Shown one piece after another: positions 1-64,000 of a stretch of 64,000 nucleotides of DNA. The DNA is from Octopus vulgaris (lineage: Eukaryota), in contig OX597820.1 in the NCBI GenBank assembly GCA_951406725.2, positions 84,320,001 through 84,384,000 on the forward strand, read 5' to 3'. The stretch's first letter is position 1. The number at the start of each line of letters is the position of its first letter. The notes under the pieces are model-generated. The model searched no databases. It saw only the letters and a list, made by a program, of their open reading frames with translations, and had not been told where the DNA came from. Made by a program: the position numbers and the translations under genes.

Positions 1-278
1 ATCTTTATACCTGTGTTCATCCCCGCCACCGCTTGAGAAACGATGTTGGTGCGTGTACGACCCTTTAACAGACCTGTTGTTCAAAAGGGACCGATAGACT
101 ATATCTGTCTCACTTTCAATACCTGTGTATATATAAATTAATATTTAAATATATATCAAGGGCAAACAAGTACGTATACAAGTCGCCTACATGCTTAGAA
201 GAAGACGCCAATACCTAAAATCTTCCTAACATATCACCATAAATTAACACGCGCCGTACTTGTGCGCATAAACGAAAC

Positions 279-304
279 ATATATATACATATATACATAC
301 AAAC

Positions 305-353
<49 letters not shown>

Positions 354-516
354 CATATATATACATATACATACATATACATATATATACATATACATAT
401 ATATATATACATATATATATACATACATATACATATATATACATATACATATACTATACATATACATATATATACATATACATATATATACATATATATA
501 TATATACATATATATA

Positions 517-588
<72 letters not shown>

Positions 589-607
589 TATATACATATA
601 TATATAT

Positions 608-674
<67 letters not shown>

Positions 675-682
675 TGTATGTG

Positions 683-717
<35 letters not shown>

Positions 718-746
718 GCATACAAACATATGGTGTATATATATAT
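279..746. repeat. (TA)n/(TACA)n compound microsatellite
   Basis: Directly visible; explains the YIYI-type ORFs at 215-841. Confidence 0.97.
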
Positions 747-1185
747 GAAGGAGCAAGGATTACGTAGCCAGAAGTGGTATGGTTAATCTTTTCATTGTGC
801 AGATCGATTTGTCTGCACTTGATGCTAGCTTCATGTTTCATTATTTTATTGATGTACTTTTGTGCAGCTAGTCATTGATCACACAATACCTTCTGTTTCT
901 GATTTCAGTTCACACCATTTGAGCCATTGTTAGCCTTCACTTTCGTGATTAATATTATCATTTTACTTATTGTTCGAAAAAGAAACCATTATTTTCTTAA
1001 ACAAGAATTAGTAACAATTCAGAACAGAGCATAAAATGTTCGCAGTTTACACTACGCTGAAATTCTCCACAAGTAATTAAGTTTAACAGATTAAGAGATT
1101 AACTAAATACTAAAGTCTGTGGCAAAAATTGGTAATAAAAAATTGAAATATATAGCAAAATTCATAATATATTTTCGGCGTCATC

Positions 1186-1347
1186 AGGAGTGCTGTGTAG
1201 TAAGAAATTTGCTTCACAATCACATAGTTCCTAGTTCAGTCCCACTGCGTAGCACATCAGTCAGATGCCTTATACTCTAGCCTCGGACTGACCAAATCAT
1301 TGTGAGTGAGCTTAGTTGATGGAAACTGAATAATGCCAGTCATATAT
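1186..1347 (+). mobile_element. tRNA-derived SINE head (family A), degenerate
   Basis: A-box-like gtgtagtaag, B-box-like agttcagtccc, then ...ggaaactgaa ending in TA repeat. Reverse-complement homologues at ~26800-26925 and ~40800-40950. Confidence 0.75.
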
Positions 1348-2025
1348 AAATACATGCATATATATAATAATAATTGAGGAAAGAGATGGATGATAGATTA
1401 ATCATTGATTTTTATTCCGTACGACAATTGTTTCGACCCATCCTGCAAACAGTCTGTCATGGGTAGGATTTTGTGCATCTAATTGTCTTGCATAAATCTG
1501 TGCAGTTTGTGTCACATCCGTTACAGGCATAATGTAGGGGATGATACGCTGGGTGTACTGGTATGTCCTAGACATTTTGCTCGTGTGTCTGCTGTATTTT
1601 GGTTATGGCTGGTTACAGTCGTCCGTGGGTATGCAACATAAAATTAAAATCATACATTCATAAAATATAGAGTACAAATTATCAAAGAAATATTACAAAC
1701 TTGAGTTACGTCTATCTCCCGTTTCTTTCATCCATTATTATTACCATTATCTCAGCTAACAATGCGAAATTCTTGAAGTTAATCTACTGAAATATACGCC
1801 AACCGTGGATGACACTAGGTACGTTCCCACTCGAACTGGGAACGTGCTTTACTCAACATATTTATTGACATACCAATTGAACAGTGGGTTCGATAAAATC
1901 GACATAGTCTCTTACCAAAAATTGTTAGCCTTATGCCAAAATGTGAAACCATTACACGTTATTTCGAAATTGCATTCAGGTTTATTCATCCAGAACATAT
2001 ATCTTTTGATTATATATGGGAAAAA

Positions 2026-2240
2026 AGGCGGCAAGCTGGCAAAATTATTAGCACGCCGGCCAAAATGCTTAGTGGCATTTCGTGCGGCCATACGTTCTGA
2101 GTTTAACTTCTGCCGGGGCCATTTTGTTTCTTATCTTTCGCAGACGATGAAATAATTACCAGTTACGTACTGATGTCGATGTAATTGACTAGCCTACTCC
2201 ACCAACATTTCAGGCCTTCTAGCTATAGTATAAAGTATTA
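2026..2240 (+). mobile_element. tRNA-derived SINE (family B)
   Basis: aggcggcaagctggcaaaa...gttctgagtttaac...; clearly homologous to many other copies in the window (5805, 19345, 21260, 55820, 56100, 57780, 57990). Confidence 0.8.
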
Positions 2241-2376
2241 TATATGGGTCATTCCTTTGCTACAAATATTATGAATGCAAACGCGTGTCTTTAGTATGTC
2301 CAATAAGTTGACTTATGCACAATTAGTATATCGGATATAATAGTATGCGCTCTTCTCTCCCTTCCCCTCTCTCTGT

Positions 2377-2390
2377 TTATATATATATAC

Positions 2391-2421
<31 letters not shown>

Positions 2422-2590
2422 CATATATATACATATATATATATACATATATATACACATATATATATATACATATATATACATATATATATATATACAT
2501 ATATATATACATATATATATATATACATATATATATACATACATATATATATACATATATATAGATATATATATATATGGGTGTGTGTGA
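2377..2590. repeat. (TA)n/(TACA)n microsatellite abutting the 3' end of the PLE
   Basis: Directly visible. Confidence 0.95.
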
Positions 2591-2742
2591 TTGTGTATAG
2601 AAGAATATATTAATAAAAAGAATTCCAACCTTGTCTGATTTTCACGTTTTATTTACAATCGTATAATGATATATTATAAGATAATATATTATAATTGAAT
2701 AAAATAAAATGAAATAGTAGAATGTTAAATATTCATTCTGAT

Positions 2743-2787
2743 TGAACTAGTACTTTCATGCATTGAATTCTGCAATCTTCGGGTTCA
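2743..2787 (-). ncRNA. Minimal type-I hammerhead ribozyme motif of the PLE 3' region (slightly mutated)
   Basis: Minus strand reads TGAAC-CCGAAGA-T-TGCA-gaattcaa-TGCA-T-GAAA-GTAC-TA-GTTCA: 5-bp stem I, core with U4>C, stem II, palindromic stem III (AGTACT). Confidence 0.8.
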
Positions 2788-3281
2788 TGTAGTAGTGTTG
2801 ACAGTCATGCTTCACAATTTTTGACTGTAGCAAGATGAGTGATTCTGTGCTATAAATACAGCTGGGTAGGCTCCAGAGTGCTAGGTTTTGCAAACTGTAT
2901 TCTGACCAATCAGTGTGTAGTATCACTCAATTACTTAAGCTGATTGGTTGGTTGAGCTGATTGGTTTAGGCATCACGCTTTGTTGGACAGGTCAAGAGTC
3001 CTGTATCTTGACCCTGGCCGAAGCAGCAATTGTTGGGTTATTTTTAGAAATGTTGTAAATATCCTTTGTCAGAGATTTTTATATTTTTATATTTCAATTG
3101 TCATCATCATCATTGTCAGCACCTTAATTATTGTTGCTAGTGGTGATGGTGGTGGCAATAGAACTTTTAACCCTAAACAAGATAATTTTCCTGCTATCTT
3201 CGTCTTGATCACCTTTAGTATTGTTGTTGTTGTTAGTGGTCATGGTCGTAGCAGTGGAAGTAATACCTCTAAGTATTATTA

Positions 3282-4382
3282 TTATTGCTTATTTAGCTTG
3301 GGTTCGAATTTATCAATAAAATTCTTTTCTCTGATTTTCCTCTCGATTTCACTTGGGCTGTGTAATTTGTAGAATGGAAATATTATATATATTTTCCGAC
3401 CACATGTTGCTAGGTGGTTACTCAAAGGTATCTGACGGACCTCTGGGTCTCTAATCTGTTGCCGGTGTACACGTGAGCGTTCTAATAGTGCGTTTCCCGT
3501 CTGACCTACATATATTTCTTCACAATTTGGGCATTTGATGCAGTAAATTAAATTTCTGCTTTTGCAGTTCATATTCGCGTTTGTGAATATTTTCCCGGTT
3601 TTTGTGTTTATATATTGACCGGTATGTATGAATTGGCATGTGCCACATCGGCTATCATTGCATTTAGATACCGTGAATGTTTGGTCTTTGTTGCTGAGGT
3701 CAAAGTTTGCCTTTGTTAGTAATGTTTTCAAGTTTTTAGGCTGTCTTTTACTAAGCACCATAGCTCGATCCTTGATTATGTCTTTTAATTCATTACTTTG
3801 GGCAATGATTGGTAGGTTTGCTTTGGCAATGTTGAAGATATTCTGGTGACATGGGTTGTGTGTCACTATGAATGGTATGACTTGTTCTTGTTTTCCTCTT
3901 CCTTGGGTTGTCCTAAGTTGTTGTATAGGTATTTTTATAGCCCGCTGTATGCCATTTTCTATAAGTAGAGATGGGTATTTTTGTTTGAGCAAAAATTCTC
4001 TTAGTTCTATTAGGCGTTTGTTCCTGATATTTGCATCTTCTACAATAGTACAAATTCTTCTGGCTAGGCAGTATGGGATGTTACGTTTTGTATGTGGTGG
4101 ATGGCACGACTTAAAATTTAGGTATTAATGTGTGTCTGTGTGTTTATAGTATATATCTGTGGTGATGGTGGTGTCTTTTTTAATTACCATTATATCCAGG
4201 AATGGTAATTTGGTACTACTCATCTCCTTTGTAAATTTGAGAGATGGGTGTAGGTTGTTCAGGAGGATATTGAACTCTTCCAGAGTATTTAGAGATTCTG
4301 TCCAGATTATGAAACAGTCGCCTAGGTATCTCTTCCATGCCTTTTCAATATACTTTCTAAATCCAGTGCCATAGTTTACCAT
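3282..4382 (-). pseudogene. PLE reverse transcriptase/GIY-YIG ORF remnant
   Basis: ORFs 4125-4382 and 3282-3992 are in one frame, split by a TAA at 4125-4127. Catalytic YLDD reads YLGD. N-terminal RT is missing. Confidence 0.9.
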
Positions 4383-4386
4383 AGTT

Positions 4387-5506
<1,120 letters not shown>

Positions 5507-5804
5507 ACCAGCTAATTTCCACAGGAAATTTCGTTATACATTTTTTGCTTGTACAGATATTAATCAATATATACGTAACTTTATTTTTCTGTGTGCGTCT
5601 GTATTGCAAGTGGCAGACATTCCATAAGTTAGAAAATTAATATTCATTTGGTTCATTGATATAGGACATTATTTCCGGATCGAAGTTATAATCATAAGAA
5701 CGGTAATTTTGGAGCCGGTAACTCCAAAAACTTAGCCCCATCCCTGAAATTATGGCCTCGTGCAAACATTTGAAATAATCATTATCATCATCATCATCAT
5801 CCTC

Positions 5805-5940
5805 ATGACGTTGAGCAGCCAGAATGTTTAGTGAATCGGATAAAGTACTTAGCGGTATTTCTTCCATCTTTTGATACATCTCAGTTCAAATGTTACCGTT
5901 GTCGACTTTGCACTTCAACATTTCGGTGTCGATAAATTAT
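5805..5940 (+). mobile_element. SINE family B fragment
   Basis: gagcagccagaatgtttag...cttagcggtatttc...gttcaaat...gtcgactttgc...gtcgataaatt matches the 2026 and 19345 copies. Confidence 0.7.
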
Positions 5941-8900
5941 ATAATTTGATAGAAATGCTTTCTTCTTTAGATGTTTTCTATGATATATTTTCTATGACAA
6001 TGCTGGATTTTATTACAGTCTTTAATAAATACAGTGCTCTAATCACGTCTGTTAACATACCAGATAATTACAGCTCCTTGATATCCAATTGGATGTTAAT
6101 AATTTGCGGAAATTTTCTGTACAAGTATTTAAGGAATGAATTACGGTAATAGCAGTGATTACAAATAATAAGTGTTATGATATATACTCATTTCAAACGT
6201 ATATATCCTTACTACTGCATGCCTACAAAATATGTAGGTATTTGGTTTAGTGTTTTGCTTGTGGAGAAATTTTAAAAAGGAACATGTCGTCCTTATCTTC
6301 TCAGTGATTCATAACGTCCTCGGATGCTCCAAGAACCAATTGTGTAGAAAATTGTTGTAAACCATCCAGTAATCTTCTCCCTTAACTTCGCACATTTTTC
6401 TCTCAAACTTGGTTTTGATATTTCTCAGACTATGGGATTCAGTGATATAGTTTCTAATACTCGAATGTCAAGTAATGATATTCTTATGGTAGTGGATCTT
6501 CATGTCTCAAATTGTTTCAGTGGTGTGATTAGGACCTGTAGTGTAACAACATAATAATATGTAACTATTATACGTCATGACAGCCTATATGTCATGCTTA
6601 GAACATCTCTTATTGCTTAGTATACAACAGTTTCGCTAATATCCCATTGCGTACGCTTTACAAACACTCATGCCAATTTGTTTTACCGTTTTTGCGCTTT
6701 TTTATGCGCTTGCTAATAATACTATTAAGATTATGTTTATGATAGAAATGATTGAAATAGAAAGGACGTGGACGCTTAAAGAAACAGCTGTTCCTGTTAT
6801 TTTACGTGACCCAGGTATGATAAATAAGGGTTGGTAGAAACATATAAATAACATCACAGGAGAACCATGTCTCTGAAAAATCCAGAAGATTTTGTTGATC
6901 AATTCTGTCCACATTCTTAGAAAAACCACGAAGATATTTCTCATCTGTCCAACTCTCCAACCTTTCCGTCATACTGCATCATCTCTTATCCTTCACGTAT
7001 CCTAGGGCTCTGGTTTTTTTCTTGACAAGCGATTAAAACAAACATGCAGACTGAAAGTAATAAACAACAACAACAACAACAACAATAATAACAACAAAAG
7101 TTTTGATAGTAGTACGTGTAGTGGTGACAAAATAATAACAAAAATAACAATGATAATAATAATAACTATCATCATCATCATCACCATCATCACCATCATT
7201 CTCATTATCCTCCTTATCCTCATCATCATCATGGTAACATTATTAGTATTGCAAAAATCGATGCTGAGCATGGAAAAAGTAGTAAATATGAAATATTTAA
7301 TATTTGCAATACATGAGAAAAATAAAACCAACGAACAGAAAATCAGCCAGCTGTCGATTTTATTGCATATTTTATCTTAGTCCCAAATATGCAAATACAA
7401 ACACATATGATGTATTGAAACATATAGTCGAAGATACATTCACACACAAACTCTTATACATATCTATATAGACACCACCACACTAAAAAAGATACTCACA
7501 CACACACCCATATATATATATATATAAACATATACGCGCGCACACATGCATTTATATATTTATACATAAACAAATATACATGTACATTCGCCCCTAGAAT
7601 TATACGAACCAGACAGACTCATATGTGCTGCATGATTTCAGTCAGCCAATGATTTGCTTGAAACGTAGCGAGAATAAAGAGTCGTAAAATACGAGTTTAA
7701 TAGCCTGGAAATTTAAATTTCTTTGTTATTGCAATTTATTTTATGCCGAGTTGTCTCAAATGGTATAGGTATTCGAGTCGGTTATGAAAGACTTTCGTTA
7801 TCAACCGATAAAATTGAAAAAAAAAAATCTCTAGGACTTTTTTCTAGGAAACATTTCTAAATGTGCAAGTATTGTGTTCTTTAATTCGTTTTTATTTCTT
7901 ATTTTACACGTTATAAAATATTTTTCACTCGATATTCTCCCATATCATCATACCTGTTTAACTTTGAATAATATTACCTCGGCGATACAAGCAGCCATAT
8001 TGAAACATATATTCTATTTGTTAATACTTTTAACATATAGTTGTACACTGTCCTTTTGAGAAAAATAATTGCTTACAGAAAGTGTAACTATATGTGCGAG
8101 ACCGTGTAGTCCTATAAATAGCAGTTTTCTACGATATTCTGCAATAAGATTTCAGTACTCATTTGAAGTATTTTCATGGCCTACACCTCCATCTCATACA
8201 TACTATTTGTTGTACATCTAATACGTGTATAATTCTGTGTCCTATTCTGCAATCATCCGACAGCCAGTAATTGTTGGAGAAGCATTTGCAAATACATGAA
8301 AACTTCTATTTCGATTTCCTTTATTTAAATAATAGCTCAATGTCCCTAAATGCACATGTTGTTCCATAGCATGTTGTATTCATGATCCCAAGCTAGAGGT
8401 CGTTGGTGCGCTAATCTTAGCGTTGAACTGACGTGATACAACATTATCATAATAATGGATATATATATTTAAGTTAAACATCGCAGTAGAGATGAAGCAA
8501 ACAATAGATCTAATGTTTTAGATTTCATAATTCTGAAAATTAGAACTAAGTTATCATATAGTTGTAACAAAAGTTAAAACGCGTTTGTTGTATGGCGAAG
8601 TCAATCAAACAAGAAATAGGAAGACAAGTTTGATACATAGACACACACGTGCACGTATACATGTATGCATAAACACTCACACAAACACACACACACACAT
8701 ATATGATCCAAATTACTCAATTTTTCCTGTATTTCTTAATTTTTTGAAAATACATTAACATCAAAACACCGAAAACATATTACCTGAATGAGTGGAGCTG
8801 GTATATTTAGCTTCGTATTATAACCAAAGTCTGTAAATTATTGCACACCATAATAGAAAATAATACTACACATTAACGCCAGCATCCTTATTAGCTCACT

Positions 8901-9959
8901 AATAGTCTTAATCCACACAAGTATGTGATCTTTTGTCAAAGTTTACAAAAGTTGTGTGGCCTCCAAACTTTTTCGAATGTGAGCTGCAATGGCTATTAGG
9001 TTTGCAACATGAAATAAGCTGCTTTGTTTACCTAAAATTATCAATTGCGCCTCAGTTAGCGTAACAAAGCGATGGTCATGTTATAGCAAATCTGCTTCAT
9101 TGCCATTTCAACGGTGCCTGACGCTGGACATTTGAGTGCTGGAATGTGCTTTCGCATTAATAAAATCTTATCTGCGAAAGAATATAAAATGCTTTCTCGA
9201 GAAAGAAATAAGCTTCAATCGAAGCAGTATTTATTAGATTTGTTATTGCATTTGTGGATTAGTTTTCCAAGACAATGCAGTTAATTTTACCCTATATACA
9301 CATACCAATAAACGTGTTTGTACACGTATTGATACATTTCGTTCTCCCAGAGCATACACTGAATCATTATAACTTAATATCCAAGTGGCAACGAAAGCTT
9401 TAATACTGATATCACGATAAAATTTTAAATCAGTTGCTGACCTCTTGTGGTAGCTCCCGTCTGTTTCGACACATGAGTGTTTGAAGAAAAGCATTAGAAA
9501 AAAATAACAAAGAACAAAGAAAACACATGTTTATATATACAAAATTGGTATCTATTTGCGCTGGATGAGTGAGTGTAATTCCAGTCCAGGTATGGGTTTT
9601 GCTATGAAGTCATAATGGAAAAAAACAATGATTTTTTATTTTATTTAGGCTGGGATTGAATGAATGTGTCTGTTGATTGCAGGATATATTCTCTTAGTGT
9701 TCTGTTTCTACAACTCAAATTGTTTAGATGCGTTATGACGCATTTTACGTCACTCAGGACAATCTAGGCCATACGTTACTCAACATATAAAATAAAGCTC
9801 TAGGTATTTTAGCGGTTGTTTCAGATTTTCCTCATACATGTCTACCTGACCTCGGAATCCCTCTCACAACAGGTATATATTTCATCCACCCAGAAAAGAC
9901 GAAAGGTGACGTGAACCTTGGTGGAATTTGAACTCAGAACAGGAAGCCGGATAAAATGT

Positions 9960-10966
9960 GACTGAGGAGAATCAGACTTGTACTGAAGACTGAACGCAAC
10001 TCTGAAAGTCACAACGAAGCCATTAATAACCCGGTACTTTCAGTAGTCCAGTACAGTTTCAACATCGTTAACTGGAAACCTATGGAAGTCCAGTGACTGG
10101 ACAAGTCAACTATTGACATCCAAGAATACACACCAATCTAAGTCTGACGTAGACTGTCTGTATCTAGCTAGAACAGTGGTAGAAGAGAAATGACGCATTT
10201 AAAAGTGTGCTATAAGACCTCCACTATAAGAATGAACAGATACTCATCTAGAACAGAAGAGTGAATGCTGCAAATTGTGTGCAAACACGAAGGCAGCAGA
10301 AACTCACACTCTATTGTCAAAGAATACTATAAATTGGAAATGGAACACGGCATCAACTCTGAATCAGACAGGATCCTTAAACTACTACTACCAAGTGATC
10401 AAAAAAATCAAGCAGACTGCAAAAAATAACGGGGAGAAACAAATTGAAATCTGCTTGAGCCAGCAGCCCCTATATTAACATTCTCCGAAACCAAAATGCT
10501 AAAATACGTCAAGCAACAACCCATAAGTGATTGAGGAACTCAGGATTGAAAGCAGAAATGAAAAGCTACATACTGGCAGCACATGATCAAAGCTAGTTTA
10601 CTAGAAATTGTCATGCTATCATTCTCCAAAACTATACTGGCACTATATACAGATTCTGTGACACATTTGACAAAACAATTGATCATCCCGTTTTGGGATG
10701 TCCTGTTCTGACACCAAGTGAGTATTTACATTGGAAAATATATAAACACTACTTAATCGGAACCCCAAGTTACTGGTAAGAACATTATCCTGAGCGGTTG
10801 TTGAAGGTAAAAATGTCACTATCCTCTTGGATTTTCCAGTTCACACTGATAGAACCATCCAGGCTTATCGACCAGACATAACGCTTAAAGACAAGGAAGG
10901 AATTACTTGCAGACTAATAGATGTAAGTATTCCCTCTGATAAAAATATATCTGTAAAGGATATATA
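9960..10966 (+). mobile_element. R4/Dong-clade (RLE endonuclease) non-LTR retrotransposon fragment, degenerate
   Basis: 3' part translates to ..LLDFPVHTDRTIQAYRPDITLKDKEGITCRLIDVSIPSDKNISVK, the PD-(D/E)xK RLE signature. Upstream zinc-knuckle remnant and many stops. Confidence 0.78.
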
Positions 10967-11731
10967 TCTCTATATATAAAACTGAAATGCGTTTTACCGC
11001 TTGGATCGCTTTCAATGCCACTACATCCCGTCCGATTCGCTCCAAAATTTACAGGGACATGTAGAATGAGGTGACGAAGCTCGTGGCCTACCTTAGAAAT
11101 CCCTATCTTAAAGGTGTGGTTGCTAGGGGCCATCTTACTCACACACGCTATTCCCTCCAATACCCTCTCACTCCTCTTCATTATAACTTTGAAAATTCCA
11201 CTACCGTTAATTAAAGTATCTGTCACTCTCGCAATTTCCTCTCTTTTTCACTGACTCTGTTTCTTACCTTCCCATCACTTCGGCGGCGTTCTTTTAAGTA
11301 TCTGTCTGTCACCAACAACACACGAGCATGAGAACAAATATTATGAATCAGATTTTCTTGTGTTCATTTATATGTGTGTGTGTTCTGTATATAAATATGT
11401 ATATATAATGTATGTGTGTGTGTGTGTGTGTGTTCTATATATAAATATGTATATATAATGTATGTGTGTGTGTGTGTTCTATATATAAATATGTATATAT
11501 ACAAAGTGTATATATCTGTATTTATGTATATTAAACTTTTTCATACTTTTTCATAGTTATATATATTTTTAAACACATTATAAATATAATTTAATAATTT
11601 TTATTTTCAATTTAAATAATTTAAATTTTTCAATTTTATATTTTATATATTTTCTATATTATATATTTTTTTAATGTTTTTGTTTTTGGTTTTTCACTTT
11701 TTGATTTGCCTATTAGTGGTTTTATCTCTAA

Positions 11732-12126
11732 CTAGCAGTATCGCCCGGCGTTGCTCGGGTTTGTAAGGGAAATAACTATTAAACATTTTTAGAGAGTTAT
11801 AGCCAAAGAATAGCAAAAAATGCATTCAAAATGGAAAAAAAATTATGGTAATTTTTTTTTAAAATCGTTGACTCATCGTAGACATTTTTAGAGAGTTACT
11901 TCCCTTTATTTAAAAAATATGCGTTAAAATGGAAAAAAATAATGGTAAATTATTTTTAAAATCGTAGACTCATCGTAGACGCGCGTTAATACCCAGAAGG
12001 GCTCGATATGTATCACGACTATAAGATACCCGGTTTTGGTTAAACTGCATTGCAAAATGTGGGAGTATTTAGGAATCTAAGTCGGAGAGACAGACACTCA
12101 CACAACTTAACTTTTATATATAAAGA
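11732..12126 (-). mobile_element. Non-autonomous Helitron (inner)
   Basis: Minus strand starts A|TCTTTATATATAAAAG and ends CCCGAGCAACGCCGGG-cgatactg-CTAG|T: canonical TC...hairpin-CTAG, inserted between A and T with no TSD. Confidence 0.82.
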
Positions 12127-12202
12127 TTTAATTTATACAGATATATATCTCATTTGTATACATTTGTATATATATAATGCGTGCACACACACATACACAC
12201 AC

Positions 12203-12233
<31 letters not shown>

Positions 12234-13036
12234 ATGTGTGCATTACGTAGTCGGTCGATTCAGCTGAAAATGTGCACACCTATGTTAAAAGAGTTGGCAA
12301 GTTTGCATGACAACTATTTTTTTCCTCAAATGAAAGGCGTGACCTCTAGGACAACATTCCTAATCTTATAAAATGTGGACCCAGTAGACCCGAATGAAAT
12401 CGGGTTATATTAACCAAAATGTGAAAAGGGGTCTAAATGGGGCTGGAAGGGGATTAAAATTCCAAGGAGCGGGTGTTTAGGAATTCTCTGTTACATCAAG
12501 CTAAAAAAGTTGCGCCAGCCTTTTAATCGTCAATGTGTTGCCGTCCATGATAAAGAAGTTTTGAATGCTTGCCATGGTGAGTCTACTGTCGTGAGAAAGA
12601 ATCACTTCAAAACTTGGTGTTTACGAATTTTCTTTTACATCAAGTTCAAAATTTTACGCCAGCCGTTAAACTGTCAATACGTTGTGTGCGTCGTTAAGAA
12701 ATGCCAGTCATGGTGACTCTACTATCCTCAGATTCTATCCCTTCAAACTTTGGTTTCCAATATTTTATTATTTTTATTCAGCTCGCAAGTTCGTCTGTCC
12801 CTTTTAAATGTTAGCGTTTTGCTGTCTGCCTTGAAGCAGACCTTTCCGTTGCCACTGCCTGATATTTATGATTGATCTTTCTAAATATTTTATTTCTCAA
12901 CTTACTCAAGATCTTCTGTTGTTTATAAATGGGAGAGAGATAGAGAGTAAGAGAAAGCGAGGGAGAGTCCGAGAAAAAAGAAAAGTAAGAGAGTGGGAAA
13001 GTGAGAGAGAAAGGAGAGAGAAACAAAGACGGAGAA

Positions 13037-13347
13037 TCATCATCATCATCATCGTTTAACGTCCGTTTTCCGTGCTAGCACGGGTTGGACAGTGTGATCG
13101 GGGTCTGGGAAGCCAGGAGGCTGCACCAGGCTCCAGTCTGATCTGGCAGTGTTTCTACAGGTTGATGACCTTCCTAACGCCAACCACTCTGTGAGTGTAG
13201 TGGGTACTTTTTTCGTGCCGCCGGCACAGGTGCCAGGGGAGCTCGCAGCGACAACGATCGTTTGGTGCTTTTTACGTGCCACCGGCAAAGAAGCAAGTCA
13301 AGGCGACGCTGCAATCGGCCACGTTCGCATGGTGCTTTTTACGTGCT
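13037..13347 (-). mobile_element. SINE/LINE 3'-end-type repeat with (GAT)n tail
   Basis: (CAT)n-cgtttaacgtccgttttcc...ccttcctaacgccaacc, GC-richer than the flanks, with internal subrepeats (gtgctttttacgtgc). Confidence 0.6.
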
Positions 13348-13413
13348 GAAAGGAAGCAACAGAAAGTAACAACCACACTCTTACCCGCGCGTAGAGCGGG
13401 TCACCTTCAGCTA

Positions 13414-13466
<53 letters not shown>

Positions 13467-13595
13467 GATAAATCTCAGAGCGAGTTATAAACAGTAGCGG
13501 CAACACATCGTGACGTATATTTGCCATTTGAATATGGCTATCCCCTAAGGGTGGATGCTACTGTAGATTGTAGCCCCAGGAAGACACCTCCTCCA

Positions 13596-13700
13596 GCTGG
13601 CTATAGACACACTTTCTGTGCCCTATCAGTATCTGTGAAGGGAGGGATGACTTCCCTTCACAGATACTGATAGGGCACAGAAAGTGTGTCTATAGCCAGC
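13596..13700. repeat. Perfect 48-bp inverted repeat with 9-nt loop
   Basis: 13596-13643 is the exact reverse complement of 13653-13700. Confidence 0.97.
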
Positions 13701-14084
13701 ATATCGAAACGTACATTGTCACAGTGATTTCTTTCCTTTTCTCTTACATATTTTTTGTCTTCTTTATATTCATTTTTTTTCTAGTTCTTCTCTTATTCAT
13801 TTTCTTCCTTTCTTTCTCTACCTCTTTTTCTACCGTATGAGTTTGTAAATGAACAGTTTGGTATGTTTGTTTTAATGGCCTGCTAATGTGTACAGTGAGT
13901 TTTTTGCTCCCATATGTCGGAAAGACACTCGGCAGGAGATGGAAACTAAATTGAAAGAGGATACTACTACTACTACTACTACTACTACTATCACTACTAC
14001 ACGACAATAATAATAATGTTAATGGTAATAATAATAAAACAACATCAACAAGAGCACTCAGAGAGCGCAAAACTCCGTTAGTGT

Positions 14085-15790
14085 TCCTTTATTTTGCCAC
14101 TATGGCTACAACTTAGTGGGGACACTACATAGACAGACACAACACCACAGTGGGGACAAAAGCATAAAACAAATCAAAAAGAGTCATATAAAAATGAAAA
14201 ATGAAATTGTTGCATGGTCCCCACTCTCGTGTAGTATCATTTGAATGTTTATATAAACTATTTACAATTGTTCTATTATCTTATTGTCTTTTATCTCGTT
14301 TTTCCTCTTTTTTTTAAACGATACTATTTTACTTTTTTCTTTCTTTCTTCAATAAAACAATTTTACTTACATTTCCTTTTTAATATCTCATGAGAGGTTC
14401 TAAACATTTTAGCTCCACTACAGGTGGCTATTCATCGAACTTCACCATCAATCTTGGCAGGTCAATCCCTTCTCCACACATGTCTTTCCATCTGTTTTAG
14501 GTGTCCTTGTCAACCACGATGGCCTTCACGTTCTCGGAATACATATCCGTGTGAACATTTACTCTTATAATATGTTTACACTTTAATAATTTCTTTTCAG
14601 TTTCTTTTGCGTACGTCACAAAATTCCATTGAACATTTACTTTTCTTATTTCTTTTCTCTTTTCCTGCTCCGTTTCTGGTACTTTTTTCTTTTCTTCCAC
14701 CAATCCGAACTGTCTTTCCAGTTGCGTGTCTAAATTTTTTTCTTCTGCCGGAACAGCTGATATCTTCATCAATGTCTCTTTCTTTTACAACTTCTCCTTG
14801 AACACTTCAAGTTCCTTTTCTCTTATTTCATCCACCACAAGTTTGTCTTCCTTTCTCCTTCTCTCCTCCTTTTCCATCTCTTCTTTTTTTTCTCCTGCTC
14901 TGGCGGAGAGCTCACTCTCCTACTTATCTTTTTTTAAACACCGTGAACCCCTCCTCCGTTGCTTTCTCCTTTAGCTCGACCTGTACCACCTGGTCCATGC
15001 TCTCCTGCTTCTCCGACTGCTATATCTGTTGTTCCCTCTGGGGGCAGCGGGCGATTAGGCGGCGTGCCCTCCACTACCTCTCTCAATCTTACGTCATCGG
15101 GCAGCACTGTCTCTTCGAAAATTCTCTTTCGGTCTTCCACTGTTGCTTGAACTGTTAACTCTATTCCATATCCCCAGTAGTTAACACTTTGGGTCATTGT
15201 GGCCTTCAGTATTTTGGCCTCCACATTCCTGTCATATATTATGGCTGTCATCAGTCATGCCTCTTTCAACTCTGGCGGCACTTTGCCATCTCGCACTCTG
15301 GCCACACTTTTGCCACAGTACGATGGCAAAAGTACCCAGTCGGACAATCTTATTGCTTCCATGGAGTGCTTAACTGCTTCCACTTCTGATGCAAAATCCA
15401 CCTCCAAGTACCGTACTTTCTTCCTCCTGTTATAAATGTGGTTAGTCATTTTATACTCTTCAAACATTCTTCAATATTCTCTATTGTCGCTATATCTATT
15501 ATCCTTGTTGCTATCTTCATTGTCTTATATATCACCGTTCTTTTCATTAATTTGGTTGCTAGTTCCCCGGGTGGCGTTAATTTCAGTGTGTTTTCGTCTC
15601 TTGACTGCAACCTCTTACATCCCTTCATATTTCGAGGTTCAACCTTTATTTCTCGTACCTCCAGCTTTTCCACGTCTATCCATTTTCCAGTTGAAGACGC
15701 ATAACTGTGGCCACCTGCTGGCGTTTTCTCCATTTTTCCACAATGGGAAAAACAGCAATTCAAAATAACACTAGCGGCAATTTGAGCAGT
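14085..15790 (-). mobile_element. ORF1/gag-like-only retroelement remnant, unit 1
   Basis: Frameshifted ORF pieces (HSYAS, TLKLTPP, YLEVDF, VRDGKVPPEL, YWGYGIEL, LPDDVRLREVVEG), K/E-rich linker, C-terminal KFDE*PPVVEL, 3' UTR ending AATAAAG; no RT. Confidence 0.7.
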
Positions 15791-15902
15791 AACATTCGAT
15801 GAAACAAATATTTAACAATATGACTGACGTCTAACATGACAAACAACAACTCATACCGCGTTCAGACAACCCTCTGCAAAGGAACACCAACGTCGTGATT
15901 TC

Positions 15903-17700
15903 TTTTATTAAACATAAGGCCTCTACAAAGATAGGACAATACAAAAACAGACAAAACAATGCAATGGGGGGACATAAAATCACATAGCGAATGAAATTAT
16001 GTATACAATGAAAATTGAGGATAGAATGACTTACCTGCCTCCCATAAGCAGGTACTTCCATTTTACTGGTTTTAAATAAAATTCTACTAATAGTTCACAC
16101 ATCCTGTCTTGCATGTATTGGTTTTCCATTTATTCTTTAAAAAAAAACACAAAGTAGCTATTTACACAATATATTCCAATAAATCTTAGAATGCCACCAC
16201 CGGCGGCAACTCATCGTAACGAAACTGTACCATTGTCACATCTATAGTTTCCTCAAACAACACCTTCAATCTATCTCCTGTTTTTTGTTTGTATGTTTTC
16301 TCTAGCAAAACTTCTTTCATACTTTCATTGTACCCAATCTTTTTTCTATATCTACTCTTTTTGTGAATTGTATCATCGTTCTTAGATTTTTCCTTTTTCG
16401 TGTCACTCTCTGCTTTCTTTCACCAATCTCTACTGTTACTGGTATCCCTTCCTCTGTTTGTCTCTCATTCTCTCTATGATTTTCCTCCTTCTTCTGTACT
16501 CTCTCCTTCTTGCTAGATGTTAGTAACTGTCTCTACGTTTGCTCCTCACTTATATTTGTTGACCTTCCAGTTTTTTTCTGGTCGTTTGTTTTTTCATGTT
16601 TTCCACTCTGCGTCTCCTCTCCCCTGTGCCTGTGTTACTTTTTCTTCCTCTTGACCACTGTATATTATTCTTCCATTTTTACCTCCTCTACGTTTAAACC
16701 CTCTTCTTCTTGATGTTCCTTCTCTATCCCCTCCTCTTCGTGATTCTGGTGGCAGCCATCCTCCATAACACAGAGGACGACGTTCAAATTTTGAAGATTC
16801 CAAGAACTACGGATGTGAACTACAGGGGAATATGGAGTGGAGGTATCGGTTCATAAAAGCTTACCAGACCTCCACAAAATTGCAGAAGACTTTTTAGTTT
16901 TCCGTGTTTATGTTAGGTCTCGATTTGTATTGTCATTACGTGTTGCACTTGTCGAACGAACCTTTTCTGTATAGCCTTATTATGGGTAATAAAGAAATAT
17001 TTGTCGTGAATGTTGTATCGTGTCATTTGATAGCCCGCTGCGTTTGTGTTGTTTTCTCTACATGTGACTGTTGTTACTGCTACATTTTTACTGTTAAACT
17101 GTTATATTACTGAATTGTCGGATTTATTGTATTTATTGTTGCTGGAATTTTATTTTCTTCCCCTGGCTGTCTCCCTCCATTCTCAATATTTGTTGGTACA
17201 TCTTGACACTTAGCTTTCATGTGTCCCCTTACTTCACATAGAAAGCATACTGGAAGTATTCCTTTGAGTACAATTCTCAACCTCATCTCGTCTGATAGTA
17301 CCAATACTTCTGCAATTTTGTGGAGGTCTGGTACGCTTATATGAACCGATAACTCCAGTCCATATCCCCTGTAGCTCACCTCCATAGTTCTTACAATCTT
17401 CAAAAATTTAGTATCGCCCTCTGTGTTATAGAGGATTGCTGTCACCACCCAATCCTCGTCAATTTCTGGGGGCATTCTACCAATCCTTACTCTGACTGCA
17501 CGTTTTTTTCTGTTTTTTCTATAACTTCTTTAGGCGGCGTCAGCCTCAGTGTGTCTCCCCCCATTCTCAATACGTGTTGGTACTTCTTGAAATTAGCTTC
17601 GTTTAGTTCAATTTCTCTAACTTGCAGTATATCTGCTGTTTGCCAGTTACTGCAGCGTAACTGCCTGCTGGTACTAGTTTACCTTCCATAATATTATCCA
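15903..17700 (-). mobile_element. ORF1/gag-like-only retroelement remnant, unit 2 (with CCHC zinc knuckle, internally rearranged)
   Basis: ORF 17107-17475: PPEIDEDWVVTAIL..YRGYGLEL..LSDEMRLRIVLKG..CFLCEVRGHMKAKC; C-terminal FRYDELPPVVAF at ~16190-16240; AATAAAAG end. Confidence 0.72.
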
Positions 17701-17885
17701 CAACCTCACCCATAAATGGGGAAGAAAATAAAATTCCAGCAACAATAAATACATTAAATCCGACGATTCAGCAATATAACAGTTTGACAATAACATTGTT
17801 GCAATAAGAAGACTCACATGGAGCGAAAGCATTTCAAACGCAGCAGGCAATCAAATGACACGATACAACATTCACGACAAATATT

Positions 17886-18712
17886 TCTTTATTACCCATA
17901 ATAAGGCTATACAAAACGAGATCTAACATAAACTGGTAAAACTAAAAGTTAATAAAAGATGACACACGTAAAAAATTTAAGAAACGAATATCATGAAAAT
18001 AATGAAAATGAGACGTAATGCCCACTCGACCTCCAAAGTCGAGTAGTTACATTGCTACATTATTTTATCACAGTCTTTTCTCTTATTCAAAGTTCACATT
18101 ATTTTCCTTCCCCACCCAAAAAAGTCCACAATATTGTATATTTTGAAATTTTTCTCATTCATCAGTTATGTTTTTATATTCCAACACAGACGGCGGGACG
18201 TCTCATAATCAAATTGATTTTATTTCTTTTATCACTTCTCCAAGTTCTCCAAATGTATCTCTAACTCCCGTGTAACTGTCTTTACGTATCATAATCCCTA
18301 TGTCGTCCGTTTCCTATTCTCCTCTGGGCAGTTCCATCCTCACCACTCTTTTCCATTTTGTAATAGTTTTTTTTTCATTTCTATACTCTTTTTATAAACA
18401 AGTTGTATTCCCTTATACTTGCATTCTTCTTCCTTTGATGCTACTTTGGCCGCTTGCACACTTTTAGATTTAAATTCCTTCTCACCTTTCTGTGTCTCCA
18501 TCTTAGTTTTCTTAGACTTTTTTCTTCCTTGTGCCTTTTTTCTTTTGGGGCTCATAAACTTATCACTCCCACCTTTCACTTCACTCCTTTCCTTTTTGTT
18601 GCTGGCTCGCTCGCCATCACTTTTATCTTCTTTCTTTTCTTTATCTTGTTTCTCCTCTTTCTCATATAGCGTAAATTCCGCCAAGGGAAACTGAGCCTTC
18701 ATATGGCCCCGT
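17886..18712 (-). mobile_element. ORF1/gag-like-only retroelement remnant, unit 3 (5'-truncated)
   Basis: Starts in the knuckle (RGHMKAQ), K/E-rich linker, QLVYKKSIEMKKKLL similar to unit 1 NFVTYAKETEKKLL; AATAAAG end. Confidence 0.62.
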
Positions 18713-18952
18713 GCCCCATAAATGTAGCAATTACGTTGAAAGACTACGTAAGATAGTAATCATGTACATTAAAATAAATATAACAAATAATCCAGAATCT
18801 TTGTGCGGTGCAGTGTCGATACCCAAATCTAATATGTTCGTTCCAGTCTCGAGGTCAAACATCCTTGAATGTTTTATCCGAATCCATCCTGCGGTTCTGG
18901 AGATATCTTAAGCACGGACAAATAAACACAACTGTAAAGGCGGAGGTAATAA
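18713..18952 (+). mobile_element. 3' part of a HINE/DINE-like (Helentron-type) non-autonomous element
   Basis: Ends ...ggacaaataaacacaac...aaggcggaggtaat. Possible 5' part (acaagagcactcagagagcgcaaaactccg) at 14047-14077. Family assignment is from recalled architecture only. Confidence 0.4.
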
Positions 18953-18989
18953 TATTAATAACAAAAACAACAACAACAACAATGATAAT

Positions 18990-19580
18990 AACGGTTTCGA
19001 AATTTGGCGGAAGGCCACAAATTTTAGGGGGAAGAGCAGTTTTAAACTGGTACATATTTGATCGAATTTGTCAGGATGAAATGCAAATTTGACCTTTACT
19101 GAACTTGAATTTAGAGCGTAAAGACGGACTAAAAGGAGAAGAGATTTTTTACCGCTGTACTAACGACTCTGTCACCTCTGCTCCTGTCATCCGAAAGTAC
19201 AGATTCCGCCGTGGTCGACATTGCCTTAATCCTTTCGGGCTCGATAATATAAGTGCCAGTTAAACTCTTGGATCGATACGATCGACTTGTCCTATTCCTC
19301 AAAATTGCTGTCCTTTTGCCAAAATTTGAAGGCATTGAAAAAATGCAGTGAGTTGGCAGAATCGTTAACAAGCCTGGTAAAATTCTTAGTGGTATTTCCT
19401 CGGTTTAAATGTACCGAATCTAAATATAACCGAGGTCGACTTTGCCGTTTATCCTTTCGGGATAGATTAATTAAGTATCAGTGAAACACTGGGGTCGATG
19501 TAATAGGCTAGTCTCTTTCTCTAAAATGTCAGGCCCTGTGATTTTAGTAGAAAGGATTATTATTATTATTATTATTATTA
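18990..19580. mobile_element. Cluster of three SINE family B copies (one minus, two plus) ending in (ATT)n
   Basis: gagttggcagaatcgttaac...ccgaggtcgactttgcc...cctttcggg...ggggtcgatgtaat at 19349-19560; partial copy at 19200-19340; reverse copy at 18990-19130. Confidence 0.78.
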
Positions 19581-20484
19581 AAACAGCAGAAAATAAAGTT
19601 TAAACCAGCTTTCATTTATGAGGCTCTGTCTCACTGAACATTGCACTGACTTTCAGGCTTCTGCATCGATTTATTTTCATCCTTGATTCTTCAAGGACAA
19701 TGCATCGTACAACTATGATGTACCTTAACAGAAATTAGGATGTAATGGCAATGCAAGGCTTATAACAAGAATAAATCGCATGATTTGAAAAGTGATGGTG
19801 AACGTTTTGTTTCCCTCCATCAAACTTGCAAATAAAACCGAAAATTGACTTATAATGAGTAGGCAAATAAGTAACATTGGTACATCATTTAATTAACGTA
19901 GATTAATTATATTTTTTTACCTACTGATAATGTTTGTTTTGTATTCTATGAAGTTGTAGGACATATGTGAAAACTAGATGTTACAAAAAGAGAATTACAT
20001 GATGATGGATAGAAGTAAGCGTAAAAGTACATGAAATAATCTATATATTGCTCATGAATTAACTATCGAAGTAAAAACTAAATGGCAACAACATTTGTAT
20101 TATTAATTACACAGAAGTAGAGAGCTAATAGTGCAATAATTATGGAGATTTTGTGTTTTTTGAAAATTATTTTCCGGATTACGCAGGTATTCGAACATTA
20201 TCTCCTTCAATGCCCTTTCCACATCCGCCTGGATGGCCGATCTCTGGCTGCTTTGTGTTTATGGAAATGCATTTGTACGTCACTCTTTATTTGTTTGTCC
20301 CTGCCAACAATTCGTGGGCTGGAATGATATCCACTCGCAATTTCTTTTATTTATTCAGCTGTCCCAGCCGGACACATGTCTTTCTGAAGCAGATTCATGC
20401 CGAAGAATTCCTTACTTATCGCCACCGTTGCAGCGAGGCATTGTTGGTAGTATTACTGTTGTTAATTAGAATTTTGCTATGTTG

Positions 20485-20950
20485 CTTCATTAGCTACAAG
20501 GGCCCAAATATAGAGGGGAACAAACAAGGGCACCACAGAGGGGACGATACATAGAACGAATATGGTCAGATGGTTATACAATAATGGGGTTATGAATGGC
20601 TGCATGCGCCCCTCATCACATGAGTTACCATTAATCTTTTTAAACTTTCCGTTTTTATCCTGTATTTAACTAACAATTAATTATCGTCTATTTGAACCGT
20701 TATATGTTGTCTAAAATTGTTCTTCTATTTTCCGATATTATTAAACATAACCTAAAACGCTTACTCTTTCTTTTTTTCTTTTTTTCCTCCTTTTTCTTTT
20801 TTCTTTTCTTTTTTCCTGTCGATTTGACATACTTGTTTACTTTTTAGTAATATTTCATTAGTGGGTCAATTTTTACTAAATCCACTACTGGTGGCAATTC
20901 TTTGAATTCCATCCTTACTCCTGGTGGGTCCTCTCAACGATTAGCCGGAG
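20485..20950 (-). mobile_element. 3' fragment of the same ORF1-only family (unit 4)
   Basis: Minus strand reads MEFKELPPVVDLVK at ~20870-20912, the same C-terminal motif as units 1-2. Confidence 0.5.
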
Positions 20951-20954
20951 ATGA

Positions 20955-21250
20955 CTTGGAAATAGAGGTCGAATGTGGAGTCTAAAAACAGAAATATTTC
21001 CTCTCATAGTGGGCGCATTATGTATGATAAAAATATTTAAACAAATACATAACAAAAACACCAGGACTAACAAATATATATATAACATACGGAAAATAGC
21101 ACTACTAGGCACTGCACACATCCTACGTAAAACACTTTCGATATAGTAACAATAAGACCATCACAGCAAACCACAGCACATACTCAAAGCACAAATGTGT
21201 GCTCGCTAGTGAAGTGAAAACACGTTATAAAAATAAAACTACTGAACAAT
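20955..21250 (+). mobile_element. R4/Dong LINE 3' end
   Basis: Translates ..IVGAL....IRKIALLGTAHILRKTL, the typical R4/Dong C-terminus, with a short 3' UTR ending in AAT repeats. Confidence 0.7.
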
Positions 21251-22331
21251 AATAATATCATTTTGGCACAATGCTAGCAATCCCGGGTCAAGGAGTAAGT
21301 CGATAAAATCCACCAAATTGTTCAACTGGCACTTACTTCTATCGACACGGAAACGAGGAAAACTAAAGTTGACATCAGCAGAATATTAACTCAGAACATT
21401 AGGACGGATGAATGATAATGATAATAATAATCACAACAATAACATGAACAGTCGGATATTTCACGAAGCAGCTTTAGTTCCTGATATATGTAAGGGAAGT
21501 AAAATTTTAGTTACGCAGACACACTGACATTCACTATAAGGAAATTTACGATTGTCTCAAACTTCTATATGAAACTAATATGCCTGTTTTTCACATACAC
21601 TGTGTACTACCTCTGAAAATACACTATTAACGCTGTAGTATATTACTACTCAATAGAAAAGACCCGTGTATCTCCCAATCAATATATCATCTGTCACATG
21701 TTTACATATTGTCATCAGCATGATCTGTTTATTTCTCCCTAAAGAAGTTGATGTGAACTTCTCCCCAGAAGCCAACTGAGATTCACGGGTAATATGCGTG
21801 AAAACATATTAAGATGGACTTTTCAAAGTTAATCTGAAAGATTTCTATTTTGTACTACTATGATTTCTTTTCTTATGACGAAAATATGGTTACGCAATTT
21901 AGTTCGAAAATGTTAGAAATATTAAGTATAGTAAATTTTCGCTGACGCGCGTAAACGTTGATGTCAGTGCTATAAGAAATATAATTTTTTTTTATGGTGC
22001 ATGTATTTCGTGTTTACTTTTATATCATATGAGCTATGTTGTGAAGTAAAGCGTTAGTAATGTGACTATTCCAATTTCATTTTAAACCAAATTGCTTGGT
22101 ATCGCTTTAACATCATTTAACTTATTCAATATATACTTCCTAAAAGTTGTAGCACATCACTCAGATGGACTCACATAAAACCAGACGCACATTTATCTCT
22201 CTTCCTTATTTCGTTGTATATAACTATATGCGCTACTCGCGTGTGATGCAGCCGTGTTTGTGTATCTGTGCGTGTGCCTGTATATATATATGTATGTGTG
22301 TGTGTGTGTGTTTATATATACATATACATTC

Positions 22332-22389
<58 letters not shown>

Positions 22390-22399
<10 letters not shown>

Positions 22400-22766
22400 G
22401 GCAGTTTGTCTGTGCGTGTTTCTATGTGTCTGTTTGCTTGTACCCTCACCCTGACCACGGCTTTCAACCGATTCTGATGAAACTTGACACACACATAGCC
22501 CAATGTCATAATTCAAAACTAACGCAGCGAAAATTTTGAAAAGTTCCCCCAGTTCTGAAAAAAAATCGATAAATTCGACATGGGGTCGAGAATCAGAAAC
22601 ACAAACCGCAAACTGTCTAGGTGACGCAACTCCACCTTTTTTAACTAAAAAAAAATTTACCATCATTTTTTTCCCATTTTTTTGCTATTTTTTGGCTATA
22701 ACTCTCTAAAAATGCTTTATAGTTATTTCCCTTACAAACCTGAGCAACGCCGGGCGATACTGCTAG
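22390..22766 (+). mobile_element. Non-autonomous Helitron sharing its 3' end with 11732-12126
   Basis: Ends ..cccttacaaacctgagcaacgccgggcgatactgCTAG|T; about 90 bp match the reverse complement of 11732-11820. 5' end merges into (TA)n. Confidence 0.8.
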
Positions 22767-25354
22767 TATATATATAAGATGAACCAAAATTGAACGAACA
22801 GCAAAGGAATGCAGTTAATTCGATATGCCATGCAATATTAAATTTAATACAAAATTAAAGTATACATCTAAAATAAGCTATTTATTATATCAATGCAATA
22901 GAAGGGCACGGAACTTTTTGTCAATGTGTGTATCAAAATCACTGGAGATTTTATCAACGATTGTGCTTAAATTTCAGTTCAAAACATTTTCTAAATATCG
23001 CCTAATACTGCAGCATACATTTTTGAATCAACATTTTGTGCATTGATTTTTTAAAATTTATCCACGGGGTAATTCTTGAAATCACCCATGATCAAAAATT
23101 CCTCTTCTAAAGTTAGTACTCCAATACTTCCCCTCAGAAAAACAATCCATTGAGTAAAGCCAGTTGGACATAAGTCCTAATCAAAAGGACTAAGTCGTAA
23201 AAATGCTTAATCAAGATCGAGATGCTTCCTGTCAAATGTTGAGCAATATAGGAGGGGTATTTTAGAGGAGACAAAGGTCATAGGAGGAAGGGCTTTCTTG
23301 TAACTATTGTACAACTCGAATTATTAGTATTTCAAGATACTTTCCCCCTGTGACTATTCTACAAAAATAGTTTGATATTAAAGACCCATACTTTAAATAT
23401 GACACGGATAATAACATCAGACTGGTTTACTTGCTGCTATAATGTTAAATTACGTTCTCATACCGTAATACTGCTTGATGTGTCATTAAATTTCATTTGA
23501 TTTCCCCCAACAGGTCATGAATTGACAATAGATTGTAAAAGTTTAGTCTCATAAACTTCATAATTCGAATTGTGAGTTTCACAAATATTAATTTTTCTTC
23601 ATTTCTTCTGCATCTTTTCTAGTGGACATTTTAAGGCTGGAATAAAAATCTTCATAATCATCTTGTGTATTATTCTTCGCGTAAACTAATTTGTCTTGAC
23701 CAGCTTGCATGTAAGCAGCCAGTTTCAAATTTACTATGAATCTGGTAAATTGAATGTCTGCATGTGGCATGAATATCAAGAAATGCAACGTCTTGTATGG
23801 TCTAAGAGGTAGAGGATTTAAGAATTCCAATACTCAGCAAAAACAGTTTTCTTGCATCAGTATTAAATTCTTTGACATTATGTGTTCTCTGAAGTATTTG
23901 GGAAACAATAAAATAATGCATTTAAATTCATACGTTAAATATAAATTTAAAATAATTTAGAGTATTTGCTATAATATAGCTAAAACCTAAATGTTATAGT
24001 TTAAACACTTCCGCCATATCATAACACACCCTATTCAACCGGTTGTCCATATACCCTCGGCTTACATACATACAAATACCTCTACGATCCTTTTTTTTAT
24101 TTTCGAGTGCACATCTAAATTCTTTAGATACACCAGCCCTCACAAACACCCCACACACAAACACACGCACACAAACAAGCGGGCGCACACACATACACAC
24201 ACACTTGCACACATAAAGTGTTGCAAAACAAACGAAAATGCAAAATCGAAAAATGTTTTTGATTTTAAGCTATATTCTAAAAGTATTGAAGTTAAAATTA
24301 ACATTAAACAATTCCAGAATCATCTACAAAATAAGAGGAACAGTCAAAGATTGTCATTCCAATTATAAAATTGCTGTGAATATGGAATCGTCCAAAATCC
24401 ATTAATAACACTGACATTTGGCCAGAACATCAATAAATCGTTCAACCATTAATCTATATAGTCATTCTATTTCCGTAAGCACCCAAATAAAAGTTTAAAC
24501 GACAAAAATTAACATTGACAGCTTTCTAAAATCATGTTCTCAAATTGATATAAATATCATTTACCGTTCAAATAAACTTACTCTATGTTACAGAAATAAA
24601 TTTATGTGTGCTATGATACGCGTATCCGAAATTCATTAGGGTAAATATTAATTCGTTTTCAAATCAAAGTATCATAAATTTCGTAATGAATTTGGTCTTG
24701 TAAATGATATAAATGTAATGTTAATTTTAGTTACATAGGGAATTAAAATTGCAAAATAACGATCCATAAGAAACTAAGGGAAATTTCATATAGTAAATTC
24801 AGTGTATGCAAATTTGTGTCCCGCTGGTGTCACTCGGAAAATATATGAGAATGGCATATAAGTCCATCATAGTCTATCCTAATTATTGAATTAAAAATGT
24901 TGCTACAGGAAGCACACACACACATATATAGGAAAAGAAAAGAAGGAAAGAAAGCAATAGTAACACAATGCGTATGATATAATTATATGACCTTATGATA
25001 TTTGTTTTATAAATCGTGTGAGGAAGAGTGTCTCGAATGTCAGTCGTTAGAAACGTGTTTTCGTGTGGTTAAGATTTTTCTTCTCTTATTTCTAACAATA
25101 CCGGTGGTCATTAGCACCCTCCGTCACTTAGTGACGACCATACATGTTGCATCTCGCCTATAAAATGTGAATGGCCAACTTAATAATTTTTCCACACCTA
25201 GGGTAACTGCCCGATGCTGTAAGGGTAATTATGTTACTAAACTGATGAGAGGAGGCCAGGAATAACTCGTCCTTGTTTTTTTCTTGTCCGTCTTCATCCT
25301 CTATCTGTCGGGATGATTTATTGTCGTCTCCTGCGTTCTTGTTCCAGTTTGGGG

Positions 25355-25405
<51 letters not shown>

Positions 25406-25540
25406 TAATTTTTATGTCTTAAATTTATAAGGTTCATGAAGTTATTTATTTACTTATTTAACTTATATACTTGTAATTTATTTGGACAAACATGGTGATA
25501 TATAAGGAGTAGTTATATATATATAAATGTGAGGAAAGTA

Positions 25541-25636
25541 GACCTGACGATTGAGAGTGCGTAAGCATAATTAGTTTTTGAATGAGACTTTGTGTCTTAG
25601 TAATACCATACGTACCCTCATGAAACGCGTGTAGTC
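25541..25636 (+). ncRNA. Type-I hammerhead ribozyme with intact core and long stem II
   Basis: GAC-CTGACGA-T-TGAGAGTGCGTA...TACGTACCCTCA-T-GAAAC-GCGT-GTA-GTC: stem I GAC/GTC, 12-position stem II (11 paired, 1 G-U), palindromic ACGCGT at stem III, GUA cleavage triplet. Confidence 0.8.
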
Positions 25637-25822
25637 CGTAATTTAAAATTTTGGGATTATGAATATAAATAGTAAGTATATTATTTAAATTTTACGGCTT
25701 TGTTGAGTTAATATCATTTGGAGTTGATGAAGTTGTGGGTGTTTCTATATCTAACAATATTTTGATAAATATGAATTAATTGTTAAAAGTAATTCAATTT
25801 AATATTTTGAATTCAATAGTTA

Positions 25823-26178
25823 TCGCCAAGCTAATATGGCATTTCAGAAATATAGGACGAATGCTGCCTTTGATTAGCTTCAAGAGGCCATCACCTCCAG
25901 CTAGCTAGGTGACACACGAACCTGTGTCCATTATAACCTTCGAACGGGGGAGGTGTTCGCCGAACCCAGCAGGCGTTGCTACTGACCGTTTGTTCGAAGG
26001 ATTATTTACCTAACTTCAGTGGAATACGTCCACTGCTTTTCTATAAAGACAAAATATTATTATTTCTAAATTTCTCTAAAGGAGATTACGGCAGCGGTAC
26101 TGGATATTAATATTTCTCGCCAAGCTAATATAGCGGTCCAGAAATATAGGACGAATGCTGCCGATGATTAGCTCCAAG
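25823..26178. repeat. ~294-bp unit plus ~60-bp partial tandem copy, structured
   Basis: tcgccaagctaatat..cagaaatataggacgaatgctgcc..gattagct.caag occurs at 25823 and again at 26117. Confidence 0.85.
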
Positions 26179-26609
26179 CTAAATTAAGTAGATGCCATAC
26201 ATGTGTATACGTAATGTGCGTGTTTGTTCCCAAATGGGTGCCACTCTAAAATAGTAATTCATTATGAGCCATGCGAAGATCACTTAATCAGCAGATATAG
26301 TGAATCGCACTGTAGTAACCGAATAACACTAGATTATGTCTCCAGTAGAACATGAGAGTAAATACATTTTAAATTGTAGATCAATCAAACAGACGGTCAA
26401 GGGTGCGTTTGTAGCAAGCACAGTTGCATGAGGTTTTGAAGAGGATGGTGAACGACTGCTTTGTACAAACATTAAGGTATAAACACTTCTGTAATATAAT
26501 ATTCATAGAGGACTTTCAGAAACTCAAAAATTTAAATCTCTGGTTTGAGGGGTGTAGTTGCATGTTATCTTGATTTAGTTACTTAGTCATTTACTTATTT
26601 CTTTAGTAA

Positions 26610-26753
26610 AACAAACTGTCCCCAGAACTTATTTTTTGTAAGCTTTGCACTCATTCTACCGGTTTTTGTTGCCGAATCGCTAAATTATGGTAACGTAAAC
26701 ACACCAACATCTGTTGGCAAACGATGGTGGGGGACAATCACAGACATACATAG

Positions 26754-26801
<48 letters not shown>

Positions 26802-26926
26802 CGGACTGCTTTCAGTTTCTGTGTACTAAATCTATTCACAAGGTTTTGGTCAGTCCAAGGTTATAGCAGAAGACAACTGCCTAAGATGTCACACAGTGGA
26901 ACTGAACCAGGAACCATGTGGTTGAC
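26610..26926 (-). mobile_element. SINE family A (tRNA head + internal (TA)n + body)
   Basis: Reverse complement of the 1186-1347 head and of the body seen at 1-100. Confidence 0.75.
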
Positions 26927-29745
26927 ATCACACTCCCTAATTATTTTTAAACATTTGTTACGGGGCCAAAGCAGCCGAGTCGTACTAAATAGAATATGCA
27001 TTGCGTGAAATATCTACGTTGTACGGGTTTTTCAGACACTTCTAGATATCATGCCTCTCACAGTTCGTATTATCTAACATTCCAAAGAGTATTTGTAAGT
27101 TTTATTTTCCCGGGTATTTGAAAGCCCATTTTTGATGGCTTCAGCAAAATGAACAAAGATGACGTGATAGAAGCTGACACTCATTATCCCTAATAATAGT
27201 AGGTTTGAAAGTTATGTATTGTAAACCAATACCTTTAAGTGTTAAGATCATGTTAAGAAATACAATTTTTATGTGGTGAAGTAAATACATCTAAAATGTG
27301 TTGTCTAATAGAAGAAAAAAAATGAAGCCCAAGCATATTTTGAAATGTTAGAAGAGAGTACACTATCAAGCGATACAAATAGAGGAATTAACATTAGATA
27401 TCGCTATATTGTCGGATACTGGGGCACAATAATTTCAATTTTGTATCTTTCGAGTTCTAGGTTTCCTTCACATTTCATTTAGTGTAGATACGCTATTGAA
27501 GCTCATATATTACTGACATGAATACAATTAAATTAAACAGATTAACAGAAACTAAGTGGCATGAAATGATTTTTAAAAATCGTTAAATTTATAATGAGAT
27601 TCACGTTTACGTAAGAATGTTAAAGAATTTTTTAAGCTTTAATAAAAAGGATTTATGTAGTTGATGCCACTCGATTCAAGTGTTAGAATGTTATCAATGT
27701 AATATAAGACCATCTCAAATAATATCGACTGTTAACGTCAATCGTAGAAAGAATACCTTTCAGCACGTTTCCTTTCAATTTAGTATTAAAAACCAAAACG
27801 AAACAATGAATTCCTCTAAAGGTTATGGTAATAACTATTTTCTAGATTTATTCTTTATTTCTTTAAATCATTCTGAATGACATAAAACGTAACAAAGATG
27901 AAACTGCAAAAAAAAAATTTTTTTTAAAGAATTATTAAGAAAGGAGTGGATTTTCCAATGGGGAAATTCCAGAGAATAGATAAAATGTATAAGTAAATGG
28001 AAATATATTTTTGTCATTACAAAAAATAGATAAATAAAATAAAATAGAAAGGAAAAAATAAAATTTATCATGAATGAAAGAATGGTGAAAGAAAGAACAC
28101 TAGTGGGTGTATCTTTATGTGCCGTTAAATTATTGTTTTGCTTTTCGGAGGAAATGAAATTTCAATCACTTACTGCTGCTATCAGCTTTTAACGAGTAAA
28201 AATGTCAACCTCAGCATATATTTTTAAAGATCAAAGCAAATTTTCTTAGGCTTTCACATTATTTCTCGTTGTTGGTGTCATTTATTGAGTTAAAAATGCG
28301 AGACAAGATAACATTTATTCAAAATTAAATTATTGCTTATATTTTATATCAATTTTATATACAACTGAATATAAATTAGTCATTCTTATCACAGAAATAA
28401 AGAGATATAAAAATGTTTGTTTTTGACCGCCAAATCTAAAACTTTAATGTTTAAATTGAGTACTCCAATATATTCTAACGGTAATGAACAAAGTATAGCC
28501 ATATTTTACTATGATGTGTATAGATGGAAGTAAATGAGATCTACTTAAATCACAGTGTTTCAGAAAACCAAAAATATTCAATGTTTTGTAAACGAAACTC
28601 TGAATAGTAAATATTCAAAAGTGTAGTAGGTGGTAAAGTATATCACGCCATATATGGCATGAAGTGAACAGGTAGTATTGTATACATTTTGAACTCTTTT
28701 GTATATATACGATTGTTAAACTAACGTCGATGTCACCTGCCAAGACCTACTTTATCCATACTTTTCTAAGAATGTCCATAATAGAGGCAGAAACACATTG
28801 CACTTCCTGGACGAAAGTGGTGCGATCATACAACTTATAATTTGCATATTCTACTGTGCATGATCGGTAGAATGCATGCACTTTTGCTTCATCTAATAAC
28901 ATAGACTCTTGCTTTTAGGCGGGTGAGTGTGTGTTTTATATATATGCATATGTGTGTGTGTGTCTATGTGCGTGTGAATGTATGCGTGCCTGTGTCCGTG
29001 TTGTGTTTTGTTGAAGATATGGATGCCTATGAGAATGATCGGATGATCTTTGTATTTAAATTTGGTTTCGTGTTTCCTTCATAACTTGTCTATTTTCTTA
29101 GGGCTAACGTGCTTCTAGCGCTTCCTGGCCTCATCGTCTGAATTAAATAATGGTTGCTGGTCACTCATTTACAGTAAAACAGAGCAATACTTTTGGCATA
29201 TATACATTTTGGTATAACATGGACTCGATATACGAAGCAAATTTGTTTATAATCTTTTTATGGTTGATGTTGGAGTATATTACTATCTGATCATTTTTAC
29301 ATCGCTGGGCATTTATTCAGTTAATTTTAGTAGTTTATTATGACATTGCATGGTAATTCCAGCAACAAATATGGAATTCGACATTTCTTCTGTGAATGTA
29401 GCAATATCGGTTAATGGTGGCAATATAAAATTTATATTGGTGCCGTTGAACCGGATGCAGTACTAGTACAACTCTGTTGTATTATTCTTTGTTACTTTGA
29501 GCAGATTTTATGTTTATATTCGTGCCAGTTATGAAAAAATTCATAATACTGATAGCAAATTTTGTATGTATATGTATTTTGTATTTCACAACATCAAATT
29601 GCTCATGGTTGTTTATGAATTTATAAAATATTTAACAGTCACCTTGATGGAGTGATATAATTTACTACATTTCTGCGGCAAATTTATGAGTAAACAGTGA
29701 TTGCGTAACTATGTTACATGTTGCCTGCTATTACTGTCAATATCC

Positions 29746-29747
<2 letters not shown>

Positions 29748-29804
<57 letters not shown>

Positions 29805-29842
29805 ATTATTATTAATATTATTATTATTATTATTATTATTAT
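29748..29842. repeat. (TTA)n microsatellite at the 3' end of a Dong-like element
   Basis: Directly visible. Confidence 0.95.
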
Positions 29843-31410
29843 TTGAAAACTCACTGCTCAGCTTTCTGGGTGTGATGGAAAGTGGTAGCTGTCCACGGCC
29901 ACCAGACAAAGGTGACACTTGTTAACTGGTCATGCTTCGAGAACCCTGAGAAGAATTCTTGCAATTTCAATCAATAATGGTTTTTGTAGCTGTCCTACCT
30001 TCCCACTTGCACCGATCTTTTTCAGCCATGCTGGTAGTTGAATGCTGACACTTCCAAGGGCAACAATTACTATTGGTATCACGTCTACCCTATTCATTGA
30101 GTACAAACATCGTATTTCCCACTTCAAATTGTCACAGTGGTTTATCTTTCGTTCTTCTTTCACATTGATCATGTTGTCACCGGGCAATTTATGTCAACTA
30201 CTGAAAATCTTTTATCAAAAGTCCTTGTACGTCATCAGGTTCCGCTGCTTTCCAATTGCTTATCATTTGCCCATTCTTCTGATAGTGTGGACATCATCTT
30301 ACTAGGTATAAGAAGCCGTTTGCTTCAGGCTGTATAGCCATTCAGCTGTAGTATTATGTTGTTCTTGCTTACTCAATATCTTACCCCCAAAAAGCCGATT
30401 TCCCTCAGCATCAGGTACTAACATTTCACGTTTTTTTATCGTCATTAATCTCTTAATAAAACCTCTTTTGGTCGGTTGTAAGCAATTTATTTTGCTGGTA
30501 TTGCTTAATTCGTTATTCAAATCTAGCTTTACCTTTTTTGCTTGTATGCGTTGCTTCAGTTCTTCAATTAGAAAATTCATGCCATTTTTTATTTAGACCA
30601 AACCTCTTCTTAAATTCTTCGAATTTCCATTCATTCTTCTGTTATCAAATTCTTTTCCTGACAAGTATTGACACTACACTGTTCAAGGAGTTTATATCTT
30701 AAGAAATTCTCCTTTGCCACTACGGTTGTTTATTTCCACTTTTATCCGTCGCTGTTTTATCTCAGTAGTTCTCAATCCCATCCCTTCCGACACAATCCTA
30801 CTACCAGCCTTCATACGATTATTTGTTTGTGTGATGTTTTTTTTATTTCAATGTGTCTCAGTACATTATTGACTTTACTTGTCTCTTGATTTAGTCACCG
30901 TTGGTCAGCCTTCTTAAAGTCACACATTAAATTATGTCTCTTCTGTATTTAATAGATCGAAAATCCTGTCTCTTATTAATCAATATCCCTTGTTTATGTA
31001 GTCACTGATCTCAATTCTTTCACAATTCTGTATTATGTTCTCGCGAACATTTTCCCATCTCTTTCGTTTCGTTTCTCGCAGTCCAGCATCACCCGATATC
31101 ATTCTTTTAATAGCTTCTCGTTCCAGTTCTGTTAAACATCCATTCTTTCATATAGCCCATGTTTGGTCACATAATCTCGGTTCTTCCATTTACTGTGCTT
31201 TTGTTGTCTGTACCTTCTGAGTGGCACGCCGTTTGCATCCACCGCGGTGTTCCGGTAGCAACACTACATAACAATCCTTTTCTAGTTGTTTACTCCATTT
31301 ATGTCTTGTAGAGTGGTTAACAGTTGCTGGATTACAACTGGGCCCAACCTGCTGAACAGTGCGGTACTTTAACCGTTGTTTCCAGTCCCGTTATTACTAT
31401 CCTGGTGATG
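29843..31410 (-). mobile_element. Internally deleted R4/Dong-clade LINE
   Basis: C-terminus PGD...KEERKI..DNLKWEI..VIPIVIVALGSV..LQK..IARILLRVL (29930-30187) plus N-terminal remnants (IEELKQRIQAK). RT core absent; 3' end abuts (TAA)n, the known Dong target. Confidence 0.8.
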
Positions 31411-31704
31411 ATGGTGATGATATAACAACAACAACAACAACAACAACATCTTTATAAGATGAAAATCCTACCGTGATCAGTATTTTCTTGTACTGATAAA
31501 ACACGTACCTATCAAATACTAGAGTGGATTTAATCAATTCCACATAACCTCCACCCCAAAATGACCTTTTTTCATTTCTGCTTTATTTGTTACACCAATA
31601 TTGGTGATATTGACAAAAGTGAAACCAATAAATGAATTGATGCTAACTATGTTTCAGAACCGCATAATTATACTATGTGCCCTACAATTGTTTCTGATAA
31701 CGTT

Positions 31705-31745
31705 TCTATTACTAATACTGCATTCTTTTCTATCTATTTTCAGAT
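31705..31745 (+). other. Candidate splice acceptor upstream of the GT31 gene (5' UTR exon start)
   Basis: Branch-point-like TACTAAT, pyrimidine tract ttcttttctatctatttt, CAG at 31741-31743. Confidence 0.4.
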
Positions 31746-32499
31746 GCAAATAAGATAACATTTGAACGAATCAATTATACCAGCCGAGAAGAAGGAAGAG
31801 TTTGAAGATATTGTAAACCATTCAAACAAAGACAGAGCAGGTCAATAAAATATATCTACACACCAAATAAATAAACAAACAAAAATAGATGATGAAATGA
31901 TACATTCAGCGAAAGAGATTTAAATCATTGCAGCTATTGAAGGATACTAACAGAATATATTTTTGAGAATTCTACGAAGATACGATATTCTTAACGAAGT
32001 TTTACTTCATTGCATACAACTGAGCGATGTCCTGTGGGAAGAATATTAATATATAGTTTTTGATCATATATTTTTTAGCATCGTCATCTTTCACTCCTTT
32101 TTCACGTCTCAATCGGAGTTTGAGATGGATTCAATTTCAGTGACTATAAATTAGTATTAGTATGCTTTATCCTCTTATCCCATACAATATAAACAGAAAA
32201 AGAAATCCAGTAGTCTACCAAGACATCCTCAGTAATGGTAACTGCAAGCATATGTTTCTTTGTTAAAACTTTTGCATCACTTACCCTTTTTGACAAAGTT
32301 TTATAGATAATGAAAGTGAAATGCTCTCCCCGATTTGGTGATAAAAACACAGCAGACTTAATACGTGTATTATGGAATACTGAGAAACGGGAAAAATAAC
32401 ATATATAAATCTTTCTATATCTATCTATTGAACAACATTTATATGTATATATATATTTATATATATATATATATATATGAACAAAAGTAAATATTTATT

Positions 32500-33735
32500 A
32501 TGAAGTACCTTCAAGTGTCACACCTGGGAACATTTGTTTGTTCTCCAGGAATAATTTTACGCAGAGCCATGGCGCTGTGTTCAGTATCGGGTATTTTTGG
32601 TTCAATTCTATTACTTTCACTGAGCTTTAGTTTCCCAGATGAACTCTCTGAACATCCGCTTCATTCTTTTGACAATAACGTAGGCAGAAAATCTACAGGG
32701 AATTCACATCTTGGTGGCTTGCATTCAGTAAGGAAATTTACACGTGTTGCTATGTCAAGCAACGATTACGATGCACGCGCCAATCATTTCCAGCAACAGC
32801 ATTCAAATGAAACTAATTCCACAGTATTTCAACGTTCACGCCTAAAGAGTGGTGTGTTTCAGCAAAGTATAAATTTGCTAGAAAAAGATGAAGTTAACGT
32901 CACAACTGAAGTGGGTATAGTGCCTAAACACTTTCAACAGTATAATAGTGCATTTCTAGTTGTAATTGTATGTAGTCATCCAGAAAGACTGGAGTACCGC
33001 CAAGCAATACGGGAAACATGGGGTTCATCTAGGGGTCAAGAATTTCATGTATTATTTCTAACTGGTAAACACGAAGATCCTTACTGGAATGCATTGATGG
33101 ATAAAGAAAATGCTCTCCACGGTGACATCTTACAAGTGGATGTCATTGATAGTTACAGAAATTTATCTTTGAAGGTCATTGGTGGCCTATGTTGGATAAC
33201 AGACAGTTTCCAAAGTATCGATTACGTCATGAAAACAGACGATGACGTATACATAAATGTTTGGTATTTATTAAAACTTTTGAGAGAAAAAGTAATAAGT
33301 CAACGGCAAATACTTGGGGCTTTGTCGATAATGTCCCCTGTAAAAAGAGACCTGAGGGATCCGTGGGGTGTGAGATTCAGTGAGTTTGCCCCAAAGACGT
33401 ACCCTCCCTATGTATCTGGAGGAGCTTACGTCATGTCACAGAAGGCAGGTAAGAAATTATGTGTGGAAAAATGGAAAAGACAATCGCCTTTTATTCATTT
33501 AGAAGACGTTTATGTAACAGGAATTTTAGCACAGGCAACTGGCATAAGCCATGTGGCACATCCAGGCTTTTCTTTTTGGACAAGTAAAAAGGCTAAGGCT
33601 GCCGATATTGCCAACAACAAAAGAGTGTCAAGTGTTAATATGACACCCGATCAAATTTACAAACTTCACAGACAATCGAACGCTTTACTTGTAAGTACCA
33701 CATCATCGGTAAATTCTAAGAAAGTCGAACGCTGA
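32500..33735 (+). CDS. Beta-1,3-galactosyltransferase-like glycosyltransferase (GT31 / Galactosyl_T), type II Golgi membrane protein, single coding exon
   Basis: Intact 411-aa ORF with RQAIRETWG, HGDIL, DSYRNLSLK, YVMKTDDDVYIN (DxD), YPPYVSGGAYVMS, EDVYVTG and an N-terminal hydrophobic anchor. Alternative start gccATGg at 32569. Confidence 0.95.
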   Translation: MKYLQVSHLGTFVCSPGIILRRAMALCSVSGIFGSILLLSLSFSFPDELSEHPLHSFDNNVGRKSTGNSHLGGLHSVRKFTRVAMSSNDYDARANHFQQQHSNETNSTVFQRSRLKSGVFQQSINLLEKDEVNVTTEVGIVPKHFQQYNSAFLVVIVCSHPERLEYRQAIRETWGSSRGQEFHVLFLTGKHEDPYWNALMDKENALHGDILQVDVIDSYRNLSLKVIGGLCWITDSFQSIDYVMKTDDDVYINVWYLLKLLREKVISQRQILGALSIMSPVKRDLRDPWGVRFSEFAPKTYPPYVSGGAYVMSQKAGKKLCVEKWKRQSPFIHLEDVYVTGILAQATGISHVAHPGFSFWTSKKAKAADIANNKRVSSVNMTPDQIYKLHRQSNALLVSTTSSVNSKKVER

Positions 33736-34017
33736 AGGGAGTCAAAAATTGTGCATGGCATATGTGTATTGTGTAGGCTGCGATAGGAGGAGTTCGTCGG
33801 AATAAAAAAAAAGAGAATAATAGAAATAAATAAATTGAATCATAATTGATCACCTAAGAGCAAAATGACTTAGAGGTGAAAAAGCTGTAGCCAGCCGGAG
33901 AAGGCAAAGAAGAACGTTAATTGAAATATAAAAAAAACAAATGGTGGAATATGTGACGTCAAAAATGGCGCTATAATCAAATATCCTAACGTAGCAAGAT
34001 TATATATACATACATAC

Positions 34018-34087
<70 letters not shown>

Positions 34088-34916
34088 TTATATATACATA
34101 TACACATATATTCATGTATATATATATACACATACACATCACTTTATATGTATACATACATACTTTTATATATTAATATATATATGTATATATATATATA
34201 TATATATACATATATGAATACAAATAAAAATATTACAATAACAACAATAATAAAACAAAAAAAAAATCTAACAATAACGAAGAGAGAAAGTAATGATAAT
34301 AATTGTGATAATATTAATAGTTCAATGAATAAAAGAAATAAATTAATAATAAGCAAAGTTTCTAAAATATTACTTAAATATTCCGGAAAGAATATGTACG
34401 ATATATAACAAATAACTATTCTTTCATATTTAAGTGAAAAAATCCAAATGAAAACCCCGTAAACAATATAATTTAAAAATACATGCTAATCGAAACAAAA
34501 TCTACAACAATGTTACAAAATGAAAAGAAGAAAAGAATGCAACAAAGTATATAAATCATATTGTATTTTGATCGAAAGGCAATTAATATTGCATAAGATA
34601 CACCGTCCTATAATATTTGACGTTTCACAACCACAAACTCTATAATTACATACACTGGTATTACAACTATTAACTGAAAATAAAATGAAATCAGCAAAAT
34701 ATTACCAACACTAAGACAAAACACCAAAACAAATACCAATACTGACGCCAACAATTCGGTGTACTTTTTACGAAAACTGGAAGAAGCTGCCTTAAATATT
34801 TTTTTTGTATTTATTTTAATACAATGTCAATAGATAAATCTTTCAACCTCTATTCCCATATATCCATGTATATATATATGTATATATATATGTATATATA
34901 TATACATATATATATG

Positions 34917-34949
<33 letters not shown>

Positions 34950-35023
34950 GTATATATATGTGTATGTATATATGTATATATATATATATATATTCTTTCG
35001 TGTGTATGCAAATATATAAATCT

Positions 35024-35085
<62 letters not shown>

Positions 35086-35293
35086 TTACGTATGTACGTA
35101 TATATAAAAGTCTGTGTGCCTGCCTGTATTGGTGTGTGTATGTCTGTGCATGTTTGTGTATGTATAGTTTAGCGTAAAATGCTCAATAGACACCTGATAT
35201 AGAGCGTGTAGAATTGGTTTTGGTCAACACAGTAATTTCCTCATTCTTAAAGACTACTTGCGGTTGCTGTCTTTACGTGTTGGTAAATGTGTT

Positions 35294-35339
<46 letters not shown>

Positions 35340-35413
35340 TATTGACAGAAACACATATATGTTTTGATAAAATACGTACATATGTGTATATATAGAGACA
35401 TACATACATACAA

Positions 35414-35447
<34 letters not shown>

Positions 35448-36246
35448 GTGAGTGTGTGTGTGTGCGTGTGTGTGTTTGTGTGTGTGTCTGTGTGTCTGTG
35501 TTTGCGTACGTGTGCGTGAATGTGTATGTGCCTAGAAATATCCGTACATGTATGTTCAGATTTGTTTCGTTTATGCAAAACATGTTCCTGTATTTGTACC
35601 AAGTAATTGTTCCTCCTCGCTTACCACGCAGTCTTTCAAACTTTCTACCTTCCATTCCCTTTCCTCCCTTATTTCTCTATATCTTGTTTGGCTTTTTTTT
35701 CTCAGACGCCAACATTAGTCCTCAATGGTTTCTTTTGTCAAACTGAATACGAGATATTTCTTCAAGAGATATTTGTCGCCTCTCTTCCATGAATATTTAA
35801 GTTCTTTTGTGAATGGTAAATTATGATCCTTGGGAAAAGCAAACTAACTATGTTTTCTACATTTTATTGACATATAATTTATCGACATGTACATTATCTA
35901 ATGCATCCATACGTTCTAACGAGGGAAACGACATGCAAGTCACTTCCTTGAATCGAAGCGATGATTTTGATGGAATCAGAATGTACATGCGAATATCTCT
36001 ACCTGAACTAAAATCAATAACATATTTTATTAGTCTTAGTATTTTAACAGACAAGATTAGTTAAAGCATTTCCATCCGGAGCTTCAACATATTTAAATCA
36101 ATTTTTCTAGGTAAATATAATCATTTCAAGAACAGTAAAATCTATAAATGGTATATTAATTATCAATTGCAAAGATAATCATATGTGTTTATCTTCGGAC
36201 TGATTCGAAATCTGACCATATTTAACGGTGTAATGCATATAATATA

Positions 36247-36290
<44 letters not shown>

Positions 36291-36324
36291 TACATATGCA
36301 TACATATATAGATGCATACATATA

Positions 36325-36419
<95 letters not shown>

Positions 36420-36937
36420 TAATGCGTCGGTGTGTCGGTGTGTGTTTGCAGGCTTAAATAAGGCAAGACTGTGAACTAAGGCAATTAGCGTATACGTTGC
36501 TCTCACAACATAATTTGCTGGAATAAATACTAGGAATAATCATTATCCTGACTCTGTAATAATTCAACCAGCCCACTGCACCTGACTGATAATATGTGGC
36601 GTAAAGGCAGAGCTATTAAAACTTTGGTTAGAATGTTGGATGGTGTTGGTAGTAGGTTGCCATACTTGAATCCACTGATTGTTCTGTGTTCGAATCTGGC
36701 CGAAGTCAGCACAAATATTTCCTAATTTAGAATACTTAACATTAGATAGCTGAGACTGATATATGGTGTAGGACAATAGGAAAACAGGAATAAAAAATAT
36801 ATTCGTCATATTCGAAAGGGTATGACGTTCTCGAATATATGACATTTTTATCGTATATTTACGCAAGCAATTATAGGAGATATTGAATGGAGGTTTTCTA
36901 AACGATACTACATTTAAAACGAAACACGCATATAATT

Positions 36938-36997
<60 letters not shown>

Positions 36998-37138
36998 AAT
37001 AGATATATGTGTGTGTATGTGTATGTGTGTATATGTGTATATATACATATATGCATATACATACATACACACACATATATGTGTGTCTGTGTGTGTGTGT
37101 GTGTATATATATCACGTGATCACGTGATATATATATGT

Positions 37139-37177
<39 letters not shown>

Positions 37178-37180
<3 letters not shown>

Positions 37181-37370
37181 AAAAAAAGTCAAGATAGAAA
37201 GTGCTAAAATAATTTTATAAAAAACTTTTCAGGACCGGTTTCAGTCATTGAGAATTTTTTCAACTGTAAGAATGGAAATTAATTATATTTATAAAAAAAA
37301 ACAAAGAAAAGTTTTTTAAAAGAATATTTGTATAGTGTTCAAATACAAGTGACATTTTCCTTGTTTCTGC
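37178..37370 (-). mobile_element. Short pLTR-like element with U3-A8 hammerhead variant, 3' end at (TA)n
   Basis: Homologous to 63677-63890. Minus 37228-37269 reads ttacag-TTGAAAA-aattc-tcaat-gact-GAAA-ccgg-TC-ctgaa. Confidence 0.72.
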
Positions 37371-37404
37371 CTCTCTCTCTCTCTCTCTGTAAATATATAT
37401 ATAC

Positions 37405-37425
37405 TAAAGGAAAGTGTACACCTAT

Positions 37426-37488
<63 letters not shown>

Positions 37489-37516
37489 TATATCAATAGG
37501 TGTACACTTTCTTTTA
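37405..37516. repeat. Palindrome: ~19-24-bp inverted arms enclosing (TA)n
   Basis: gaaagtgtacacctattga (37410-37428) versus tcaataggtgtacactttc (37493-37511). Confidence 0.92.
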
Positions 37517-38524
37517 TTTATTGACGAACATATTAAAATTAATGAATAGAAGGAAACAGGAATGTAAAATATAATGAAAACAAACACGTTAACTAAGTTT
37601 TGATTAATAATTTAAAAGAAACAACCGAAATAATTAATAATGTAGGTGTAAAAGTTGTTGAATAGATTTATGGTACATAGTTACCTGTAGTAGTTGAACT
37701 AAGAACCACAGGAATTAATTAAAATATGTAATTAAATGATTATTATCTCTGAACTATTTGAGTATACGCATATGCTGAATAATATCGTTAAAGAGAAGAC
37801 GTCATTACATTTCCGTGTTATATTATGAGGGCATATTCTGTCTTAGAAATTGATTTAAATCATCTCAGACTATGGCCGCGTTCAGGCAAAGCTAATTATC
37901 TGATCAAGTGTAGTAAATTTTCTATTGAAAAACTGTGTTCATCAGTAATGAGAAATGTAGAATATATCAAATACCAGTATTGTTACAAAATGGAATATTT
38001 GTCATAAACATCTACTCATCACTCAATTTAAATTAGTCTGGTAATGGCAGTATTTGATAAAATTCGCTGAAGAGATTTGAGCTGGCAGAAGTATTCCCTA
38101 AATTGTTTGCACAACACATTCACTAATACACACTCGACAAGGTGTTTGTATAAAATTCTAACGGAAATTAATGAGTGTACTGTGAAAGTGTTCTTAACCA
38201 AAACACAAAGAACATTGTCATTCGATACGATAATGTAGCTCTAAGCTTTAAAATCTGTAAGAATATCATCTTAGTATAATCTATAGCATATTCTACAATC
38301 TAAAACTTGTTTGGCTTCCTGTATTCCACGTATAAAAAGATTTGAAGAACGGATGAAATTATTTAGCATTGTACCTCTTGCTATAAAGAACTATACATAT
38401 ATACATGTATGTATAAATATACACATCCATTCATACACGCAGAGACACATACACCGACCTGCACATTCCGTATGTATGTATGCATTAATGTTTATTTTTC
38501 ATATATTTGTGTAAATATATGTAC

Positions 38525-38561
<37 letters not shown>

Positions 38562-38949
38562 TGTGTATGTGTGTCTATATATGTATATGTGTTTTGTGTG
38601 TGAGTGTGTATATGCGTCTAGCGTATGCGTGTGTGCTTGTGTGTGCATGCATAGGTATAGGTATACATGCTCAAATTTTTTCAGAGTAAATAATTTTTTA
38701 GAAATGTTCCAAACAGCTATCGTTGCAAATATTGATACCTTTTCATAGCCAAAACCTAATTTCAACAATCATATTTTAAAATGGTTACTCCAAGTTTCAG
38801 TACCTACTTTAGTTATACTTTCATTATGTTTAATTATGTACTAAATATTATCGATGTATCAAATATTATCAAAGATGCGATATGTGAAAGTGTATATTAC
38901 AAATGATTTCTAGAATCTAAGTTATTTACATTTGACGAATATGTGCCCT

Positions 38950-39662
<713 letters not shown>

Positions 39663-40027
39663 GAAAATGTCCGTTGTTTCGTTATTTTATATAGTATCGG
39701 CAAACTCTTAGACAATTACGTAGCAACCAAATACTTTGGACTTGTAACGAAATATGTAATTTAAGAAAAATAAGCAGATTAGAAAGATCTACATCTAGTG
39801 AGAATTTACGAAAAAGCAAAAGACGAATACGGGTTTGTAAGCAACAAACAGATGCATTAGTTAAACGCTCGTGAAGTGAGAAAGATTTTTACTTTCCGAG
39901 CCTACGCACCTCGATAGAAAGGAACACAGAAATAATTAGGGAGAGAAAATAGAAAAGTTTTAGTAGCTAGCGATCAATGATGGCGAATGCCGGACAGAGT
40001 TGTCACACAGGAGAGCTAGGAAGAATG

Positions 40028-40078
<51 letters not shown>

Positions 40079-40609
40079 TTGAAAGCTTCATGAATTTTCA
40101 AGGAGATGAGAAATGTATACAACAATGCCCAATTTCATAAATGTTAAAAATAAATGTACGTGGATACACTAAAGATAGAATTAGTGAAATGAAGCTAGAC
40201 AGAGAGAAAAACAGAGACAGTGAGGAAAGTAGGAGAAAGGTGAAAGGGAGAGGTAAACTAAAGAAAGGCAGAGGTGGTTTGGGAACGTGAAGGGCTTTAT
40301 TTAACGAGGATAAGAATGATTAGAAATTATTTGATGAAGTGTATATATTTTCAAAGATAATCTTAAAAGTGTATTCGTTCTAAAACATACCAAATGCACA
40401 AAAGGAAAGATAAAACAGAATGAAAGAAGAAATGGAGGAATAATTGTTAAAGTTAAATTCCCAAGAAGAGAATAGTTTGAAAATATCTTGCGCAATTTGA
40501 CACAGATATAATTCAAAGTAACACACTTGCATATATATCATTGACATAGTAACATTTAATCACTCACCCATAATTACAATTTTCTTTTAAATGTTGCAAC
40601 CATTAGATT

Positions 40610-40955
40610 GCAGCCATGATGGTGTACCACTTTGACGAATCTTAGAATCAACGCAAATGCTAACTTTTTTAACACTGGTACTTATTATATTCGACTATTT
40701 TGCTGAACAACAAGGTTACAAGAACGGAAACACATCCACACCCATTGTCAAACATTGGTGGGGCACAAACACAGACACAAAGACATTCATATGTATAGGA
40801 CGCGTTTCTTTCAGGTTCTGTCGACTAAATATATTGATAATGCTTTCGTCGGCCCGAGGTTACAGTTGAAGATATTTGTCCATGACGCAAAACAGTGAGA
40901 CTGAAGCTCGAACCATATGGTAGGGATTCAAACTTCTTACCACACAGCCACACCT
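40610..40955 (-). mobile_element. SINE family A
   Basis: Homologous to 26610-26926. Confidence 0.7.
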
Positions 40956-42035
40956 GACATATAAAATTAGATAAAAAAAACATATGTGCACTCATTCACA
41001 GACATACCTATACATGTGTCTTGTGTTGTGTGTGTCTTTGTCTGTGTGTCACATTCCGTTCCAAATATATAATATGTAATAATAGTGGTAGTCATTCGCT
41101 ATATTACTTAATATACTTGAATAATATATCGCTGAACGTATAATCGGTGGTGTGGAAATTAACTCGGAACCATCTCGAATATTCTTTGAGTCACCGTCAT
41201 GGTTGCATTAATATGTTTTATTTTGTTACACGAATCCTGTTCTTACATAATCCATTGAAATGATATATGTCTATCATTTCTTCCCAACTCTACTGGAATC
41301 GATCCTTATCCTAGGGTTTCTGGACTAATTCTAACGATGATATTGTTTAATTATTATTTCTTCACAGCTATTTGGAACCCTTCTCAATAGTGCTTGTTGT
41401 CAGTTCTACGTAAGTATTTCAGACACATAATATGTTGTTAAGGCGCTCTATATATACTGCAAACCAGGACGAGCCATCTAAAACAAGGTATACTAATATA
41501 AATGTTAGCGATACAATATATATAGAAAGGCCTATGCTTTCATACATAATCACTGACATAATCGTGAAACATCTCCGATTTATTGGTGCAAATAAGGTGC
41601 ACAGGCGGAGTGAATGTATATTCTCATATTTATTTAAATCATATAATGATAATTATAAGTATATAAAAGTGATTTCACCACAAATATCTTCTAATATGCT
41701 CACACACACGCACCAAACATAATTATTTTGAAGAAAATAACATTATGCTACTAGATAAAACAATGAACTTGCGATGATACTGTCTTCGTAGGTTCTGCAA
41801 GATGTTTATAAGACACGAGTGCCATATATCCTTTGCTTCAGAGACAAAAAATATTGCTTAAATCTATATCCGATAGAACAGGGCATAATGTTTCACGGGC
41901 AGCTAAGGCGCACAACTAAATCAGAATTTTAAGACAGGGATATTATTTACAGCAATTATTTTTAGATATGTCGAACAATATTCTTCTATATATCTCTCAC
42001 CCTTTTGACTACGTCCGTTTCCCTCTCCTTCATTG

Positions 42036-42066
<31 letters not shown>

Positions 42067-43679
42067 TGGTGCGTGTATGTGTATGTGTGCGTGTTCGTGT
42101 GTTTGATATAAAACCGGATTATATTATATTACGTCATGTTCGTTATTTAGTGTGACAATATACATGTGTATGTCTTTGTTTGCTGTCTCCAACCGCAATC
42201 AACCCGCTAAAGCAAATATACCTTTCTCACATCAGATACATGCATACACAAGTGAATGATATAATGAATATACTTTAAAAAAATTAAGGATATTTGTCTC
42301 CTCTTACAATCACTAATTCAATTACATACACCACACACATTCGATAGACAAGCATACACATACATACACTTGTTTGTAAATTTGCGTACAGCATAATTTT
42401 ACAATTTCGAAAGTGTAGCTTCTGAAGTTTACAACAAAAATCCTTCAACAAAAATATAAATATTTTTTCTTAAATTTCTCATAAAAATAATCAGAAATCA
42501 CATTTTCCACCTGAAAATCTATAGTAACAAAAAAAAAAATTGATACCAAAATATAACAACTTTATATATAAAAAAATAATGAACTGAATTAAAACCTATT
42601 TATTGAATAAACTCGTAAAGGCAATAACTGGACTGAAATAAATATGTAAGCAACAATTGATGAAAACTTGAAAAAACATAGACAAAAAACATAATAATGT
42701 CTCTTAAATATTTTTCTCCCTTCAATCATCATAATCAGAAGAGTGGCAATAAATATTGGTAATAAATATGAATATCGAATGGCATTAGTAAAGGTGTGAA
42801 TGAATATTAATGCTTATGTGTATTCATATATATGTAAGTGCAAATGTAGGGTGTTTTGGTATATATGCCAGAATGCATATTCAAATGTATCCTGTCATGT
42901 ATATATCTGGGTGCATGTAAAATGAATGATGAATTACATATACATATACATACACAGATGCATATATATGTGTGTGTTCCAGTTTGTGCGCGTGTGTGCT
43001 TGTATATCTGTGTATGTACTTAATATAAATATGTATAATTATATGTGTGTGTCCCTGATACCGCGGGGTACAAAATTACGCATAAGACTCTATATATGTG
43101 TGTGAGTGTGTGTGTTTATGTATATATGTATGTATATGTATGTATATATATATGTGTATTTATATATACGTATATATATGCATGTATATGTATATATATA
43201 TATATATAATTATATGTATATATATATATATGTATATATATATATACATATATCTCTATATGCATATATATATATATATATATACATATATCTCTATATG
43301 TATATATATAAATATATATGTATGTATTTATGTATGTATACTTACACACATATACACATACATATATCTTACAATTATATAATGCTATCTCGATATAAAG
43401 GTGTGTAAGGATGGCTGTGTGTATGTATAAGGACATAAACATATAGGTTTGCTTTTATGATTTACAGGGTTAATTTCATGATTTGAAGCTTAAGTGTATG
43501 AGGAGAGGACGATTTAAAAATTAAAAAAATAAACCATATTTTTCTATGAAATTGTTTCGGATATTTCCTTCTTATTTTGATTCTGGTATACATGTATTTT
43601 TGGTATGTTTGCATATATTTGTTTCTAAATGTATATTTAGCATAAAAAATCCATTATCATGTAATTTTGTAACAAATTG

Positions 43680-45164
43680 AAAACTAGCTTCAAGCATTAT
43701 ATTTAATTTTAATGTGCTTTCTTTCACTAAATGCTATGCAAATGCCATTAAAATGGTATCCCCTTTACGCATATGAATATTCCGAGATAGTTTCCCCCAT
43801 ATTAATTCAACTAACTGAATATTCTCATTCACATTCTGCATGTAGTCAACCCGTTAGAGATTTAGTCGAAATGTAATTCCACAAAGATAAACGACAATAC
43901 ACTTATTGTGTTATTTAAAAAAAATGTTTAGTCCCCATTGCATAGATATTGAATCCTCGCCAGAAATCCTTAAATGTACATTTTGTCGCGTAATTGTGAT
44001 AGACGCAACCCGATACTGCACATTTCAAAAGGAGAAATAGTATCATTTTTGCCATTATATAGTAAGATACAAATTGATCCGTATATTTCGATGGGCATTA
44101 GGTAACATTTGTGAAGATAATAGTAATATGGTTAGACGTACGAACAAACATTAGACCACAATCCTAAATTATTTCTTCCAGTAATTTTTCTCCATCATAT
44201 CACCATACCGTGATTTAGCGATTTTGTCACACACTTTAAAAGAATAAAGTTTACTTAGATTTAAGAACTTACGGATGAAAGTTATGTTAATTCTATTTTA
44301 TAGTCATATATACATACAGAAGATAAAATGATCGAAAGTGTCTTCAAATTTCTAACTTGTACCGTGTTCCTCAGGCAGCAAGTTTTGGTGTTTAATATAT
44401 CGTTATACTCATTTGGGTTCCCCTTTTAGCTGGATAGCTTTACAGAGATATAAGCGCGATGTAGATATACTTACACACAGACATCCCTCTCTCTCTTCAC
44501 TCTCTCGCACACACTCAACTTTTCTGTCTATCTATATCTATATATATTTTTATCTATCTATCTCTCAATCTATCTATCCATCCATTTATCCATCTAGCTA
44601 GTTAACGAAATTCCTAACGACGTCTAATTCAGTACGAGGGGGAAAATATTCGAACCTTTAGCATCCAAATCTTCCCCTTGAAAATACATAAACTAAAATA
44701 GTATTTCAGACAAGTACTTTGTATAATCAATTACTTAAAAAGTATACAGTGATGCCCAAATTAAATCACGTCAGCAAAGAATCACAATGTAGTCATTAAC
44801 ATGCAAAAGAATAGAAAGAACAAAGAAAATATTCTAACATCACCTTCCGTATTTTTATCTTTTTTTGTCATCAGAAATCTTTTTACAGGTTGGAAATGAA
44901 ACCTTCTTAGTGTAGTGTACACAATTTTTATTTTTTCCGCTTCAAATTTTAATTCAGTAACAAAAATGTAAAAAAAAAAAAATCTTCACAGAACAAAGTT
45001 TAGTACCTTATCGAAAACTAGTATCACGTATCATGGTTTCAGTTTGAAATCACTAAATGTTATGCAAGTACCATTAAAATGGTATCAACTTTACGCTTAT
45101 GAATCTTCCGAGATCATTTCCTTCAACTAATGGAACATTCTGATCCACATTCTGCATGTAGTCA
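43680..45164 (+). repeat. Diverged ~150-170-bp direct repeat pair (43680-43848 and 45014-45164)
   Basis: Both contain tcactaaatg.tatgcaa..ccattaaaatggtatc..ctttacgc.tatgaat.ttccgagat...cacattctgcatgtagtca. Confidence 0.85.
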
Positions 45165-45899
45165 TATCCATGTTCATACACGACGAATTATTGCCGTATA
45201 CAATTCTCAACAATTATAAATTCTATTCACGAATCCTCGCAAAATATAGTATGCATGGAGCTACTTTTCCAAACTAGTACTGTGACGCAGCAAACAGAAT
45301 TCTCCACATTACATGTTACAACAAAAGATAGAGGACTATCTCAGTCATTTATATTTCTTGATAAGTCTCTCAAATAATATAAAATCATCAGGTCGGATAA
45401 TATCAGAAGAACAATATCGGAATGGAAAATGGAACAACACTAAGATGTTTGAGATATTTTGTATGATATATTACTGGGATATGTATTGTAGTCATATATA
45501 TATATATATGTATATATATTGTGATCTCTCTACTTCAGTAGGAGAAAAGTGGAATTTTACGCCCTCAGTAATAGAAAATTATCCCTTAATCCGTGAAAAA
45601 TCCTGGGTTATCGTTTTTGATCATTTGAAAACAAAAACATATATTATAAACAAAAGACTAAACATGGTTTCAGCGCTTTTCAGATTTTACTGGCTACGGT
45701 TGTAAAAGTTGCAGTAGAAACTGCAGAGTTGTTTCTAAATATATTTGTTGTTGCAACAAAATACATCTCAAATTTTAGATTGTATTAGTGTTTGCTGATT
45801 GCACGAGTTAATCGAAGAATACGTGTGTATAAATACATTTTGCGCATTTTGTAAGAAGATTAGCTGTATCAGGCAGTGTAGCGTATTTGCGGAAGATTG

Positions 45900-46345
45900 C
45901 ACTATATTGAGGGATAGAGGGAGCAATGTTTGTACCATAGGTTGGACATCATCAGCCAAAATATTCAGATAATTCTTCTTGTCTAATCAGAACAAGAATT
46001 CCATGATATGACAAGTTTTACAGGGCTGTCTTCATGCTTTGTGTTAGTCGGAATTAAAGGATTCCTTGGATCACCTCCAGATATAAACTTCCAGATAATT
46101 GTGAGAAAGGATAAAAGTTGATTCATCACAAATGATGACATTGTTTCATTGTTCTACTGATAGTGTACATTATATTTGATATTACAGATGAGAGGAGAGT
46201 TTTAAAAATTGCCGACTTAGAATTTTGGTAGGCACAAGTCTGACAATGTCGTGGTTGAACTCTACTGTCCTTTTGAGGAACTAGTTCCAAGGTTTTGAGA
46301 CACTATGTGTGTCCGTATTCTGCGGTCCCTTTGTGAGTTTCGACT
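45900..46345 (-). mobile_element. Tc1-like transposase fossil
   Basis: Minus strand YLNILADDVQPMVQTL resembles the Tc1 DDE-domain helix; upstream degenerate catalytic-region remnants. Confidence 0.5.
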
Positions 46346-46459
46346 ATCCACAAACATGCTTGCTAATGTAGGTTTTAGTTTGGTATATGAATTATTTTAA
46401 TATTTTATACTTACATACGTTTCAACCCTAAGAATATGGCCGTGCTGAAGCACTGTCAG

Positions 46460-46890
46460 TGTAATCTCCTTCTGAATGGCTATTCTGAATATGATTGATC
46501 ATCCGTGAATGAGGAAGTTTGACACTGCTGCCCTCGTTTGAATGTTTTGCCTTCATATAGGTTCATCTGGGACCTTGGTCTGTAGGCGATCAAGTTGTTT
46601 TTTGAAAATATCTATCCTTACAGCATGAAGATATCTCAATTGTTTTGGCAAGGTGTTAACTAGCTGTGGGTCCTTGAATCCAAAGCTAGACGGGGTAGCT
46701 GGAATTTTTGGAACAGTGGCAGCAACGTCCATTTCCGGGGTTAGTATGGCTCTCGACGCGAAAGTATGGGACCAACCCCTTCAGGATCTTCTATAAATAT
46801 ATCACTGCATACCTCTACTGGCTTCGCTCCAGTGAGTAGAATTGTAGCGCTTTTAGTCTCTCCCAGTAGCTTAACTGCTCCATTGATACA
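46460..46890 (-). mobile_element. CR1-type LINE 3' fragment
   Basis: Minus strand MEQLSYWERLKALQFYSLERSQ*RYAVIYL*KILKGLVP, then GFKDPQLVNTLP..LR...FKKQLD..VPDEP. Confidence 0.78.
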
Positions 46891-47174
46891 AAAATGAACG
46901 TGATTTTAGTGACGATACCCCTCCAAACATTATATAATTCAGCAATTTTATTGACTGAAGCTTCAACAGTTTGTTGTCTTTAGATTTCAGATATGTCAAG
47001 GATTATCATTTATTTAAATGATGTAATATATAAGTGTCAAAGTTTCTGTTTAAATGCAGATTTGTGGAGAGATCTCTATAAATAATTTGCGTTATATGTA
47101 TTCGTATCTTTATGCGTGTACGTCTGTGTGCATTGTGTATACATATATGTAAGCAAACAACTATTTCGTGAAAA

Positions 47175-48461
47175 TACGAGGTTGGGCTAAAAGGTTCATA
47201 GGCTAACTATTAAGGAATAATACTAGAGCTGTGAAGTATAACATGCATTAAGTACAACTGTTCTTATAAATTACTGTAATGTTTCATTCCAGGAAAATGT
47301 CATCTGATAATTCACAAAGGATATTAAATATACAAAAGAGAGACTTCTCTTGAAAACGAACAAAATTTGGCAGTGTGGTGTTATCAGTTAACTGCAGAAA
47401 AAGCATTTACCCTCAACAGACATTGATGATGACATGATTGCTATATTAGAGATTAGCCCACCAGATTGCAATAATGGGCAGCTGAATTTAGAAGAAGAAG
47501 GGTAAGTCTTGAAGATGAAGGCCTGGCTGTCCTCAAACTGCCATCACCAAGGAAAAGTTTGATCGTGTTCATGATATGGTGATGGATGAAAGGGAATTGA
47601 CTATAAAACCGATAGCTAATGATATTAGTATAGCCTATTAGGGAGTTGAGAACATTCTGCACAAGAATTTTGACATGAGGAAAGCTGCCACTCGGCGTTT
47701 GCCACGTCTTCTGACTTGATCAAAAGCACACCAGGATGATCGTATCAGATGAAAATCTGACATTTTATATGGAAGATCTAACTGGCTCACGTGCACTTTT
47801 TCTGAACCAGGATGAACGTTGGTATAATCACTTTAACCCAGAGACAAGGAAACAATTCAGGCAATGAAAACATCTCTCCTTACGGGCTCCAAAGAACGCC
47901 AAAGTCGTTTAATCTTCAGGGAATACGATGGCCTTTTTTGTGGAGCATGTAAAAATAATTTGGTTTATTGACTGTCCATTGATATTGTGGCCATTTTATT
48001 CAATGGAGAGAGGTACGTCAACTTCCTGAGGTGGTTGAGAAAGGTACTCAAAACCAACCTCCCAGGAAAACTGATAGAAAGTTTTTGTTTCATCAAGCCA
48101 ATGCACAAACTACTAGGCCTTCGTTTCAATTGTTGCATTTGTGTGACTGTGGCTTTCAACTAGTTCATCATACTCTCCATACTCCTTATTTAGTCCCATC
48201 TGATAATCATTTGTTCCTCAAGTTAAAAAAAACATTCGTCTTACAACCAGTATTGCAGTGATGACGAGATCATATCTACTGTTGATCACTATTTTTGACC
48301 AACCGGATGAAAGCTCCTTTACCAAAGGGATCGAGGCACTGCAATGCTGATGGGAGAACGTTGTGTACCGTAAGGAGGGCTATGTTGAAAAATAACCTCA
48401 TTGGGTCATATTCCATGAGAATGTATTGGCCAGCCTACGAACTTTTCAACCAACGTGCGTA
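47175..48461 (+). mobile_element. Full-length degenerate mariner transposon (~1.29 kb) with TIRs and TA flanks
   Basis: TIR-like TACGAGGTTGGGCTAAAAGGTTCATAGGCT / AGCCTACGAACTTTTCAACCAACGTGCGTA. Transposase remnants DERWYNHFNPET, FHQANA, TPYLVPSDNHLF; many stops. Confidence 0.88.
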
Positions 48462-50947
48462 TTTGGTTAGGTTTCAGTATTGCAAATATAAACCACATTG
48501 TATACACAGCGGGAGTACTAGGCTTCAAATTATAAAAATTATGTATCAAAAGAACATTCAACGTTTTTTAAAATTTCCTGCTCTTTCATTCCTCCATTAT
48601 TGACTCCCATTTTCTTCCTATCAAGCTTGATTTAAAAAACAACTCATATTGAAACTATTCGAACATCAGTACAAATGTCCCTACAAAAGTATATTGTGCT
48701 ATGACAGAGTAAGAAATCAATATTTAATGTTATCAGAACCAATCAATGACATTCTATTGTATATTAGCTATTGGTGATAGATTTAAACTGGAACACTGGC
48801 TTAGTTAGTATGATATTATTCGAAAATCTGAAAATACTGTATGTTCGCATTGTGACTTTGAACCCATTGTTCTACTTCGAAGAATCACACACTTTCTATT
48901 AACAGGCGTCGGTTGACAATACGATAAATATGTAGTATTGTTCATAGTTTGAATACCAGTTCAAATCAGATTTAATCAAAGTTGCACATCTCATGTGCAG
49001 TAAAGATCAAATCGATGTGAATAACCACTTTTAAAATTATACAATAAGAAATGTGTGCTAAAATGATACAGACAGAACAAAACAAAATGCGTAATCTTTC
49101 ATTGTGCACAGAATTGTAAGAAACTATTTAAAATCTTACAATTTTTTTGTTTCTTACCAAACATCTCGTTTAACAGATATTCTGCCATATGTTAAGAATT
49201 TACTATAGCTCCATATATGTATCAGATTTATTATGAAAGTCGTAATGCCACTTTTATTTCATTTTCATAATAAAATAGATCCTTCGGTAGCATTACTTTG
49301 GTTCTTTACATTTTTCTAAAATATTGGAATATGAGGATTAAAAGAAATTGGGACGTATTAGCATCAATTAGAAAATACTATATTTTGAACTGTAAACATA
49401 TGTCTTAGAGGCTATTCTATGCAGTTATGAATGCAGTATATTGAATTCCCTCGTTTCTCCGTGTGTGTGTCTAGCAAAATAGAGCTGAATTATGTTCTCA
49501 GTTTAACGTTTTGTCGTGTTATTTCATGTTGGACTTTAGGTTTCTCCAGCTTTGCAGATGTGTTTCCCGATGTTTCACTAGTGGTCACCATTCATTTAGA
49601 GGTATATTGGACTCGGCTTTAAACTTACAGCAATATTCTCTCTCTATCTCTCCTCGTCACCTTTTTTCCTATCGCCATTGGACTTACAAAGAAAGATGTT
49701 GCTGGTACTGCTACCGTTGTTGCTGAACAAACTGAATGATGAGTCCTATTTTTCATAATAGACATGATTTGTACAGAGCCAATCCTACCCTCTCCTCTTT
49801 CAAATTTGTATTGATCTGGTGCAATAAGCGACACGGCTCACGTAGGTAGCAGGATGCAAAATTTGAATAGCTATACCTTTATTTTCATGAGCAGGTAAAA
49901 GGCCGAGTAACCGTATCTACGCGACATCCTTTAGTGTGTCTACAAATAACCTAATTCTGGAGAGAATTTTGTACCATACTAACTAACCTATCGCTTGGTC
50001 ACTGATAGGTGCTACTATTCTCGATTACGGTATACTTAAAGAAAATTGTGCTTAAGATATGTGTTCATACTCATCAAGACAAGCCCCGCAACTGGATGTA
50101 GTTTCAAGTCATATTTAGGAGTACATGCAGAGTAAACACCGTAAATTGAACGAGTGTTTTATCTGCTATGTTGTGTTCAAATGTGTTCATAGTACATGAT
50201 ATGTTGAAATAAGTCACGTAACGCTAACAGATGAGCAGAAAATAATTGCTTGAGAACAATGCAATACAAGATAAATATATATGTGATATCATTCTATTTT
50301 AGTAGATATATAAATTTTACGTGGTTCTCACCTAAACATTCTAAATTATATATCTACCCCATACTCTCATACTCTTAAGTATGTTGTTATCCATAAATAC
50401 ATGACGGGGGTTTCACGATTGTAGAAGGGCACATATAGTTAAATAGTTTAATGAGTGACTATGATAAGAATGCTCGAGGTGGTGAAGAGTACAGCAAAGA
50501 TGGATATTTTCGAGTATTCTGTGGAATATAAATATTACAAGAAGCAAACACCAGTAATGAATTCCGTCATACGAACGAATAGCGGTTGGGGCAGTTATTA
50601 GAAACTCAGGCAGAAAGCCTCACTGTATTTGTGCCGAGTCTTTACACGCTTAATCAGCCCAAAAATATACCGATCCAAGGCGGATTCATTCAGCTATAAC
50701 AGCGTACGACTGGAGTTTTAATCCTGCTATGCTTCTGTTGGGTGGTAAACATAACGTCGCCACCTTTCCGTACATTCTTTTCATGGAATCGAATCCGTTG
50801 CATGCACTCCTACCTATTTGTCTGTCTGTGTGCCTGTGAGTCTGCCTGTGTGTCTGTTTATATGTATGTATGTATGTATCAACCTGTCTATCTAATTATC
50901 TCTCTTTTTCTCCCTCTCCTCTGTTTCCATCTCTCTACAGAAGATGC

Positions 50948-50954
50948 GAGAGAG

Positions 50955-50985
<31 letters not shown>

Positions 50986-50989
50986 AAAA

Positions 50990-51045
<56 letters not shown>

Positions 51046-51060
51046 ATGAGAGAGAGAGAA
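50948..51060. repeat. (GAAA)n/(GA)n microsatellite
   Basis: Directly visible. Confidence 0.95.
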
Positions 51061-51074
51061 GTTCATACATTGAC

Positions 51075-51745
51075 TATGAGGAAGTGATGCCGCAGCTGAG
51101 AAATCTTTAATGCTCTAATTTCAACTTTTCTTATTAAAAACTGCATTGCTTCCTTCCAGGGGTACTGATATCTGACTGTTTAAAGAAGACTTCAGAACTA
51201 ACTAGTCATGACTCCTCTTGAAAATGGACAAAATTTGGTATCGTTCTGTTATTGAGTACCTGCAGAAAAGACTTTTATCCCGCCAAAACATTCATGGTGA
51301 TATGTTTGCTACATTAGGTAATGAGGCTTCAATATTAACAACAATGCAAAAGTGGACAGTTAAACTTAAAAGACGAAGGGAGAATCTTGTCGATGACCCA
51401 AGTTTTGGATGTCCTGCACCTGCCACCGCCCACAAAGATATTGATCGTTTTCACCACATGGTAATGGATAACAGGCATTGGACTATAAATCAATTTTCCT
51501 GATTTTTCCCCATCTGAGTATCATCTGTTCTCCAACATGATAAAACTCTTGAATGGGAGCAAGTATTGCAGCAATGATGATGTCATATCTACAGTTGTTG
51601 TCGTTGTCGACCGAAACGATAAAAATGTCATCACGAATGGGATCCAATCACAGAAACAACGGCTGAAGAAGTGTGTTGACAAATAAACCCTATTTTTTTA
51701 CATTCCATGAAAGTATCTTGATCAGACTATAAACTTTTCAGCGGA
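51075..51745 (+). mobile_element. Internally deleted mariner related to 47175-48461
   Basis: N-terminal HTH MDKIWYRSVIEYLQK..MQKW..KRRRENLVDDP joined to PDFSPSEYHLF; 3' TIR-like atcagactataaacttttcagc. Confidence 0.82.
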
Positions 51746-51999
51746 GTCATTTATTAGAATTTGATTCAAATGTCTTTTTGTTCTTTTTTTTTTATTTCTT
51801 TGATGGTTACTGGAGAAAGTGAATCAACATGATGCTATATAATAAATGTGTTGTCCATTCGTAGCAGAAATGTTTATGTTTAATATCATATATCATATAT
51901 GAACATGAAGGTTTGTGTCACTGCTCATCAAATTCCGAAAACCAGCTTTGGAAATTAGTGGTGAAAAAATAGCCGTTAGAGATAACTCATGCTACCATT

Positions 52000-52620
52000 G
52001 AAAACAAAATATATGTTTGTGCAAATGCAAAACGAAAAATAAATTATGTGAAAGACTCAGGGACAGTCAACTAACATGCGGCAGATGACTGCTTCAGTCG
52101 TTCCAAGGAAAAAGGGTGACATTAACTTGTAAGACAAATGGAGGTCAGGGAGATTTTCTGTTGTCAAAGGATGGTGTGATCTGAAGATTATGCTGTTTGC
52201 TGGAATTCCGAGTTGGTGTTGCACTTTATGATTGTCTCAGATCATCACAATTCATATACAAATTTCATGCTCAATAACTACAGCGATATTGAAAAACCAC
52301 TAACCGGCATTGGTCAATCCAAGACCATGACTGACTCAGCATGACATTGACCTAGCTTAACAGCCAAGGGCAAACTTGGAAAACCTGAAGGGTTGCAAGT
52401 GCTGCATCACTCTGCCTACTGTCCACCTCTCGCATCCCTTACCGAGCCATGACTTATTTCCTGCACGGTTAGAGGTTCGAGAATATGGATAACGCTGGAA
52501 ACCTGTACAGGGAATTTTTGGCTTCTAAACTAGATAACTATTAATACAGAATTGAGCTACTGGCAAAAATATGGCAATAAACAGAATATGAATGGATATA
52601 CTTTTTAAAACTATTAATGA
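52000..52620 (+). mobile_element. Mariner transposase catalytic-domain fossil (different family)
   Basis: Remnants KIML..WNS..GV.HF, QHD, LQVLHHSAYCPPLAS across frameshifts. Confidence 0.6.
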
Positions 52621-52789
52621 AAATTTAAAATACGAAAGTACATTTAACTCAATGTAGTTTATGGAATATTCTTTCTTTGACTGTATTTCTCATTTGCATA
52701 TGAAACTATACCCAGGGTTACACATTGATATTTCTTAATTATTCAAAATAAACTTAATGTAGGGAATGAAATATGGAATATATGTTCTA

Positions 52790-53937
52790 ATCTAAATTGC
52801 CAATCCATTGCAGGAATTATATTTCAAAATTTTCGCCTTTGCCTTGATCATAGCCTGCAAACGAGTGGTCACTGAGTTGCCTGAACGCCGTACCACTTGT
52901 TCATCCAACTTGATCCATGAAGACAGAAGGGCTTTCTTCAGATTTTACACATTTGAATAGGAATGATCGGAAATTTTACTTTTTAAGAGCAACCAGAAAG
53001 CAAAGTCCATTGGATTGATGACTAGTACCCAAAACCGCTGACATGTTCTTTGAACACTTCTGTGTCAAATTGGATGTGTGGGCCGGAACCCGATCTTGAG
53101 TGAAGATGTAACGGTCACCATAGGTTTCTGTAACCCAGGGTAACACTTTCTCATCCAACATTTCCACATAAACTCCACTGTTGAACTTGACACCAGCATC
53201 AATGAAGGTCAAGGTAGACTTGGACCATCAGATGCAACTGCGGTCCACACCTTGAATGAAGCTGCCTTCTGACTGCTCAAATGAAACACGTTACCTTCGG
53301 GCAAGTCCACAGCATTACGTGCATAAGGCCTGTCGTTCTTCTATTAGTAACTGCCTCCACGGTGAAGATCTTCTCATCGGACAAGATCAACATTGTGTTA
53401 GTGGCGCGCTTCATATCAGCCAACATTGTTTTACCTCTGTCGAGCCGTTTCTTCTTGACAGCTGCTGGAATTAACTGTCGGGATGGTCTCATGTATACAT
53501 TTAATTTTAAATTGTCTTAAAAAATCTTGTGCCCTGACGATTTCGAAACATTACGAGATTTTGCAGTTTTTCTTGCACTCTTGCAAGGATTTCGGTTCAT
53601 TCGCTTCTTCACTGCTTCAACAGTTTGTTTGGTAGGAATTTATCATTTATCATATAAGAACTGACTTACCAGAAGTAGTAGTAGACGCCATATATCATTT
53701 CCAAATATTGAACACTGTTTTTCGGCACACGTTAAACTGTTTTGTTATGTCCCTGTTGCTCACTCCAGCTGTCCAGCTTTCGACGCCATATTTGTTTACA
53801 AACCTTTTAGTTTTACACTTATACACTGAACAAAATATATATGCAAATCCTCACGTAAAATGTAGATAATATTACCTAAACCGATATTCGTTACGGAGAG
53901 TTTTAAACATGGGTAAAACTTTGTGCGACACCATGTA
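52790..53937 (-). mobile_element. Tc1/mariner superfamily fossil (maT/DD37D-like)
   Basis: ILSDEKIFTVEA, FIDAGVKFNSGVYVEML..VLPW..YIFTQDRVPAHTS. Terminus TACATGGTGTCGCACAAAG next to (TA)n. Confidence 0.8.
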
Positions 53938-54673
53938 TACGTATATATATATATATATATATATATATAGGTCAGTTGAGATAGATGTTTAAACAATCGT
54001 CTAAGTGATAGAAGTATCCATTTTACTACCGGTACATTACCTATATATTATGCTAATAAATTATAGGTAAAGACAAGGATAAACTTGAGTTTAACAAGTG
54101 TCAAAATTTAAAGAAAGCAGAAAATGCAGAAATATTGATGAAGAACAATTGAATTACTTCAATTATTATTCATTAATTCAATAGAAATAGACTGTTTCCG
54201 ATCCAATGGCTGTTTTTACTTCCAATATTGTATGGTGTTGCGATTGATATGCTAAAAAATATTTATTATACATTGTAATAAAACCGATCTGAAACTTGGA
54301 GCTTCATCAGAATGAAGAATAAATAACAAGGAAAAGCCAGGAGGAGAAAACCGAAACGTTGGATGTGGTTGTAATCATACTATTTTGCTTGTGTATCTCT
54401 TGGGACGTTGTGTAAATTTGTTCTTCTGTAAATATGTTGAGAATGCGTGTTCAACACCGCATTTGTGGATAAAATTTCTTTATTTGTTTACTAAGTCTAC
54501 CTTTGGTTTTATGTTAAGTAAATATCTTAAAGTTAACAATTATTCATGAACACATCCATTGGCAGAATTGGAATATTTTTCATTAATGTTCTTACTTTGT
54601 GTTTCTCCATGGTATGTCTCCACTCCCTGTTAGTATTTTGTCCTTATACATGCATGCATACATACATACATAA

Positions 54674-54743
<70 letters not shown>

Positions 54744-54758
54744 ATATATTATATTTCA

Positions 54759-54815
<57 letters not shown>

Positions 54816-54908
54816 GAGAGAGGTAAAGTTTCTTAGTAATATGTGGTACCACCTTCTCTCGATTAAGTACAAGAGAATACAAACTTATTTATTTCCCTAA
54901 ATTCTTAA

Positions 54909-55500
54909 ATGATTAAATCAAAACCGCTTGTGAATGAGGCAGTGTTCCTTAATGCAAAGTTGATTGAATGTATGCTGAACAATGAAAGTGGAATCCAGTT
55001 TCTTGTGTACAGAGATCGTACACTACTAAAGGGTGTCATTCACTTTAAATGTCTTTGGTCATATATTTCCGACAGTATTTACGTCTCACTTGCACGCAAC
55101 GCAATAACCACGAGCCGTTTCAACAAACTCATAGATATCTTGTCACCAAATATTTCAAAGTAAAAAATGCTGGTATTATTTACAGATTTTGTAGAGAACG
55201 TGTTCGCCATTGTAGATGAAACTATGAAGTTGAAGATGACGCTTCGGAACCGTATGGACAATACGAATACTAAACTGTGCTTGATAGCTCGAGCAATATT
55301 ATGGCGCGATCACTTGGAAACGGATGAGATTTATGGACAGAGTCGATTCATTTTTACTTTTATTGATGAAAGCAATGTAGGACTTCTTGACAAGTCTCTA
55401 CTGAGTGATGAAGACTATATATTTACGGATATATTATTGTTAGAGTAACGTAACATGAAATTCAAGAGCTGCCAACGTAATTGTTTAACAAAATTTCTTT
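54909..55500 (+). mobile_element. Probable piggyBac-like transposase fossil
   Basis: Collinear remnants LW..SDSIYVSLARNAITTSRF, AIVDETM, EIYG, YIFTD match the order of piggyBac motifs (YWS..RNAMSRNRF, SIDE.M, IY.G, VYTDN). Stop at 55161-55163. Confidence 0.5.
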
Positions 55501-55819
55501 CGGACCAACGTGTCAAGCATCACTGCTGAAGCCACTTGTAAACGAAGAATCGAACTTCAATAGAATTAATGATGTTTGTAATTCAGAAGACACAATGTGC
55601 GAGTAGATAAGTAAATTATTAAATAATTGCAATTTTTCCATTATATTAGTTCTAACACTACAAGTCGTGTTTTGATTCTTATCTGTTTTAATCGATGGCC
55701 TAAGTATGAATAACAACTTAATCAACTCCATTATTCATAAAATTAACTCCATTATTAATTAAATCGGTGTGATTATCTATACGCTGAAATATAACCTAAT
55801 ATTTATGATAGCCTAAAAT

Positions 55820-56292
55820 CGGTTTCAAATTCTGCACAAGGCCAGCAATTTCGTGGAACTGGATTCAGTCGATTACATCGCCCCCAGTGCTCAACATATA
55901 CTTATTTTATCGAGTCCGAATGGATAAACGGCAAGGGCGGTCCCAACGGAATTTGAACTCACAACGTAAGGACTGGAAAAATACCCGAAGACATTTTGCT
56001 TGGCGTGCTAAAACTTTTTGCAGTAGGAGCAACATATTTCTAACATATTCCACAGATGTCACACAACATGATATAACATTATACTATCAGCCGAAATACT
56101 GATTTCAGCACAGGACCATCAATTTCGGGAAAGGAGTTAAATTGGGTATATCGACCGCAGTCTTCAACTGTTACAGTCTTGCGAACATGAATGGATGAAA
56201 GGCAAAGTAGACTTCGGTAGAATTTGTACTCGGAATGTAAAGACGGACGAAATATCTTTGAACATTTTGCCAGCTCGCCGCCCTTATCAGCC
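55820..56292 (-). mobile_element. Two tandem SINE family B copies
   Basis: cacaaggccagcaattt...gtcgattacatcg...gaatttgaactc...ttttgccagctcgccgcc is the reverse complement of family B. Confidence 0.78.
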
Positions 56293-56648
56293 AATATATT
56301 ACATCCGAAATATTAAATGATAATTTTTTTCTTTCAGTGCTTTACCTATTCCAGATTCTGAAAAACTACCGCCCGCAAGGGCTGTTCAAATTATTCTATG
56401 TTGGATAACATAAGAACAGATTAAACATTTCTTCGAAAAACTAAATAACACTGCAATTTAGCAAGTAATTAAACATGCAGTTTAAGTGTAAGTTTCAGAT
56501 GGTAACTTGATATAGGTCATTTAGATCGCATTACTGTTTTTATTCCAATTAAAATAATATTATGCACCATGAAATTATTTATCTATTGTTCATTCTAAAA
56601 ATAAGAATAAGTTAGCTGTTCCGGTACTCAGAGTTTGCATAGAAAATT

Positions 56649-56717
<69 letters not shown>

Positions 56718-57422
56718 GAGAAGAGAGATTAACTTTGCAACTTTAAGTAATGATCTGTGAAAATTTCCTAGATAATATAAATATGAATTTTAGCTCAATT
56801 AAATAATATTGCATTTGCACTTCTTGGATAAATGATTAGCGATATTGACAGTTGTTGTGAAGGGAAATTTGTGAAATTTAAATTCATTAAAATGTAAGGG
56901 CAACATAGTTTGAAAACGGGTGTGTACATTCCCAATTGACACAAATATCCATTTCTTTTTATATACATATGAAAATATTATATACTGTCAACCCATTGGT
57001 ATTAGCGCTGTGCGTGAGGTAAGGTGCTATTGTTTTGCTGAGTCTCGATGATAGCATATTGCTTTTAAGTACTAGTTGAAACCGAAAAATAAATATTGAT
57101 TTATTTAAAGACTCAGAATGAACGTTGGATAAAAGATCACTGGAAATGTTAGTAATGATGACTATCACATTACAATTAAAATCGTGACTAAAGGGAATTT
57201 GCTTGAACTTTCCATCGAAACTGCGTGTTAAGATCAGATTAAGGAATTAGGAATAAAATACATTCATGCTATTTTAATACTGAATAAATTAATAGTTTGT
57301 TTATTTTTTAATGAAAGTATGATACATTTTAAAGTCGCAATTTATTAAAATATGATGCAGCTAATTTTATTTTAATTTTGATGGAATTATTTTTAACATA
57401 CAGAGTTTTATAAATTGATAAA

Positions 57423-57464
<42 letters not shown>

Positions 57465-57774
57465 TCACACACAAGGACGAAAATATAGCAGCATGTTCAC
57501 TTATTTTGATAGACGCAGAATAATTACATTGGAGATGCAGAAACAAAAAACTAAACGTTAAATGAATTTATTGAGTTGCAGGAATCATTTGTGAGGCACA
57601 TGTGAATATGATGTGTTTATTTTTATCAGAAAAAAATGCCCTTTTTCTTTAATTGCGATACAAGCTGTCTCGTGTCAATTTTATATTTCATCTTCATCAC
57701 GAAGCCAATATTAGCAACTGTTAAAATATACTTAACTTGTAAGCAAGTTTTTATAATCATTTCAATTAAAAGCA

Positions 57775-58202
57775 GATAGCAAGAAATTCAGAGGTGAGTG
57801 GTACTAACCGATTACAGCACATTAGTGCTCAAATAGTACTTATTTCATCGACCCCGACAAAATGAAAGGCAAAGTCATGTCCGGCAGATTTTGAACTCAG
57901 AATTGAAAAATGAACGAAATGTCGCTAAACATTTTGTCTGGCGTGTTAAGGTTTCTGCCAGCACACTGCCTTAAATTTTTATATAATTGTTTTAAATGTT
58001 AGCACAAGACCAGTATTTTCTAGGAGGGAGTATGTATTTGTAATCGACCGTATTGCTAGGCTGGTAATTTTTTTATTGACTCCCGAAAGAATGTAAGATA
58101 AATTCGATCTCGTTAGAACAGGAATTCAAAACGTGGACCTGTATGAAATGCCGCCACCTATTTTCGTCGGCGTGGTAAGAATTCTGCCTTGGCGCCGCCT
58201 TA
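57775..58202 (-). mobile_element. Two tandem SINE family B copies
   Basis: atcgaccccgacaaaatgaaaggcaaagtc...tttgaactcagaa...tctgccagc; second copy at 57998-58202. Confidence 0.75.
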
Positions 58203-58949
58203 AATCTTTTTATAGTGAATTCCACTTTTGCTTTTGTGAGAAATGGAATGTGAAATATAAGTGATGAAATATAATCCTGCAGGATTGCAATCTTAAAAAT
58301 TGTTAACCATTCTGACTGAATATGAAAAATCGAATTAAATGCAATTAGTCTAAACGTCGATTTATTACACTACTTTGATATAATTCTGAAGACTTTTCGC
58401 TATATAAATGGAGAAAAGTGAGTGTGCTATAATCCTTGATACCCTTCTTTTAGCAAAATTATCAGAAATGCTGGTGCGTGGATCTTCAAGTTTCCTCAAT
58501 AAATTACGCATAGAAACGAAGCGATGTTGCGTTCTTTAAGGCCGATATAAACGCATCAACATGCCAAATAATCACTTGAATAATATTGTCGTTTTGAGAT
58601 CTATAAAAATGTAGGTTCACTGTAAGTTTAGCATTACGTTAATCACAGGGTAATTTTATTTTCAGTCGCCCCCACCACCGCGGCAGTAAATATAAATGAA
58701 ATATGATAAAATTTTAACATTCAGGGTTTGTATATACACAAAAATATTGTGTTGTTTTTATAAATATATTTACATGTATATTCGGCTTGATTATGAAACA
58801 TATGTAAGACTGGCTCTGAATATAGCCGCTTCGCTACCATATGATTTTAACTTAATTTCTTTCTTTCATGGGGAATATCGTCATATATGAAATGGAACAA
58901 AATATTTACATTAGTTTTAATGATATTAAATTACATATTATTTCCATTA

Positions 58950-59893
58950 GACCGATATTTTTCCTCATCTTGTTTGTTGTTAACACAACGATTCGGCTGA
59001 TATACCCTCCAGGCTTCATCAGGTGACTTGAGGTAATTTCGCAACTGGGTTCTCATTCCTAAGGTATATTTCGATGTTACTATTATTATTATTATTGTTA
59101 TTTTTCAGGTCACTGCTTGGAATCGAACTCGGAATCGCAGTGAATTTTAGGGCTTATAAATCTAATATTTTGCTATCTTCCTTATTACCAGTTCCATTAT
59201 ACAACTCATATTTGCAGACGGTGTGCTTAGGGTGTTTTTATGTCTTAGCATATGTGCTGTATCTTAGTTTTCGTATTTTCCAGTGGTGTTCTCTGCCCAT
59301 AATTTTAACTTCATCCCACATATTGATGCGGCCCCCGCTTTCTCACACATGTTCAGCTATACCCGATTTATCAATATGGCCTCATTGATTCAGAGCTTTG
59401 AGATGTTCGTTTACCCTCATTTTGAGGGGATGTCATGTCTGGCCTGTGGGATAAAGTTAAAATAATAGACAGGGAGCAACACTAGGAAATACGGAAGCTA
59501 AAAGAAACAGCACATATGCTAGGACACATCAACCTCCTAAGCAGACCGAGCGCATATATGAGTAGCATATGGGAACCGGTATTAAGGAAGGATAGCAAAA
59601 TATTAGATTTATACACCCTAAAATTCACTCCGTAATTGCCCACGAGCATATGGCGTAGTGGTAAACCCAAGATTTCGAGTTCGATTTCAAGCAGTGACCT
59701 GAATACTACTACTAATAATGATAATGAATATAATAATATCGAAAAATACCTTAGGAATGTGAACACGGATTCAAAATTCTCCCAAGACACCTGACGAAGG
59801 CTAGAGCGTATATCAGCCAAATCGTTGTGTTAACAAACAATATGAAGACAAATATCCGTCGAATGAATATAATGTAAATAATATTATGTACAT
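58950..59893. mobile_element. Head-to-head inverted pair of truncated Penelope-like elements (GIY-YIG end, tRNA-like module, AAT tract, hammerhead)
   Basis: Minus arm: GQT*HPLKMRVNEHLK...KSGIAEHV...WDEVKIMGREHHWKIRKL. Plus arm: WDKVKIIDREQH*EIRKLKETAHM. Both end in the same HHR-bearing tail as 38950-39662. Confidence 0.85.
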
Positions 59894-60688
59894 ATATATA
59901 TATATATATGATAATATACGTATGTATATATATATGTGTATATTTATATATGTACATATGTACATCTATATATGTATATATACATGTAAATTTATTCCAT
60001 ACCTCCATATATATATACATATATATTTATGGTAGCGTGTCTATGAATTCATGTGTATGTGTGTATGCGTATATCGTACGTTGCATCCTTTTTTCTACTC
60101 ACACAAAAGAGTACATCTTCTCTAAGAGGGGCATCTAATGTCAGTACAAAATGTTTGTTGATGTCCTCTTATTGTAAATATAAACCTTAAGAAAATTACG
60201 TGAAATATATTAATCAAATAACATTCATTTATGAGGAAGCTGATCTAGTTCTCTATATATAAACTTAAGAGGAATGCAGTTTATATTTCTATTAGATGTC
60301 CATAAATATATTCCTTACGGCAGTAGCAGCTGCAATTTATACCGTTCGAAAAAAAAAAGTAAGAGATACGTTATTGTTTGTTCAAATCATACTCTGGCAT
60401 GTTATACTTAAACATCTACAAATTATTGTTTATTTCGAAAACAAAAGTATATTAAGTATTGAAATAAAATACAAGTTTTATGCGCACAAGTTGAATAATA
60501 TGTGTTTATATATTACTTATATGAATAAAGTGATAGAAAATATTGGAGATGAAGATAAATTTATAGAACATTATGAACATTTCTGCAATAAATTGGTCTG
60601 TATATATAATTTGAATTGCTTTTGCTTGCTTTTTACCTGCCAGGTTGAATTTCTGAAAGAAACCGCTTAATATTTATTATACAAACAA

Positions 60689-60727
<39 letters not shown>

Positions 60728-61111
60728 CACATAAATAAGTTCATACATACATACATATAAATATACGTACACTCACAACACACACATATATACATGCATA
60801 CGAACCTTCATTGAAGCTTAACAATGTATCCTTTATAGATGTTTAAATGTATGTATGAATGCACGTATATATACACCCATGCACACAGAATGTACAAGCA
60901 AACACACGGAAGAGCATGCAGGGAATTATATTCTTCGTTACCTGCTTTCCCTGAGTAGTCTGTGGTTTATCCAACTGCAATGGAGTTAATGAATTTTAAC
61001 AACGAAATGACAATAGTCATTTGATGCATTTTAAATGCAACTCCTGTAAACGTAATGATGAAATATATATGTATATTTACTCCGATACACACGCGTGCAC
61101 GCACGATCACA

Positions 61112-61164
<53 letters not shown>

Positions 61165-61816
61165 ACACACACGCACACATACACACACGCACACATACAC
61201 TCGGGCACATAAACACACGCGCGCACACTGAAAAACATCTATATAACCTTTGAATCTAGAAAATGGGAAACGCTAAGTTAAATTATTTCTGATAGTATAC
61301 AATAGTATACCGATAGTATGCAATATTTCAGTACCACTAAGACGTTTACATTTGTATTTCATAAAGTCTGGTATTTTAGACTGTTGCTCTACAGTTATTA
61401 CCCAACAGAATTCAAACCAGGTATTCACCGCAACTAGAAAATTGAGTAATGCATTAGCACTCGGCTGATATTCATTACTAGGTAAAGACACATGAAGAAT
61501 TTGACTCAGGGACTAAAAGCGGTACTCGTTCAGAAATGACAGGCGAATAAATGACAGCGTTGATATTTAGTATTATCTACAATATACTATATTTTACAAT
61601 ATGGAACTATGAATATTTTTGGAATTGGTTCATTTTGTTACAGCGTGACTGAAATTTTAATATAACCAGGGAAAAACATGCAGTAGTGCTCTCTTATTTT
61701 TTTAATTCATAACCTGTTCCTATTTTTGCCGGTGATAAATTCATTCTGTTGTGATATATGTGGTCATAGATTCACTCCGACAATGATGTATCAAGGAGTA
61801 TCTATATGCATTTATG

Positions 61817-61869
<53 letters not shown>

Positions 61870-63551
61870 ACAAACACACACACATACGAACAAACACAAG
61901 CACAAATGCACTCACAAACACACATACACACACAAAAACACACATACATGGACAAGACAGAAGTAAATAGACACCCTTATAATCGTTAGAATTTACTTAA
62001 ATCTGAAATTATACATGCAAATTATTTATTACGCTTCTGTCATAGAATTAATATGCAGGCATGAAACTTTAAAATTCCTCTTTTATCTAGAAAATTTTGT
62101 AATTTACTATTTAAAATTTTATGATATTGATTCTTTCGCATTTAGCGTACATAATTAATTCATAATTGTAAGTATTAACAAATGATAGACAACGCAATAT
62201 AGATGTATTGTTTTATACACTCACAGAAACACACACACACACATTTTTTTCGCGGAAAGATAAACAATCTTGCCCATAAAGCAAGCCTGTTTCTTTCTCA
62301 ATGACAGGTACGCTGAGTTATTGTCCATCGACCAGGAAAAAAACGATGGCATAAACTAGTAGATGAACACTAAATTTAAGTACATTAGGTCATCTTTTAC
62401 AGAGAGTAAAAGTGACTTTGACAGCTAATTAAACTCCTGAAATGTTGTATCAAACTTACCAGGTTATCATGAATTTCAAAGTAAATAAACTAATCTACAC
62501 AATAGGTGTAAATATTAATGTATCTGCATATGAATGTTTGACTGTAAAGAATGGTGTACACGATTGTTTTGATGGCATACTTAATCCAACATAAAGATGA
62601 GTGCCTCATGCCGTGACCACACCACCAACATGAGATTCATGGATGTATTACGGTCATCATTTACAGAGCTGTTGAAGGTATTATCTAATTTACTGCCTAT
62701 TTTGTCGATCCACAAGCTCCGTCAAATATGATATTTTGAAACTTTCGCACACCAAGAGAAGATGAAGTCAACTCAATTAGGTTGCTGATATTGGCAAGGA
62801 TATATAACATCGAAATGAGGAACAGTCACAAATCCAGATATCGGTTATGACACTTTTTTTCTGGATTGCATTAAACAAATGATGACAAGCATTATGAACA
62901 ACGTGAGCAAGTATGTACCTTGCGTTGCAACATGTTATTGCAAAAGTAATATGCAGTAATACTTGTAGAAATTACTTCCCAGTGATAAATGTACAGAATA
63001 ACTGTTATTGAATATACTATATAAATATCAACACTAGAGATATTGGTGTAACATTACTTAAAAAGCGCGTCGAGTACAAACATAGCAGTTCTGATTAAGT
63101 TATATTGGAAAGACAATAATAAAAATAGAACCTCTATAGTCAATGAAGTAAGGTACTCTGCCATTGTGCACATATTTTGAAAATCACCGAGGATTACAAC
63201 GCATGGTTAACTGCCTTCAAACCTGCTGGTTTTCTACTCTAAAAATGAACCAGTATATATGCGGATAAATACTGCAAAACGGGCTTATTTTTAGAAAGGC
63301 TTTAATGATAAGAAGAAAGAATTGTCTCCAGAGGAACAGATGACGTATGCAAGAGTATTTTAATGCCAACCTGAGGGAAGAATTCTAATACAAACACATA
63401 CATAGATATGTACAACCATACATAAATACACATAAACAAACACACGCACAAACATGCATCACACACATATACGTATATATATATATACATACATATATAT
63501 ATATATATATATATGTACGTATGTATATAATGATATGTATATATGTATATC

Positions 63552-63575
63552 GATCTATCTATCTATCTATCTATA

Positions 63576-63654
<79 letters not shown>

Positions 63655-63676
63655 ATATATATATATATATATATAT
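63552..63676. repeat. (TATC)n + (TA)n microsatellite
   Basis: Directly visible. Confidence 0.95.
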
Positions 63677-63940
63677 AGAAAATGCTACAATAATTTTATA
63701 AAAACATTTCCGTACCGGTTTCAGTCATTGAGACCTTTTCAACTGTAAAAATTAAATAATTAAATTTAGAAAAATTAAAAGAAAAGTTTTTTTTTTAAGA
63801 ATATTTCTATAGTGTTCAAAGTACTCTTGTGGGTTCGAGGTCCTTGTGAATTCTTGGTAGTGGCATTTTCCTTCTTTCTGCCTGTCTCTGTCTCTCTAGT
63901 TTACTCTTGTGGGTTCAAGGTCCTTGTGAATTCTTGGTAG
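63677..63940 (-). mobile_element. Second copy of the U3-A8 hammerhead element, with a 39-bp internal direct repeat
   Basis: Minus 63708-63748 reads ttacag-TTGAAAA-ggtc-tcaat-gact-GAAA-ccgg-TA-cggaa. 63822-63860 equals 63902-63940 with 1 mismatch. Confidence 0.75.
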
Positions 63941-64000
63941 GGAAGAAGGAGAAGAAAAAGAAGAAGGAGGGGAGGAGAAGGGGAAGAGGAGGAATAATTT

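Follow-up and report, generated by a model that had tools for sequence, protein, structure and literature searches.

A covarying RNA fold at the 3′ end of Penelope-type retrozymes in Octopus vulgaris, a likely start signal for reverse transcription

Two loci share an ordered motif that belongs to many-copy repeats

What is the ordered set of short complementary elements that two loci on an Octopus vulgaris contig have in common, and what has kept it? A sequence-only reading of the window, that is, the whole stretch of 64,000 nucleotides analysed here (contig OX597820.1, positions 84,320,001 to 84,384,000), had described the set on the plus strand and proposed a pseudoknotted RNA carried by a mobile repeat, possibly a new ribozyme, an IRES-like element or a structure recognised by a reverse transcriptase (RT). 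We found the elements where they had been placed: GCCA-N8-TGGC at 13523 and 25825, RATGCTRC at 13554 and 25860, TAGCY-N23-RGCTA at 13571 and 25875, and GACAC..GTGYC at 13606 and 25911. A pattern scan of the 64-kb window returned the complete ordered pattern at these two places and nowhere on the reverse strand. In a DNA search the first locus fell into a repeat that we designated family A (at least 48 matches listed; 497 candidates, 40 scored) and the second into family B (at least 51 matches listed; 1899 candidates, 40 scored). Pattern searches of the source genome, which is 2.8 Gb and rich in (TA)n microsatellites, gave 1577, 218, 291 and 299 matches against 0, 0, 43 and 0 in reversed controls, the first figure belonging to the pattern taken from the shared part. 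Because both loci lie in many-copy families and that pattern had no match in its reversed control, their likeness is not due to chance. The pattern searches added groups C, D, E and F and subfamilies of A, for at least six related families in all, a sampling by pattern that may miss more distant ones. Between the medoids of A, B and D, the main groups, identity over the region is 46–59%.

The loci are truncated copies of non-coding retrozymes

On the window's minus strand, the relatives of both loci are monomers joined head to tail with no ORF between them, which rules out an autonomous Penelope-like element (PLE) with an ORF for RT and GIY-YIG domains. Whole monomers measure 333–361 nt (n = 26), with a hammerhead core in 25 of the 26, and arrays are spaced 352–353 nt, in keeping with the tandem monomers of roughly 150–400 nt of non-LTR retrozymes. 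A descriptor scan identified type I hammerheads, with stems I–III present and a palindromic stem III of 1–2 bp, at 16 of 30 family A loci and 6 of 30 family B loci. Rfam Hammerhead_1 (RF00163) matched at three places in one locus, L144 (32.2 bits, E 8e-5, under the cut-off of 34); the scan of three other loci did not report it. The hammerhead sits immediately 5′ of the motif, not on the strand first noted but on the opposite one, and the plus-strand reading was given up accordingly. Both window copies lack it: the family A copy is truncated inside hairpin H1, and the family B insertion has a deletion of ~73 nt, hammerhead included, between its two units (L055 aligns over 1640–1501 and 1427–1345, and its own hammerhead is at 1431). 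There is no protein-coding frame; the longest ATG frame in four representative monomers is 51–81 codons. The features of the two loci are as follows.

13464..13643, minus strand: family A retrozyme copy (locus 1), 5′-truncated inside hairpin H1 and without hammerhead, ending at site 2 against (TA)n
13606..13622, minus strand: hairpin H2 (GACAC..GTGYC), 6 bp, with a G·U pair on the minus strand in family A
13571..13603, minus strand: hairpin H3, outer stem TAGCY/RGCTA, a conserved internal loop and an inner stem of 5–6 bp that absorbs CCTCC
13557..13564, minus strand: 5′ strand of the long-range helix P6, overlapping RATGCTRC
13542..13552, minus strand: hairpin H4, short and with approximate limits, its register varying between families; 2 consensus pairs by RNAalifold, also predicted in a young copy
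13523..13538, minus strand: hairpin H5 (GCCA-N8-TGGC), loop starting YAUU; one two-sided change, C-G to U-A, in family D
13508..13511, minus strand: site 1, the first 3′ end of family A insertions, +12 to +15 after H5; putative first RT start site
13491..13498, minus strand: 3′ strand of P6, within the 'tail' between the two ends and beyond the span first noted
13461..13465, minus strand: site 2, the second 3′ end, +58 to +62 after H5; putative second RT start site, at which the locus 1 copy ends
13644..13700, plus strand: short inverted piece of the same family A element, whose junction generates GGAGG
13415..13464, no strand assigned: (TA)n tract, the insertion target
25811..25954, minus strand: family B retrozyme unit (locus 2) with H2, H3, H4 and H5, ending at site 1
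25959..26178, minus strand: upstream partial unit of the same family B insertion, with P6, H5, tail and spacer

A covariance model of the structure matched locus 1 at 13461–13578, itself a training sequence, and the upstream family B unit at 26059–26176 (E 8e-17), which was not a training sequence. Non-LTR retrozymes are defined by tandem hammerhead monomers without a frame (PMC7229834), and inverted truncated partners, tails and (TA)n targets have been described for PLEs (PMC8557442). Judged by their sequence, both loci are 5′-truncated copies of non-coding, hammerhead-bearing tandem repeats with Penelope-type ends, that is, non-LTR retrozymes or non-autonomous PLEs. The motif is thus the 3′ terminal region of a PLE-type element, a match to a transposable-element terminus that the sequence-only reading had counted against its own proposal. 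The class of element is already known, and the structure is apparently undescribed.

Several other features were seen in and around these loci. Just past the (TA)n tract, at window positions 13036–13346, is another common repeat with an internal direct duplication, found in many of the fetched loci, which we take to be SINE-like. A further short repeat with a hammerhead-like core, noted by eye in the flanks of L002, L006, L014 and L168, often lies across the same (TA)n tracts and suggests more retrozyme families without this fold. Elsewhere in the window, an uninterrupted frame of 414 codons (32491–33735, plus strand) with a galactosyltransferase domain (PF01762, E 5.5e-42) is probably a host gene exon. 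Two minus-strand frames, 17107–17529 and 18340–18759, resemble LINE ORF1-like fragments by eye and also occur in L089 and L125; neither had a Pfam match.

The minus-strand fold covaries across families

We aligned 17 hand-chosen representatives over H2, H3, H5 and a trial 3-bp loop contact. In this first alignment 96.1% of 383 cells were paired, compared with 32–49% in slid registers, and 8 of 23 pairs had changed on both sides, a number reached by 7 of 500 shuffles. H2 was paired in 98% of cells, with one pair changed on both sides and two on one side, and two-sided changes affected one of four pairs in the outer stem of H3 and four of six in its inner stem. The compensatory swap between TAGCC/GGCTA and TAGCT/AGCTA, inferred at the outset from the two loci, was kept across families (C-G 11, U-A 3, U-G 2, unpaired 1; n = 17). 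The 23-nt spacer inside this helix, taken at first for a plain loop, instead forms the inner hairpin of H3 on the minus strand.

The ordered elements are real, but the motif is larger than had been described and continues to ~13464. The added part contains one strand of P6, an 8-bp helix between the RATGCTRC region and a partner in fixed register 23–24 nt after H5, which spans site 1. Among 104 tailed copies, P6 position 3 is A-U in 82 and G-C in 15, position 5 is U-A in 79 and C-G in 15, and position 8 is C-G in 74, U-A in 13 and U·G in 8. In a second set of 17 sequences, covering P6 and H5, 94.1% of 204 cells were paired and 5 of 12 pairs had changed on both sides, four of them among the eight pairs of P6. 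For the share paired, no shuffle of this alignment came up to the observed value; as many changed pairs arose in 26 of 500 shuffles, and as many pair types in 332 of 500. Slid registers gave 15–61% paired over both alignments. RNAalifold predicted H2, H3, H5 and seven of the eight P6 pairs unaided, and the fold of a single young copy again gave H1, H2, H3 and the P6 junction (z −3.12; its complement, −2.33). Consensus folding by family covered three groups, of which the group C result was set aside as a poor mixture. Since the two-sided changes trace to few families, they represent a handful of events rather than 17 independent ones.

The strand is fixed by the position of the hammerhead and not by folding: the minus strand had the better z-score in just 7 of 12 copies, and G·U cells outnumbered A·C cells on the hammerhead strand 19 to 5 in one alignment and were level, 6 to 6, in the other. 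Unpaired bases are conserved as well, in the internal loop of H3 and in the YAUU loop of H5. One pair between the H3 internal loop and an AGYAU segment varies as G-C 63, A-U 21, G-U 7 and A-C 1 (92 copies). This contact, 2–3 bp long and in competition with P6, is probably a single change in the D/F clade, partly shaped by the search patterns, and we treat it only as a lead. Together, covariation across at least six related families and the high copy number of the repeats bear out the proposal of a conserved RNA structure carried by a mobile repeat.

Insertions end at two fixed sites and pair one of each

The 3′ ends of insertions fall at two places. Among 103 family A copies, 39 end at +12 to +15 after H5 and 29 at +58 to +62, most of them into (TA)n, while 25 run on and 10 end elsewhere. 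Family B ends show the same split (n = 35; 16 at +13 to +15, 14 at +64 to +77), as do those matching the family D pattern, which may include E and F copies (n = 37; 12 at +9 to +14, 11 at +69 to +76). Across families, then, insertions end ~13–15 nt after the last hairpin or 45–60 nt further on, and loose ends at site 1 also appear in contigs of other sequencing runs. The 5′ sides are different in kind: of 117 family A copies, 29 run through a whole upstream monomer and the other 88 break off at scattered points, with an inverted piece adjoining 39 of them. A pile-up of 5′ ends at the hammerhead cleavage site was not seen (2 of 88 truncated family A copies). Two 3′ ends bounding a tail, variable 5′ truncation with an adjacent inverted copy, and AT-rich or (TA)n targets in the listed flanks are all Penelope-like features.

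Of 35 back-to-back insertions listed for family A, four rows that repeated two loci were dropped (L080, L094, L095 and L100), leaving 31 distinct insertions. Site 1 was paired with site 2 in 26 of these and with itself in none; among the remainder, three were of the same mixed kind, with ends a few bases outside the bins, one may have site 2 twice and one was unclassified. Independent choice of ends would predict ~49% mixed pairs (P = 6e-5). Inverted insertions of family B (n = 7) comprised four short-plus-long, two short-plus-intermediate and one long-plus-long, and three of four in family D were short-plus-long.

The fold is a likely start signal for a borrowed reverse transcriptase

A covarying fold around two fixed 3′ ends suggests that the minus-strand RNA is a binding and start site for the RT/GIY-YIG protein of a PLE. 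By analogy with the Poseidon PLE of the lizard Anolis carolinensis (PAc), in which the two ends correspond to RT start sites, we read the two octopus ends as start sites and the fold as the signal that positions the enzyme, and we consider this reading likely. Among the three functions first guessed at, recognition by an RT is the one that fits the evidence. Tandem arrays would be transcribed into multimeric or circular RNA, which would fold to give H1-H2-H3 plus a P6-closed junction containing H4, H5 and site 1. A PLE protein supplied in trans, probably as a dimer, would nick both strands of (TA)n DNA; one strand would be primed at site 1 and the other at site 2, giving back-to-back copies with a tail at one end only, and synthesis stopping at variable points would leave them 5′-truncated. 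The structure would persist because any copy without it would fail to serve as a template again. The one-of-each rule would follow if each nicked strand had a single start, which is a step further than the lizard data go. Templates in the form of uncleaved multimers or circles are consistent with the scattered 5′ ends and the long run-throughs. Against this reading are the one family B inverted insertion of seven with two long ends, possibly joined by one family A case, and the lizard study, where start sites were alike on both strands (PMC11167929). Also counting against it are the small number of events behind the two-sided changes, the divided folding evidence on the strand and, among the PLE loci sampled, the failure to find an autonomous element with the structure.

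We also entertain, tentatively, a more specific version: that a ~200-nt RNA scaffold common to a Penelope retrozyme superfamily loads a dimeric telomerase-related RT with one start site per nicked strand, P6 and the hairpins before the sites acting like template-boundary elements, and the 5′ strand of P6 alternately contacting the H3 internal loop as a switch.

The fold might instead serve the life cycle of the RNA, in circularisation, stability or an off-switch for the hammerhead, with the ends set by sequence or spacing rather than by helices. In several A/C-type copies, fragments cut at site 1 do fold the 3′ strand of hammerhead stem I onto the site 1 region, and retrozyme circles are reported to be abundant, their hammerheads probably being blocked in vivo (PMC7229834). 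However, this pairing is not kept in the folded B, D or F copies, and the near absence of 5′ ends at the cleavage site also speaks against such a role. Site 1 stays 13–15 nt from H5 in families that are ~50% identical, and the best-covarying long helix spans it, which leaves this explanation unlikely.

That the signal is read as DNA, through hairpins formed in cDNA or single-stranded DNA, in the manner of the 3′ hairpins of Helitrons, or through promoter elements of a terminal repeat, appears very improbable. Most pairs are Watson-Crick and could form on either strand, and a hairpin 11–15 nt before the 3′ end together with tandem arrays resembles Helitrons. Helitrons, though, have a fixed 5′ TC start and a 3′ hairpin followed by a CTRR end; the 5′ ends here are scattered and the 3′ ends read otherwise, lacking CTRR, which rules out Helitron identity. 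Promoters do lie in PLE terminal repeats (PMC6765202). Yet the G·U excess on the hammerhead strand in one alignment points to RNA, and the combination of a hammerhead, two ends with a tail, inverted 5′-truncated partners and (TA)n targets is characteristic of PLEs (PMC8557442).

A further self-cleaving ribozyme of a new kind, or an element like an IRES, is highly improbable as well. Conserved unpaired bases, the possible 2–3 bp loop contact with its one covarying pair and the lack of a fitting Rfam family could be taken in its favour, but the element already has a ribozyme, the ordinary minimal hammerhead just 5′ of the motif that both window copies have lost, and no long frame follows the motif in the monomers for an IRES to serve. 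In an Rfam scan neither locus matched a ribozyme or IRES family at E up to 5: the 12 and 1 matches to the two loci alone were inverted-repeat microRNA models and weak chance matches, and of 198 matches to the whole window almost all of the 150 listed were microRNA models on microsatellites. The pseudoknot proposed between CCTCC and GGAGG also fails, with both halves present together in 2 of 50 family A and 1 of 25 family B copies. At locus 1, GGAGG is the product of a local inversion junction near 13644, GGAAG being the reading in most A copies. The CCTCC of locus 2 is a change at the level of single copies: in 15 of 25 B copies CCTCT stands with GGAGG. The two segments have local partners, one in H3 and the other in H1. 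Pairing of the CCTCC/GGAGG type downstream of the TAGCY helix looks HDV-like at first sight. The HDV-like P3/L3 needs about 13 nt; in contrast with the HDV-like ribozymes of R2 and RTE elements, the corresponding place here has 4 nt, the pairing is not conserved and there is no Rfam match. HDV-like, twister, pistol and hatchet ribozymes were ruled out, none being among the Rfam matches at E up to 5 and the pseudoknot being unconserved.

Plain common descent of the repeat families with unselected structure is the most improbable account: the families are related along the whole monomer, and related sequences can exceed column shuffles without structure, but two-sided changes occur in five separate helices, the long-range one in fixed register among them, and slid registers pair far less.

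The autonomous partner and neighbouring PLEs

The small samples searched yielded no autonomous PLE whose own terminal repeat contains this structure: nhmmer on 60 PLE-ORF loci matched separate insertions alone, and the covariance model had no match in the repeats of 28 PLE loci. The genome has PLE families in which frames of 717 and of 781 codons remain open. The first, a young family at L249 and L255, has tandem units of ~2.6 kb and a hammerhead-like core before the frame. The second, also young, was seen downstream of the GIY-YIG frame in L400, L405 and L408; its terminal repeat contains CCAAT-like and TGACGTC-like units in tandem, a hammerhead core of the U3-A8 kind also seen in family B, and two 3′ ends ~34 nt apart. 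Besides these two ends it has a similar 7-base word after its own hammerhead, a likeness that may be chance.

Other candidate partners were rejected. Family P1, found beside A copies in L110 and L130, carries a terminal repeat of its own that has two ends but not the motif; a PLE fragment upstream in L122 is a mere neighbour whose relatives lack the motif; and none of the sampled GIY-YIG loci shares the structure. In L110 (1–1900), a P1 3′ region is joined without spacer, via a short inverted piece, to tandem young family A monomers, either as a template-switch chimera or as a nested insertion. The window itself contains the 3′ part of an autonomous-type PLE at 3285–4124 (minus strand), with a GIY-YIG domain (Pfam E 5.7e-6) and a CX4CXXC linker, followed by its own minimal hammerhead at about 2742–2788 (minus strand) and an end in (TA)n; it belongs to a different family without the motif. 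A pattern scan of metagenomes gave two hits under E 0.1 with the family profile among at least 118 loci, both over the searched pattern alone, which we took as chance.

What a start signal would mean

The motif is not a new ribozyme, and its interest lies elsewhere. PLEs are the retroelements closest to telomerase, and in a non-coding parasite, free of coding constraint, covariation shows the helices that the enzyme probably needs. The octopus families offer a short RNA on which two start points are mapped, along with compensatory variants that already exist. They also provide evidence from insertion ends for the copying of animal retrozymes by PLEs, which has so far been argued from co-occurrence and sequence trees. 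Start-site choice and inverted tailed insertions of PLEs have been addressed by a single in vitro study, which leaves later steps unvalidated (PMC11167929). If the scaffold reading is true, the fold would be a structurally defined RT-positioning RNA for the PLE class, of which our literature search found none; it would also supply a rule behind the inverted insertions with one tail and a compact module that directs cargo RNA to a PLE enzyme. We found no description of a covarying RT-start domain in retrozymes or PLE repeats in the open literature; Repbase and Dfam fall outside that scope, so the families may already be catalogued, and the structure in Fig. S2C of PMC11167929 could bear on novelty.

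Comparison with known systems

The hammerheads resemble the minimal PLE hammerheads of Cervera and de la Pena (2014, PMC4209133), being type I with a 1–2 bp stem III and a palindromic loop, and the U3-A8 core variant of family B was described there; the predicted family A1 core differs in carrying C at position 4. Insertions of the Neptune/Naiad-type EN+ PLEs (Craig et al. 2021, PMC8557442) likewise have an inverted 5′-truncated copy at the 5′ end, a tail often at one end only, and (TA)n targets. Unlike those elements the octopus repeats have no ORF, and the one-tail rule, given there in words, is counted here (26 of 31).

The closest relatives in build are the animal non-LTR retrozymes (Cervera and de la Pena 2020, PMC7229834; Li, Clavereau and Pollet 2026, bioRxiv 10.64898/2026.07.22.740005), which are also non-coding tandem monomers of ~350 nt, each with a type I hammerhead and a tiny palindromic stem III, and occur as dispersed monomers and arrays with PLEs proposed as their movers. 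Circular RNA and self-cleavage have been shown for them and are putative in the octopus elements; the accessible text of those reports presents minimum-energy folds and sequence trees, with neither a covariation-backed domain outside the hammerhead nor mapped insertion ends.

The proposed function is modelled on PAc (Frangieh et al. 2024, PMC11167929), whose protein, once purified, makes nicks in both strands of AT-rich DNA and extends them. There, RT begins at two internal positions in the RNA, both matching the genomic tail and one lying in a stem-loop; ~170 nt of RNA around the start sites are needed, the protein is modelled as a dimer, and hammerhead cleavage is dispensable for insertion. 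PAc differs in being autonomous, with its signal lying in the coding frame and described as an AC-rich stem-loop, in its tail (30–40 nt, against 45–60 nt in the octopus elements) and in using its start sites in vitro with no strand difference, whereas here the two ends are nearly always one of each. The overall plan is nonetheless the same in both: a hammerhead, then within about 100–200 nt two sites that bound the tail, and AT-rich targets.

What the first reader, a model, noticed from the sequence alone, without database searches (positions are those of the whole stretch)
58950..59893. ~940-bp imperfect palindrome linking the tRNA-like/HHR module to a Penelope GIY-YIG 3' end
Seen: arms of ~370-450 bp around a ~125-bp spacer that is just the longer 5' extension of the minus copy. 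Order in each arm: GIY-YIG C-terminus, tRNA-like module (A-box TGGCGTAGTGG at 59651, B-box GAGTTCGATT at 59677), AAT tract, then (A)CAC-CTGAYGA-A-stem II (consensus GGCTG/CAGCC)-RAAT-CG-TT-GTGT. Both arms share the A15.1>T change, suggesting one template. The extra A after A9 has precedent in the CChMVd(+) hammerhead. This indicates the tRNA-like module is an integral part of this PLE's 3' repeat: a PLE with an internal Pol III promoter upstream of its ribozyme, and the likely parent of the 39-kb element.
Basis: partly seen in the sequence, partly recalled or inferred. Interest (0 to 1): 0.82.

Follow-up and report, generated by a model that had tools for sequence, protein, structure and literature searches.

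The report
Penelope retrotransposon tailored for polymerase III
This palindrome is a dead, back-to-back insertion of an abundant protein-coding jumping gene whose end repeat begins with a tRNA-derived promoter sequence and whose 2.7-kb coding strand has no run of four Ts (the stop signal of RNA polymerase III), so its messenger RNA is likely made by a polymerase thought to make only short non-coding RNAs; no RNA data show this yet.

Summary
The palindrome is real (83% arm identity) and ordinary: two 5'-truncated, inverted copies of one Penelope/Poseidon element, made from one template. The minus arm has lost its A-box, both hammerheads are damaged, and this copy is not the parent of the 39-kb element.

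The family is the finding.
- The tRNA head follows the ORF stop in 55 of 60 ORF-anchored copies.
- 58 of 70 head-bearing copies start within 15 nt upstream of the A-box.
- In full-length copies the order is head, AAT tract, ATG, hammerhead, 835-aa RT-EN ORF, so the head sits at the RNA's inferred 5' end.
- The 2,724-nt unit has no TTTT. All 57 related PLE ORF stretches and a Neptune-type ORF from the same genome do.

Best reading (0.6): Pol III transcribes the autonomous element. Poly(A)-type RNA-seq was uninformative.

The parts
58937..59448 (-). Minus arm: 5'-truncated copy of the PLE 3' end (512 nt), 86.8% to the family majority
59443..59882 (+). Plus arm: shorter 5'-truncated copy (440 nt), 90.1% to the family majority
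59443..59448 (.). Inversion junction; 6-nt overlap of the two 5' ends
59168..59448 (-). Decayed GIY-YIG endonuclease C-terminus (about aa 740-831 of 835), with stops and a frameshift
   Evidence: tblastn E 3e-23; family EN region 37% to the Pfam GIY-YIG region of P0069, E 8e-21
59444..59611 (+). Decayed endonuclease C-terminus (aa 780-835)
   Evidence: 86% identity, E 1e-22
59638..59701 (+). tRNA-derived head: inferred RNA start near 59638, A-box 59651-59661, B-box 59677-59686; 17 nt deleted between the boxes
59106..59136 (-). B-box half of the head (B-box 59130-59121); A-box half deleted (56 nt)
59702..59738 (+). (AAT)n tract, part of the inferred 5' leader
59074..59105 (-). (AAT)n tract of the minus arm (limits approximate)
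59757..59759 (+). ATG that opens the family's 835-aa ORF (next codon is a stop in this copy)
59054..59056 (-). Same ATG in the minus arm; aa 1-34 readable to 58955
59787..59830 (+). Minimal type-I hammerhead, also codons of the ORF N-terminus; G12>A (59819) and A15.1>T (59822), likely inactive
58983..59026 (-). Minimal hammerhead of the minus arm; A15.1>T (58991), likely inactive
38922..39662 (.). Sister insertion of the same family: inverted pair of short copies (39225->38922 and 39201->39662) joined inside the head

Best explanation
The palindrome is a dead inverted double insertion of a Penelope/Poseidon retrotransposon whose terminal repeat carries a tRNA-derived A/B-box head directly upstream of its start codon and whose coding strand lacks TTTT, so the full-length element is likely transcribed by RNA polymerase III.

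Shown: (1) The unit is head, (AAT)n, ATG, hammerhead (coding), RT, GIY-YIG, stop, head again. (2) Most copies are short and begin just upstream of the A-box. (3) Insertions end about 122 or 151 nt after the ATG. (4) There is no T run of four in 2.7 kb. (5) The two arms of a palindrome come from one template.

Inferred: (a) TFIIIC/Pol III starts about 13 nt upstream of the A-box, reads the whole unit and stops at the first T run in flanking DNA. (b) The uncapped RNA is translated from the ATG behind the unstructured AAT leader, as a linear RNA or as a hammerhead-ligated circle. (c) As shown in vitro for anole Poseidon, the enzyme nicks AT-rich DNA and starts reverse transcription internally just past the hammerhead. 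Starting in the 3' repeat gives ORF-bearing, randomly truncated copies such as these arms. Starting in the 5' repeat, or on a short Pol III RNA from a solo repeat, runs off at the head and gives the SINE-like 240-nt copies. (d) A second priming or fold-back gives the inverted partner.
For: 5' ends: 58 of 70 head-anchored copies end in the 17 nt upstream of the anchor (mode 16 copies, 14 nt before the A-box T). About 3% is expected from the truncation rate in the ORF (17 ends in 9,650 nt). Exact 30-mer counts are 7,774 at the 3' end and 623 at the ORF end.

Position: L236/L401 runs 1,176 nt unbroken from the head into the ORF body with no endonuclease upstream. 6 of 30 N-terminus-anchored loci run from repeat into body. 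The ORF from this ATG aligns with homologue P0003 across the hammerhead (aa 11-287, 46%).

Terminators: 0 TTTT in 2,724 nt against 31 AAAA runs; four shuffles give P 0.004-0.03. 0 of 57 related PLE stretches lack TTTT; calibrated expectation 6.1, P 0.002. TT, TTT and TTTT observed/expected are all below every control, while AATAAA is not (31 of 57 controls as low). Single decayed copies have 52 runs against 217 expected in 99.8 kb. A same-genome Neptune-type ORF has 9 runs in 2,328 nt. 19 of 22 tRNA genes examined have a T run of 4 or more within 40 nt downstream (counted by eye).

Lineage: short and long copies share the majority sequence and both common polymorphisms. Two short copies have 29-33 nt of ORF body joined just upstream of the head. 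The head is colinear with this genome's tRNA-Arg (z 8.5).

Internal initiation, an ORF start at the hammerhead and dispensable cleavage are shown for Poseidon (PMC11167929).
Against: No transcript evidence. About 17,600 RNA-seq reads laid on a long copy fell in both directions about equally, with no start or end pile-ups. Contig depth in four other runs showed no step between ORF and head; that is confounded by a CpG-decayed reference, and the tool says depth is not copy number.

TTTT ranked third of 256 4-mers, behind GACG and TTAC. Other TT words and poly(A) signals (2 vs 6, P 0.03) are also low under the synonymous null, so part of the signal is general TT avoidance. In a first pass with shorter stretches 1 of 46 controls lacked TTTT. 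One control locus has a 2.9-kb TTTT-free stretch outside the matched ORF range, which I did not examine. Controls are single sequences, some closely related, while the test unit is a majority sequence.

Only one copy (L236) shows head-to-body continuity. The head has no cloverleaf. Known Pol III retroelements are at most about 1.3 kb and non-coding (PMC10886601). No route to translation is shown. The family is old (about 5% non-CpG divergence), so an active copy may not exist.
Confidence: 0.6

Rival explanations
1. Two promoters. Pol II, from the repeat or from host read-through, makes the capped mRNA, as in D. virilis Penelope. The captured tRNA head drives only short Pol III RNAs, which the element's enzyme copies as SINE-like passengers. 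The missing T runs reflect general U-run or TT avoidance.
For: A LINE-like TATA-less internal promoter is reported for Penelope (PMC2377424, abstract). TT words in general are low. It explains translation without new biology, and it explains the 5' pile-up equally well.
Against: It does not explain why TTTT is missing over 2.5 kb of ORF when all 57 relatives and a same-genome PLE keep it, nor why a full-length copy also starts in the head. Short RNAs would need only about 260 T-run-free nt.
Confidence: 0.25
2. The head is not a promoter. The sharp 5' boundary arises from RNA processing (RNase P-like cutting at a tRNA mimic) or from cDNA fold-back at the short GC hairpin at the head's start.
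For: Several junctions are fold-backs centred on that hairpin, and 37 of 60 short copies have an inverted neighbour.
Against: The head does not fold as a tRNA (z +1.8). Many 5' ends lie 3-7 nt upstream of the tRNA +1 position, also next to unrelated flanks. It leaves the TTTT absence unexplained.
Confidence: 0.08
3. An independent tRNA SINE with a Penelope-derived tail is the main element, and ORF-bearing copies with a head are secondary chimeras.
For: Short copies outnumber ORF copies several-fold. 4 of 30 ORF-anchored copies lack nearly the whole head. Earlier notes of the scan read it this way.
Against: 55 of 60 ORF-anchored copies have the head at one fixed place. No fixed difference separates 50 short from 89 long copies. 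Deletions are frequent all over this region, which can account for the head-less copies. The 'tail' is the ORF's own N-terminus.
Confidence: 0.07

Closest known systems
Penelope/Poseidon PLEs, especially anole Poseidon PAc (Frangieh et al. 2024, PMC11167929; abstract and passages read)
   Same: Single RT-GIY-YIG ORF, pLTR with hammerhead at the ORF start, two 3' ends about 30 nt apart (PAc starts reverse transcription 111-118 nt into the ORF; ends here lie about 122 and 151 nt after the ATG), and hammerhead cleavage not needed. Inverted 5'-truncated partners are typical of PLEs (PMC8557442, passages).
   Different: No tRNA head or Pol III link is described. 16 of 20 hammerheads in related PLE loci have TTTT within 130 nt upstream, and none has A/B boxes within 300 nt.
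TRIMp3: Cassandra, Helenus, Ajax (Kojima 2024, PMC10886601; passages read)
   Same: A small-RNA-derived Pol III promoter inside a terminal repeat that gives the start of the retrotransposed RNA; no functional tRNA fold.
   Different: They are non-autonomous LTR elements of 311-1,263 bp with PBS and PPT. Here the element is a 2.7-kb coding PLE. Penelope is not mentioned in that paper.
Schistosome Sm-alpha / Sj-alpha SINE-like repeats (seen only through the review PMC6765202, passages)
   Same: Pol III-type promoter followed by a hammerhead.
   Different: Non-coding tandem units with a canonical hammerhead that defines the RNA ends; no ORF. Here the cut site does not mark insertion ends.
tRNA-derived SINEs (SINE2)
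   Same: The short copies have a tRNA head, start about 13 nt before the A-box and are copied by another protein.
   Different: Head and tail are both parts of the autonomous element. Insertions carry PLE signatures (inverted partner, optional 30-nt tail, no poly(A)).
tRNA-headed, TTTT-poor Zenon LINE of sharks
   Same: Reported as a coding retroelement with a tRNA head and no Pol III terminator.
   Different: It is a CR1-group LINE, not a PLE. The paper that classifies it (PMC13343379, passages) has no occurrence of tRNA, Pol III or promoter.

Membership tests
EN+ Penelope-like element, Penelope/Poseidon clade | Single ORF with RT | tested here: met
   569-aa open frame in L031; PF00078 E 2.7e-6, just under the curated cut-off; 835-aa majority ORF; weak profile hits to TERT and other RTs
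EN+ Penelope-like element, Penelope/Poseidon clade | C-terminal GIY-YIG endonuclease with CCHH motif | tested here: met
   No direct Pfam hit. The region is 37% identical, E 8e-21, to the PF01541-positive region of P0069; the Cys and His positions are visible in alignment A1. The fold job was not returned.
EN+ Penelope-like element, Penelope/Poseidon clade | pLTR, partial tandems, inverted 5'-truncated partner, optional 30-40-nt tail | tested here: met
EN+ Penelope-like element, Penelope/Poseidon clade | No extra Zn-finger linker between RT and EN (present in Neptune and Nematis) | tested here: met
   Absent in alignment A1, present in the other family; read by eye, no tree built
Minimal type-I hammerhead of metazoan PLEs | CUGANGA and GAAA core, unpaired base before stem II, palindromic minimal stem III | tested here: met
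   87 of 176 copies keep all 11 core positions; extra A in 185 of 188; the two window arms do not keep the core
Minimal type-I hammerhead of metazoan PLEs | Self-cleavage as a dimer | not testable with these tools
   No read ends at the site; needs an in vitro assay
Pol III type-2 transcription unit | A and B boxes at tRNA spacing | tested here: met
   Colinear with genomic tRNA genes, best tRNA-Arg(TCG), z 8.5 among 36 sequences of 7 isotype labels; the source isotype is not settled
Pol III type-2 transcription unit | RNA start shortly upstream of the A-box | tested here: inconclusive
   Inferred from insertion 5' ends (58 of 70); not seen in RNA
Pol III type-2 transcription unit | No oligo(T) terminator on the non-template strand within the unit | tested here: met
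Pol III type-2 transcription unit | Pol III/TFIIIC occupancy, 5'-triphosphate, alpha-amanitin resistance | not testable with these tools
   No such data available
Independent tRNA SINE (SINE2) | Own lineage; head absent from the autonomous partner | tested here: not met
   Head in 55 of 60 ORF-anchored copies; no diagnostic differences
TRIMp3 (Cassandra, Helenus, Ajax) | Non-autonomous LTR element without ORF | tested here: not met
   835-aa PLE ORF
Functional tRNA gene | Cloverleaf with acceptor stem | tested here: not met

The most novel reading that the evidence does not exclude
An autonomous, protein-coding retrotransposon captured a tRNA promoter, purged every Pol III terminator from an 835-codon ORF, and is transcribed by Pol III as an uncapped 2.7-kb mRNA. 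It is translated through an (AAU)n leader, possibly as a hammerhead-ligated circle, and the same promoter spawns tens of thousands of SINE-like copies. Together with the shark Zenon case this would be a recurrent class of Pol III-driven coding retroelements.
Probability: 0.5. Interest if true: 0.9.

Novelty: new variant of a known kind. Interest (0 to 1): 0.74.

Why it matters
A recent review calls the Pol III transcriptome universally short and non-coding (PMC10498592, abstract). Another paper argues that Pol III limits retroelements to about 1 kb (PMC10886601). A 2.7-kb coding element shaped for Pol III would break both and raise a testable question: how is an uncapped RNA translated? It would also map, from DNA alone, the RNA start of a PLE, which has been located for very few elements, and show how SINE-like parasites can arise from inside an autonomous element. 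The palindrome itself is ordinary.

Tried and rejected
- Rfam on the window, the arms and an intact copy found no tRNA or hammerhead, only microsatellite-driven miRNA hits. ARAGORN found none in the window.
- A self-BLAST without masking was swamped by simple repeats.
- 360 kb of neighbouring and arbitrary genome stretches held only 3 loci, too few for statistics.
- RNA-seq reads of two runs gave no ends or strand bias. Contigs of four other runs cover ORF, head and tail, but their depth cannot rank parts.
- The deletion cluster first seen in the head was partly a query artefact; an unbiased count spreads it from head to hammerhead.
- A head-less ancestral subfamily (4 of 30 copies) was considered but not tested with a tree; deletion explains it more simply.
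- No GGGG run in the ORF is unremarkable (19 of 57 controls).
- No clear target-site duplication could be read at this locus (AT-rich ends).
- A/B-box regex hits in related PLE loci (4 hits in 80 loci) are not at hammerheads.
- All 30 loci from a search with a distant PLE protein were the same family.
- The AlphaFold job on alignment A1 had not finished, so there is no structure.
- Lunse et al. (PMC5785218) is not held.
- Paper searches for a tRNA- or Pol III-promoter PLE: searches gave 0 papers; searches listed none that describes one, judged from listings, plus passages for those read. Repbase, Dfam, subscription journals and supplements were not seen and may hold a consensus of this family.

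Full report
OBSERVATION. The inverted repeat is real (E 2e-133, 83% over 413 ungapped columns). The minus copy runs 59448->58937 and the plus copy 59443->59882; their 5' ends overlap by 6 nt. Each holds the end of a GIY-YIG ORF, a head, an AAT tract and a minimal hammerhead. The minus arm has lost the A-box (56-nt deletion) and the plus arm 17 nt between the boxes. Both hammerheads carry A15.1>T, seen in 3 of 179 copies. The window is G000:C7:84320001-84384000 of a 2.8-Gb genome. That it is an octopus rests on my recall of its SINEs and on earlier scan notes, not on a call of mine.

ONE TEMPLATE. In 43 inverted pairs the arms agree at two common polymorphic sites in 20 of 20 (0.49 expected) and 33 of 40 (0.56 expected). 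They share 44 other minor alleles against 15.7 expected; the window pair shares 4 against 0.9. A template with a damaged ribozyme core was therefore copied, which fits the finding that Poseidon hammerhead mutants still insert in vitro (PMC11167929, passages). Inverted 5'-truncated partners, the optional tail, opposite-strand hammerhead pairs 100-700 bp apart and the unpaired base before stem II are described PLE features (PMC8557442 passages; PMC4209133 section 5). The 39-kb element is a sister insertion without A15.1>T, not a descendant.

THE HEAD IS INTEGRAL. The family is abundant: 5,895 candidates and runs under five organism labels. In two samples anchored in the ORF, 26 of 30 and 29 of 30 (a few are near-duplicates) keep an A- or B-box part about 25 nt after the stop. 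The head aligns colinearly with this genome's tRNA genes, best tRNA-Arg(TCG), z 8.5 (only 7 isotype labels sampled). It does not fold as a tRNA and is missed by ARAGORN and Rfam.

MOST COPIES START AT THE HEAD. I took the first 70 of 462 exact matches to a 37-nt head motif. Ten extend into the ORF, 2 reach 8-38 nt past the boundary, and 58 end within the 17 nt upstream of the anchor, with a mode of 16 copies 14 nt before the A-box T. The truncation rate inside the ORF (17 ends in 9,650 nt) predicts 3%. None of 30 matches anchored at the 3' end reached the ORF (three pairs are counted twice). Exact 30-mer counts are 7,774 for the 3' end and 623 for the ORF end. The exact-match anchor favours young copies. 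Short (50) and long (89) copies have the same majority sequence, the same common polymorphisms and about 5% non-CpG divergence, so they are not separate lineages.

THE REPEAT IS THE ELEMENT'S 5' END. A homologue's N-terminus (P0003) matched the translation of the hammerhead region. A search with the N-terminal body gave 30 loci; 6 run from the repeat into the body. L236/L401 is continuous for 1,176 nt from the head, with unrelated DNA upstream, and L371 covers nt 209-2724 in one alignment. The majority unit is 2,724 nt with an 835-aa ORF starting at the ATG behind the AAT tract. Insertion 3' ends cluster about 122 and 151 nt after that ATG. For anole Poseidon the ORF also starts at the hammerhead and reverse transcription starts internally 111-118 nt into the ORF, at two sites that bound the tail (PMC11167929). 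Copies that start there and run to the RNA's end would map its 5' end, and they map it to the head.

NO POL III TERMINATOR. This test was set before counting (note). The unit has 0 runs of four or more T, 13 of exactly three, 31 A runs and 9 C runs; four shuffles give P 0.004-0.03. Controls: (1) 57 ORF stretches from 80 related PLE loci (23 dropped for length) all contain TTTT, observed/expected 1.40, which predicts 6.1 here, P 0.002. (2) 62 single decayed copies have 52 runs against 217 expected. (3) A young Neptune-type PLE of the same genome, equally A-rich, has 9 runs in its 2,328-nt ORF and no A/B boxes. (4) In 340 kb of arbitrary genome the longest spacing between TTTT runs is 1,463 nt. 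TT, TTT and TTTT ratios are below all 57 controls, while AATAAA is ordinary. 19 of 22 tRNA genes examined (of 30 loci) have a T run within 40 nt downstream. That oligo(dT) on the non-template strand terminates Pol III is stated in PMC10498592 (passages).

AGAINST. TTTT is third among 256 4-mers, and other TT words and poly(A) signals are low under the synonymous null. One of 46 controls lacked TTTT in a first pass with shorter stretches, and one control locus has an unexamined 2.9-kb TTTT-free stretch. RNA-seq of two runs (about 6% of each read, species match unknown) gave 10,029 and 7,564 reads, both directions alike, with no pile-ups. Contig depth in four runs showed no step at the head. Only one copy shows head-to-body continuity. 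Translation of an uncapped RNA is unexplained; the AAT leader and the circle are my inference, the circle following the proposal in PMC4209133 (passages).

COMPARISON. The element passes the membership tests for a Penelope/Poseidon PLE. It works like a TRIMp3 (Cassandra, Helenus, Ajax: Pol III promoter in a terminal repeat; PMC10886601, passages) but is coding and more than twice as long. It resembles schistosome Sm-alpha (promoter plus hammerhead; seen only in the review PMC6765202) but has an ORF. D. virilis Penelope uses a LINE-like internal promoter (PMC2377424, abstract). My paper searches showed no tRNA-promoter PLE; Repbase, Dfam and supplements were not seen. The scan had noted this family before, as a SINE with a Penelope tail and as a repeat with a tRNA promoter, and a TTTT-poor tRNA-headed Zenon LINE in sharks. 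These are unchecked AI notes and are not counted as support. They gave me two papers (PMC11167929, PMC13343379).

VERDICT. The locus is an ordinary dead insertion. The family is a new variant of PLE with a tRNA-derived head at its RNA start and a coding strand free of Pol III terminators. Pol III transcription of the full-length element: 0.6. Interest 0.74.

Noticed in passing
window 3909-4397 (-); L435 (G000:C1:27841500-27851400): RT fragment of a different, very young Neptune-type PLE family: copies 100% identical, 1,101 candidates, perfect 4,271-nt tandems with a 775-aa RT-EN frame and an upstream 454-aa frame; my regex found no hammerhead in it.
   Followed up: partly
family copies L161-L190, head to hammerhead: Deletions of 5 nt or more are about five times denser from head to hammerhead (27 events in 4.7 kb) than in the ORF (0.97-1.15 per kb) or after the hammerhead (0.74 per kb). 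Possibly the element's endonuclease nicks its own ATT-rich repeat; unexplained.
   Followed up: partly
L107, L114, L115, L127, L133, L138, L144, L150: Other mobile elements have often inserted into the AAT tract, splitting head from hammerhead.
   Followed up: no
L112, L276 (just upstream of the head): 29-33 nt of ORF-body sequence joined in front of short copies, suggesting a template jump on full-length RNA.
   Followed up: partly
L101, L113, L118, L120, L129 (5' junctions): Fold-back palindromes of 18-23 bp centred on the GC hairpin at the head's start: a possible self-priming route to the inverted partner.
   Followed up: partly
P0003, P0029, P0119 N-termini: These homologues appear to encode hammerhead core sequence in their first codons too (by eye, no DNA seen).
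   Followed up: no
L301:2473 (+), L367:429 (+): A/B-box-like motifs upstream of related PLE ORF fragments in other organisms; probably flanking SINEs, not examined.
   Followed up: no
window 56195-56269 and 57862-57936: Two copies of another short repeat, 76% alike; resembles a known octopus tRNA SINE by recall only.
   Followed up: no
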